From positions 604,128-668,127 of the forward strand of contig NW_003314268.1 in NCBI RefSeq assembly GCF_000143415.4: a stretch of DNA of 64,000 bases, read 5' to 3'. Made by a program: the position numbers and the translations under genes. The notes below the pieces were generated by a model that worked only from the letters and a program-made list of their open reading frames with translations, made no database searches and had not been told where the DNA came from. Shown piece after piece: positions 1-64,000 of the stretch; the first letter of the stretch is position 1; the number at the start of each line of letters is the position of its first letter. The DNA is from Selaginella moellendorffii (Eukaryota > Plantae > Lycopodiophyta).

Positions 1-824
1 ATAATAATATCTTTATACATGCTAAAATACTATTATTCTCAAAAATATAAGATTCTCAACTTATGAAATAAAAATTTGAAGAAACTATGCATGACTTTTA
101 TATTACATTAAAGGGTGGCCTAAATATCCCATATTCAACTCTCACTGGTGTAGTGTTCACCAATGAAATATTATTCTTCACCATAAACTCATAATAGCTA
201 TGTGTCTTTAAATCTTTTTTAATTTTCTCATACATCCATGTGTGCACACCTTCCAAACCCGCTCTTAAGCATTTGTAACAATGTTGAAGAAAACTTACCA
301 AATCTATACAACCATTTGTCTTATTCAAATAAAAGTAGCATATGGGATACCAAAGATAATACATATCTACATTAAGCATTCTTGCCATATTTAAAGTAAG
401 ATCTTGAAAAAAATGTTGATATTGCTCTTAAAGCATTGGAGGCAATCTAACTTTTTTAGCAATGTCATAAAGAGGGAACTTTTGTTCAGTTGCACTCAAG
501 ATCACAAATAAAAGAGCTTCACAACACACCTTAAAATGAAGAGGAGGATTGTTGTATAAAGGTGAAAGTGGATTATTGGTTGAGCTTGGAAATGGTAGAG
601 ACTTGTATAAGAGGCCTCCAGAACCAAAACTAAACTTTTTTCAAACCATTACAATACATAAAAAGAATTAAACTCTCCAATAATATGAATTCTTTAATTA
701 ATATACTACATTTCAATTTTGGGAGTAACATTTTATTATGATATGACAATATATTAAATCTTAATTTTCAGTCTTGGTAATGGGGTTACATATTAATTAC
801 AATTTACTATTAGAGACAAGTGGC

Positions 825-1938
825 TATAGCGCACGTGGTTTTGACCCTTTATCCTATGGTGATTTACCATAGGATAACACTATGAAGCGGTACCTAAACC
901 CTCCATGTGCCACATGTCACATGCCACGTGTCCAAAAGAACGTGGTGTGGAACTCGAGTTTCAGAGCCTTGGGCCACTGAACGAAGGAATAGTGCCAAAC
1001 TCCTAAGCATGGAGCCAAGGAGTGATGGAACTGGACCACAGAGCAACTCCCGAGCATACAGCCCAAGGAGCGAAGGGACAGGGGCACAAAATGACTTGGA
1101 ACAGTTCTAGAGTATCCAACATCCCAATGCCAAGACCAGCATGCAAAATGAAGCCAAACGGAGTCTGATGCTATTTCGGCATACTAGTGGCCTAACGCGA
1201 GGACATGGGTACTCCACCAGCTAGTATGGTGTGGAGCTTGGGCTTAGACCCAAGCCGGACGCAGAATAAGGACAGGCACACAAGTGAGAGCTAAATTATG
1301 CTTCAGGTTGATCAGCCATACCCAACCTACCCACTATCCCTACTATACATTTGGAACCCCCCACAAGGCCCCCCCCCCCTAAGGAACACACACTTTGGGC
1401 TTTCACCCCAAGCCTCCCTTGGAGTTAGTCTCTGGGACAAGCTCAAAACTTACTAAATATGGAATGGCATTAGTTTGTGAATTTGGACACGGGACAAACA
1501 CCATTGTGTTCAGGTCAATCTCTACATTCTGTAGATATGTCAAATGAGCAAATTTGGACACAGCATTTATGACTGAAATGAGACTAACACAAAGGGCATG
1601 ATAGTGAGGGTGTTTGGCAGACACGGTAAGCTATCATTTAGCGATATTGAGGGACCAAGCTCAATATCGCGGGAGTTCCCAAAACTAACAAGTGCAAGTC
1701 AACAAATGAGTTTCTCTAACCAGGTCAAATATGCTTGACTAAATAGACACTTAAGAATTCCTTCCTTATGCTCATTTGGTCAAGTGCACACGTGAAGACC
1801 AGTTTCTCAACTAGCTTAGGCAGAGACTGATAACGGGTCTAGCAATACCGACCTCCTACCGTCGTGGCAGTAAGAAAAGAGTGTCTGTAAAGACTAGCCG
1901 ACAGGTAACTTTCGATACACGAAGTCACATTTGCGACA
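825..1938 (-). mobile_element. Solo LTR, family A (older, diverged copy)
   Basis: Colinear with LTRs 21935-23059 and 27435-28577 (tatagcgcacgtgg ... ttgcgaca). No internal region or PBS adjacent. TSD ambiguous: right flank ctata, and the left ctata overlaps the LTR start. Confidence 0.9.
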
Positions 1939-2019
1939 CTATAGGGTTCAAGAAGTTAAAAACTAGCATATAATTAATATATAACCTTATTTTATATAGC
2001 TGGCTTGCCATATATAATA

Positions 2020-2420
2020 ATAGCAAATGCACATAGGTACACGAGGATGCCTTTTTGCAAGATTATCTTTCAATTTAACAAATATATATAGATTTAACTC
2101 TTTGATTTGTCCACATCATGTATACTACACACTTATAATCCTTGCAAAGATACAATATATCAAGAGGAATATTATATATATAAAAAACTTGAGTGGATTA
2201 CAAAAGTTGTAGAAAGTTTTATGGAGTGGATTTGTTAGTATTTTCCATTGTGTTATTTATTTCTTCTTTTCTCTTACTTTAGACTATTGTTTTGAAAGTA
2301 ACATGAGTATTTTCATCAATAGTGATAATAGTCTCCATATTCCCAAATGAATAATAAGAACTAAAAGTGTAATATAGAGATTGTGATAGTAAAAAAAAAA
2401 TAATATTATCACATTTTTGT
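2020..2420. repeat. Diverged AT-rich repeat, inverted copy of ~5250-5700
   Basis: 2281-2390 (agactattgttttgaaagtaacatgagtattttcatcaa...) is the diverged reverse complement of 5281-5390 (...ttgataaaaatgcttatgttacttccaaaataatagtct). Boundaries approximate. Confidence 0.6.
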
Positions 2421-2449
2421 ATGCTAAAACTACTCATAGATTTATTGTC

Positions 2450-3048
2450 TTTAGGGACTTACTAATCAAGTGAGTAAGCTTCTCAATATAGTCCCCGAGC
2501 GTCATTTTCCCTTGCTAGAAATGTCGAAGTTCTGTACGAGCATTCTCCACATCGTAATGAGGGGCAAAACGTAAACGGAAAGCAGCCTCAAAATCATCCA
2601 TGGTAGACACTGGTGGTTTCTTATCCGCAACACAGGACTCCTCAAGCCAATTCCACCATCGAAGACCCGCATCACGCAAAACCATCGGAATAGCCACTAA
2701 AGCCTCTGCATCTGGAGTTCCTCTAGCAGCCAAGAACTTCTTCACATTGGCTAGCCAAGCGAGACACTCATCCACACCACCATCACCGGAAAAGGTTGGA
2801 ATCTTGAGTCGATCTACCAAAGAAGGCTTACTTGGAGCGCTACCCCGTCCAGCCTCGAGTGCCTCAACACGCCCACACATGGTATCCATCATGCCATGCA
2901 TCTCGTCTTACATCTCTTGCTGATTTTTATTAAGGGCTTGCAGCTCATGAACCACATCTTGAATGGTCCAAATCTCCGCAGCTTTGTCGGCACCATCGTC
3001 GGCACCACCATCAATGATAGGATTCCAGTGTTCAGCTTGGTCGGCCAT
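2450..3048 (-). pseudogene. Truncated Ty3/Gypsy gag (retrotransposon capsid), element D
   Basis: ATG at 3048 just after the PBS, in frame with ORF 2515-2901 (LKIPTFSGDG...WL..VKKFL...LRDAGLRWW...FRLRF). In-frame stops, and truncated at ~2450. Confidence 0.8.
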
Positions 3049-3058
3049 CGCAACCAAT

Positions 3059-3070
3059 CCTCTGATACCA
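3059..3070 (-). other. Primer binding site (tRNA-iMet) of element D
   Basis: Reverse complement reads TGGTATCAGAGG, directly internal to LTR 3072-3304. Confidence 0.9.
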
Positions 3071-3071
3071 A

Positions 3072-3304
3072 TGTTATGATCCGGCGCAAAAAGACAAAGA
3101 TCTTGTTGCCCTAGACTATGCTATGCCACCTCTTGAGGTTCCTCACCACCCAACCACCCCCGAGCTACCTCAAAAGCTCCACTGCGCCGCCGCTCCACTG
3201 TGAGCCCTAGGGTAGGTTAAGTCCCTTACCCTAACATGCCTTAATATACCCTTGAGCCTCCCTTTGACCGACGTTGACCACGTAGTCAAAGCTGGCCCCT
3301 AACA
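3072..3304 (-). mobile_element. Short 5' LTR (233 bp), element D
   Basis: Inverted termini TGTTA...TAACA, adjacent PBS, TATA-like GGGTATATTAAGG on the minus strand. Confidence 0.8.
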
Positions 3305-3309
3305 TTATA

Positions 3310-3850
3310 TATGCACTTATTCATTTCTGAAGCCTTTTGCTTTGTGTAAAGGTATATATGTCAGAGTGAATTAAGTTAAGAATGTTGTGGCCAACAGTTC
3401 ATCACTATTTTGTAGAACTTATACATGCACTTGCCTCAACCACCTTTAATAACATTTTTTGATTGGCACAATATTATAAGACATCACTTCTCCTAGTTAT
3501 CATTGCATATACCTCAACTCCACTTATTATGGGAAATGATTATATTCCAATGGAAGTTGTAAGTATTATTACATGTCTTCAAGAACAAGAGTGAGGATGT
3601 AGTTCACTGTTAGGCATACAATAAAATTAGCCACACATACCAACATTGTCAACATTTTTTGAATTGGCATCTTCCATTTTCTAGGTAGGGGCTTTAGCAT
3701 CAACATCTTTTTAGTGTTGCTATAGTGAAAAATTTCAATACAAAGATTGTTGTAAGAAATAAAGAGTTGCATGAGTAATAAAGAGTCCTTATGCAAATAA
3801 GTTAATGACCCCTCCATTTTTTTTTTCAGGAGTATCATCAAGAGATTCAC
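3310..3850. repeat. Dispersed degenerate repeat, inverted homolog at ~48000-48560
   Basis: Translations align: MLMLKPLPRKWKMPIQKMLTMLVCVANFIV (3569-3850, minus) vs MALMPTPPSRKWRMLIYKTPIMLICVANLII (48169-48372, plus). Confidence 0.65.
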
Positions 3851-4399
3851 TCAATATCAATTCATTTAGTGTTTATTTTCCAAACTTGTTTTAATAACAA
3901 AAGGTTTCCTATTATCCTCTCTATGTTGGTTATTATGGGCTCAAATTTATCTTCTTTTGCTCAACTTTTTCACATATATTATCATCTACAGTTGCATCAT
4001 ACGGTAAAGCTAGTCTTTATTTTTTATAGCATAACTGTATACATGCATGTGTGTGTGATGAGATGGACTTAGCTATGTATATGGGTGATCTCAAGCTTGA
4101 GCTTTAATTATTGTGAGTCATCTTAAGTCAAGCTTTTAAGCCTTGGTATAAATTAGTTATACCACATTATTTAAAGTATGATTTTGAGGTTTTTCCCCTT
4201 TATTTTATATTTTCTCATCTTTCTTCCATTTCTTTCACTTTTATTCCATTTTATCTCTCTATTTCTACTTTTTCTTTTATCACTTTTATCTCCCTATTAA
4301 TCCTACTAAGTTTACTTCTTGCTCTTTTATTGCCTCTTCAGATCCGTTAAATAGTATTTGTATTACAGCAATTGATGGGCAATTAATTGGAGTATATTG

Positions 4400-4850
4400 A
4401 TCTCTTATCCTCACCAAATGAGGCTATGATTTAGGCTAGCAGCAAATAAAAGTAATTTAGTGTTATATATGTAGGGTATCCATACATTTATTCTCTAACA
4501 CTTGCTTTTGAGCATTTGTTTTTGACAAGGTTCACAGTTTTCTCTACTTCCTATAGCATGGTTAAGACACTTTTGAAGATCATGGCCTCTTATATTGATA
4601 TGTGGTGTCAAAGCTTGATAGAAGTATTTGATTTTGCAATGATTATTGTCCATTAAATAAAGTGACTATCTTAGATATATACCCTTTTTCTCATATTGCT
4701 AATCTTTTAGATCATCTAAAGAGAAATTACTAATTCACCAAATTCAATTTTACTTCTAGATATTAGCAAGTGCTAATGGTCAAAGAAGATGTTCCTAAGA
4801 CTACTTTCCATATATTATTTGGTTTGTATGAGTTTTTGGTGATGTTGTTT
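4400..4850 (+). pseudogene. Degenerate Ty3/Gypsy reverse transcriptase fragment
   Basis: Remnant peptides YPFSHIANLLDHL (~4678-4718) and EDVPKTTFHILFGLYEFLVMLF (~4785-4850) match YPLPRIDDLLDQL and [21 protein letters not shown]. Confidence 0.75.
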
Positions 4851-7544
4851 GTAAGATGGGGATGGTCTAAAGTTGAGTTGAGCTCAACTCGGCACAAGTC
4901 AATGTAAGCGAATGTAGTCAAGTATAACTTTTACAAAGAAAATCTATGTTAAAAAATTGAAGATTTTGACAAACTTTAAAATATTAAAATATATAAATAC
5001 CTAGGTCAAAAGTTTCTACTAGATTGAGTTATTTAGAAAAGACAAAGTTCATGAGGACCTATCTATTTTCTTACTATCTTTACAAGGATCATATTTTGAT
5101 TTTAATTTGTTAAAAAAATCTAAACATGAATCAAGATAATTTTTTTTGAACGGTAGCCATTAATAGTGTATATTGGTCATTTACATACTATTCATTCATT
5201 CTAGGGTTCTTAAGTAAATTAAACATTCTGTAAGTAAGAGTTATAGGGCAAATTAATGTGAAAATATTAATTTCATTTCACTATCATAATCTTCATATTA
5301 CACTTCTAATCCTTATTACCTATCTGGGAATGTAAAGACTATTGTCACTTTTGATAAAAATGCTTATGTTACTTCCAAAATAATAGTCTAGAACAAAAGA
5401 AATGAAGAAATAAATATAGAAAAAAAACTAAAAAATCTAGTCTATAGAGCTTTCTATGGCATTTTTAATTTATATATTAATTCATATAAGAAAACTCTAC
5501 TTGCTTGTTTATAGCACAATCCTCCTATATGAGAAGACCAATGTATGTTTTTAGAATGAATCCCCACTAGCATTTTTTAAGAGTCATTTATGAACAATAA
5601 CTCAAAAGTGATATCACATCAAAGAATCAAGTTTATCTACATTTCCAAAACCGAAAGGTATCTCACATAAAGGAATGTATGTGGGCCTGCGTGCTTGCAT
5701 ACGCTACTACTATAATATGGTCTATATTTCCCTATTGTGTATTTTTCTTGAAAGTTGGCACAAGTATAGAAAAGAATATATATAGATGGTCATTAGAATG
5801 ATAAATATTTAGCATGTGTATCTAGAATTCTAGAAGCTCTTCTATTCATAAGTAGACTATGATTATGAAATCTCATTTATGAGATTAACATTTCAAGAAT
5901 CTGAGTATTATTAGTGTCATAATAAATAAATCTCATTCCCAAGACTAAAATTAATATATAAATGCCAAGAAAAGCTCCTTGGAAATTTGAAAAGTTCAAT
6001 ATAAAAATGGCTCAAAGAAAAGTCATTATTACTCATACTTGGGTCCCTAACATCTTATATTAATCTCCACCTCCATCCCTAAGGTTTACCAACATTCCAC
6101 ATTGACCTCCACTATAACCACATTACAATCCTCTTTCTATTGGGGGTTTTTATGAAGTCAAATTAGAGCTCCCTATATATAAAATTTTGAATATTATTAC
6201 TAGAGAGGGATTACCTCAAATGTTTTGAGAGCAGTTGCACATATTTTTGCAAGATCTTGCTCTTAGTACAGCATGATTGTTTAAAAGCACAAAATGCTAT
6301 TATATTTAATGTCTAATATGCTGCTTTTTTTTGGACAAGACAAATGTCTTCATGGGTCTACAAACTTTTCTTGAGCATTATAGTAATTGCTTAACAATAG
6401 GTCTAGAAAGTCTAGAAAGTGTGGATGTACAATAAATTCAAGAACAAGTTATAGACACATCCCACTATTGCTTTATAGTGAGGAACAACATCCCCTTGGG
6501 AAACAATGTATTATATAGTGTAGAATTTGGGTTTTTTAGGCTAATTGCTTTGCTATATATATATAGACACACACACACACAAGGTATTAGAATTAAAGAA
6601 TTTGATTTAGAGATAGCTTGAAAGAAGAAAACATATAGGCTCTCTTGCCACTTAATATATCATTTTTTAGATGTGGATGATAAAGTCAATGATGGGGAGT
6701 TTCCTCAAGTTGAAATCTACTACACCCAATCCATAGAAGAGCTCACTCTTGATTTAGTGGGAATTAGTGAAAAAATTTAGAGTTTGATTCTAAGATGCCT
6801 AATATGCCTTTTTTTCTTGGGTTAGGACAATTTTATGGGCTTTTAAAGTTTTCTTGAGCACTGCCATAACTACTATTTAAATAGTGTTATCACTTCATAT
6901 ATAATTGTTGACAATATTTAAGGATGAGATGGCAACACACAAGCATTACAAATTGATAGTTTCATATGAGAATACCAATTTGCAATTATGGAATATGATA
7001 TTAACATTGACAACTAACACTAACATTATTACTGACATTTTGATATATGATAGGATTTTCTTCTCAAGTAAGGATTCATTTAACTTTTTTCTATCTTATC
7101 ATCAATATATCATTTCCTTCTATACCTCTTTCTATATTGAGATTGTGCTCACTTTCCATTTGTTAAGCTATAGCTTTTGCATACTTTAGGAGACTTCTAA
7201 AACCTCCAACTCTAAAAACTCAAAATGACTGTGATCTATAAAACAAAACTAAACATATATTGAAATCTTAATAAACATAATTTACCTCCTTGAGGTTAAA
7301 GGTACTCTAAGCTAGTGCTTGAATAAATAATATTCTTCAATAGCAAACACTGATTTACCAGAATCATATGCTACCTCCACTATAGAACCATTACTTATTG
7401 TGCAATCAATCACAATACTATCTAATAGGTAATAGAGCTTAAGCAAGATTTACATTGTTGATGGAGTTTCAAATCAATACTTAGAACATATTGCAGATCT
7501 ACTCAACCACAAGATTCGATATGATGTCAGTGGCACTATCGGGC

Positions 7545-8048
7545 TTGCCTGAGGCCAGAAACTACCCAAGGTGGCCAGCCCGAGATTGACCTCAAGAAGT
7601 CTTGGGGTCTGGGAGCCCAAGGTTATTTGAATAACCTTGGCCCCTTGAGGCCAGAAACTACCCAAGGTGGCCAGCTCGAGATTGACCTCAAGAAGTCTTG
7701 GGGTCTGGGAGCCCAAGGTTATTTGAATAACCTTGGCCCCTTGAGGCCAGAAACTACCCAAGGTGGTGAGCCCAAGTTGAACCTCGGGCAATTTGAGGGT
7801 CTGGGGGGCCAAGGTTATTTGAATAACCTTGGCCCTTCAAGGCTAGAAACTGCCCGAGGTGGCGAGCCGAAGCTGGGCCTCAGGTAGTTTGGGGGTCTGG
7901 GGGCCCAAGATTATTTGAATAAACTCGGCCCCTTAAGGCTAGAAATTGCCTAAGATGGCCAGCTTAAGTTGGAGTTCAGGTAGTTTCGGGGTCGGGGCCC
8001 AAGCTAATTTGAATAACCAAGGCCTCTCGAGGCAAGAAACTGCTTGGC
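7545..8048. repeat. 96-bp tandem repeat (~5.2 units), each with an internal palindrome
   Basis: Unit starts at 7551, 7647, 7743, 7839, 7935 and 8029. Each unit carries CCAAGGTTATT-TG-AATAACCTTGG or a variant. Confidence 0.92.
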
Positions 8049-8199
8049 CTATACCCTATTTTATTTTATCAATAACATAAAATACATTCATATTGTATGT
8101 AAATTTTTTTTAATTTATAAATGATGGTGTCTATAGCACTTTTCAATGTTTAATTTATTGGAGAATTAATATTTTTTTTCCCAATTATATAGAAAGGAT

Positions 8200-9362
8200 A
8201 CATTCTCAACAAGATTTCATACATATTTTGGCTGCTTGTTTTGTATTCACTGTTCCCATTGTTGGAATGAACTGTGCAATCTTCGACAACCAATCCACAA
8301 CCATCATCAAAGTATTATAACCCTTAGACTTCGACAAGCAAGTGACGAAATCAAGTGTCATACTCTAAAATGGCCATATCGGTGCTAGAATGCACTGCAA
8401 CTTTCCAGCCTACTTCTTAGTTCTACACTTACATTGCTGGCATATAGGGCAAGAACAAACATAGTCCATTACATCACCTTCCATACTAAACCAGAAAAAT
8501 CTTTTTTTCAATGAAGCCAGAGTCTTTTGCTGTCCACCATGCCTTGCTGCTGGAACATCATGATGTTCCCATAGAAATAACTGCTGAAGATCCTTAGAGG
8601 GAAGATACAATCTTTCTTGTTTATAAAGTATAAGCCCATCCCGAATTGAGAAGTGAAGCTTTGCATTAGTGCGACTAGCAACTTTCGCTGCTTCGCTACC
8701 AGAGCTCTGCCTCAACAACCCCGCATGGCATGAGATTGTTTTTGCTAATGGATCACTTCCATACGAAGCTCGAACGTCTAACCAGTCCAAACTGATTGCC
8801 AATATTGCTTGAAATTGAGCCTGACGACTCAACACATCCGGAACAATATTGTCTTTACCAGGTTTATATATGATATCAATATCATATCTAGCAAGCTTCT
8901 CTTGCCAATGAGCCTGCTTCGGCGTAAGCTTAGGCTGCGTAGCAAAGTAGCTTAGTGTGTTACTATCTGTATAAATCTTGGTGTGTCCACCCAAGTAATG
9001 TCTTCAGTGTTCCAGAGCCAACACTATAGCAAACATCTCTTTCTCATGTATTGGCCATTTTCGTTGAGTTTCATCCAATTTCTTGGAGTAGAACGCAATG
9101 GGACAATCATGATGCCTTAGCGTAACACCAACCGCTTTGTCACAATCTTGCTGCAACATAGCACCAATAGCATAGCCAGATGCATCACAATGCACTTCGA
9201 AGGATTTATCAAGATCTGGGATCCTAAGAATAGGAATTGTAGTTAAGATCTCCTTCAACCGTACAAAAGCACGCTGGCAAGCTGGTGTCCAATGAAACAG
9301 AATACTACTCTTCATCAACTCAGTTAACGAAAGAGCAATCCTTGCAAAATTGCAGACAAACA
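8200..9362 (-). pseudogene. Degenerate Ty3/Gypsy pol fragment (RT connection, RNase H, integrase N-terminus)
   Basis: FEVHCDASGYAIGAML, WPIHEKEMFAIV, IIYKPGKDNIVPDVLSR, the zinc finger HHDVPAARHGG...CPICQQ, and MTLDFVT...MVVDWLSK. Contains stops. Confidence 0.92.
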
Positions 9363-10305
9363 CCTCCGACCACTTGGAGGAGTCTCACTCACGACCTCCA
9401 TAAATCCTATTTCGGACTTGGGCTTGCTAGCCCTGAGAATGGCATCCCTGCCACTCAACCTTTGCACTTGGTCCAAGTGCTCCACGTGTCCAATCCCATG
9501 ACTGACACCCAAGGTACCACCAATATACCAGCTCGCTATGCTAGGCCATGCCCATTCACCTTGGTCACATCGGTGGTCCAACACCACCTGCATTGCAACC
9601 CCGTCTCTCCAAGATTGGGCCTTCTGTCCATGAGTGGTCATCCCAAATCCACTCCTTAGCATCCTTAGGATGCCCATAGACATGGGGAATAGCCTTCCCC
9701 AATATCTACTTTCCGATCCTCACCAAGTCCCTTTCTATCCATGGCCATGCTCGCCAACATTGCCACTAGATCAGGGCCCACAGGCCCGACCATTAAGTCC
9801 TATGGTCCTCTAGAACTTCCTCACCATGTAACTATGTCCTTGGTCACCGCACCAGAGCATTACTCCTCTTCATTTCCACAGTCTGAGACTTTGGGACAAC
9901 ATTTCGGTACACCGTGGCCCTACGCGGGCCTCTTAGGTACTCTCCCCGCCTTCCGCCTTTGGTTGCTCTAGCCATGGGCTTAGAGCGAGGTTCCATTAAG
10001 CCACGCCTGGTATCCAAGTAGATAGTGCCACCCACACTTGGACTGGGAGCATCGGCCAGTCGATCTTCCGGGGGAACTAGAGCTGGCTCTTGAACACTTC
10101 ACCAAACTACGCTGCTTGTCGGTCTATGTTCACTCTAGTCTTGGACTTCCGGCAACTCATCACCCAACACTGGGTCCAGCCTTCCTGGGCCAAACTGGCC
10201 TTTCCTGGCCAAACTGGCTCCACTACAGTCCTCCCCTTTACTATACTTTTGGAGCTCACCAAACCCCCTAGGGTCTGGAAGACGAACGCTTTGGGCTTTC
10301 ACCCT

Positions 10306-10880
10306 CTCAGACTTGGACTCGGACTCAGCCTCGGGCTGGGGCTCGCGCTCGTGCTCGCGCTCGGGCTCGCGCTCGTGCTCGCGCTCGGGCTCGCGCTCGG
10401 GCTCGGGCTCAGGCTGGAGCTCGGGCTTGCGCTCGCGCTCGGGCTTGGGCTCACGCTCGCGCTCGCACTCGGGCTCGGCCTCAGGCTCGGCCTCGGGCTC
10501 AGTCTCGGTCTCGGTCTCAGCCCTGGTCCCAGTCTCGGTCCCGGTCTTGGTCCTGACCTCGGACTCCATCTCGGGTCCTTCTCAGACTCCATCTCGGATT
10601 CCATCTCGGGTCCATCTTGGACTCCATCTCGGACTCCATCTCGAACTCCATCTCGGATTCCATCTCGGGTCCATCTCGGACTCTATCTCGGACTCCATCT
10701 CAGTCCATCTCGGACTCCATCTCGGACTCCATCTTAGGTCCATCTCAGACTCCATCTCGGACTCCATCTCGGGTCCATCTCAGAATCCATCTCAAACTCC
10801 ATCTCGGGCTCCATCTCAGGTCCATCTTGGACTCCATCTCGGGTCCTTCTCGGGTCTATCTCGGACTCCATCTCAGACTC
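10306..10880. repeat. U3 tandem array of 6/12-bp units (GCTCGC/GCTCGG, then GACTCCATCTCG)
   Basis: Directly visible. Related to the GACTCGATCTCG array in LTR-B. Confidence 0.9.
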
Positions 10881-10888
10881 TACCACAT

Positions 10889-12028
10889 TGTAAGGAACCA
10901 ACTCCCCGAGGTGTCGTAGGCTAAAGGATCCCCGAAAGCATGACCAAAATGATAAAGAGTTCATCGGATGGGACCGAGTCTGAGATCGAGTCCAAGACCG
11001 ACTCGAAGACCGAGTTTGAGATAGAGTTCGGAATCGAGTCCGAGGCCGACTTGGAGACTGAGTTCGAGACCGAGTTTGAGACGGAGTCCGAGATCCGAAA
11101 TCGGGTCCGAGACCGAGTCTGAGGTCGAGTCCAAGGTCGGGTCCGAGATCGGGTCCAAAATCGAGTCCGAGATCAAGTCCGAGACCGAATCCAAAGTCGG
11201 ATCCGAGATCGAGTCTGCAATCGAGCAAGAGACTGGGTCCGAGTACTAATACGGGTCAAGGGGTGAAAGCCCAAAGTGTGCGTCTCCCGGGGGGGGGGGG
11301 GGGGTTCCAAAAGTATAGTAGGGATAGTGAGGTCCAGGAACTAGTTTTGAAGGAACTCTCTAGTGGGGCTTCCAAACTGACTTCAGGTTGGGACTGGGAC
11401 CGAGGGGCCTTGGGTGGGAGTGAGCATGGACGTGGTTGGTGCCGGAGGGGCCATCCAAGGAAGTGCTCAAGAGTAGCTCCCACTCCCGAAAGGGAAACCG
11501 ACTGCAGTGCTCCTGGCTCATGTGGAGTGGTGCCCCACTTGAGTACCATGCGGCTCATTGGTCCTCGCCCTTCCTAAGGGCTTGGACCTTCCCTTCAGGA
11601 TAGAAGTGGGGGGTAGAGGTACCCATACCGGGCCGTTAGGCCACAGTGTTTCGCCCCGGCGTCCCGAAGCAAGTGTTGCACCCAAGACTTGGGATTTAGA
11701 GGGTCCTATGATCAAGTCTTATGGTACCAAGGGATGTTAGGAACCTGGAAGCTTGGTGTGCTTGGCTGCTTGTGCTTGTGGGGAGTGTAGCCGAACCTTA
11801 AGTCCAATCTAACCCGGGGAGGGGGATTGGGAGAGATTTGGGAATCCGTGGATGGATGGCTAACACTCTGTTGCTCGTGCAGTGAGTAGCTGAAACCAAG
11901 TAGGACTAAGTAGGAGCTGGTACCATAGGCGGGAACTTTGTTGAGGGAACTTAGCAAAAGCCAAAGCAGTGTTGGACGGATAGACGAGGTGAGCTGGCAA
12001 ATTGGAAAGGAAAAATTTGTGGCTTACA
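10889..12028 (+). mobile_element. Solo LTR, family B, with TSD CACAT
   Basis: TGTAAGGAACC...GGCTTACA, the reverse complement of LTR 33531-34677. CACAT at 10884-10888 and 12029-12033. Confidence 0.95.
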
Positions 12029-13720
12029 CACATATCATGTGTTGATCCTTTTGTATCCCTTTTCTAGAGACTCACTTATTGCTTGCTTCGTGCTTGTTCC
12101 TTGAGCACTTTGTTGGGAGTTCCACTCCCGCTCTTAACCTTTCAAGTCGGAGCTTTTAATCCAAACATGTTACACTCGTTTGGTTTTCGTTTCGGCTACT
12201 ACCACATAGCATCCTTTCGGCTCCACTTTGGGGCTTAGGGATTTTGTGTCTCACAACTCCACCACCCATAGATGAAGTTCGATATCCTCATCGAACAATA
12301 AACTATTTTATAAAATAATATTAACTCGTATTACCATTTCCATCCTTGGCCCCTCGCCAATATTGGTCAATGGTTTGATAGTGAAGGCTCACCATGCCTT
12401 GCCCATCCTCTAAGGGGCATAGTCTCTCCAACTCAAAGACTCATTCAACCACTTATGGTGGTTCTATCCTTTTATTGGTTTGGTTCTCACTAAATCTGCT
12501 AGAGACACCTTCTCTACTTCAATCCTACTACTCATGCTCAAGTACTCTCAGTTTCCATCAACATAACCTTTGCACTTTGGAACTTTTAATTTTGACTCCT
12601 CAGAGTCAATTTTCTATGTGCCTCCGACACCTTGCATTGTATATATAGTGTAACTCCACTTCCCCATTCTAAGAAATTCTCTACTTAAGGGCACCATCAT
12701 ATTCTTTTCGATTTCGTGCCACCTTTGGCACTATATTCCAGTTATCATAATTTGTGCTAGGGCTACCCACGGCCCTATCATTTGGCTACCTTACCACTCC
12801 CCCCCTTGGAGCTTCCACTTTTGCCAAATTGGAGTAATCGGGAATCCATCCTCGGAAAAACATTGCCTTTCCCACAATCCATTAGCACCCAACATATTAG
12901 TATTATTAGCCTAACTTTGCCATTTAGATTCTTTCCCATGATTCCTATGGCCTTTTTCTTAGTCAATAGTCTTTTGCTTTTATCCTTGATTGTTGCACCC
13001 AGCAACATAGGATTGTTACCTTCATTTTCAAGGTATCCTTTCGGTTCCATAGCAAACACTTTGCTTTGCCAAGTCCAGAGGGTGCTCACCCCTAGTACGT
13101 TTCTTTAGCATTTTCTACTGTGGGTTTTATCCACCACCCAACTTTGAGACCCTCCCTTGGATCTCTTATAGAGACTACTTTTCTTGGACTTACTATACCA
13201 TCACATTGACATAGCTCATTCCCTTAGGTGTTCTTCTCACTTGGTCACCTTAACTAAGCCACATCATCATCAATAGTTTGAATTAACACTTTTGAACTAG
13301 GAACTTTATCCCTTCACTTCACAAGAACCTTGTCCTTGTTTTAGCTATAAGACCACCTAGTGATCTAACCTTGGCACCTTAACAAGTTTGTCAATAGGTA
13401 CTAAGTCTTCCAGACCTTTAAGTTGTTGACCATAACCCCGGGGGCATCCCCCACACTTGGCGGTGCACCCAAGCCAACCCTTCCAGCCAAGGGTCCATGG
13501 CAACTGAGACTGGGTGTCCCCATCTCATTCACCACGTCCTTTGTGCCACTTACACCAAAGTGTTCAAGTTAGATATGCCAAGCTTTCACGCTAAGCAATC
13601 TAACCATGCATCACGACTCCGGGGCATCCCCCACTTGGCGGTGTGCCCAAGCTAGTCTCCTTACTAAAAGTCCATGACCACCAAAAAATGAGTGTCATCA
13701 TATTCCAAATTATCACCTCG

Positions 13721-13846
13721 CCCCAGTGAGTTGAGACTCGAACCCAAGCACTAAAGGGTCGGGACTCGAACCCAACCTCTGCATATGCATCTACGGACGG
13801 CATCACATCAAATGTTTGGCGTGACTCCCCACGCTGATGCACCAAC
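13721..13846 (-). ncRNA. Putative tRNA-like structured RNA element with twin T-loop hairpins, element C copy 1
   Basis: Two GGGTTCGAGTC(C/T)C B-box/T-loop hairpins preceded by three hairpins. Homologous to 14590-14715 and to the split copy in element B. Confidence 0.55.
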
Positions 13847-14589
13847 TTATACTTAAAGCACGCTACAGATCACAACTTAGAAACTTAGTTCCTCCGCACT
13901 GACAAGCCCTCTCACTTGACAAGTTTGTGATCATGCATGGACTCCTCCATGCTCAGCCCCATGGGCCACCCCTTTGAAGTTAGCACCTTCAATTGGACTC
14001 TATCCACCGCCCAACTTTGAGACCCTCCCTTGGATCTCTTATAGAGACTACTTTCCTTGGACTTACTATGCCATCACATTGACATAACTCATTTCCCTTA
14101 AGTGTTCTTCCCACTTGGTCACCTTGACCAAGCCACACCATTATCAATAGTTTGAATCAACACTTTTGAACTAAAAACTTTATCCCTTCACTTCACAAAA
14201 ACCTTGTCCTTGTTTTAGCCATAAAATCACTTAGTGATCACACCTTAGCACCTTAATAGGTTTGCTAATAGATATTAGATCTTCTAGACCTTTAAGTTGT
14301 TCACCATAACCCCGGGGCATCCCCCACACTTGGTGGTGCACCCAAGCTAGCCCTTCCGGCTAAAGGTCTATAGCAACTGAGACTGGGTGTCCCCATCTTA
14401 TTCACCACATCCTTAGTGCCACTCGCACCAAGTGTTCAAGTTAGATATGCCGAGCCACACTAAGCAATTTAACCATGTATCACGACTCTGATGCATCCCT
14501 CGCTTGGCGGTGTGCCCAAACCAGTCTCCTCACTGAGAGTCCATGACCACTAAAAAATGAGTGTCCTCATATTCCAAACCATCACCATG

Positions 14590-14715
14590 CCCTAGTGATT
14601 TGGGACTCGAACCCAAGCACTAGAGGGTCGGGACTCGAACCCAACCTCTGTATATGCATCTACGGATGGCATCACACAGGATGCCTGGCGTGACTCCCCA
14701 CACCAGTGCACCAAC
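14590..14715 (-). ncRNA. Putative tRNA-like structured RNA element with twin T-loop hairpins, element C copy 2
   Basis: Minus strand: TGGTGTG-GGGAGT-CACGCCA; GGCATC-CTGTGT-GATGCC; TCCGTAG...TACAGA; GGTTGGG-TTCGAGT-CCCGACC; CTAGTG[TTGGG-TTCGAGT-CCCAA]CACTAG. Confidence 0.6.
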
Positions 14716-16224
14716 ATGTAATTAAATCGTGCTATAGATCACAACTTAGGAACTTAGTTCCTCGATAATATGCATAGATTCCTCCATGCTCGGCCCCATA
14801 GGCCACCCCTTTTGAAGTTAGCACCTTTAATTAGGGGATTTGTTCCCCTGACTTGCCAATCTCACTTAGCAAGTCATCCAACCACCGTAACATGGTTCAT
14901 GCATAAGTATGAAAGTCTTTAACCATCGACTTTCGTTCAAAGCCCTCTTCTTTTAACACTCAGGAACTACTTCCCCAACTTTGATAGCCTCGCCTCATGG
15001 CCAGCTTTGAGACCACGCTTCTGCTATGCCACTTTGATTTCGTGCACTCTAGGAACCATTTACATTTGGCTTTCTAGGTACTTATCTACCTAGAATTATC
15101 TTTAGGAACCTTCAAGGAACTCTATTCTTTAGCTCCCAATAAGAAGTTTTAGGTAGTTACCTTTTACCAATTTAACTAATTATTTTGCACCTTTTGCTTA
15201 GTTGCCTCATAGTTGTCAAGTCCTACAACTCATTGCTAGTGCTTCCACACCTCCATCATTATTTGGGTCACCACACTCTAACCGTATACCTTCCAGCTTA
15301 GGCTATGCCATTCCTGTTCCCATGAAAAAACTTTAAAGAGTATAAATCTGGCATGTTGCATTATTATATTAAATATATTGTACTAAATTAATCTATGAAT
15401 GGATGAATCCTCATCCATAAATTTGTTTTTTATTGTGTATGAACCTAAATTACAAGCATGTGCTCTAAATGTCATTGAGTAGTATTTGCATATATGGATA
15501 AAACTCAACTCATATTAAGAATCAAAACTATGTCATTGAAAAATTATTATTACTAACATCGCCTAACACTTTGACAAACTATTGATATTTTATATGTGAT
15601 CAGATATCTTAGATCTCCATGCTAAAGTAGACTGTCATTCACTCTACTTTCTGTAAAAACCTTAATGCCAGCATCTACTTTAAGCCTAACCCAACTTTCA
15701 TCACAGCTATTCATTGTGGAGTAAATCTTATATGTCCATTTCTTTCTACAATTATTTGCAAGCAATTTACAATTTCTACTCCATGCTAGATTTGATCACA
15801 TGACAAAATCCTTTTGAGTATAGCCTAATAATAAACCTCATAATAGAGGGTTGCCATAATATGACTATACCATAATGTGGAAATAATGTGATAGCTGTGG
15901 AATTGATCACAATACAAAATTATAAATGAGAATTATGTGTTTTCTTGCACATTATAGAATCTTGTCATAAAATATAAGATTCTAAAAATCATAAATTTAT
16001 ATAATTATTTTGCTTATTTTACATATTTATATTATTTTTGTCCTATAAAGGTGTTATTTCTAAAACAATGTGACAAATAATTTATTATAGGTGATAGATA
16101 GTAGTACACAGATGGAATATATTGAAATGAGTACGGAATAATAAGATGATTTCTAGCATTAATGAAGTACTGAAAATATGTACAATATTTAAGACTAAGA
16201 TATTTCTATTATATAATTTGTTTG

Positions 16225-16620
16225 CAACAGTTGATTGATAGTAGATCTTAGAATAAAATCAGTTTTATCTTTCACATTATAGCACATGTTTGAGATGATA
16301 TTTCTTTCTGTTCTGCTAAAAGTTAGTCTATAATAACTTTGAGCATGCTTTTGAATTTGATGTATACAAACTTTTAATATTGTAAAACATATTCCTCTAT
16401 ACTTCATATAGACCTTATTATAATAGTGTTAATTGATGGTAGATCCTAGAATAAAATCACCCTTACTTTTCACATAATGGCATATTAGTAATGGCACATG
16501 TTTGAAGTGACATTTCTTTTCGTTCTAATTCTAAATACTCTACATGATAACTTTGAGCATGTTTTTGAATCCAATGTAAAGATTAAAAGACAATATAGAC
16601 TTTTAATATTGTATAAAAAT
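16225..16620. repeat. Degenerate ~200-bp tandem duplication
   Basis: gtagatcttagaataaaatc...ataactttgagcatg recurs as gtagatcctagaataaaatc...ataactttgagcatg. Confidence 0.7.
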
Positions 16621-19600
16621 ATAGTTTTTTTATACTTTTGATAAACCTTATTATAAAAGCTTAGACTTCCAAAACCTAAAGGCAACAAAATGGAAAGCTT
16701 TCTTTTGCATTACCAAGATCATTTAAAGCTTTCTTTCTCCTAAAGTGTTGTTTCAGAAAGTTTTTTTTACTAACGTTTTAATTTTTCTCTTAATTTTATA
16801 TCATTGGAGGCTGTGATTTGCAACAATACCAATGTAATTGAATGATCAGAGTTTCTTTTTTTAGGTGTGAGTGAATGTAATACACTCTATCTCTCTCCCC
16901 TTCAGCCAACTAAAAAAGGGGCAATTGCTTGATAAGAGAGCCCTTACTGACTATTTTATCCTCATTTATCCCCCAAAGTTTCAAGGATCCACAATGATAA
17001 TATATCCAAATCTCATCTCATAATCATATGTGCTACAGTGAAGGTAAATAGCATTGGGATTTACAATATTCTAAGTCCAAGGAGATTTGAGTTTTTGGAT
17101 CTCCAATCAAAATGGGAAGTTGTGATCATACCAAAGCAAATATGAAGCAAGAGTCGGTAATCATCATTTCCTCCTCTTTGAGTTCAAGTGGAGATGCTAG
17201 TTTAATGGTAGCCATGAATTTGCCAACTCTGACTTCATTGATATTCAAAGTTGTTTGCAATACTTTATAGTTTTCCCACCTCTCTATTGACATGTGCTCA
17301 TTTTTGCATATGCCAAGCTCCCATCCACATACAATAGCAACATTTTCTTTAAATTAATACCTTTTTTCAACTCAAGAAAAAGGGGCTAAGTAAAACATCC
17401 ACAACTGATGCAAGATCAAAACCACACACTTTTAGTATTTTGAAAGCACAGTACCCATAGTTCATTGTGATAGATATTTAGATTGTGTGAATGAAGCATG
17501 CAATCGAAAGTGCGGTAAAAATTCTATTTTTTTTAAGGATTTGCAATCAATCCTCCCATCAATGACACTATTTGTGTTAAATTTAAGTGCTAGTTTTGCA
17601 AGAATGCTCTATTGTGTTATGCCATTTGCAGGGCCAAGGTGTACTACTTTCTTCCATATGATGGAGAGGCTGGTAGAGATATTGGCACACATGCATATCC
17701 AATGCAGAAAAGGATACAAAGGAGTTCAATCAATCATTTCAAAGATACAATATAAATAGAAATTATGAGAAACTCATCTGCAACTCTAAAACATATTCAA
17801 AATACAATGGTAAAGGATTTTATTGCAAGAACTCTACTCAATTCAAGTTGCAAGAAGACTCAACTGGACGAGGCTAGCTTGTGGGAGTTACTACAATGCG
17901 TGCAACTTGCAATTAGCCTCACAAGGTAGGAAAATAATAATATATATTATCAATAATATCTCTTTTACATTTTGATTTATTTAGGATAAAATCTTGGATG
18001 TGTGAATCTTGAGAGAGCAAAAAATTGACTCTATCCTTAAACTAAAATGGACTTATCCTTATGAGTTTATCTATGGGAGTTTATTTCCAGATCAAGTCAT
18101 TAGTGAGCAAGAGCACCCTTCCATTTTCAAAATGTCTACCATGAGCCCCCCCTTTAATGTAAATCTTATCTCTCGAATGGATATGTCTGGGTCAAGTGAC
18201 CTTACTAATGCATGAGTACATTTTGACTATATGGAGCGGGTATTAGGTTGGACAACCATGGGAGCTCATGTGTATGATCTAAGGTAATTATTTTTTCTCA
18301 TTGTCTTAAAATGGTTAAGTATTGCCTTTTCATATCAAACTTGGCAATTGTAATAGTAGAGTTTAAAGTACAAGACTAGATGGCCCAGGAAATAGTTTAG
18401 AAATCCCTCTCTAACTTTGTACTGAAGCAAATTGGTAAATCTACCAAATTTTACAATTTCATGGTAGATGGGGCTAGGGCTAATTGGAATGGTGTTCGAG
18501 CATTTTTTGGGAATGGTCAACCTCTAGAAGGTCATGAGAAGATTTATGAGTTCCATTGAGCTTAAAGGCTAAACTAATATTGCCACCCTATCAAGCCAAA
18601 TTTTCAATTAGTGTTTAAGGAGTTGTGCAAACAATGGCAGGCTACACCTTCTGAAAAAGAGCATGAAGCAAAAGCAAATGAGATTTGAATGTGGTGGTAT
18701 GAAGATAACCATATGGATGTAAGTTGTCTACCACAACTTAAGTCATGGTTGAGGTGGTGGGAAGTTAAGATGTTCCAATGGGGATATCACCCTCTTTAAG
18801 TTGGTTTTTCTCTTTTCTTCTCTTTTTATTACCTTTTGATATTTTTTTTTTTCATTAAGACCAACCACTTAAGGATCTTGTATACACCCCAACTATAAAT
18901 CTCTCAAAGAGTAAGAATTGGAGTTAGCATTTTTTTGAGGCAAGGAAAGGGAAGATAAGTCTATATGAAGCATGTCTATCGGACTAGATACGCATTATAA
19001 AATAGTCTTCAAAAGTATTAGCATTTAAGGAAGGAAGATACATGTGAACAGAATCTTTAGTTGAGATGTTACATGATTGGATAAAGAAGAAAGTGACTCC
19101 ATCAAAATGAACAATGGCAACTGTAGTGTAGGAAGTGGTCTACAGCACATCTATAGAATACAATTCTTAGGCTTCTAATAGTGATATGAAAACTATCCGC
19201 TCAAAGCGTCACTTTTCCTTTGCTGGTGAAGATGTTAGTATGGACTAAGCTCTCACAAACTTGATGTTGAGTATCATTTTACTCCAAGACACTACCTCTA
19301 GATTGAGCCAACTTAAATGGCTAATGAAAAGAGTGTATCACAACAGGTTGAAATTGCTTATTATAGTGTGGAGATAAAGCAATAGGCAATCTGCTACATG
19401 CTAGAAAAATCCAATATAAAGTGTGTAGGGATGCTTTTGAGGGGCAAATGTTAAGCTTGAATCTATAGTGATAAATCTACTTATATTTCCATGGGGAACG
19501 AAAACAAATAGGATTTTCAAGATGGTGCTGGCTATATTGCTACAACACAAATGCCAACCATACAAAACAGCTTGAAGATACTATAGTGACTAAACCTAAT

Positions 19601-20505
19601 GCAATACTTAAAGAATGGCCAATTACTAATGGGGCCATGCTCATCTCAGATGAAATTAAAAACTTTAAAAAATTTGGTTTCAATCTTGAAAGGAGAGTTA
19701 AAGACATGAGTGATAGAATTGAGACTATTCCTACAGAGATGCATAGGAGGTCAACAAGAAAAAGGTAAAGCAGTTAAATTTATTAGTAGCATCTCCAAGC
19801 AGAAGCAAGGTAAAATAAGCTTGACTCAAATGCTTGAGTGTGTGATTTTGTCAGTGATAAAACATTGTCAAGATATGGCATTTTCTTTTGTTTTTCTAAT
19901 ATTTGAAGAGTTGGCCAGTCATGGAGTGGAGAAGTGATGAGATTCTAGAAAATATTCAGAAGAAGTATATTCCAAGAGTTCATGACAAGAAGAAAGGAAG
20001 TTAAGAGAAGTTAGGGAAGAAAGGAGAATGACAAGTGAAGCTTGTCATGAGTAAGAGAGGCAGAACAATGGAGCACAGCATAGAGTCGATGTAGTGATGT
20101 GGCGTATTCGAGTGCAGCAACGTGTGGAACTAGCAAGGTTATCTAGTGAGCAGTGAGTGAGTACAATGTGCCCACACTATGGGCAAGAGTGGATTAGGCT
20201 GCTAGCTGAAGTTTTAGCTGATTTGTTAGAGGAATAAAAGCTTTTGTTCCTATGCAGCTCTTGGAGTACGAGTTTAGGGTTCTAGTTGGACTTTTAGATG
20301 TCAAATTCTCTCCATAAAGTACATCATTACACTTATATAGGAGTACATAGTCAAAATAGAAGGTGAAGAGTATATAATTGTCATTCAAGACCTTCTTTTT
20401 TGCACATGTCTGGACTTTACGATGTGCAAGGAACATGGAAAAGCATATACTCTTTACAAGTATATGTACTACATCTTCATCAACATCTTGCACTAGGGCC
20501 CTAAA

Positions 20506-21651
20506 TGTCAGCCACAAATTTTTCCTTTCCAATTTGCCAGCTTACTTCATCTATCCGTCCGACACTGCCTTGGCTTTTGCTAAGTTCCCTCGCCAAGGTT
20601 CTCGCCTATGGTACCAACTCCTACTTGGTCCTACTTGGTTTCAGCTACTCACTACACGAGCAATGGAGTGTTAACCATCCATCCATGGATTCCCAATCTC
20701 TCTCAATCCCCCTCCCCGGGTTAGACTGGACTTAAGGTTCTGCTACACTCCCCGCAAGCACAAGTAGCCAAGCACACCAAGCTTCTAGGTTCCTAACATC
20801 CCTTGGTACCACAAGACTTGATCATGGGACCCTCTAAATCCCAAGTCTTGAGTGCAACACTTGCTTCAGGACGCTGGGGCAAAACACCGTGGCCTAGCGG
20901 CCCGGTATGGGTACTTCTACCCCCCCACTTCCATCCCGAAGGAAGGCCCAAACCCCTAGGAAGGGCGAGGACCAATGAGCCGCATGGTACTCAAGTGGGG
21001 CACCACTCCACATGAGCCGGGANNNNNNNNNNNNNNNNNNNNNNNNNNNNNNNNNNNNNNNNNNNNNNNNNNNNNNNNNNNNNNNNNNNNNNNNNNNNNN
21101 NNNNNNNNNNNNNNNNNNNNNNNNNNNNNNNNNNNNNNNNNNNNNNNNNNNNNNNNNNNNNNNNNNNNNNNNNNNNNNNNNTTCAAAACTGGTTCCTGGA
21201 CCTCACTATCCGTACTATACTTTTGGAACCCCTGCAAGCCCCCCCCCCCTTGGGAGACGCACGCTTTGGGCTTTCACCCCTTGACCCGTATTAGTATTTG
21301 GACTTAGTCTCTGGCTTGATCTCAGACTCGATTTCGGATCTGACTTCGGATTCGGTCTCGGACTCGATCTCGGACTCGATCTCGGACCCGATCTCGGACC
21401 CGACCTCGTACTCGACCTCGGACTCGGTCTCGGACCCGATTTCGGATCTCGGACTCCGTCTCAAACTCGGTCTCGAACTCGGTCCCCGAGTCGGCCTCGG
21501 ACTCGATTTTGGACTCTATCTCGAACTCGGTCTCCGAGTTGGTCTTGGACTCAATCTTCAACTTGGTCCCATCCGATGAACTCTTTATCATTTTGGTCAT
21601 GCTTTCGGGGTTCCTTTAGCTTACGACACCTCGGCAAGTTGGTTCCTTACA
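20506..21651 (-). repeat. 3' LTR of element B (contains an assembly gap)
   Basis: tgtcagccac...ttccttaca, colinear with 33531-34677. Confidence 0.95.
21023..21181. other. Assembly gap (N run)
   Basis: Run of N. Confidence 1.
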
Positions 21652-21663
21652 ACTCCACCACCC
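21652..21663 (-). other. Polypurine tract of element B
   Basis: GGGTGGTGGAGT immediately 5' of the 3' LTR start TGTAAGG. Confidence 0.85.
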
Positions 21664-21832
21664 ATAGAAGAAGTTCGATGCCCACATCGAACGTCTCTCT
21701 TTTGATCCTACGACTTGTTGACCATGTCTCCGGGGGCATCCCCCCACTTAGCAGTGTGCCTAAGTTAACCTCCCCGGCCAAGAGCCCATGACAACAGAAT
21801 ATAGGTGTCCCTATACTCCTCACCTCACCACA

Positions 21833-21934
21833 CCCTAGTATGGGGTCGGGACTTGAACCCAGCCTTGCTTTACTAGGGGGTTGGGACTCGAACCCAACCT
21901 CCGTAGCATACGTCTACGGATTCGACATCCCTAC
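21833..21934 (-). ncRNA. 3' half of the tRNA-like structured element of element B (5' half at 28583-28625, separated by element A)
   Basis: TCCGTAG-ACGTATG-CTACGGA; GGTTGGG-TTCGAGT-CCCAACC; CCCTAGTA[...GGG-TTCAAGT-CCC...]TACTAGGG. Confidence 0.6.
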
Positions 21935-23059
21935 TGTAGCGCACATGGTTTTGACCCTTTATCCTATGGTGATTTACCATAGGATAACACTACGAAGCGA
22001 ACCCTCCTTGTGCCACGTGACAGATGCCACGTGTCACATGCCACGTGTCCATGCCACTTGTCCACGGGAACCCGAGGTTCAGGGCCTTGGGCCACTGAAC
22101 GAAGGAACGGTGCCAAACTCCCAAACATGGAGCCAAGGAGTGACGGAACCGAACCACGGAGCCACTCCCAAGCATGAAGCCCAAGGAGCGAAGGGACAGG
22201 AGCCCGGAGCAACTTGGAACAGTCCTAGAGTAACCAGCATCCCAATGCCAGGACCAGCACGCAAAACGGAGCCAAACGGAGTCTGGCGCTATTTCAGCAT
22301 ACCGGTGGCCTAACGCAAGGACATGGGTACTCCACTAACTAGCATGGAATGGAACTTGGGCTTAGACCTAAGCCGGACGCAGAACAAGGACAGGCACGCA
22401 AGCGGGAGCTAGACTATGCCTCAGGTTGGTCGGCCATGCCCGACCTACCCACTATCCCTACTATACATTTGGAACCCCCTATATCCCCCCCCCCCCTTGA
22501 GGAACACACGCTTTGGGCTTTCACCCCAAGCCTCCCTTAGTATCAGGAGTTAGTCTCTGGGACAAGCTCGAAACTTACTAAATATGGAATGTCCCTAGAT
22601 TGCGAATTTGGACATGGGACGAACACCATTGTGTTCAGGACGATCTCTACATTCTGTAGATATGCCAAATGAGCAAATCTGGACACTTCCCATAAATAGC
22701 ATTTGGGACCGAAATGAGACCAACACAAAGGGCATGATAGCGAGGGTGTTTGGCAGACACGGTAAGCTATCATCTAGCAATATTGAGGGACCAAGCTCAA
22801 TATCACGGGGGTTCCCAACACTAGCAAGTGCAAGTCAACGAATGAGTTTCTCTAACCAGGTCAAGTATGCTTGACAAATAGCACGTAGGAATTCCGTCCT
22901 TATGCCCATCTGGTCAAGTGCACACGCGAAGACCAGTTTCTCAACTAGCTTAGGCGGAGACTGATAACAGGCCCAGCAATACCGACCTCCTGCCATCGTG
23001 GCAGTAAGGTAAGAGTGTCCGTAAGGACTAGTCGACAGGTAACTTTCGATACCCGAAGT
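21935..23059 (-). repeat. 3' LTR of element A (lacks its first 13 bp and the PPT)
   Basis: Matches 27435-28564 and then diverges; cacatgcgcgaca is missing. Confidence 0.92.
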
Positions 23060-26000
23060 TGATTAGAACACAAAAGTATTCCAAGTAAGTTATCATCTGA
23101 TAAACCAGTATTATAGTAGATAGGAACCACCAAGATCATCAAAATTGGTAAACATAGGAATGACCATCCAACAAAATTCAATAGCAAGTGTATTATCAAG
23201 AAAACTCAATGACCAAACGTAACTATCAAAGATTGCAGATAGAATACCAAACAGCTTACGAAAGACAACTCAAAGAACACAAAGTATCATTGACTGATAA
23301 GCAAAATGCTCACGAATGTATCACCCAAAGGAAATAACATCCAAATCTATCAAAACTAACTTGAGCAACAATCAATAGAAGAGAATGAATGTGGTAAGAC
23401 CAACAAACACTCATTCCTGCCAACTATCACAAAAGCTAATCTGAATAGATCCCAGCCAACAATACCAAGGAACTCAAGTTGCTGAAGCAAGTGTCAGCAA
23501 CATCCTACTGATGTCTCAAACCTAAGAAACCAATCCAGAGCAAATCACAAAGAACATGTGATATTGCGAAAAGCCACAAGCCATCAAAGAGAACAACTAA
23601 CTACCATAAAAGATCATCAATCATCCTATCAATAGAGAAATGCATAATCATCATCGAAGAAAGAATCCACCATCTCAAAGAATGGCAAATCATTCTATAT
23701 CAACAATAATCAAGCAAAGCCTTTTTGATAAGGATAATCAACTATCCTAGATGATAGTTAATCATCACCAATGATTGCCATATGCAAATACTAACTTCAA
23801 CATTGAAGCTAAAGAGCCAAAAATGCCTTCCCCAACAACTTCAAACAAATGGACCACAAGCATGAAAACTCAAGGAACCAAAAGCTCGAAGAAGTCTATA
23901 GCGAAGTTTTTGCCTAACAATGATCACGAGTCTCGCATGAACTAACTTCAATGCTAAAGAAGAAATCATGGTACAACCCACAATATCCTCCTCAACACAT
24001 CCATAAGCTAAACTTCATAATGCAAAGCTAATGAAGAGCATGTCTGCATCAATCCAAAAGCTAAGCATAACGAAGCTATGCTGGACAAGTGATCACCAAA
24101 CGATCCTCCATGAATCCATCCATAGCAAGACGTAACTCACTTCATAACAAGCACAAAAAGAATCATCAATGATTCATATATCCCAATGCAAACCCAACAA
24201 GGGACCAACATCTTCAATATCAATCACTAACTCTTCATCTTGTAGAGTTAGCATAGTCCATGACTAAATCACTTTTCAAGGAAAAGCCAAAGCTTAACCC
24301 TTACTAAATAATCTCGTCTAGAACACAACTAACTCAAACTTGTCACTCAGTTCATTTGAACGTCAACACAGTTGCTAACTAGCAAATGCACGAATGCTAA
24401 TAACACAAAGCCATAGCCAAATCATCAACACTATCTTTATCAAAACTAATGAAGCTCGACATCAATCTTGCAGAGAGACATCTCATTTCACTAAAATTTC
24501 AACATCAACAATGTCAACGATAAGGCATCACTTCAATACCATCAACACTAGAACAAAGCTAGAAGAAAGCACGAGTGAATCACCACTCAAAGCTCTCTAG
24601 CAACTAAGCTAACCAAGGTCGAAGATACTTTAGTTAGTAACCGAGACCAATCCTTTAGCAAAACTCAGTTATAGATAACACTTCCTCAAGGAGTGAATCA
24701 CCATGTCCAAGACTCCATGAAATCCAACACTATGAACTAAACGCAACCAATTGATATCGACAGAGGTAGAATCAACATACCAACATGGTAAACTCATGTA
24801 AGTCTAACGATACGATCCTCCGCAACACCATCCGGTAAAGCAAACCCATCAGTGCTAAATCTTCATCGAGCGAAGCAAGTGTTAAACAATCCTCGATGAA
24901 GTCTACAAGCAATCATTAGTCGCAAAGCAACTAACCATCACTTTTTCAACTTGCTTTCACGAGATCGAAACACTAAACTCACGTCATTTAGTCATACACT
25001 TGTCCAACATGAACGTGATACCTCAGGTACGAGATAAAGTTTCATAGACAAGCACGAACTAAATGACCACTCAAATCCAACTCAACCGCGATAAGCTCAC
25101 CAATGCATTTAGTCACTAGCTCTGAGCATGCCTTGAAGAGGCTAGCTATGCATAATCAACACTCAGTCGAAACTAAAGTGAAGACCATATGATGGATCCA
25201 TATCAGTACACAACCTCCTTATAAACAAAGCTATAGTACGGGTACTAACATCTCAAACTCAAACAACTAAGTTGGACATCACTATCCTCAGCCAAGGCGC
25301 AGGACCACCAAGTCCAAGTCAAGATCAGTGAGAGCTCACTACTCTCATAGAGTCTAACAAATTGCCAAGTGCAATTTGCCACTAAGCATAACGCTACAGA
25401 AGAAAGGCACAAGAGTCACGTTTCTTAGAAAAGCGCAACAGCCACTTTTCTACACTAACTCCAGACTCTATCCAACTCAATTGCCTTAGCCCCAAAAGTT
25501 AGCATCCCTTTTGGGCTGCATCATACAAACTATCTACTAAGGTCTAAGCTAACCGAAGTCAACTCCAACCCCTTCACTAGTTTGTATTGGCTTATGAAAA
25601 CGGAATGGTTTTCGAGCAAAGTGATAACAGATCAGCCATTAGAAAAGTCTAAGAAAATTTGTGGAAAATCTTCCAATCCTAGAGAAAGAATAACTCTCAG
25701 TCCAAGAATGCAAACTTTCAAGACTCAACCAACTTCCTCCTACTAACAACTTCACATAGGTTCACTTCAACACAAATTCTCATGACCCATAGTATGCTTA
25801 AGCATCGAACATCTCTTTTTGCCCATACTTTCGACATCTAACACCGACATCCATAAAATGCAAATGGAACATCCAAGGCTTGATCACGAAGACCACATCT
25901 TTGGATATCCACATTGCACTAACACTCTTCTTCAACCACCTTCAAGATCCAATGTGAAGCTAAAACACTAACAAGAAAAATGACATGGAAAATCAAGCTC

Positions 26001-27421
26001 TAAGGAAAATCCTCATCACTTGAAACAACAATATCACTTCCACTAACACAAGTGTTAGCAATGTCAATGCTTCAACTACACACTTTCTCCATCCAGCAAT
26101 CTACTCCAAGTGCTAACGGATCAACTGATGAGCTATAGCAAATGAATGCTATAACCTTCTTCCAACACGTTATGGGCAACTCTCAAGGAAACAAGCTTAG
26201 CATAATGGACCACCACTGAGAATCCAGTCAAAGCTACTACAATGCTACTTCGTGCAAGTAGACTAGCTTCACCATCAACCACTTTGGGGTTGATCATCGT
26301 TTACCCAAGCAACTTCGTAAACACATTGCTCATTATCACATGGATATGATATAGAAATCACAATGACTTGATCACCAATTGAGCAACACCACGAGCAATG
26401 CCAATGTCATTACTTCAAAGGTTTATGTGAGTATCAAGTGTCAACTCGATTCGACAAAATGCAACATAAATGCCACACTCTACCGATAGAGATCTATAAC
26501 ACCCAACACCACTAACTTTTGTTCACAACACAGACAAGCCCATACCACTCGCTATCCGATCAAACTCAAAACTTAACCCAACACTAAGCTACTCAAGGAG
26601 CAATAGCTAGGTTCCCCGAAAAAGAATTGAGCATTGCAACCCAAGTCTTCCCATAGCAAACCTAGACAAAATGGTTTAGCGCTTCACCGCTATCCATCCC
26701 ACAACTCACCATTTGTAAGACTATCATTTCCAACATGCATTAAGATAGGGACTCTTGATTGCATAATGTGAACACGAGCAATGAGTCACACCTCGTTGCA
26801 AATCATCTCTCCAAGAAGAAAAGATGATTTACGTGTTTGATCCTTCGTCCCTGATAACTCTCTTTTCGGTCTCATCTTTGACTAAACCTCAAACTTGCGT
26901 TCGCACTGCTTTCAGTCCAATCCAAGAAAAGTTTATGAGAGAGCACGGCAATGATTACTTGAATCAATAGACTAATCCCTACAGTCTTGATTGATCCACT
27001 TGTAATCATGCCTAGGAAGGATCTACTAGTGCCGTGCTAAACAGCTACGGACCAGCCTATTTGCCACTCATAGCAAACTCAGGGAAGGTTTGCTTTTACC
27101 AACGGTACACGGAACAACTCATGGAACCACCGATAGCCTAACATTAATCCTGCCAACCCAAAGTTTAATCTCGAGTTGCTAATGTGCTTCACTCACGAGC
27201 CCAAGCGTAAACTCGTGCTAACGGAGCATCTCAAATCCATCCTATGAGCCCAAGAGCAAGCTCACATTATTAGGTACAAAAGGTAACCAAATCCATACCC
27301 AAGGAACAATTGCGAACCCTTTGCACCAAATGTGTACCCACTCGGATCATCGTTTTCATCTCTGCGTATGCAACGAGACTAGTTGCCCAATCTCATTGAA
27401 TAGTACTCGCTGAGACTCATC
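23060..27421 (-). pseudogene. Extremely degenerate Ty1/Copia gag-IN-RT-RH
   Basis: Remnants occur in Copia order on the minus strand: SWAHRM (gag, ~27250), CDNEQ (~RSDNG, ~26330), LPITCWKKVIAFICY (~LPKxFWxEAvxTAcY, 26133-26180), WISKDVVF (~ISRDVVF, ~25900), SLVAR (~RLVARG, ~24605), YRLLRAFGSL (~YRSIVGSL, ~23890). Confidence 0.65.
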
Positions 27422-27434
27422 CTCTGATACCAAA

Positions 27435-28577
27435 TGTAGCGCACGTGGTTTTGACCCTTTATCCTATGGTGATTTACCATAGGATAACACCACGAAGCGG
27501 AACCTAAACCCTCCTTGTGCCACGTGACAAATGCCACGTGTCACATGCCACGTGTCCATGCCACGTGTCCACGGGAACCCGAGGTTCAGGGCCTTGGGCC
27601 ACTGAACGAAGGAACGGTGCCAAACTCCCAAACATGGAGCCAAGGAGTGACGGAACCGAACCACGGAGCCACTCCCAAGCATGAAGCCCAAGGAGCGAAG
27701 GGACAGGAGCCCGGAGCGACTTGGAACAGTCCTAGAGTAACCAGCATCCCAATGCCAGGACCAGCACGCAAAACGGAGCCAAACGGAGTCTGGCGCTATT
27801 TCAGCATACCGGTGGCCTAACGCGAGGACATGGGTACTCCACCAACTAGCATGGAATGGAACTTGGGCTTAGACCCAAGCCGGACGCAGAACAAGGACAG
27901 GCACGCAAGCGGGAGCTAGACTATGCCTCAGGTTGGTCGGCCATGCCCGACCTACCCACTATCCCTACTATACATTTGGAACCCCCTATATCCCCCCCCC
28001 CTTGAGGAACACACGCTTTGGGCTTTCACCCCAAGCCTCCCTTAGTATCAGGAGTTAGTCTCTGGGACAAGCTCGAAACTTACTAAATATGGAATGTCCC
28101 TAGATTGCGAATTTGGACATGGGACGAACACCATTGTGTTCAGGACGATCTCTACATTCCGTAGATATGCCAAATGAGCAAATCTGGACACTTCCCATAA
28201 ATAGCATTTGGGACCGAAATGAGACCAACACAAAGGGCATGATAGCGAGGGTGTTTGGCAGACACGGTAAGCTATCATCTAGCAATATTGAGGGACCAAG
28301 CTCAATATCACGGGGGTTCCCAACACTAGCAAGTGCAAGTCAACGAATGAGTTTCTCTAACCAGGTCAAGTATGCTTGACAAATAGCACGTAGGAATTCC
28401 ATCCTTATGCCCATCTGGTCAAGTGCACACGCGAAGACCAGTTTCTCAACTAGCTTAGGCGGAGACTGATAACAGGCCCAGCAATACCGACCTCCTGCCA
28501 TCGTGGCAGTAAGGTAAGAGTGTCCGTAAGGACTAGTCGACAGGTAACTTTCGATACCCGAAGTCACATGCGCGACA
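27435..28577 (-). repeat. 5' LTR of element A
   Basis: TGTAGC...GCGACA with the adjacent iMet PBS. Confidence 0.95.
27518..27570. promoter_or_regulatory. Four tandem G-box/ABRE motifs in LTR-A (also at ~22010-22063)
   Basis: TGCCACGTGACA-AA-TGCCACGTGTCACA-TGCCACGTGTCCA-TGCCACGTGTCC; the reverse complement contains GACACGTGGC. Confidence 0.6.
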
Positions 28578-29084
28578 CCTACAGGGAGTCGGGCGTAGCT
28601 CCTTACGCCTGGTCGACCTAGCTAACCCATGCTAATTAGCTTACCTTCAGCGCGCCTTCGGGTCCCAACATATGCCATTGCTCAACTTCACAAATTGATA
28701 CTTTAATTGAACTTTGCATAAGTACATAGAGTTCTGCCTTGCAGAAATTCCTCCACTAGATCTCACGCGTTCGCTAGGTTTTCCTCCGGTTCCCATGTTG
28801 CTTCGCAGTGTGGAAATCCTTTCCACTTCACATGGAACTCTCTCACCTCACGTCCTTGTCGCTTGCTCTTGCACGCATTGAGGATGGCCTCGACTTCGTA
28901 TTCCTCTTCCCCTTGGATAACCTCAGGTAAAGGTCTTACTTGGTCCTTGCGAAGCGGATCCTCAAAATACGGCTTGAGTAAGTTCACGTGGAACACGGGA
29001 TGCATCTTCCCCATCTCTCGAGGAAGTCGGAGTCGGTAAGCCACTTTACCGATTCGAGCCTCAATCTCGTAAGGCCTTGCAAAC

Positions 29085-29136
29085 CTGCTTAAGGAACTCA
29101 AGATTAATTCATTTACAGGAATACATGCATTTTTAC
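29085..29136 (-). other. 52-bp GT-AG intron in the integrase C-terminal region
   Basis: CAAAG|GTAAAA...TTAAT...AAGCAG|GTTT. Removal gives KLTQRFARPYEI and joins ORFs 29133-29537 and 28763-29101 in frame. Confidence 0.85.
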
Positions 29137-29554
29137 CTTTGGGTCAACTTCCGGCTGATCCCACTTGGTAGCCTGAGGTTCTTAGTGTTCAGCCACACCT
29201 TCTCCCCAGCTTGGAACTCTACATCCCGGCGCTTCTGGTTCGCGTACTTAGTTTGCCTTTGTTGAGCCCGTTCCAAGGAATCCCTCACTAGATTCCAAAT
29301 GTTGAGTCTTTCCGCCGTGAATGCCTCCACTGCGGGTAACTCTCCATGATACTCGGCCATGCCGAGTTCCACAGGACCTTCAATAGCTCGCCCATTGATG
29401 ACTTCCCATGGACTCACCCCGATACTCAAATGTGGTGAGTTGTTATAACACATTTCCGCAAGTCCCAAATGACTTACCCAATCGGTCTGGTCTCCCGAGA
29501 CATAGCATCGCAAATAATCCTCCAGCTGCCTATTCACCCTTTCTGTTTATCCGT

Positions 29555-29601
29555 CTGTCAAGAAGTGTTAGTGCCACTAAACTTTACTTAATACCCCATA
29601 C
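29555..29601 (-). other. 47-bp GT-AG intron in the integrase catalytic core
   Basis: ACAG|GTATGG...CACTAAC...TTGACAG|ACGGA. Removal restores STAYHPQTDG(Q>stop)TERVNR in frame. Confidence 0.85.
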
Positions 29602-32600
29602 CTGTCTGTGGGTGATAAGCTGTGCTGAATTTCAACTTGGTGCGATACTGTTCCAAGAGAGTCCTCTAGAATCTACTAGTGAAGATCTTATCTCGATCTA
29701 AGATGATCTCTTCTGGCCTTCCCCGTACTCGAACCACTTGTTCGAAGAATAGCTTCGCCACACCTTCCGCATCCACTTCTGTTGTGGTGGGTATGAAATG
29801 TGCCATTTTCGAAAATCGGTCCACCACCACGAATATCGCATCAAACCCCTCGCTTGGGGGAAGTCCTGTGATGAAATCCATCATAAGACATTTCCACGGA
29901 CGATCTGGAATTGGGATGCTTTGCAACAAGCCCCCACTAGCTTTAGTCACGGCTTTGACCTGCTGACATGTTGGACATGTCTTTACATAGTCTTGGACAT
30001 CCTTAACCATATCTAGCCAATAGTACTTCCTCTTGAGTAAGCCCATCGTCTTGGGCACTCCGCCGTGTCCCGCAAGAGGTCCGTCATGACACTCTTCTAA
30101 GGTTACCTTCCTTAGTTCCCCTTCTGGAACATACACCCTCGTTTGCTTGTAATAGATGAGTCTGTTGCGTTCTGCATAGCCCGTTTTCTTTTCCGTTGGC
30201 AGCTCACCTCTCTGGTGAGCTTCCCGTGCCTCCAGATTCCTCACCAACACTTCTTGTGCTAGACCATCGTTCTCATATGCTGTCCGCACATCATCCCAGA
30301 AGGTTGTTGTTGCGCTGGATATTGCCAACCTCAAGCTCGCTTTTCGACTTAGCGCATCCGCCACGATGTTGCTCTTCCCAGGCTTGTACAGAATCTCGCA
30401 ATCAAACTCGGCCAAGGCATTGGCCCACCGACCTTGTTTCCCTCTCAGGTCGGGCTGTGACAAGAAGTGTTTCGTTGCCACATTATCCATGTAAACCTTG
30501 AAGTGTCTCCCAAGGTAGTGTCGCCACTCCTTGAGTGCCTTGACCACCGCAAACAATTCCTTCTCGTGGGCAGGCCACTTCCGTTGAGCCTTGTCTAACT
30601 TCTTCGAGAAGAACGCTACTAGATGGTTGTCTTGCTTCAAAACTGCACCCAACGCAAAGTCCGAAGCATCCGTTTCTACCTCATAGTCCCTACCAAAGTC
30701 TGGTAATGCCAACACGGGAGCCTTCCTCAACTTCCCTTTGAGGTGGACGAATGCCGCCTCACATTCCGCTGTCCATACCATCTTCCCTTTTCCTGTTTGG
30801 TCCGTTAAGGGCAGGGCTACTCTCGAATAGTGTCTGATAAACTTTTGGTAGTAGTTGCATAGCCCCAAGAACGCCCTGAACTCATGTACATTCGATGGTC
30901 GCTCCCATTCCTAGATCGCTTGGACCTTCTCCGGGTCCACCTTGAGCCCGTCCTAGCCCACCACATGCCCGAGAAACTTTACCTCTTGTTGAGCAAAGTC
31001 ACATTTGCTCTCTTTAGCATACAGTTTGTGTTCCCTTAGTTTCTCAAACACCTTCGCCAAGTGTTCGGCATGCTCCTCTAGCGTCTCACTATAGATCAGG
31101 ATGTCGTCGATATAGACAACCACGAAGTGATCCAGATATGGTACAAAGATGTGGTTCATCAACGCCGAAAACGTTGCCGGTGCATTGCACAGCCCAAAGG
31201 GCATCACCAAAAACTCAAAGTTCCCATACCTCGTTCGACAGGTTGTCTTCTCGACATCTTCCTCAGCTACCCTGATCTTGTAGTATCCTGACCTTAGGTC
31301 AATCCTCGAGAAGTATTTTGCCTTTCCCAACCTATCGAATAGGTCCTCAATCCTTGGCAAAGGGTACTTGTTCTTCTTTGTATACTTGTTGAGCAACCGG
31401 TAATCTATGCACATGCGCATAGATCCATTTTTCTTTTTCATAAATAACACCGGTGCCCCATACGGCGACTTGCTCAACCTAACATACCCTTTGTCCACCA
31501 ACTCCTCTAATTGGCACTTGAGCTCCTTGAGTTCTTTTTCGTTCAAATGATAGGGGGGACGAACCACCGCCTCAGCACCCTCGACCAGCTCAATCTTATG
31601 TTCTATTGATCGTGCGGGGGGCAACCCCACCGGTAACTCCTCTGGCATGGTATCCTGGAATTAGTCCAACACCCGTCGGATCACTAAAGGTACTTCTTCC
31701 GTTCCTGTCTTTTTGTCACTCTTCACCGAGAGTAAGCACAAAAATGCTACCTTAGTTCCTTTAGTGAGTTGTCCTCTCGTGGACACCAGGTTTAAGCAGG
31801 ATTCTTTGGCTTTGCTTTGCCCTACCTTTAGATCCTGGGCCTCCACCCTAGATCTTCTTCCTTAGGCATTCGCCAGTACCACAAGGTTCCTACCTTGTCC
31901 ATGCAGGGCTACCACGAACCGATTGAACCATCCATTCCGAAGATCACATCAAATCCCGCCATATCCAACACGGTGAAATCCATGTCTACTTTCCATGTCC
32001 CTACTTCGACTCTCGCTTGTCGAAGTACCTCATCGGTGCTTTGGCTACCTTGAACAAACTCTATAGTCCTTGGTTCGCCTAGCCGTTGCACCGTTAGTCC
32101 GGCTTGCCGGACTATGTCTGCAGCCACAAAATTATCTGAAGCACCCGTGTCAATAAAGATCTTAACAAAGCTACCTCCGAGCTTCCCTCGGAGGGCTAGT
32201 AGATGTCGCGAACGACTCTCTACCAAAGTTGCTCATGTAATGAGTAACTTTGAGTTAGAGACTGGATCACATACCTCGGTTTGGACTTCACCCAACTTGA
32301 TGGCCATATTGGCTCTGGCCTTCTTCGAGTAGGGACATTCCCTTGAAAAGTGTCCCGCTTCACCGCAGTTGTAGCATACGTTGTTTCCCACGCTGCTATA
32401 TGACTTGACCTTCTTATCCGTGGGTTTGTCTTTTTTCGCTTGACTTCCCCACGTACTCGCTCGCTGACCACCGGATTTGCCTTTCCGGAACCCCGAGGAC
32501 TCATTCTTAGAGAAACTCTTGAATTTTCCCCTGCTATACGTTCCCCTTGGTTTGGCCCCTTTGCTAAATGTGGCTCCCAACCCCGTCGTGTTCCCTTTTC

Positions 32601-33514
32601 ACAAATTATCGTTGAAGTGCACCTTGATGGCCGCATCCAACGCTTCCTTGTAGTTGGTCGGGTTCCAGCGCATCACCTCACCGCGAGCCCAAGTTTGCAA
32701 ACCTGAAATGAAGGCATGGAACGCATCCATATCCCCCATGTCCGTGACAAGTATCCTCTTTGCCATGAACCCATTCACATATTCCTGGATGGTTCCAGTC
32801 TGCTTTAGCCTACTCAGCTCATCTCTCAGATGCAGAGTGGCATTCAGAGGAACGTATGTTGCGTGGATCCTCGCCTTCATCATGTCCCAAGTGGCCACTG
32901 GTCCTTCGTTGGCCTCCGTCGTTCTCCACCAAGACTTGGCATTATCTGCCAAGTATGGTTTTGCACATTGGACCTTCTCCGAGCTCGGTAATCGCAACGC
33001 TCGGAAGTAGTCCTCCATATCGTAAAACCAATCCTCCACCACCTTATAGTCATTCACTCCCTTGAAGACCGGTGGGGGCTTTGGTTTGTACTTGGGAACT
33101 GCCTGAGGGATTGATTCTACTTTGGTCTGTTCGACCTTGTTTGGTTCTGCCTCAGTCCCTACCGAAGGGTCCGCACCTTCTGCACTGCCAGCATCCGCAA
33201 TCTTTCTCTTTTTCTTCCGCTTCTCGTCATGCTTTAGCTTGCATACGAGAGTCTCCAGTAGGGCATTGGTCTGTGCCAACTGTCCTTTTAGCATGTCCAA
33301 TCGAGCCTTGGATGACCGAACCTCACCACCGGACTCCTGTTTAGAAGTTTCCTCACTAAAGTCTTCCTTATGCAAGGATTCCTCATCCATAGCCTCTTGT
33401 TCGACCGGAGGCTCCAACTCTGGCGGAGGTTCTGTCTCCGCCTGGGTTCGCTTACGCCCTACCCTTGCCATCTCCCAGCAATCCGCCTCTATCCTTTGCT
33501 AGAACTGAGGAAAA

Positions 33515-33527
33515 GGCTCCGATACCA
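33515..33527 (-). other. Primer binding site (tRNA-iMet) of element B
   Basis: TGGTATCGGAGCC, 3 nt downstream of the 5' LTR end. Confidence 0.92.
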
Positions 33528-33530
33528 AAT

Positions 33531-34677
33531 TGTCAGCCACAAATTTTTCCTTTCCAATTTGCCAGCTTAACTCGTCTATCCGTCCGACACTGCCTTGGCT
33601 TTTGCTAAGTTCCCTCACCAAGGTTCTCGCCTATGGTACTAACTCCTACTTGGTCCTACTTGGTTTCAACTACTCACTGCACGAGCAACAGAGTGTTAGC
33701 CATCCATTCACGGATTCCCAATCTCTCTCAATCCCCCTCCCCAGGTTAGACTGGACTTAAGGTTCGGCTACACTCCCCGCAAGCACAAGCAGCCAAGCAC
33801 ACCAAGCTTCCAGGTTCCTAACATCCCTTGGTACCATAAGACTTGATCATGGGACCCTCTAAATCCCAAGTCTTGAGTGCAACACTAGCTTCGGGACGCC
33901 GGGGCGAAACACCGTGGCCTAGCGGCCCGGTATGGGTACCTCTACCCCCCCACTTCCATCCCGAAGGAAGGCCCAAGCCCCTAGGAAGGGCGAGGACCAA
34001 TGAGCCACATGGTACTCAAGTGGGGCACCACTCCACATGAGCCGAAAGCACCGAAATCAGTTTCCCTTTCAGGAGTGGGAGCTACTCTTGAGCACTTCCT
34101 TGGATGGCCCCTCCGGCACCAACCAAGTCCATACTCACTCCCACCCAAGGCCCCTCGGTCCTAGTCTCAACCTCAAGTCGGTTTGGAAGCCCCACTGGAG
34201 AGTCCCTTCAAAACTGGTTCTTGGACCTCACTATCCTTACTATACTTTTGGAACCCCCTGCAGCCCCCCCCCCCCCTGGGAGACGCACGCTTTGGGCTTT
34301 CACCCCTTGACCCGTATTAGTATTTGGACTTAGTCTCTGGCTCGATCTCGGACTTGATTTCGGATCCGACTTTGGATTCGGTCTCGGACTCGATCTCGAC
34401 CTCGATCTCGGACCCGATCTCAGACCCGACCTCGGACTCGACCTCGGACTCGGTCTCGAACCCGATTTCGGATCTCGGACTCGGTCTCGAACTCGGTCTC
34501 GAACTCGTTCCCCGAGTCGGCCTCGGACTCGATTTCGGACTCTATCTCGAACTCGGTCTCCGAGTTGGTCTTGGACTCGATCTTTGACTTGGTCCCATCC
34601 GATGAACTCTTTGTCATTTTAGTCATGCTTTCGGGGTTTTTTTAGCCTACGACACCTCAGCGAGTTGGTTCCTTACA
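33531..34677 (-). repeat. 5' LTR of element B
   Basis: TGTAAGG...GCTGACA on the minus strand, with a GACTCGATCTCG-type array at ~34325-34590. Confidence 0.96.
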
Positions 34678-35759
34678 CTAAAGTGGGGGTATTCATATAC
34701 ACCAAACAAGCCTTACTATTGTTGAGTTGCAAAAGACTTTTGGAGCTAACTAGATTTTCCAAGATTATTCTCTATCAATAATATATACTTATTATACTTT
34801 ATATAATTAATAAAAATTATTTTTTCATTTCATTTTTTATTTCATATACTTGCACATGTTCTTTTTGCAATACTACCCATAGTACTCATGTGTCTCCATT
34901 TTTGTCTTTTACCATTTCAAAAATTATTTCATGATAGTCTTTCGGGTATGTGATATTGCAGCGTGTCATGAGAGCATATATACCATTATATTGATCATCA
35001 CCATCATTTCCATTTGAAGCTAAGAAACATATAATACATTCTTTGAAAGTCACAGAATTATAGTTTTCTAAAACAAGTAGGAGATCATTCTTTTTCACTT
35101 AATTATTTCACCCTTTGTTATTGTATTTATCTTTAACTCATAATCATTATCTTTACTATCCTCTCTTTCTTTCTCTTGTATGGTTTAGTTGTGTTATACA
35201 ATGGGATGAGTATTACAGCTTTTAGCCCTTGAATTACTACTTTGAGAAGAAAGATTGCAAGAGTTAAAATTACCAACATTAAAACCCATAAACATTTATG
35301 TGTGCTTCCCTCTTTTCGAATAACAGTGCAAATGAAGATCTATAAATTCTAGACAATATAGTATAACTAACCCTTCAAAAAAGTATTTTAAAGATGAACT
35401 AAATCTCTATTTTATATGTAACAAATGTACATAAATGGTTGTTTTTTTTCCTTTCAAATAGTTATATAGCTTTACATAGAATTTTATTTCAAAATTGATA
35501 ATTTTTAAATTCTGACAAACCTAACATTTATTAGCTAGAAAGGAGAATACAGATTTAAGGAAATGACAAGAATACTTTTCTAAAAACATCTTATTTTCTG
35601 TTTTAACAAACATCCCTATTATGGCATATAATTAATATTTAAATTGTTAGAACAAGAAGTCTATATAATATGTAGAGAGTTGTAAAATTATTAGGTTTAT
35701 TAAATTATAATTGAAAATTTAACTCAACTCACAAGCTCAACTCTTCAGCTTAGTTCACA

Positions 35760-36500
35760 CTCTTGATAGAAATGATACAATTGCTAGAAGGAATTATCAT
35801 AATCATCAACATGTCTAAATGCATATTTAAAGATGTTTAAGAGAAGGCTCCAACCTGCATGAGTGCCTACATTCAAACCATTATACCATTACAATATCAT
35901 CCTTTTAAGATATATGGGAAACTTGTGTAAATATTGGGCATCATACCAAGAATGATAGATAGCAATCACTATGACTTATCATCCTTAGAATTGGTTTGAT
36001 GATTGATATTTAAGATTTCCTTAGCCAACTAACAGAGTTAGATCTAAAACTTCTTTAATATCAAATGTAAGTTCTTAAATTTAGACTTTCTAAAAGGTCA
36101 TTAACTATTATTCAAACCCAAAAATATTTTATTTTAAGTACCCCAAAACCCTTAATTAATTGAAAAGAGGGGTCCACTCTTATTCATATACCCTCTATAT
36201 TTAAACTTTTATGAATCATTTCTCAAATTATTCTTTCTAGTTGTTTATAAATTAGTAATAAAAGTAGGAGGGGCTACACCATATACCATGAATATTACTA
36301 TCAATTGAGTTTAATTATTTAATTACATCCATATAACATTAAACAATTACATTAATTGTTACTCTAGATTCAAAGGATGAGAAAGTTGTTACTCATTTAT
36401 TAATGTGAATGTATGAAATACAGAAAACACGTATATTTGATTAGTCCAAAAATCCCACTATGCATCATTGTTATACATTTGGCCCTCATATTATGAATTT
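35760..36500. repeat. Dispersed degenerate repeat, direct homolog at ~48600-49320
   Basis: tgatagaaatgatacaattgctagaaggaattatcataatcatcaacatgtc vs tgatagagataatgcaatcactgaaaggcatcatcataatcattagcatgtc, plus further colinear blocks. Confidence 0.6.
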
Positions 36501-37316
36501 TTTAAGATTTAAATTTTAAATAATAGCATTCTACTAATACACTATTATTCACATGGACTTGTATGTGTAGCACATTTAGATATAGGATTTAGGTATTTAG
36601 AAGTATTTTTGCTATTTATTATATAATAATAAATTACAATAATTTTGTAATGTAAGAGTAGTATCTTCAAAATAATATTTAGTTCCACAGTAAGTATTTT
36701 GAGACTATATAGGTTTACTATCTCCAGAATATAATACTAAATTTTCATCTAATTGTAATCTTAAAATACAACTTTTGCCTCTGCTGTTTGTGTGGACTAT
36801 TTATTTATATTTTCAATATAATGTTAAATCACAATTTTCTTTTAGAGATATAATAAACAATCCTGTTTGTAAATATTGATGAGGCATATTAAAGTATCCA
36901 CCCACTAAAAAAACTTAAATAAACAAAACAAATATATAAATAATTATAAACTCCATCAGTGCTATGATACCATCATTGCTTATTGCAAGGGGTCAGCATA
37001 TGTTTGGTACTTTGCTACTGGTAGATGATGGCTTTTATGATTATTTAAACGTTGGTCTTAGTATTTGGGTTTATATTCAATTGAAAATAATTTTGCAAAT
37101 TGTGCTGCTAATCCTAATGGAGATCTTGATAATTGGGATACTGTTAGACAAGCATTAGAAACATTGTTACAAGGATCACAGCATTATCAGAACATTCTTC
37201 AACAACATTTTGTTAGGTTCCAAACCTTTAGCAAATTTCATTTTTCTTTACAAAAAGCTTTAATAAAATGCAAATATTTCGCACTTTTTGAATTTGTCCA
37301 TTACCGAAAAGTGTAT

Positions 37317-39287
37317 CTACAGTGATGAACAAATGTTTGAGAGCAAAACATAGGAAGAAGTTATTGTCGACGACGTTGAGTCTAAGGCCCTCTCTCCAGC
37401 TCTAGTCCCCCTCTCGAAATCGTCGTGAGTTTTACAAGCTCCCAGCAAAATCCCCCACACAACTTCACTGGCTGGTGAAGGCATGTCTCTCGCGACGTCC
37501 TCGGCCTCTTTCAATCTCCCCGTTCTTCCAAGCAAATCGATCATCGCTCCAAAGTGTTCCTTCTCTGGCCTCAAACCATAGTCCTCAGCCATGGACACAA
37601 AGTATTTCACACCATCTTCCACCATTCCTGCATGGCTGCACGCTGTTAAGACGTGCAAGTAAGATCCTTCCTCTTGCTTCACACCTTCCAGATCCATCTC
37701 ACGGAAAAGCTCGATCGCGCAGGCTCCCCGCGCTCCATTGACATAAGCAGCGAGCATGACGTTCCAGCAGTAAGCATCTGGCCTCGAGATCTTGTGGAAA
37801 ACTCTTCTTGCTTCGTCGAGATCTCCCTGCTGAGCGTGTCCTGCAACCAAAGTCCACAACACAGACGATGGATTTGGCATCTGTTCTATCAAAGTCTTCA
37901 CCTCGTTGGTTGTTCCGTGTCTGTGGTTAGCCACCACGATCGCATTCCAGGACGCTAGATCCCTCTCGGGCATTGCATCAAAGAGCTCCTCAGCTTGGAC
38001 GAGATTTCCACTCTGGTCGCACACCGAGATCATGGAATTCCACGAGAGAACGTTGGTCATCGGCATTAGATCGAAGGCTTGCTTACCTTGCTGGAGATCG
38101 CCAAGCTGAGCGTAAGCTTGGACCAAAGCCGTCCACGAGATAACGTTTCTCTCCGGCATAGTATCAAACATTGACTTGGCCTGTTCGACCTCTCCATTTC
38201 GCGAGAAAGCCACCATGAGAGCCGTGGAGGAGACCACGTCTTGCTCGGGCATCTTGTCAAAGGCCTCTTTTGCTTCCAAAAGGTGGCCCTTCTGTGAGGC
38301 CGAGATCACTGCAGTGAACAAACGAGCATTGTGAGCATAGGAGGAATCAAAAACAAGTTTGGCCTGTTCGAAGTCCTCGCAGTCCGAGTGAGCCTGGCAG
38401 AGAGTCGTCCATGAGACCACATTCCACTGCGGCATTTTGTCGAAGGCACACTGTGTTTTCGCGATGTCGCCACCTTGAGCGCAGGCAGCCACCAATGAGT
38501 TCCAAGTCACCACGTTTCGCTCCGGGAGATCGCGGAAGAGGCTCTCGGCGGCAGCGAGTTCCCCATTCTGGCCTAGAACAGCAACGAGCGAGTTAAACGA
38601 AATAGCGTCATGCATTGGCATTCTCTGGAAAAAACTCACCACCTTTTCGGAGCTCACGAACTCGGCCGAGGATGAAACCACCGTCGTCCAGCTTACCACG
38701 CTTCGCTCTGGCATGCCATCAAAAAACTCTTTGCAAGACTCGAAATCGCCGGACTGGGCATTTGCAGCTAGCATGGAGTTCCAAGTCACAACGTTTCGCC
38801 GGGGGGATCTCTCAAACACCACGGCCGCTTCGTCAAGCTTCCCATTCTCTTGAAATCCTTGCACCATGGCGCTCCAGGTAATAACATCGCGAGACTCCAT
38901 CTCATCAAAGAGAGACTTCGCTTCTTCCAGATGCCCCTTGTGGGTATAGGCCGAGAGGAGCGCGTTGCAAGCGATTGGATCGTGGAAGGGCATCCTGCGC
39001 GAAAGATCCCTGGCCTGATCCACGCACCTGTTGTGGCAATAGCTCGCCAGCATGATCGTCCACGAGAAGAGGTTCCTGCGCGGCATGGAATCGAAGACGC
39101 CCCGCGCGGCGTCGGCGCTGCCGCATTTGCCATACATGTCGACGAGGAGATTGCCGAGCAAGGGATCGCCGCTGAGCAGCGCGCTGGATCGGATGCGCCA
39201 GTGGAGGCGCGCGCCCTCGCCCACATCCCTCGCAGCGCTGCATTCGCGAAGAGCCCTAATCAAAACCTCCTTCTCCGGGTTCCACAT
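37317..39287 (-). CDS. PLS-class pentatricopeptide repeat protein with E domain (likely organellar RNA editing factor)
   Basis: Intronless ORF with tandem 31-aa S-type repeats (FDxMPERNVVSW) and an E domain (HFGAMIDLLGRTG...WGILLGACKTH...YVLLSNI). First ATG at 39287. Confidence 0.92.
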   Translation of the reverse strand: MWNPEKEVLIRALRECSAARDVGEGARLHWRIRSSALLSGDPLLGNLLVDMYGKCGSADAARGVFDSMPRRNLFSWTIMLASYCHNRCVDQARDLSRRMPFHDPIACNALLSAYTHKGHLEEAKSLFDEMESRDVITWSAMVQGFQENGKLDEAAVVFERSPRRNVVTWNSMLAANAQSGDFESCKEFFDGMPERSVVSWTTVVSSSAEFVSSEKVVSFFQRMPMHDAISFNSLVAVLGQNGELAAAESLFRDLPERNVVTWNSLVAACAQGGDIAKTQCAFDKMPQWNVVSWTTLCQAHSDCEDFEQAKLVFDSSYAHNARLFTAVISASQKGHLLEAKEAFDKMPEQDVVSSTALMVAFSRNGEVEQAKSMFDTMPERNVISWTALVQAYAQLGDLQQGKQAFDLMPMTNVLSWNSMISVCDQSGNLVQAEELFDAMPERDLASWNAIVVANHRHGTTNEVKTLIEQMPNPSSVLWTLVAGHAQQGDLDEARRVFHKISRPDAYCWNVMLAAYVNGARGACAIELFREMDLEGVKQEEGSYLHVLTACSHAGMVEDGVKYFVSMAEDYGLRPEKEHFGAMIDLLGRTGRLKEAEDVARDMPSPASEVVWGILLGACKTHDDFERGTRAGERALDSTSSTITSSYVLLSNICSSL

Positions 39288-39288
39288 A

Positions 39289-39372
39289 CCGTACAAAGTA
39301 GTCGTTTCGACCGTACAATCTAACTACCGTACAAAGTAGTTATTTTTAACCGTACGACCTACCTGCCGTACA
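39289..39372. promoter_or_regulatory. Array of five CCGTAC copper-response (SBP/SPL7-type) elements
   Basis: CCGTAC at 39289, 39311, 39327, 39350 and 39366, upstream of TATA (ctataaaata, ~39457) and the COPT gene. Confidence 0.8.
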
Positions 39373-39503
39373 AAGCTTAAAGGTTGTGGACCACGTGGAC
39401 CATATCCTTGTCCTTGGAAAGGAATTTCTCCACAAGGCAAGAAAAGGTTGGGTTAGCTATAAAATAGGTGTTCTTGAGGGGAGAGAAGAGAGAAAGGAAA
39501 AGC

Positions 39504-39965
39504 ATGGATCATATGGCGATGGCGCCCATGAGCTTCTTCTGGCACATCAAATTCACGCTCCTCTTCCCCGGCTGGGTGCCCGACACTCCACTCCTCTACG
39601 CGCTCACGCTCATCTTCGCCGTGGTGTTCGCGATCGCCCACGAATGGATCGCCGCCAAGCGCTCGACCATCCTCGCCCCCTCGCCCTCGCCCAACGCCTA
39701 TTCCGCGCCGGATTTGGAGAAGGGAGCCAGCAGCGACGAGGATCCCGCGAGAAATCCTCCCAAGTCTATCGTGGCGATTGTGCTCGCGGTGGTGATCCAC
39801 GGCGCCTATGTGATCACGAGCTACTTGCTGATGATGATGGTGATGACTTTCAACGCTGGGATCTTCATCGCGGTCATGGTAGGATTGTGTATCGGATTCC
39901 TTTTCTTCAAGCTTCTGCCAAATCGACCGAGGATTTCTTCCACCGCGCCCGGATCCTCTGTTTAG
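39504..39965 (+). CDS. COPT: Ctr/COPT-family copper transporter
   Basis: Met/His N-terminus MDHMAMAPMSFFW, LLFPGW, three hydrophobic segments, YLLMMMVMTFN (MxxxM) and GLCIG (GxxxG). Confidence 0.93.
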   Translation: MDHMAMAPMSFFWHIKFTLLFPGWVPDTPLLYALTLIFAVVFAIAHEWIAAKRSTILAPSPSPNAYSAPDLEKGASSDEDPARNPPKSIVAIVLAVVIHGAYVITSYLLMMMVMTFNAGIFIAVMVGLCIGFLFFKLLPNRPRISSTAPGSSV

Positions 39966-40484
39966 AGGGAACGCTGTTATATTTGTAAAGCTCCTATCAT
40001 CAATCAATGGTTGCTTTGATTTATCCTGGCCGTTGGGTAAATTCCCAGAGATTCCGAATCGACGGCGCCGCGCCGCGCGGCTCCTACTGTGTATGGCGGA
40101 AAGGGAGAGGTTTTATTTTCTCGCTTTGATTTGTGGCCGAGGGCTCGGCGGCACGGCACGGCGCGGTAGAGGTGAGTGACGATTTTGCGGCACGGCCGTG
40201 GCGCGGGAATGATAATCCGTGCTCGCGCTTGCTTCTTGCTAGCATCTTGGGGCGCGATTCGAGCTGATTGAGTGGCGGATTAGGGTTTACGCGCTCGGGG
40301 AGCCCGGATTTCGTCCACTCGCAGGTAGAGCTCTCCCTCTAAGGATCCGAGGAATCACACCATTTTCTTGCTTTGGCAGTGATCGCTCCCAAAGAGCTAC
40401 TCAGGTAAGCGGTTGGTTACTTTAACTGGGAGTTTTGGTGTTGATACGTGTGTTTTCTCTCGTTTTGGTTCTCTTATTAGTGTC

Positions 40485-41885
40485 ATGTCTCGTCACGCTG
40501 ACTCGGATGATTCGTCCAACGAGGGCAGTGGGACTGACTCGGAGGAGGACCAGAAGCCCGACGAGATGTCGTCCCGCTCGGAGGGTTCGTCCGAGTCCGA
40601 CTCTGGGGACGAGACCGAGGAGACCGAATCGCGGTACATGGTCCAGAAGAATGATCCTGGCGACAAGAGAACTCGCGAGGATCTAGCCGCTGTGGAGCCG
40701 GCGGCCAAGAAGTTGAAAACTCTGGGAGGAGGAGGAGTGAGGCCGACTATACCCACGAAGTCTGACTCCCAGATTAAAACTCTGCCGGCGAACAGGACCG
40801 TGGCGACTGCGAAGACTCCTCCCGTCAAGAAGCCTGTGGATCCACTGCCGAAGAAGCCGGGAGAAGCGCAGGCCAAGAAGAAAGAGCCAGAGAAGGAGCC
40901 AACGCCGAAAAAGACTCCACAGAATTGGTCGAGCGAGGACGAGATCGAGCTCATCTCCCGGATCTTGAGCGACATGAAGACGGGGATCCGGCCACCCAAA
41001 CGAGGCTCCCGGGGTGACAACTATCACTACTGGGGTGATCTTCTCGAGGCTTGCCGGAGTAAGTTCATCACGGACTGGTCCAAGGAGCAGCTCTACGACA
41101 AGTACAGGCGGATAAAGATGCGGTACGACGAGATGGTTAAGAAGGAGAGGAGCGAGGGGATTACTGCTTTGAAGTTCAAGAATCCGGGAGAAGAGAAGGT
41201 GTACAAGCTCTGGAAGGAGATATACGACATGCAGGAGCAGGAGGAGTCAGAGCCACCATCGGCTGTGAAGCCAGACGCGAACAAGAAGACGAGAACTCCG
41301 CCACCTCTCAAGAGCAGCGAAGATGACACCAAGAAAGACGTTGCGTCCACGTCCAAGAAGCCGAAGCCTCCTGCTGCTGCTGCAAGGCAAGAGCCAAAGC
41401 AGAACGGGAGCGTCAGCGAGCAACGACAGCAGCAGCAGCAGCCGCAGAGCCCGCCGCCGCCCCAAGCCGAGAGGAATCTCACGGTGGCGGCTATGAACGA
41501 GCTGCAAAAGAAGAGCAACGCGGCTCTCTCGGAGATGCAAGGCAAGATCGACGAGATCATGAACGACTTCCATGCGAGGAGCCAGGGGATGGTCCAGGAG
41601 GCAGTGAAAGGTGCCGGGGGGAAAGCGGAGTGGCTTAACGAGTGGCTGACTTTCTCCATGGCCCGGGGCAGCGCCACTCCCTTTTTTGGCATGGAGATGC
41701 TGGGAGGCATTGGAACGGGATGGATTGGAGGCCCGTGGGATGGATCGAGCCCGACTGCCATGAAACTCAAGGAACACTGGCTCAAGCAACAGGAGGACGA
41801 GCTTAGAGTGATGGAGCAGCGAGTTCGGCTGTTGCAGGATCTATGCCGCCACCAGCAGGAGCTGCTCAAGGCACGGGGTCACTAG
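40485..41885 (+). CDS. GeBP/STOREKEEPER-like (DUF573) DNA-binding protein
   Basis: WSSEDEIELI...QLYDKYRRIKMRY...FKNPGEEKVYKLWKEIY with an acidic N-terminus and a C-terminal coiled coil. ATG at 40485 follows a 5' UTR intron acceptor; telo-box at ~40281. Confidence 0.8.
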   Translation: MSRHADSDDSSNEGSGTDSEEDQKPDEMSSRSEGSSESDSGDETEETESRYMVQKNDPGDKRTREDLAAVEPAAKKLKTLGGGGVRPTIPTKSDSQIKTLPANRTVATAKTPPVKKPVDPLPKKPGEAQAKKKEPEKEPTPKKTPQNWSSEDEIELISRILSDMKTGIRPPKRGSRGDNYHYWGDLLEACRSKFITDWSKEQLYDKYRRIKMRYDEMVKKERSEGITALKFKNPGEEKVYKLWKEIYDMQEQEESEPPSAVKPDANKKTRTPPPLKSSEDDTKKDVASTSKKPKPPAAAARQEPKQNGSVSEQRQQQQQPQSPPPPQAERNLTVAAMNELQKKSNAALSEMQGKIDEIMNDFHARSQGMVQEAVKGAGGKAEWLNEWLTFSMARGSATPFFGMEMLGGIGTGWIGGPWDGSSPTAMKLKEHWLKQQEDELRVMEQRVRLLQDLCRHQQELLKARGH

Positions 41886-42059
41886 ATTTCGCGCGAGAAA
41901 AAATTCGTGGAGCAAAGACAAGAAGAAAGAGGTAACACAGATTCTGTTATATTTATTTTTCCTTCTTTCGTAGCCTTAGGAAGCACAGGCATGGTGTGTG
42001 ATTCTTTGTTTTTTTTTTCTTCCTTTTAATGTTGTTTCAAGCATGTTTCAGTTTCGTAG

Positions 42060-43772
42060 ATGGTCTCTAGCGTCGTGCCGAGGAGCAAGCTGATCGAGAG
42101 TATTCGGTCGTGCAAGGAGGGCGTGGAAGCCAAGAAGCTCCACGACCAGGTTCTCGCCAGTGGCTTCTCCCAGGTTCGCTTCTTTGGGAACCTCTTGATT
42201 CACATGTACGGCAGGCTGGGAGAACTCGTCCAGGCACGTTCGATCTTCGACAGCATCCGTGATCCCTGTGTCTACTCTTGGGGGAGTATAACTTCGGCTT
42301 ACATTTCCAATGGCCAGCTCCAGGAGGCCAGGAAGATCTTCGCCAGAGCACCGCTCAAGAACTTGGTCAGCTGGACGAGCATGGTCCAGGGGAATGCCAG
42401 GCACGGAGACATGGAGGAGGCCAAGAGGCTGTTCGAGAGGATGCCCGAGTGGGATATCGTGCTGTGGGGGGTGATGTTGGCGGGGTATGCCCAGAGAGGG
42501 TATATGGACCAGGCGGAGTTTTTCTTCGAAGAGATGCCGGAGAGGAACTCGGTGGCTTGGAACATCATGGTGGCTGGCTACGCGCAGAATGATCTCCTGG
42601 AGAAGGCCAAGGCTCTCTTCGATCGGATGCCCGAGTGGGACGTTGTCTCGTGCTCGACGATGCTCCAGGTGTTTGCCGAGAATGGCCAGTTTGTGGAGGC
42701 CAAGAGGACGTTTGATAGCTCACCCGAGAGGAACGTTTTCTCCTGGACGGAGATGCTGGGGGCTCTCGCAAACCAGGGGAAAGTTGACGAGGCCCAGGAG
42801 GTTTTCGACCGGATGCCGCAGTGGAACGTTGTGACGCTCAACTCGATGCTGGCAGCGAATGCGCAGAATGGGTATCTGGATCAGGCCAAGGCTATGTTCG
42901 ATCGGATGCAAGAGAGGACAGCCGTCTCGTGGAACTCGATGATCACGGCTTATGGTCAGAACGGCTGCATCGACATGGCTCGAGAGACTTTCGACAATCT
43001 CCCAGGCAGGAACGACGCGTCATGGTCAGGCTTGATCGCGGCTTTCGCGCAGAACGGGCTTCTGGACGAAGCCAACCGGGTTTTCGAGAGGATGCCGCAG
43101 TGGACTTCCATCGCCTGGAACGCGATCGCGGCAGGGACTGCGCAAAACGGCAGGGTGGAAGCGGCGATGGATCTCTTTGGCAAGATGGCCGGGAAGAACT
43201 CGGTGTCGTGGAACTCGATGATCGCGGGGAACGCTCACAATGGGCAGCTCGAGCAGGCAAAGTCGATGTTCGACAAGATGCCGCAGCGAACGATGCTCTC
43301 GTGGAACTCCATGGTGGCGGGGTTTGCTCACTTTGGACAGGGACGAGAGGCGCTAGAGCTCTTCCACGCCATGGCCTTGGAAGGGATCAAACAGGACGAG
43401 ATCGCCTTCGTTAACGTTCTCGTCGCGTGTAGTCGGATTGGGTGTGTGGATCGAGGGTGGCAGTACTTCGAGTCGATCACCCGCGACCACGGGTTGAATC
43501 TCACGGCCGATCACTGCGGTTGCATGGTGGACGTGCTTGCGAGGGCCGGGAAGCTGGAGGACGCCGAGGAGATGCTGGGCAAGATGCCGCGGACGAGGAG
43601 CGAGGGGGCGTGGGGGAGCTTGCTGGGAGCTTGTCGGACGCACTGGGATCTAAGCACTGCGTCGCGGGCAGCGCAGGAGTTTGCGTGGTTGAAACCCGAG
43701 AGAGCTTTCTCGTATATCATGCTCGCAAATGTTTGCTCTTCGGAATCAAAAGGTGGCAGAGGTTTCGCTTAA
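42060..43772 (+). CDS. PLS-class pentatricopeptide repeat protein with E domain
   Basis: Tandem FERMPExxxVSW repeats and an E domain (HCGCMVDVLARAG...WGSLLGACRTH...SYIMLANV). Confidence 0.93.
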   Translation: MVSSVVPRSKLIESIRSCKEGVEAKKLHDQVLASGFSQVRFFGNLLIHMYGRLGELVQARSIFDSIRDPCVYSWGSITSAYISNGQLQEARKIFARAPLKNLVSWTSMVQGNARHGDMEEAKRLFERMPEWDIVLWGVMLAGYAQRGYMDQAEFFFEEMPERNSVAWNIMVAGYAQNDLLEKAKALFDRMPEWDVVSCSTMLQVFAENGQFVEAKRTFDSSPERNVFSWTEMLGALANQGKVDEAQEVFDRMPQWNVVTLNSMLAANAQNGYLDQAKAMFDRMQERTAVSWNSMITAYGQNGCIDMARETFDNLPGRNDASWSGLIAAFAQNGLLDEANRVFERMPQWTSIAWNAIAAGTAQNGRVEAAMDLFGKMAGKNSVSWNSMIAGNAHNGQLEQAKSMFDKMPQRTMLSWNSMVAGFAHFGQGREALELFHAMALEGIKQDEIAFVNVLVACSRIGCVDRGWQYFESITRDHGLNLTADHCGCMVDVLARAGKLEDAEEMLGKMPRTRSEGAWGSLLGACRTHWDLSTASRAAQEFAWLKPERAFSYIMLANVCSSESKGGRGFA

Positions 43773-43969
43773 TGTACTATTATCTTAGCACTGCTTGATT
43801 GAATGATCACAAAAGTATTTCTAGGATCATGACTTTGAATAAAGCTTTTTGACTTTATGATTCATATGTGTGACTTGTTTCTTTCCACTTAGTAAAGTTT
43901 CAAAGCCTTTTACCATTATAAATATAAACTTTATTTAAATTAGCATCTGTTATTATAAAATATACACCT

Positions 43970-45500
43970 TTAGACAAGGGTATATGCATGTTTAGGCAGA
44001 CGCATAGTGGCCACGGCCTCTAGAGGGGTTTTAAGCTGACAAGCTCCAGTGGGAGTTTCTTCCATGGATGGCACTGTCCCTGGAACGTAGCTCCAGTCAA
44101 AACCATGCACAAGGTTTGCCACTAGAAAGTGTACTGTTCTCAATCCCAGTGGCATCCCAGGGCACTTCCGACGTCCACAGCCAAACGGGAGGAGATTAAA
44201 ATCCTGGACGCCTTTAACGTCAGTAGAGCCCACGAAGCGCTCTGGGAGAAACTCGGTGGGGTTCTCCCACACGCTGGGATCCATTCCCAGAGCCCATGCA
44301 TGTAGGAGTAGCGTTGTTCCTTTGGGGATATCGTAGCCTCCAATCTTGGTGTCTTGGCTCGCAATGCGGGGGCTCAAGAGTATACCGGCAGGATATCGGC
44401 GGAACGTTTCCTTGATGATCATTTGGAAATACTCGAGCTTTGGAAGATCGGACTCTTGGACCATCCTAGAGTCTCCCACAACTTGTTGGAGCTCCTCTTG
44501 AGCCTTTCTCATGACTCGGGGATTCTCCATCATCGCAGCCAGCATCCACTCGCATATAATTCTCGTCGCATCAGTTCCAGCAGAGATCATCTCCTATATT
44601 GATTAAACTTCAGTACTTCAGCATAAAGAGATTCTATTTACTTACAATCAGATTTGCTTTCACTTGAGTTTCCTTCTCTGGTCCGTAAAACTGGAGCATA
44701 ATATCGAGGAAATCCTTGTTCTCTCGTGTGCTATGCTTGTGCTCCTCAACAATTTTCTGTATAAATCTGTCTTGACTGGCATGAACTTGCTTGTAGTAAG
44801 GAAGCTCCCAATCCATCCATCTTAAATACCAAGGAACAAAATTACTGAAAGAGGGCTTGAATATGAAATCCAGTACTTGCATAGCCACCTCCTTGAATTC
44901 TACAGTTTCTGGATCCATTGGACCATTGTGATATTCAAAATATCTCTTACTTATCAGATTCTGGGTTATAGTGTTGAATATAAACGTGGATATGATACTC
45001 CTCACATTTACACTATCAGATTTAAGTACAAGTGCATCAAGTAGACTAGCGAGTTCCTTGCTTCTCATCCAGGAAAATGAATCAATAGCCTTAGTAGTCA
45101 ATAATTCCATTGTACACAGCTTCCGGGAATTTTTATAATCTTCGCCATATGGACAAGTTCCTAATCCCATAAAATTGTAGCCAATGTATTCACCCGCAAC
45201 TAAGTAAGGCTTTGAAGAGAAATTATTATCTTGTGTAGTGAATAACTCTCTCATCAAACTTGAGCTTGAAATGAGAGCAGTAGGAACCATCCCAAACCTT
45301 AAGGACACAATGGGCCCATATTTGTCAGAGAGTGCTTGAAACACTTTGTGCTGGGGTTTCCCTCCAGTAAATAAGTGAAGATGGCCAATCAGAGGAAATC
45401 CCCATGGGCCCGGTGGAAGATTCAAACGAAATTTAGCACTAGAGTTCCATAAAAATAATAGAATTAAGAGGCAGCCAGCAGTAATAGTGACAAGATCCAT
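43970..45500 (-). CDS. Cytochrome P450, A-type/CYP71 clan; exons 45500-44646 and 44593-43970
   Basis: LPPGPWGFPLIGHLH, AGTDAT, KETFR, FLPERF and heme motif PFGCGRRKCPG. One phase-0 52-bp GT-AG intron at 44645-44594. Confidence 0.93.
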
Positions 45501-48500
45501 TTTTAATTTTGAAAGGCATGGAGACCTCCTTTTAAGCTTGAATAAAAAGCAATGTCACCTACTCCTCAAGGAAATATAAGATGTTAGTTGACAATTTGTA
45601 TCTATGTAGATAAGGTACTAGAAGCATGCCATAAGTCACACCTACTAGTCAAAACATTTAAATCTCTTAGTCACCTAATACCGAGTGTTTTGCCTATAAA
45701 TCTTTATAGATGGCAAAAATGCCTAGATGTGGAGGAAATCTCATTTAGTGACAAAGAATTTGATTATAGCTAAGTAAAACTATTTAGGGAGTTTGTGCTT
45801 TCTCCCTATGACAAGTTTTTGCTTAATGCTTTTGGGTTACTTGCCTATGCAAAGTTGTTTAAAGGAGAAATATTAATTGAGCAAGAGATCAAGCTCATGC
45901 AAAAATAATACCCAATAAAGCATGCATTTATCTTTTGTAGGCAAATCCATCCTTTTGGATTCACCTAGTTTACTCAAATTTTTTGCGTAAACAACAAGGG
46001 CAAAATAATCATGACGAGCAAGAAGGATTGCATGCTTGATTAATACGTCCTTCTTGATTACACATCCAGATGAGGAAGTAACTTCACTTATTTGAAACCC
46101 AACTATCATATTAGGCTTAAGGTGTTATGTGCCATCATCAATGGGAGGACGGTTACACAAAATGCTAGTATTAAAATAGCTCATGTATTGGAAGCTATTG
46201 AGATTGGATAGTAAATAAACATAACTCATTTCATTTACAATAAATTTGTGGCCCAAATGAAAAATGTTGCCTTACAAGTAGGCAAGGGAAGGCAAGTGAA
46301 GATAGGAGTTTTCATCTTTTTATGGCACATTTATGAACATTACACTGCTTAGGAGAATCTTATGCCTCACCTTACCATTGAGCAACCACCTTTAGTATCT
46401 CTTCTGGTCGAGATAGCAAAGGATGTGGATGTGGAGAAAAATCCCAATAATATGGATTCAAGAGAGGAAAATTCTCCCCTCAGAAAAAAACTTGTTTAAA
46501 TCCAAAAATCCACCTTCAGAGTTTGTTCTGCAAAAATTTAGTAGCTGAGTATGCCATATTAAAGCTAAACATAACAATTATAGTGATAAAACGCTACACC
46601 TAGATCAGAAACAAAGTTGTGACTTGTCTATATCTACAAAGACAACCCCAATGCCAATACAAATCTCTCCAAGCATCGGGGAAGTGATAAGTACATAAAT
46701 GGACAATACTAAGCAAACAATAGATGCCAAAGTTGTGAAAGAAATTCCACAACTTAGGCCATAAAGTCTAACATACAATATGCCTATAGATGTCATAAAA
46801 CCATTGCCTATAAACACAACTAATGAGGTGAGTTTATGCCAAGAAGATCATGGCTAAGAAACTCAATGGGATGAAGAAAATGAAGTTACAAAAGAGGATC
46901 TAGATGAATTGGAGGAATATAGGCTAAGTCTTCTCTAGTTCACCTACACATCCAATAGTGACACACCCTTGGCTGATCAGTCTAGCGAGATGAGGCAGCT
47001 GTAGCAGTAGCAGATGCTGCAGCAACACTACAAGGTCAAGGCTAGTCACGTCTTTGCTCACAAGATCACAAGTCAGTCAAGTGAGTTAGTAGTTCAAAGC
47101 TTTATGAAAGAGCTCGCTCAACATATCAAGGGAGGAGGCAAGTAGCTAGTTGACAAGCCAATACAACCCTTAAAAGATGAAGAAACAGCAAAATACCACA
47201 TGTAGGTCTTGAGCTACCTCAAGACAATCACCAAAAAAGTGGATGGAGTCATAAACGAATAGAATTATTAATGCCACATAATCCAAGAACTCAAGACTGC
47301 AATCCTGGCTTCCACATCCACATCCACTGATGTAGAGTGCATTAGCCGCCAGGATAAATGCATCATAATGCTCAACTAAGAAAATTAGATTATATGTCAG
47401 AAACTTGACAATCTACGCCAAAGCGTTGAGCTTATTACTATGAAGACCAAGCTCAGTAACCTGGAGCAAGATTTGGAGAATCCAACTGCATGAGGACAGA
47501 CAATATCTTTGTCATAGGGAATAATGAAGAGGTAAATGTTTTATCTTGTATATCATCCCAGGTAGAGCAAAAGAAAAAAGCTTAGATGAAATTTAGTTAC
47601 ATCTAAGCTTAAAAAAGATTTAACCACTTGTCATAAATAAACGTGAAGTAGTTAGGAATAATTATAAAATCATGTAATATATAAGTAGCACTTAGATGTG
47701 CTAGAAAATAACCCCCACTCACTGTTGTATGCATTTGTATTGAATTAACCATTTTTTCTCCTGCTTATGATTATTTGTGCAAAGTAGGGTTAAGAGATAT
47801 ATATTTATCCTTACTTACACTTTTAAGGTTTGAAACTGAGTTCTCTTTTATTCTCTTCTCATTCTTTTTTTCTTTCCTATGTTTTTATCTCTATTTGTTT
47901 ATCACTATTTTGCAACCAGAGGCAAGAACATAAGTACAAGAAAAAAAAGCCTTACTCAGAATAATAGAAAACTTCTTTTTATAATAATGAATTGAGAAAA
48001 TAAACACTAAATGAACTGGTGTTAAATAAACCTCTTGATGGTATTCTTGAAAGAAGGATAGAGGGGTCATTGACTTATTTATGCAAAAACTTTCCACTAC
48101 TCGCAAAAATTTGCTTTTTCTAGAAGAATCTTTATGTCAAGACCTTCCATTATAATAGCACCAATAGGATGGCGTTGATGCCAACACCTCCATCTAGGAA
48201 ATGGAGGATGCTAATCTACAAAACACCAATAATGCTAATATGTGTAGCCAATCTTATCATACACTCAATAATAGATATCACAACCATGACTCTGTCCTTT
48301 CCTTTGTCCTTAAATACGGGTAATGACAACATCAACCTTCATTGGAACAAGATCATTTCCCACAGAAAGTGAAACTAAAGTACATGCAATAATAAGTGGG
48401 AGAGATGATGTATCATAGTGTTATACCAGTTGAAAAACATTATCAACAATTGCTAAAGCAAGTGCATGCATAAGTTTTACAAAATTTTGACAAAGCATTA

Positions 48501-50108
48501 GCCACAACATTCCTAACTTGATCTGCTCTGATATATTTAGCTCTACATGAAAAAAAAAAGATTTAGAAGTAAATACTAAATTGCATAACTAACTTAGACG
48601 ACCTCTGATAGAGATAATGCAATCACTGAAAGGCATCATCATAATCATTAGCATGTCCAAATGTGTATTTAAAAACATCTGGGAGGAGACTCTAATTCAC
48701 ATGAGTGGTTGCACTTAAACTATTATATAATACCGTTCCTTGGAAATATGTGGAAAACTTGTGTAAATGCCAAGCATTATCTCATGAATAATAGTTGGTA
48801 ATCACCATAAAATGATTGAACTAATAGTACATATTATCCCTAGAAATCTTATAAAGGAACTCTGGCCAGATGTCGGAGTTGGCAACAAGAGCATAAGTTG
48901 CACTATGCATGCAACTATCAACTGAGTTTAATTGTTCAATTACAACCTTATAACATTAAATAATTATACCAATTGTTATTCCATAGTTAAAGAAAGAGAA
49001 GGTAGTTACTCTCTATGAAGATGAATAAAAAGAAGATGAAAATTTGCAAAAGCTACAAAAATAAGAGAAATTTAGATGATACAAAAGCTAGATCTAAATA
49101 AAAATGCATAAATTTAAGCATTTAGGGATAGTTGAAGATGTCACTCATTTCCACCAATGTAATTGCATGGAATATAAAAATATGCATATTCAATTAGCTT
49201 AAAAACCTTAATTTATATACAGGAGCAAGAGGTCCAGATTAAAACTAATCCAATGGTTACTAAAATCCCATTATGCTAAAAATAGTATACACCATTGTAG
49301 TTATATACTTGGACCTCACAATATGTTTTAAATGCTTTTGTGACCAATAAATAATATAGTATTGTAATTAGCTATAATATATAAAAATTTAAAATCCATC
49401 AAACTTTTTAAAAATTTAGTAGCTAAATTTATTGTAGCAAATCATAAATATTTTTTATTTTAATTAAACTATGGAATTATTCATGTTACTTGGTAGCCTA
49501 TAAAACACTAAAGTGTCTAGCAAACTTGTATGGTAGTGAATATACCTATAATATGCTTGGATATTGCAGGATATTCTACCATTTAACAGTTGTTATTCAT
49601 TGAGATTAATCTTGTACTTATAATTTATAAACATGTTTATCATTTATAAACTTTCTTAAACCCTTTTTAGTATATTCTTTTTATTCTATCATCTAATGGT
49701 TGATATGCAATAAGATTAATCTTGTGACAAACATGATTATAATTATAAACTTTATTTGATAAATTGGATTAATAAGTACCATTAAGCAAACCAAGCATTG
49801 CTATATGCAACATGTAGCAATTTTTTTAATATCACAACTTAAATCTTAAGTTAAATATGATATATTTTTGAATGTAATTATGTGTAATGAATTTGTATTG
49901 AAGCTTTGTGATTACATTATTAAATGCATTTAGTAGTAATCTGAGATTTTGCTAGACATGATGACAACTGAATTCATGATGAAAACTTTAATAAGTACCC
50001 AATACCATTATTTAACTGCTAAAATTTTAATTTAACTTAGTTTCTGATCTTAAAAAGGAATTACATGCTATGCTATATAAATAGCAGTACAGAAAAAGTA
50101 AATAGCTC

Positions 50109-52022
50109 TTACTTTGCTTCTTCTACAACATTAACATTGTTTTGATATCTAGAAGATCCTAGCAAACACCTCCAATCTGTAATATCTGGAGTGTAGGGCA
50201 TATTCTTCACAAGCTCCTCTGCTTCTACTAAATGCCCAGCCCTACCAAGCAAATCTGTCATGCACGAGTAAATCTGTCTATTTGGTTTTACATCCTGATC
50301 ATTAATCATGTATACAAAGCATTTTACACCAACTAAGACACTTCCGGAGTGGCTACAAGCAATGAGAATTGAAATAAAAGAGCTCTCAGTTAATCTAGTG
50401 CCTTCCAAATCCATAGACTTAGCCAAAGTCAAGCTTTTATGCAAATACCCAGCTTGAGCATATATAGCAAGCATGGCATTCCAAGAAATACCATCTTGTT
50501 CTGGCATTGTATCTAAGGTCTTCCTGGCTTTTTTGAGTAGTCCTCTTTGGCCAAATGCTGTGAGCATGCTTGTCCATGAAAGCATATCATGCTCCTCCAT
50601 TGAGTCAAACACAAGTTTTGCTTCTTCAAGGAATCCATGTTGGGAATAGGCAGCTAGAATTGAATTCCAAGTGATCAAGTTTTTCTCAGGCATGTTCTCA
50701 AATAAACACTTTGCTTCATCCATATGCCCTCTTTGAGCATAAGCTGTGATCAGAGCTGTCCATGACACTACATCATGCACCGGCATCATCTCAAACAAGA
50801 TCTTTGCATTCTCAATTTTATCCTGTTTGACATAAGCAGCCATCATTCCATTCCAGCTTACAGTGTTCCTATCTTCCATCCCCTCAAATAATTTATTAGC
50901 ATCTTCAACATGCCCATTTTGGGCATATGCTGTAAGCATTGCATTCCAAGATATGACATTCTTTTCTTCCATGCTATAAAAAATACTCTTAGATTTTTCC
51001 AAATCACCTTTTTGAGCATAAGCCGAGAGGAGAATATTACAAGATACAGAATCATGGCGTGGCATCCTGGAAAACATTTCTTCTGCTGATGGAAGATGCC
51101 CGTTATAAGTATATGCCACTAGCATGGCATTCCACGTCACTATATTCCTCTCAGGCATATCATAGAAAAGATTTTGGGCTTCTGTCAAAAGGCCTTTGTG
51201 GGCATAAAGAAAGAGCATTGAGTTTAATGTGACAATGTCATGGACTGGCTGCTTGTGGAACAATCTTATAGACTCCCGAAGATGCCCTCTCTGAGAATAT
51301 CCTGACAGCATTGCGTTCCATGCAACTAGATTCCTCAGTGGCATGGAATCAAACAAGGCTTGAGCTTCAGGAAGAAGCTCGGCTTGGGAATATGCCACCA
51401 ACATGGTTGTGCTTGAAACCATACTATGCTCTGGCATCATAAGATAAATCAGCTTTGCACTCTCCAGATGCCCGTTTTGCGCATATGCTGCAAGCATGGT
51501 GTTCCAAGTTATAAGATTTCTATTTTGCATGCCATCAAAAATGTTTCTAGCTTCTTCAACTTTCCCGTTTTTTGCATAGATCGTGATCATAGTTGTGAAT
51601 GTAAAAATATCTCTTTCTGGGAACTTATCAAAGAGAGCCACAGCTTCGACAAGATACCCTTTCAAGGAATATGCAGCAAGCATTGCATTCAAAACAATAA
51701 GATTCCAAAGCGGCATTTGATCAAAGAGCTGTCTAGCGTAATTCAAGTTCCCAGACCGAACAAACGCGTTGATCATATGTGCATAGGAAAAAATATCTTT
51801 GTTGCTAAGGGCCAGAAAGACCGAATGAGCAAGATCAAAGCTCCCACATCGATCATACATTTGTATGATCATGTTATGGACGTGGGTACCATTGCCCATC
51901 ACAAGGTCTTTGCTGAAGCTTACTTGGGCATGGATGCGTTTCGCTTGGGGTAGCGTCTTGCAAGACCGAATTATCTCAAGACTCAGTCCCCCAAGTTGTT
52001 GGCAAATGCCCAAACCGGGCAT
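50109..52022 (-). CDS. PLS-class pentatricopeptide repeat protein, AT-rich, with a shortened E domain
   Basis: 637-aa ORF of tandem PPR motifs ending ...WRCLLGSSRYQNNVNVVEEAK*. Confidence 0.88.
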   Translation of the reverse strand: MPGLGICQQLGGLSLEIIRSCKTLPQAKRIHAQVSFSKDLVMGNGTHVHNMIIQMYDRCGSFDLAHSVFLALSNKDIFSYAHMINAFVRSGNLNYARQLFDQMPLWNLIVLNAMLAAYSLKGYLVEAVALFDKFPERDIFTFTTMITIYAKNGKVEEARNIFDGMQNRNLITWNTMLAAYAQNGHLESAKLIYLMMPEHSMVSSTTMLVAYSQAELLPEAQALFDSMPLRNLVAWNAMLSGYSQRGHLRESIRLFHKQPVHDIVTLNSMLFLYAHKGLLTEAQNLFYDMPERNIVTWNAMLVAYTYNGHLPSAEEMFSRMPRHDSVSCNILLSAYAQKGDLEKSKSIFYSMEEKNVISWNAMLTAYAQNGHVEDANKLFEGMEDRNTVSWNGMMAAYVKQDKIENAKILFEMMPVHDVVSWTALITAYAQRGHMDEAKCLFENMPEKNLITWNSILAAYSQHGFLEEAKLVFDSMEEHDMLSWTSMLTAFGQRGLLKKARKTLDTMPEQDGISWNAMLAIYAQAGYLHKSLTLAKSMDLEGTRLTESSFISILIACSHSGSVLVGVKCFVYMINDQDVKPNRQIYSCMTDLLGRAGHLVEAEELVKNMPYTPDITDWRCLLGSSRYQNNVNVVEEAK

Positions 52023-52583
52023 TTTGGTGGAATCTAAAAACTATCTACAAAATTGTGGTCCACGACTTCTATATCTACACCAATCATTAATATTATTGTT
52101 AATTACTATTTTAGCATATCCAGAATAAAGTTTATTGAAGTCTTCTAGCGCACGTGATGCTTGCTGTGGCGGTTGAGAGGAAATTCAAATAACTAACCAT
52201 TTGTTATCTTAATTCATACTTACTTAGCATAATTATGATTAAGGGAAAAAGAGGTACTTTAGGGTTTATCATGGATACTTTACAGGGAGAGCAAAGCGAG
52301 CGTCGGTGCTAGTGGCTTTAAATGGGCGCCAGGCGTACGGCATTGTCTCTGTCGCGAGTCGCTACTTGATCCGATCGTAGGTTGCCGCCCCAGATCATCG
52401 CTTTCATCCATTGCCGCGTGCGAGCGCCGCTGTAAAATCGTTTCTTGGAGCCAGCCAGGTAACACGAGCTCCTCTCTAGATCGTCTTTCTTTCTCCAGGG
52501 TTTTGCCAGAGATTCCTGGCTCTCAGATCTCCGGTGATGCGTATTTCGGGGGATTGAATCGCTCGTCGTGTGTTCTTGCGCAG

Positions 52584-54666
52584 ATGGCCAAAGATCTGGG
52601 TGCGTCGTCCCCGAAATATCACCAGATCGTGGACAAGAAGCGCAGCTACACGCGTTTCTTGCTCACGGCGCTATGCTGCCTCGCTTTCTACCTCATCGGT
52701 GCCTGGCAGAACAGCTCCAAGGTCCACATTGATTCCACCACCGTCTCCTACTCTACCGGATGCGGCGCGCTGGATTTCCAGGCTCACCACTCGGCATCGG
52801 CAACGGCAGCGTCGAAAATCTCTTCGTCTTCCGCCCTGGATCCCTCCACCGCTCCAGTTCCAGCCTGCGACATGGGATTCAGCGAGCACACGCCCTGCCA
52901 GGATGCCAAGCGCTCGCTCCAGTTCGATCGAGCGCGGCTGGTGTATCGAGAGAGGCACTGCCCGTCCGACAGCGAGAAGCTCCAGTGCTTGGTTCCAGCT
53001 CCGGTGGGCTACAAGAATCCTTTCTCGTGGCCCAAGAGCCGGGACTACGCATGGTTTGCCAATGTTCCTCACAAGGAACTTACGGTGGAGAAGGCCATCC
53101 AGAACTGGATCCAGTACGAGGGCGATAGGTTCTTCTTTCCAGGTGGTGGAACCATGTTTCCTCGCGGTGCCGATGCCTACATTGACGATATCAACTCCAT
53201 TCTTCCGCTCACGGATGGGACCATTCGAACAGCTCTTGACACTGGCTGTGGTGTAAGTGTTCTAGTTTCTTTTTTGGTTTGATCCTCTTGTTTTGACTTT
53301 GTGTTGTTCGATCCAGGTTGCTAGCTGGGGAGCTTATCTCCTCAAGAGAGGGATACTCACAATGTCGTTTGCTCCGAGGGACACTCACGAAGGCCAAGTT
53401 CAGTTTGCGTTGGAGCGAGGAATTCCTGCGATGATCGGCATCATGGCTTCTCAGAGACTGCCTTATCCCGCGAGAGCATTCGACATGGCTCACTGTTCTC
53501 GATGTCTCATTCCTTGGACTGCTTATGGTAGGTTTTAGTTGATACTTCCTTTTCTTCCATAGATAAGATATATTACAACACCATTCCAGATGGCCTCTAC
53601 TTGATCGAGGTTGACCGTGTTCTTCGTCCCGGTGGCTACTGGATCCTGTCTGGGCCTCCTGTCAACTGGAAGCTGCACTGGAAAAGCTGGCAGAGGACCA
53701 AAGAGGACCTGAGTGGGGAGATGACCGCGATCGAGAATATGGCGAAGAGCTTGTGCTGGAAAAAAATTGCAGAGAAAGGGAACCTTGCAATCTGGCAGAA
53801 ACCGAAAGATCACACCGACTGCTCCAATGGTCCCGAGTTCTGTGACAAAGAGCAGGATCCTGATCTTGCCTGGTACGTAAGATTTTAAGTGTCAAGCCGC
53901 TCGTGAGAACTGCGCTTCTTTGTTTCAGGTACAAGCCTATGGAGGCATGCATTTCGAAACTCCCGGAAGCTGACCAAAGCGAAGATCTACCAAGGTGGCC
54001 CTCTCGGCTAACCACGACACCATCACGAATCTCCAGCGGCTCACTATCCAGTGAAGACAGCTTCAGCTCCGATACCCAACTCTGGTTGCAGAGAGCCTCG
54101 TACTACAAGAAGACGGTGCTACCAGTGCTTTCTTCGGGAAGGTACCGTAACATCATGGACATGAACTCCGGACTTGGAGGATTCGCGGCGGCACTTTCAA
54201 TGAACAGCAAAATGTGGGTGATGAACGTAGTCCCCCACCACCACCAGCACAAAACTCTGGGAGTCGTCTACGAGCGGGGCCTCATCGGCGTGTACCACGA
54301 CTGGTGCGAGGCATTCTCGACGTATCCCAGGACTTACGACTTGATCCACGCTGATAACGTCTTCAGCCTCTACAAGGACCGGTGAGTTGATTGCTCGGTT
54401 TTAACTTAATGTGTTCTAACGTGGCTGCTTGTGTTATTAGATGCGAGATGAAAGACATCCTGATCGAGATGGACAGGATCTTACGTCCCGAAGGAGCCGT
54501 GATCGTCCGGGACCAAGTCGACACTCTCAACCGAGTGAAGCGGATCATGACCAGCATCCGGTGGCAGAGCAAAATGTACGACCACGAGAGCGGGCCTTTC
54601 AACACCGAGAAGGTCCTGGTCGCAGTGAAAACTTACTGGGTAGGAAGTTCCAATTCGACTCTGTAG
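52584..54666 (+). CDS. DUF248/Methyltransf_29 putative pectin methyltransferase (PMT family); exons 52584-53252, 53317-53527, 53590-53872, 53929-54381, 54441-54666
   Basis: N-terminal [58 protein letters not shown] and [10 protein letters not shown]. Four GT-AG introns of 56-64 bp. Confidence 0.94.
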
Positions 54667-54760
54667 CCTTCGGTGAGCCTGCTCGTATTTTTGTTCTGGT
54701 TCCCTGCTGGCTTGTCAACTCATTTTTTTCTTACGTGATCTAAGAAGTTCCTTTTCCGTT

Positions 54761-56233
54761 TTACGTCTCCTCGGCTTCGCAAAACCTCGCCTTTCGTCGC
54801 TGCACAATCTTCACAGGTTGCTCCCTCTCCCGGATTGTGGGAAACAGGCTCCGGCACTGGATCCGGGCCCCATTCACCAGTACCCAAGTCACGAACGAGA
54901 CGCTCGCGCAGAGAGACATCTTCCACAGCCACCCGGGTCCCGGCTGCCGGTTGTTTTCTACTTCCTCGTCCTTCGATCCTTTGGCCGCGGCTGCCTGTTG
55001 CTCGATCACTTTCCTTATTTCTAACTGCACCCTGTCTTCCAGGCTAGCTTTCTCTTCCTCGGACAGAGCTTCGTGACGATCCACCGAAGAAGAAGAAGAA
55101 GACTCCAACACTGTGGTGGAGTTGGAGTTGGAGTTGGAGTTTTCAGTGGCCACTGCCTGCTGCTGCTGCTTGCTCGCGAAGCTCTCGATCTGTTCCTTGG
55201 TGGTCCGTTCCCAGTTGCTGGAAGATGAGGAAGACGCTCCAGCGTGGTGAGGAGAGATCCTCTCCGGCGCCTCCGGCGATGATCGGTACGTAGTAGCTTG
55301 AGTTTGCTCCTCCTCGTCGTCTAACCGTGCGAGGCTTTTGTAGGCACTGTCGAGCCAAGCAGGCATTTCCGGAGAAAAGCTCTGCTCCATCACCTCAGCC
55401 TGGTTCATCGTCGATGAATCGAGCTGGCACCTCGTTCCACTCGAGAACATCATCCTGGGAGGAAGAAGGAGCTCTTCTTCCTCCACCGTTGGGAAAGCCA
55501 TTGGAGCCTTGCCTCGCCTCTCGCCATTCTCTTCCGGAGCCTTTCCTTTCTTCCTTCGCAGCTCTCTCTCCTCGATCTTGCTCAAGACACCATCTTCTCG
55601 CCTTCCCTGTTCTTCCATCTCATCCTCTCGCCTCCCCGTTTCTACAAACTCTCCTCCTCTATCCAAAGCTCCTCCTCCATCTCCTCCACCGCCACCATCT
55701 AAACCCCGATCTTCATCCAGAAACCATTCCACCTCCTCTATGTCCGAGATAAACTTGTTCTTGCTGGCAATTGGTGACGCACAAGTGATCATATTCTTTG
55801 GACTGGGTCGATCGCTGCTACTGCTACTGTTCTTCCCGGCGCTGGAGTTCACGCCCAAGACCTGTTCCAGATTCTTGCTAGAAGTGATCTCCGGCTCCAA
55901 GAACGAGCCTTTGATGAGATACGTCCTCGGTGTCTCGGACTCCATCTCCTTTGCCGGATAGCTCTTCTCGCACTTTTCCATCTCTTTCGCTGGAAGGATT
56001 GTCTCGCACTTCGGGCTGGGCGATTGAGAAGCGCACCTGGGAGTGGTGCCGCCGCTCCGGGAGCTCTCCCTGGCGGTGGCGCATCGGGATTTGGCCTTGC
56101 CGCCCGCCGCCGCGATCAATTTCGCCGCCTCGCTCTTGCTCTTGCGGAGCTCGCTCGTCCCCAGTGAAAGGATTGGATCGTCGCTACCTGCGGTGTAGAG
56201 ATTGGCGCCGGATTCCGGGTGCTTGCTCCTCAT
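54761..56233 (-). CDS. Uncharacterised ~490-aa Ser/Glu-rich protein with a C-terminal hydrophobic segment
   Basis: Long intronless GC-rich ORF. ATG at 56233 lies downstream of a telo-box (AAACCCTA, ~56294) and a TGGGCC site II motif. Confidence 0.7.
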   Translation of the reverse strand: MRSKHPESGANLYTAGSDDPILSLGTSELRKSKSEAAKLIAAAGGKAKSRCATARESSRSGGTTPRCASQSPSPKCETILPAKEMEKCEKSYPAKEMESETPRTYLIKGSFLEPEITSSKNLEQVLGVNSSAGKNSSSSSDRPSPKNMITCASPIASKNKFISDIEEVEWFLDEDRGLDGGGGGDGGGALDRGGEFVETGRREDEMEEQGRREDGVLSKIEERELRRKKGKAPEENGERRGKAPMAFPTVEEEELLLPPRMMFSSGTRCQLDSSTMNQAEVMEQSFSPEMPAWLDSAYKSLARLDDEEEQTQATTYRSSPEAPERISPHHAGASSSSSSNWERTTKEQIESFASKQQQQAVATENSNSNSNSTTVLESSSSSSVDRHEALSEEEKASLEDRVQLEIRKVIEQQAAAAKGSKDEEVENNRQPGPGWLWKMSLCASVSFVTWVLVNGARIQCRSLFPTIREREQPVKIVQRRKARFCEAEET

Positions 56234-57099
56234 TGGATCGATCGACGAGAAGAATGTGACGCGGACGCGAACTTTCCCCTTGTTCCTAGCAAGAAACCCT
56301 AGAAGTGTGTAAGCCCTATCAACAAGCGCGCCCCTTGAACCTGGGCCATGCAAAAGTGGACGGCGCGGATGTTGCCACGCAAGCAGCTCCAACGGCTTCG
56401 TTTTTACAAACACTTTTTTACGTGTAGCCTGATTGATTTTCCGTATATAACAAACCAATCAAATGGAGCTAAATTATTTAGTTGACATGTGGCGGATGAT
56501 GAACACGTAACGTATTTTCCTACTTTTCTGTGTGGGTGTCCAAACCATGTGAAATCGCTTGATGGATTTGAAAACCTCGATGTTGTGCCATCAGTCTTTA
56601 TGTGGAACACAGAAACACATCCTTGCAATCTTTCTTTCCATCGCTTTGGGAACTTGGGGAAAGTTTGTCCCTAATCCCGGGTTTTGAAGATCCAGGTAAT
56701 CGTGCGTTTGTATGATTTCCTAACTCAATGGTCTAGGCCTTCCCTAAATGGTTTCATAGCAATTGATGTTGTAGACAATGACTCCGATATGAGAGAGAGA
56801 CACAAGAATAGAAGCGTGAGTATGTTATCACAAACCATTCAATCTCAAAACCTGTAGAAGAAAAAGGCTGGAATTTTCGTGATAAATCTTAACTGTTAGA
56901 TTAGGATTTTTAGCATTCAGATGCTTAAAAACCAAAAAGTTTGCAAGTCAACAGTATTTTGAGACCACGCGGAATGACCCAGTCGCTTGATTGCGATTCA
57001 TATGACCCCTAGATCGAGCACGAGCTCGAATAGAGAATCCACACTTCAATCAATGCAAACGCAGTGATCGCGCTGGTGGTCTAATCCTCAATCTCTTCC

Positions 57100-59724
57100 A
57101 TGGGTTTGAGTGATCGTGGTAGGAATGGCAGCAATCTTCATCTTTTTCCTCTTTTAGTTCTAGTCGCAATTGGAGCTGCCGGCACTGCTCGAGCTTCCCA
57201 GTGCTACCACGTGAATCAGACCACGTCTTACAACAACGATGGCGGCTACTGGCAATATCCCCTCGACACCGACGGATTGAGCGGGCGCTACACGGGCTAC
57301 TGGTCCAACACCACTGACATCGAATTGGGCGACATCACATTCCAGCTCTGGTTCCTCACTTACGACGATCACAGCTTCACGCTCTCTCTCGTCGCCATGC
57401 GCGAGCCCACCCGGAAGTGGGATCTCTACAGGCCCGTAGTGCTGTGGACCGCCAACCGGGACAGGTACTTTGGAGAGGGCGCGACGCTCGACTTTGGCGC
57501 CGATGGAGAGCTCATCGTCCGGGAGAATGGGCTTACAGTGTGGTCGACCGGCACGGCCGGGAAGGGCGTCACGGCGATGTGCATCACCAATCTGGGCAAC
57601 CTCTTGCTGACAAACTCCACCGATCATATCATCTGGCAGAGCTTCGATTCTCCATCGGATACAATCTCCACGCAGGTGGCGTTCAAGCCCGGGAATCGCC
57701 TCGTCAGCTGGGCTTCCCCCAAGGATAGCAGCCAAGGATCGTACAGCCTCGCCATGGAGGAAAATCGCCTCGCCCTCTACTTCAACTCGGAGGTCTACTG
57801 GAGTTTCGAGAGTGATGGTGGGGATCCAGGAAGCAGTGACTTGTTTGCAGCAGTGTGCTGGCAGACGAATGGTCTCATGTCGCTCGATCTCCAGCGCAAT
57901 GCGTCCATGCCGGAGTACCAAGGGTTTCTGTCGGCGGAGTCGTGCCAGAGCTCGGCACCCGTGAAGAGATTCGAGCTGCTTCGTAATACCCAAAACTTCA
58001 CGTATGGAACCTTCCTCAAGCTCAACACCATGGGCGATCTCACCGTCTACACCTGGAACACCACGGGTGACTACTGGTACGCTGCGTTTAACCTCTCGAG
58101 CAACTTCAGCTGCTTCCTCCCTCAAGCTCAAGAGTGTGGCCCATACGGGATCTGCAACAAAGGGGACGGGCAATGCTGCCCTGGTTCTCTCAATTACCAG
58201 GGTGGTGTTTGCGGTGCTAGGAGGCCTCTGCCGCTTGATCCCAGAAGATGTGAGCCCCATGAGATTGTGCGAATGGAAGGAGTGGACTACTTCTCTACCA
58301 ACTTTAGCACGGAACTGCCCGTGGTGGACGAAAGCGAGTGCCGTAGGAGATGCGAGGTCAATTGCTCGTGTATGGCTGCGTTTTTCAAGGAGAAGTCGTG
58401 TTTCCAGACGCACGAGCCCATCCAGTCCATGATAACAGGGGAATACACGGGTCTTCTCAAGGTGGCAAAGACTAGCGTGGAAAATTATGGAAATCAGACT
58501 CTGGTGTATCGAGTGGCTTTGCCGGTGCTGCTGCCAGCATTGGTGTTGCTTGTGGCGCTTCTGGCTTGGATCTGCTGGAAGAAGTCTTTGGAGAAAGCTG
58601 GCGGGGAATCAGACAAGGAGGAGGAAGAGTTGGAGATGTCCTTGCGGGATTGCATGCCCAGGAGATTCACTTACAAGGAGCTGGAGCAAATCACTGGGGG
58701 TTTTAGCAAGTGTCTGGGACAAGGTGGATACGGAAGTGTTTACCGAGGAAGCCTAGAAGACGGTAACCAGGTTGCCGTCAAGAAGCTCCAGGGCTCGAAT
58801 CAAACCAGCCGGGATTTCTATGCGGAAGTGGCGAGCCTTGCAAGGACGAATCACTTGAACCTGGTGAAGTTCATGGGATTTTGTGCCGAGGGGCCAAGGA
58901 AACGCTTGCTCGTTTATGAGTTCGTGCCAAATGGCTCTCTGGAGAAATGGATCTTTGGCGATGATGGTGGCGATGATAGTTCTCCTCAACAACAGGATGG
59001 ATCGGGTGGCTTGTCGTGGGACTTCAAGTTCCGGATTGCCGTTGGCACAGCTCAAGGATTGTGTTACTTGCACGAGGAGTGTGCGGAGAAAATTATTCAC
59101 CTGGATCTCAAGCCGGAGAACGTTCTCGTAGACATCGGATTCGTGCCAAAGATTGCCGACTTTGGGCTGTCCAAACTCATGAATCGCGAGGTGACATACC
59201 TGCAAATGACGAGCATGCGAGGAACTCCGGGCTATCTTGCTCCGGAATACTTGCAAGTCGGGACAATCACTGAAAAGAGCGACGTTTACAGCTTTGGAGT
59301 GTTGCTGCTGGAGATCATCACCGGATGCAGAAACAAGTACATGTCAAGCGATTACCTTAGAAGCTTTTCACTCGGTGGTTTTTCACGCCAGAAAAGTTTC
59401 ACGAAGTCAATCAGCAAAACACGGAAGAACTTATACAACTGTGATGGTGGACCTTCAGGAGGAGTTGCTGATAAGTACCAAGAAGCTGGGATGGAGAGAT
59501 TGAAAGCAGTAGCATATTTGTGCGTGCAAGATGATCCCGACCTCCGGCCCTCGATGAGCACTGCTCTGAAAATGATGGAAGGACTAATTGAGCTACCAGA
59601 GACGCCACCTCTGTCGAGCTTGCATTTTTTCCTTGGCTATCGATCCAAGGTGAAGCTGCCATCGAGTTCCACGTCCAAGAGCATGTTTTCACTCAGCTCG
59701 GTGGATGAAACTTCAACTTTGTGA
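57100..59724 (+). CDS. G-type lectin S-domain (SD2-like) receptor-like Ser/Thr kinase
   Basis: Signal peptide, B-lectin (VLWTANRD, IWQSFDSPSDT), EGF/PAN cysteines, TM, and kinase motifs GQGGYGSVY, VAVKKL, HLDLKPEN, DFG and GTPGYLAPE. Confidence 0.95.
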   Translation: MGLSDRGRNGSNLHLFPLLVLVAIGAAGTARASQCYHVNQTTSYNNDGGYWQYPLDTDGLSGRYTGYWSNTTDIELGDITFQLWFLTYDDHSFTLSLVAMREPTRKWDLYRPVVLWTANRDRYFGEGATLDFGADGELIVRENGLTVWSTGTAGKGVTAMCITNLGNLLLTNSTDHIIWQSFDSPSDTISTQVAFKPGNRLVSWASPKDSSQGSYSLAMEENRLALYFNSEVYWSFESDGGDPGSSDLFAAVCWQTNGLMSLDLQRNASMPEYQGFLSAESCQSSAPVKRFELLRNTQNFTYGTFLKLNTMGDLTVYTWNTTGDYWYAAFNLSSNFSCFLPQAQECGPYGICNKGDGQCCPGSLNYQGGVCGARRPLPLDPRRCEPHEIVRMEGVDYFSTNFSTELPVVDESECRRRCEVNCSCMAAFFKEKSCFQTHEPIQSMITGEYTGLLKVAKTSVENYGNQTLVYRVALPVLLPALVLLVALLAWICWKKSLEKAGGESDKEEEELEMSLRDCMPRRFTYKELEQITGGFSKCLGQGGYGSVYRGSLEDGNQVAVKKLQGSNQTSRDFYAEVASLARTNHLNLVKFMGFCAEGPRKRLLVYEFVPNGSLEKWIFGDDGGDDSSPQQQDGSGGLSWDFKFRIAVGTAQGLCYLHEECAEKIIHLDLKPENVLVDIGFVPKIADFGLSKLMNREVTYLQMTSMRGTPGYLAPEYLQVGTITEKSDVYSFGVLLLEIITGCRNKYMSSDYLRSFSLGGFSRQKSFTKSISKTRKNLYNCDGGPSGGVADKYQEAGMERLKAVAYLCVQDDPDLRPSMSTALKMMEGLIELPETPPLSSLHFFLGYRSKVKLPSSSTSKSMFSLSSVDETSTL

Positions 59725-60149
59725 TGAATGATAATATGCAAATGAATATATAAATTTATATATAGATAATTAAGAGCATCAATCAAGGTCACCTGTTTAT
59801 TATTTAAATTTTTATATATTTATGTTCGCTCATATACATTTTATGCAAACTTTTCGCTTGGACCATGCATGATACATATTAATATTTTATGTATATTTTG
59901 ATGTGTATATGATATAATTATTATATATAAGACTTTTGTGGTGCATTGAGTTGCAGCAACACTTGGTTTGCTTTTTTATCTGATTTTTTATGCTGGAATG
60001 ATCTACTGTTTATTTAATCTGTTTTGAGTAGTCAATATTAAATCCCATTATTAGTTGTATTTTTTATTTTTTATTTGAATATGGTTTTGTAGGAGAATTT
60101 TTTATTTACTCATGATTTTCTATAGGTGATTTTTCTCGTAAAATATATA

Positions 60150-61800
60150 TTATGTTATATTATATATTACAAAATAAAATTTCTCAGGATATGAGAATAG
60201 GTATCTTAATTACACGGTTTAGACCCAAGGTAAGACATAATTTAACTGGTAAATTTAAATTACAGGCATCACAACTAGAATTTATTAATATTTGATAACC
60301 TGTGGTATTTGATATGTAAAGAATAAAATTGGTGGGTATTGCATTGTAGCAATGCTTGGTTTGTTTTTGTTTTTCAATATTTTTTATTATGATATATAAT
60401 TTGTTATGATCTGTCCAGTATGCAAGTGCTATTCCTGCTTTTGTAAATATTTTATCTTTTATCCATATATGATCTATTAGTTTCTTATTATGAGTATTTT
60501 CTTTTATTATTTGTATTTATGTTTCTTTCTCCATTATTGTTTAAAGTGTGTTTTGCTTCTTCTTTTGATAGTCAATATTGAAATCTCTTGTAATTAATTT
60601 TTTATAATTATCTATTTTTTGTATACATTTTGTAGTTCTTTTATGAATATTTGTGTATTTCTTCCAGATTTTCTATATAAATTTATTATCTGTAATTATT
60701 ATTTTATTTCTAGTGATATATATGACATTGCCATTATTTCTGTTTTAAAATGTTCTACTTTTTCTGTTTTTTAGTCATTTGTATGCAATATTTCTATATG
60801 TCGGTGTTGTTTCTGTATATATGATTTATATTTATTAAAATATAAATCCTTGTGCCCATGATTATATTGGAAATTGGGTTCTACTTATAACATAATTTTT
60901 GTTTTTTGTAATATTTATTATTCTTGTTATGTGTTTTTAAACTTGTGTCCAGTTTTTTTATTCTTTTGCTTCACTATTATATTTATTCTTTAGCTATTTT
61001 TTACCTATTTTATATTGGGAATTCTATCCATATTATTTGTTCTTCTTTGATCTGGGTTACATCTTGTAATACTCCATCTGCTGCATTTACTAATCCATCT
61101 TCTTTTTTTATATTTGTGTTATTTCAATTGCCATTTTCTTTTTCAAATGTAATATTTTATATAGTTCTTGTGTTTTTCTTGTGTCATCTGGTATCCTGAA
61201 ATGTGTAAGACAGGAGTTTCCATGTTTGTCTTGTGTTTCTATAATTATATCTATATCTTGTATGTGTTGTATTATTTTTTGTTATGTTCTCTTACTTGTT
61301 CATTAGTTGCAAATATGGAATAATATTCTGTGCTATATGTATTTTTGGTGACTTGTTTATTTATATATTCTAGCTCTATATTTTTTTGTTCTCCCATTTT
61401 TTATTATTCTTAAAACTTTAATAAAGATTGTATCTTCTTTTTGCCTCATTATTTCAGTGAGTTCATAGATTTTAAATTTGTTTTTCCATGGGTGGTGTAT
61501 GAAGACATCATTTTTAGGTCCATATGTTTTTATTTCATAAACTGGTGCTTGAAATGTAGAATTTAATTGATAGAAATCACCTGTAAAAATACAATCCATC
61601 CCACAAAATTTTATTCCACATATTGTTTTGAAGCTTTCATATCTTCTATTTATATATGGTAGCATTTTTATACTTACCATTGATATTGCATCTATTACTA
61701 AGCATTTTATTGTTGAAAACTTTCTCTTATATTTATCTAATGTATCATTTGTTAATGTAATTTGATGTTGTTTTGATACTTCTAGTCAAAATGCAAAAGT
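60150..61800 (-). mobile_element. Degenerate PIF1-type helicase (Helitron-like) remnant
   Basis: IDAISMVS...FCGMDCIFTGDFYQL...YELTEIMRQKED matches PIF1 motifs II-IV. Very AT-rich and fragmented; limits approximate. Confidence 0.7.
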
Positions 61801-63379
61801 TAAATGTATTGTTGAATAAGTTATTTTTCCTATAAGTGATGTTATTTGTGAGTGTTGTTGTGGATTTCTGTGTGCTTCAAAATCTAGAGCCAGTAAGAGA
61901 AGCACTACAAAATTTCAAAGTTATACCAATAGATATTTGTATTATAGAAAAAGCAATTGATAAATAGATAAAAGAGAAGTGTATCTATTTCTAGTTGTTA
62001 GTGATTTTCATATTGCTGAATTATTTGGTGTCTTAAAATGGACAATAATATTTACAACCCTATGGGATTTGAAGATAAATAAAGGGCAATCTTTTCTAAG
62101 AACTCTATAACTATAGACCCTTCAACCAAATTATAAATTTTATCCATCATTGTATCATGCATTGTAGCTCTACATTCCATCATGTCATTTGATATAATAG
62201 AACCAATTATTGTAGCTGATTTATGAGGGATGGAATGCCCTTTACACTTTGCACAAACAATAAAACCATATTCTCTCTCCTCTAAAAACTTTCAACTTGA
62301 GTGAGGCTTTACTGGTTATCAGGGATGAAATATCCACTAATCTGTATAATTGAAAGGAAATATAAATAGTTTACATTACCTTGTCTTTAGAAGTGAGGCC
62401 ATGGTGTGTTTTATAAACTTCATTGAGCCTTTAAATTTCTTTTGAATCAACTAGTGGCAAAAATAAAGTATTTTCAAGTGTTGCTAAATCACCCAATACA
62501 CTCACGCTTTTCATAATATTAAAAAAGTAAGAACTTTGGCATGTATCCAACATATAGATTTGCTACAATATAATGATACTGCTCTTCATGTTCTAGATGC
62601 ATATAAAGCTGTGAACAACATCTTAGAAATGAAAAACTAAATAGGAAAAAATATTACCATAGTCACATCCAAAAGATTATTAGAAGAAGTAATTTTTTTT
62701 AAGGGAAAACACCAATGTTGGCATGTATAACTTGTGGATAAACTCTAGCAGCCATTAAAGATGATATAGAAGCACCTCTAGTTGGTTGTAATCTTAGTTT
62801 AACATCAAAATCATTATAATTTGAATGATAGAAGAATATGTAACATAAAGAACTTTTTCTAAAGTTCCATGGTGGTAAATTGGGTTTTTCTGTTGTTCAA
62901 CCCATTTGAAGGAAGAGAATTATAATCTTGTTAATTTTTAAAGAGTAAGTTATTAAGTGAGAAGCATTTGCCAACTATAAACCTATCACATAATCACTCA
63001 CACACAGATGAATTGCCATATACAGTTAAAGTTTGCAAACCATGCATATCTGTACAATCCATTATATAAGTTAGGTATTTTACACTTTTCAGAGTTTATT
63101 TTGCAAGATGAACTTTGTGATGCAATAGTGGCTTTTAGGATTTAACTTTGTCCTTTTTGCTTGTGAAACTACAAAACCAAAAAGAAATAAAAAAGAGTAA
63201 AACCAAACCTTCATGGGAATTTCTTTTGGTTGATAAATCTTTAGTGGATGACAACTAAAAAATATCCATAGCACTATCCAACATGATTGATTAAACAGAA
63301 TTACCTCTAGTTAATTTATACTAGTAAAAAGAGCCAAAAATTAAAATCCAGAGCCAAAACACAAACTCATTTTGTAAGC

Positions 63380-63900
63380 CAAGTAAAAGTCAATTAGATC
63401 TTAGACGTTCATAGACATTGTCAAAAGGCTCTGTGTTTGAGAATATTCCCCAGCACAGCATCGTCTCTATTACAGGGATGGAATACTGCACCCTATTGAG
63501 ACGAAATACAGCCAATTAAGAAGATCCATTTAGCCTCATCTCCCAAAACATCTCCAAAGATTCCTCACTTCTTCCATTTCTGAGTGTAGCAAGAGAGGAT
63601 CAAGTTCTAGGATATGATATCATGATGATTCCATCCACAGATCCTGGAACATTAGTAAGTCTCCACATCAAATGTACATGGAGATTAATGGGTTTCTATG
63701 GTGTTCTTGTTTACTAGTGTCTCCCACAATCTGGGAGAGAAGAGACTTGGCTTGTGGCAAATTCCCTATAACAGCACAAGCATCAATCATTGATAGTAGC
63801 TGAAATCATTGAGCTTGATACCAATTTGATCCATGAACCTGGAAACTTTGAGAGCCTTGCAATTGCCATTTTGGACGTAGACCCCAATCAATATATTGTA
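63380..63900 (-). pseudogene. Decayed PPR gene fragment
   Basis: Remnants GVYVQNGNCKALKVSRFMDQIGIKLNDFSY and LRNGRSEESLEMFWEMRLNG, with stops and frameshifts. Confidence 0.6.
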
Positions 63901-64000
63901 AGTTAAAGTGTTTCTTTGGCTTATGCTCCAAAAGTACAAGCTCACAATTATTACAAACTATAATCTAATTAATCAAAAATTATAAACATGTTTAAGATTA

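Follow-up and report, generated by a model that had tools for sequence, protein, structure and literature searches.

The window, a stretch of 64,000 nucleotides of Selaginella moellendorffii DNA, contains a complete LTR retrotransposon on its minus strand, which we call element B. We delimited its parts by LTR comparison, by Pfam and structure matches, and by placing contigs from four RNA-like sequencing runs (X1, X2, X4, and X8), which come from four studies and whose RNA status is the tool's guess. The features are as follows.

34677-20506, minus: element B, complete LTR retrotransposon, Ty3/gypsy chromovirus
34678..34682, with a second copy at 20505-20501, minus: target-site duplication (TSD) TTTAG
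33531..34677, minus: 5' LTR, TG..CA, 1147 bp (LTR comparison)
33505..33570, minus: intron 0, 66 nt, comprising the last 40 nt of U5, the primer-binding site (PBS), and a pyrimidine tract (X2 joint, LTR comparison, depth arithmetic)
33516..33527, minus: PBS TGGTATCGGAGC, entirely within intron 0
32275..33471, minus: Gag exon, Retrotrans_gag and CCHC knuckle, ATG at 33471 (Pfam)
32118..32274, minus: intron G, 157 nt, GAG/GTATGT..TGCAG/AC (X4 loose end and X2 coverage hole; absent from the joint table)
29602..32117, minus: pol, with the remaining protease, RT, RNase H, integrase HHCC, and first two catalytic Asp (Pfam)
29555..29601, minus: intron 1, 47 nt, ACAG/GTATGG..CTAAC..GACAG/AC (joints in X1 and X2; one raw read of run X16)
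29137..29554, minus: integrase exon with the catalytic Glu and remaining core (Ty3 match)
29085..29136, minus: intron 2, 52 nt, AAG/GTAAAA..AAGCAG/G, in the SH3/GPY-F region (joints in X1 and X2)
28703..29084, minus: last coding exon, remaining SH3_Tf2-1 and chromodomain (Pfam PF24626, PF00385)
21935..28577, minus: nested, unrelated LTR element C within the 3' UTR of element B, TSD GTAGG
21652..21663, minus: purine-rich tract directly before the 3' LTR, likely the polypurine tract (PPT)
20506..21651, minus: 3' LTR, with an N gap at 21023-21181 (LTR comparison)
10889..12028, plus: solo LTR belonging to the family of element B, flanked by a separate TSD (CACAT) and retaining the GT donor of intron 0

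Every structural test places element B among the Ty3/gypsy chromoviruses. It has TG..CA LTRs with a TSD, a PPT, and a PBS that we take to be of the initiator-Met type; its domain order by Pfam is Gag-PR-RT-RH-INT; and its integrase combines D,D(35)E with a C-terminal chromodomain (PF00385, E 2e-13), the 35-residue Asp-Glu spacing being found in the spliced reading only. The exon between introns 1 and 2 matches Ty3 Gag-Pol (7q5b, residues 1272-1389, E 8e-4). In an RT-RH-INT tree of 41 sequences, which used 40 of the 87 full-span homologues and was built without labelled Galadriel, Galahad, or Tcn1 references, element B was sister (0.91) to P0027/P0079 and a mostly angiosperm chromovirus group, with a best identity of 50%.

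The two LTRs are 94.4% identical over 987 comparable bases, and this copy is dead, carrying nine stops and one deletion. Point stops lie at 32601, 32235, 31864, 31663, 30955, 30913, 29667/29668, and 28765, a further stop occupies the Gln codon of the HPQTDGQTER motif at 29549, and a 1-bp deletion lies near 31929. The sequence-only reading of this stretch had likewise described the lesions outside the integrase inserts as point stops plus a single 1-bp deletion, and these positions bear it out.

Several neighboring sequences deserve mention. Element C (28577-21935, minus) has LTRs that are 98% identical, the TSD GTAGG, and a decayed internal region that appears copia-like by eye; a start at 28669 was dropped once the TSD at 28577/21935 was found. 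Its LTR and that of element B, otherwise unrelated, have in common a core of about 110 nt (TGAAAGCCC, a G run, and a TATA-like box) at 80-82% identity, and the first 9 nt of this core also occur at 10301 and 1405. In the 3' UTR of element B (21934-21652) there are two motifs resembling tRNA T-loops, and this UTR is 70-76% similar to an 870-bp tandem duplication (13128-14832); ARAGORN called no tRNA gene. A second gypsy remnant (9384-8240, minus; RNase H and integrase HHCC) stops short of the sites where introns 1 and 2 would lie. Host genes are found at 37317-59724: PPR genes (three long ORFs), a GeBP-like factor, a P450 interrupted by a 52-nt intron, a methyltransferase, and a lectin receptor kinase encoded in a single exon, for which the closest outside relative shows 36% identity.

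Introns 1 and 2 are spliced and family-wide

From the letters alone, two apparent frameshifts in the integrase had been interpreted as introns, and both GT-AG inserts lie where they were placed, 47 nt at 29601-29555 and 52 nt at 29136-29085. Intron 1 interrupts the Asp codon of HPQTDG, with CTAAC at -17 and GACAG at both ends. The GC content is 38% in intron 1 and 31% in intron 2, compared to 49% in pol; windows of the same size in pol are equally AT-rich in 6.9% of cases for intron 1 and 0.5% for intron 2. The proposed likeness in size to host introns holds for the P450 gene, whose 52-nt GT-AG intron was the only host intron checked. All four introns of the element have U2-type GT..AG ends, except that the intron 0 donor reads TT in the 5' LTR of element B. 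YTRAY-like motifs lie at -17, -23, -32, and -36 in the four introns, and we regard the one in intron 0 as weak because the solo LTR has CTTAC there. Introns 1 and 2 also carry direct repeats of 4-5 nt at their ends (GACAG in intron 1, AGGT in intron 2), as expected if these two introns were gained by insertion with target duplication.

Excising both inserts produces a single frame from RNase H to the chromodomain, reading through FSTAYHPQTDG*TERVN and KLTQRFARPY, and sets the distance from the second Asp to the Glu at exactly 35 residues. The claim that excision restores the frame thus stands, while exact restoration of HPQTDGQTER is found in other family copies but not in element B, where the stop at 29549 intervenes. 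Among homologue alignments that extend across the junctions, the spliced reading was gap-free near junction 1 in 208 of 214 and near junction 2 in 118 of 141. Unspliced RNA runs into a stop four codons past HPQT, and the frame agrees with the prediction that it would encode Pol cut off ahead of the catalytic Glu. Retention of intron 2 alone places a stop directly after KLTQR. An integrase without its chromodomain (intron 1 out, intron 2 in), the basis of a suggested two-step control over integration and targeting, is therefore possible from the sequence, and this isoform is absent among the contigs listed.

The sequencing runs contain the predicted junctions at their exact positions. Contigs from X1 and X2, two of the four RNA-like runs, have joints that omit precisely 52 nt and precisely 47 nt and show CT..AC ends; in X2 both lie on one 1083-nt contig. 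Since these joints are exact, chance is excluded as an explanation for both inserts. Contigs from X4 and X8 retain intron 1, and the depth of X4 extends into both ends of intron 2. In X16, which is recorded as RNA-seq, one raw read covers 29549 and 29618 and none of 29577-29598; its depth bins (3 + 61 + 40 + 35 + 11 = 150 nt) fit only if intron 1 is skipped, a single read being under the threshold of the joint table. About 12% of each of X16, X17, and X18 was searched, from which 6, 3, and 0 raw reads were placed, respectively.

Three of the raw reads fall within intron 2, and by depth arithmetic all fit a start at 29112, the site of a loose end in X8. We read them as a truncated family copy and did not count them as intron 2 retention. 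The 29112 junction (X8, X16, and X17), which recurs in two studies, and a similar one at 29306 (X1) mark transcribed, truncated family fragments fused to other sequence; short motifs from these loose ends were not found in the window.

In DNA, the same segments are present. X15 comprises 718 Mb of contigs; its library type is not on record and was taken as DNA, and its organism label differs from that of the RNA runs. It placed 459 contigs on 28600-30400 with no skipping joints, including a contig of depth 132 that crosses intron 2 ungapped. Over intron 1 the depth was approximately 120-165, and none of the five variant positions fell at GT or AG (among the 40 of 88 variant rows listed), so the splice dinucleotides are conserved to that extent. 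At 29549, X15 differed from the stop of element B at a depth of 643 out of 643, and its dominant contigs also lack the stops at 29667/29668 and 28765. The inserts are therefore not private to element B, and introns 1 and 2 are family-wide in DNA. Contigs drop rare forms, which means that X15 shows intron presence and could miss rare intronless genomic copies. Together, introns 1 and 2 are spliced: they are absent precisely from RNA and present in DNA.

Outside the family, the nearest homologues reach 47-52% identity at best, and 3 viral and 36 metagenome loci (37 of these 39 matched by tblastn) are distant from element B. No insert was present at junction 1 in any of 25 spanning loci or at junction 2 in any of 29. 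Similarly, none of 185 proteins with an HPQTDG-type motif, of which 14 end within 25 residues of it, carried an intron-like tail.

Introns at the primer-binding site and at the end of Gag

Intron 0 spans the boundary between the 5' LTR and the internal region and includes the terminal CA of the LTR. X2 contains a 66-nt joint at 33502/33569, which can be shifted to 33570-33505; the tool flagged it as "between: not known," and the depth bins fit it exactly. The acceptor is TTTTCCTCAG. The donor GT is found in the 3' LTR (20545), in the solo LTR, and in X4. Of the four RNA-like runs, one (X2) joins intron 0; X4 is the single further run with clear coverage of the site, and its record 20 retains the intron. 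Folding of the leader revealed no unusual stability (z -0.56).

Other properties of this region were also observed. Between a TATA-like box and the Gag start, the leader has nine ATGs (34250-33472, minus), and the 5' part of the LTR contains an array of repeats with a 12-bp period (34618-34208, minus) that is open for 136 codons. In element C, a GT ahead of the LTR end and a CAG shortly after the PBS lie 68 nt apart (27477-27410, minus), which makes this segment a second candidate PBS-spanning intron, judged by its letters and lacking a clear pyrimidine tract.

Intron G lies at the border of Gag and protease, and a loose end in X4 together with a coverage hole in X2 define it in our reading of the tables. 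In X4, the 28 nt behind 32119 match the window at 32277-32304 in 24 of 28 letters (by eye), and the X2 hole extends over 32120-32279. When retained, intron G is coding, providing the N-terminus of the protease with its DTG motif; when it is spliced, a stop follows one codon past the junction and only Gag is encoded. X2 coverage runs on through pol past intron G. In X4, a G-spliced contig occurs alongside a leader contig that retains intron 0 and the PBS, so some spliced molecules may keep their PBS, given that contigs drop rare forms.

A proposed division between messenger and genome by splicing

X2 is the run in which all four introns are missing. None of its listed contigs keeps any of them, its depth bins match the four gaps exactly, and the depth of the listed contigs (6.7-9.4) is similar along the element. 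No listed contig carries both the intron 0 joint and the integrase joints, which are 4 kb apart. X2 is not ordinary genomic DNA, because all four segments are missing from its listed contigs and a copy in the genome could not replicate once it had lost its PBS and protease site. Separate TSDs flank element B and the solo LTR, which indicates that the family spread by integration while carrying splice signals. The loss of introns is classically taken as proof of retrotransposition and used to report it; this family, which moved by integration, has kept two non-coding introns, 1 and 2, in its integrase.

Based on these results, the family carries four GT-AG introns, and we lean, with a little more belief than doubt, toward the view that their splicing produces a messenger unfit for reverse transcription. 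Unspliced RNA alone would then serve as the template, and the introns would pass on to new copies. The tRNA primer cannot bind an RNA that lacks the PBS. If intron 0 is always lost when splicing occurs, the spliced RNA cannot be primed and the introns in pol are never lost. For this, almost all molecules that lose intron 1 or 2 would also have to lose intron 0. The contrast between X2, in which all four introns are gone, and X4, which keeps introns 0 and 1 and reaches into both ends of intron 2, fits this view. Selective packaging of unspliced RNA, which had been put forward as a necessity, may then be unnecessary because intron 0 removes the PBS.

Three RNA classes would follow from this arrangement: a fully spliced Gag messenger, a Gag-Pol messenger that retains intron G and lacks introns 1 and 2, and an unspliced genome. 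The second class would be the sole source of full integrase; among the RNA-like runs, no contig proves it. Unspliced RNA could give Gag, protease, RT, and RNase H, but its integrase would be dead, and the ratio of integrase to Gag would fall accordingly. As to how the arrangement came about, we give roughly even credence to the proposal that the element has placed its PBS within an intron, whereby engagement of the spliceosome irreversibly turns a transcript from genome into messenger, that this gate frees the element from the rule of intron loss, and that host-sized introns have since been gained in the integrase active site, making integration dependent on splicing. The gate would then be what let ordinary introns persist in pol.

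A rather unlikely alternative combines incomplete, independent splicing with selective packaging or export of unspliced RNA, or has intron-less copies that are poorly expressed and die out, with intron 0 being a 5' UTR intron that spans the PBS by chance. Retroviruses package unspliced RNA as their genome, and the G-spliced contig of X4 stands beside contigs that retain the PBS and intron 1, as this account would have it. However, it needs an additional, unseen selection step, the splicing in X2 is all-or-none, and it would be left unexplained why the PBS is so closely enclosed by a pyrimidine-rich acceptor and by a donor that three LTR copies retain.

We consider it distinctly improbable that the division is made by two start sites, as in BARE1 (described in the accessible part of PMC3735527), with uncapped upstream-start RNA remaining unspliced as the genome, capped downstream-start RNA being spliced and translated, and PBS loss acting as a second safeguard. 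The LTR is long, and the nine ATGs ahead of Gag would hinder translation from an upstream start; contigs do not show RNA ends, and the scheme is compatible with a gate at the PBS.

There is very little to recommend the idea that splicing is a by-product, with the host splicing one domesticated or decayed copy of a family that the inserts had inactivated. Element B is indeed dead, domesticated retroelement genes can gain introns, and the spliced contigs of X1 and X2 could stem from a single locus. Against this, the inserts occur both in the dominant X15 contigs, which lack three of the stops of element B (29549, 29667/29668, and 28765), and in element B, a separate insertion with its own TSD. 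The X2 transcript also spans LTR, gag, and pol, and noise is unlikely to yield four exact GT-AG events whose products make sense together. Template switching during library preparation is scarcely credible: 5 letters at the intron 1 junction and 4 at that of intron 2 do fit on either side, but the sense strand reads GT-AG at all four junctions, the joints in integrase recover the frame common to 208 of 214 homologues, and these joints recur in two studies, with intron 1 also skipped in a raw read of a third.

If removal of the PBS by splicing does separate the two pools, it explains both the sharing of one RNA between translation and replication and the persistence of introns in a retroelement. 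Pipelines that require open frames would then be misreading such families as frameshifted and dead.

Comparison with known systems

Our literature search found no LTR element with integrase introns or with an intron that removes the PBS; a prior annotation may exist in Repbase, in subscription journals, or in the element table or FASTA of PMC6317226, which lay outside this search. In its accessible part, a 2025 review states that plant LTR elements are generally intron-free and names only Ogre and EVADE as exceptions (PMC12786077). The comparisons below likewise draw on the accessible parts of the papers cited.

The splice at the Gag/protease border, which leaves a Gag-only frame, resembles the copia shGAG strategy. 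The element B family works in the same way without being a member, as its domain order is that of gypsy and not of Ty1/copia, and it supplies a gypsy example of Gag-only splicing. EVADE/ATCOPIA93 is similar in that a protease-centered intron yields the Gag-only messenger shGAG; it differs in being copia, and the available text describes no PBS or integrase introns (PMC5580714). EVADE also couples its splicing to early termination (PMC5580714); in the element B family, X2 coverage runs on through pol, though contigs do not show where RNAs end. According to the same portion of that study, no such conserved shGAG-type splicing was found among Arabidopsis Ty3/gypsy elements (PMC5580714).

BARE1 of barley, a Ty1/copia element, has a 104-nt intron at the end of Gag that leads to a stop just after Gag, and its translated RNA pool lacks the R domain, a signal needed for reverse transcription (PMC3735527). 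From what the accessible text gives, the two systems are alike in having one ORF, a small intron at the Gag end, and a translated RNA that is not copied; BARE1 differs in being copia, in splitting its pools by start site and not by PBS removal, and in making Pol from unspliced RNA (PMC3735527). In the element B family, by contrast, full integrase requires two splices.

The major splice donor of foamy viruses lies upstream of the PBS. In these viruses, functional integrase also comes only from spliced RNA, while Pol is a separate protein made by one long splice, with no introns inside the integrase in the portion available (PMC7828637). Penelope-like elements keep introns as well, one of them in the 5' UTR across the terminal-repeat boundary, and the accessible part of the preprint calls the significance of this retention unknown; they have a GIY-YIG endonuclease, no integrase, and no tRNA PBS (bioRxiv 10.1101/2021.04.23.441226). 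Element B, with its rve integrase and LTRs, is ruled out as one of them. The same lycophyte, S. moellendorffii, hosts another chromodomain-bearing gypsy element, SM-Tcn1, which has 440-bp LTRs, no PBS, and two ORFs, with no intron reported in the text available (PMC2864245). The 1147-bp LTR and PBS of element B rule out SM-Tcn1 as its family, and we treat the two as separate.

Ogre is comparable in that a non-coding intron is kept in the genome and removed to translate the whole polyprotein; as far as the accessible part goes, it has one inter-domain spacer of about 270 bp and is not a chromovirus (PMC6317226). Element B instead has two tiny introns inside conserved integrase motifs, and its PBS intron offers a reason for their retention.
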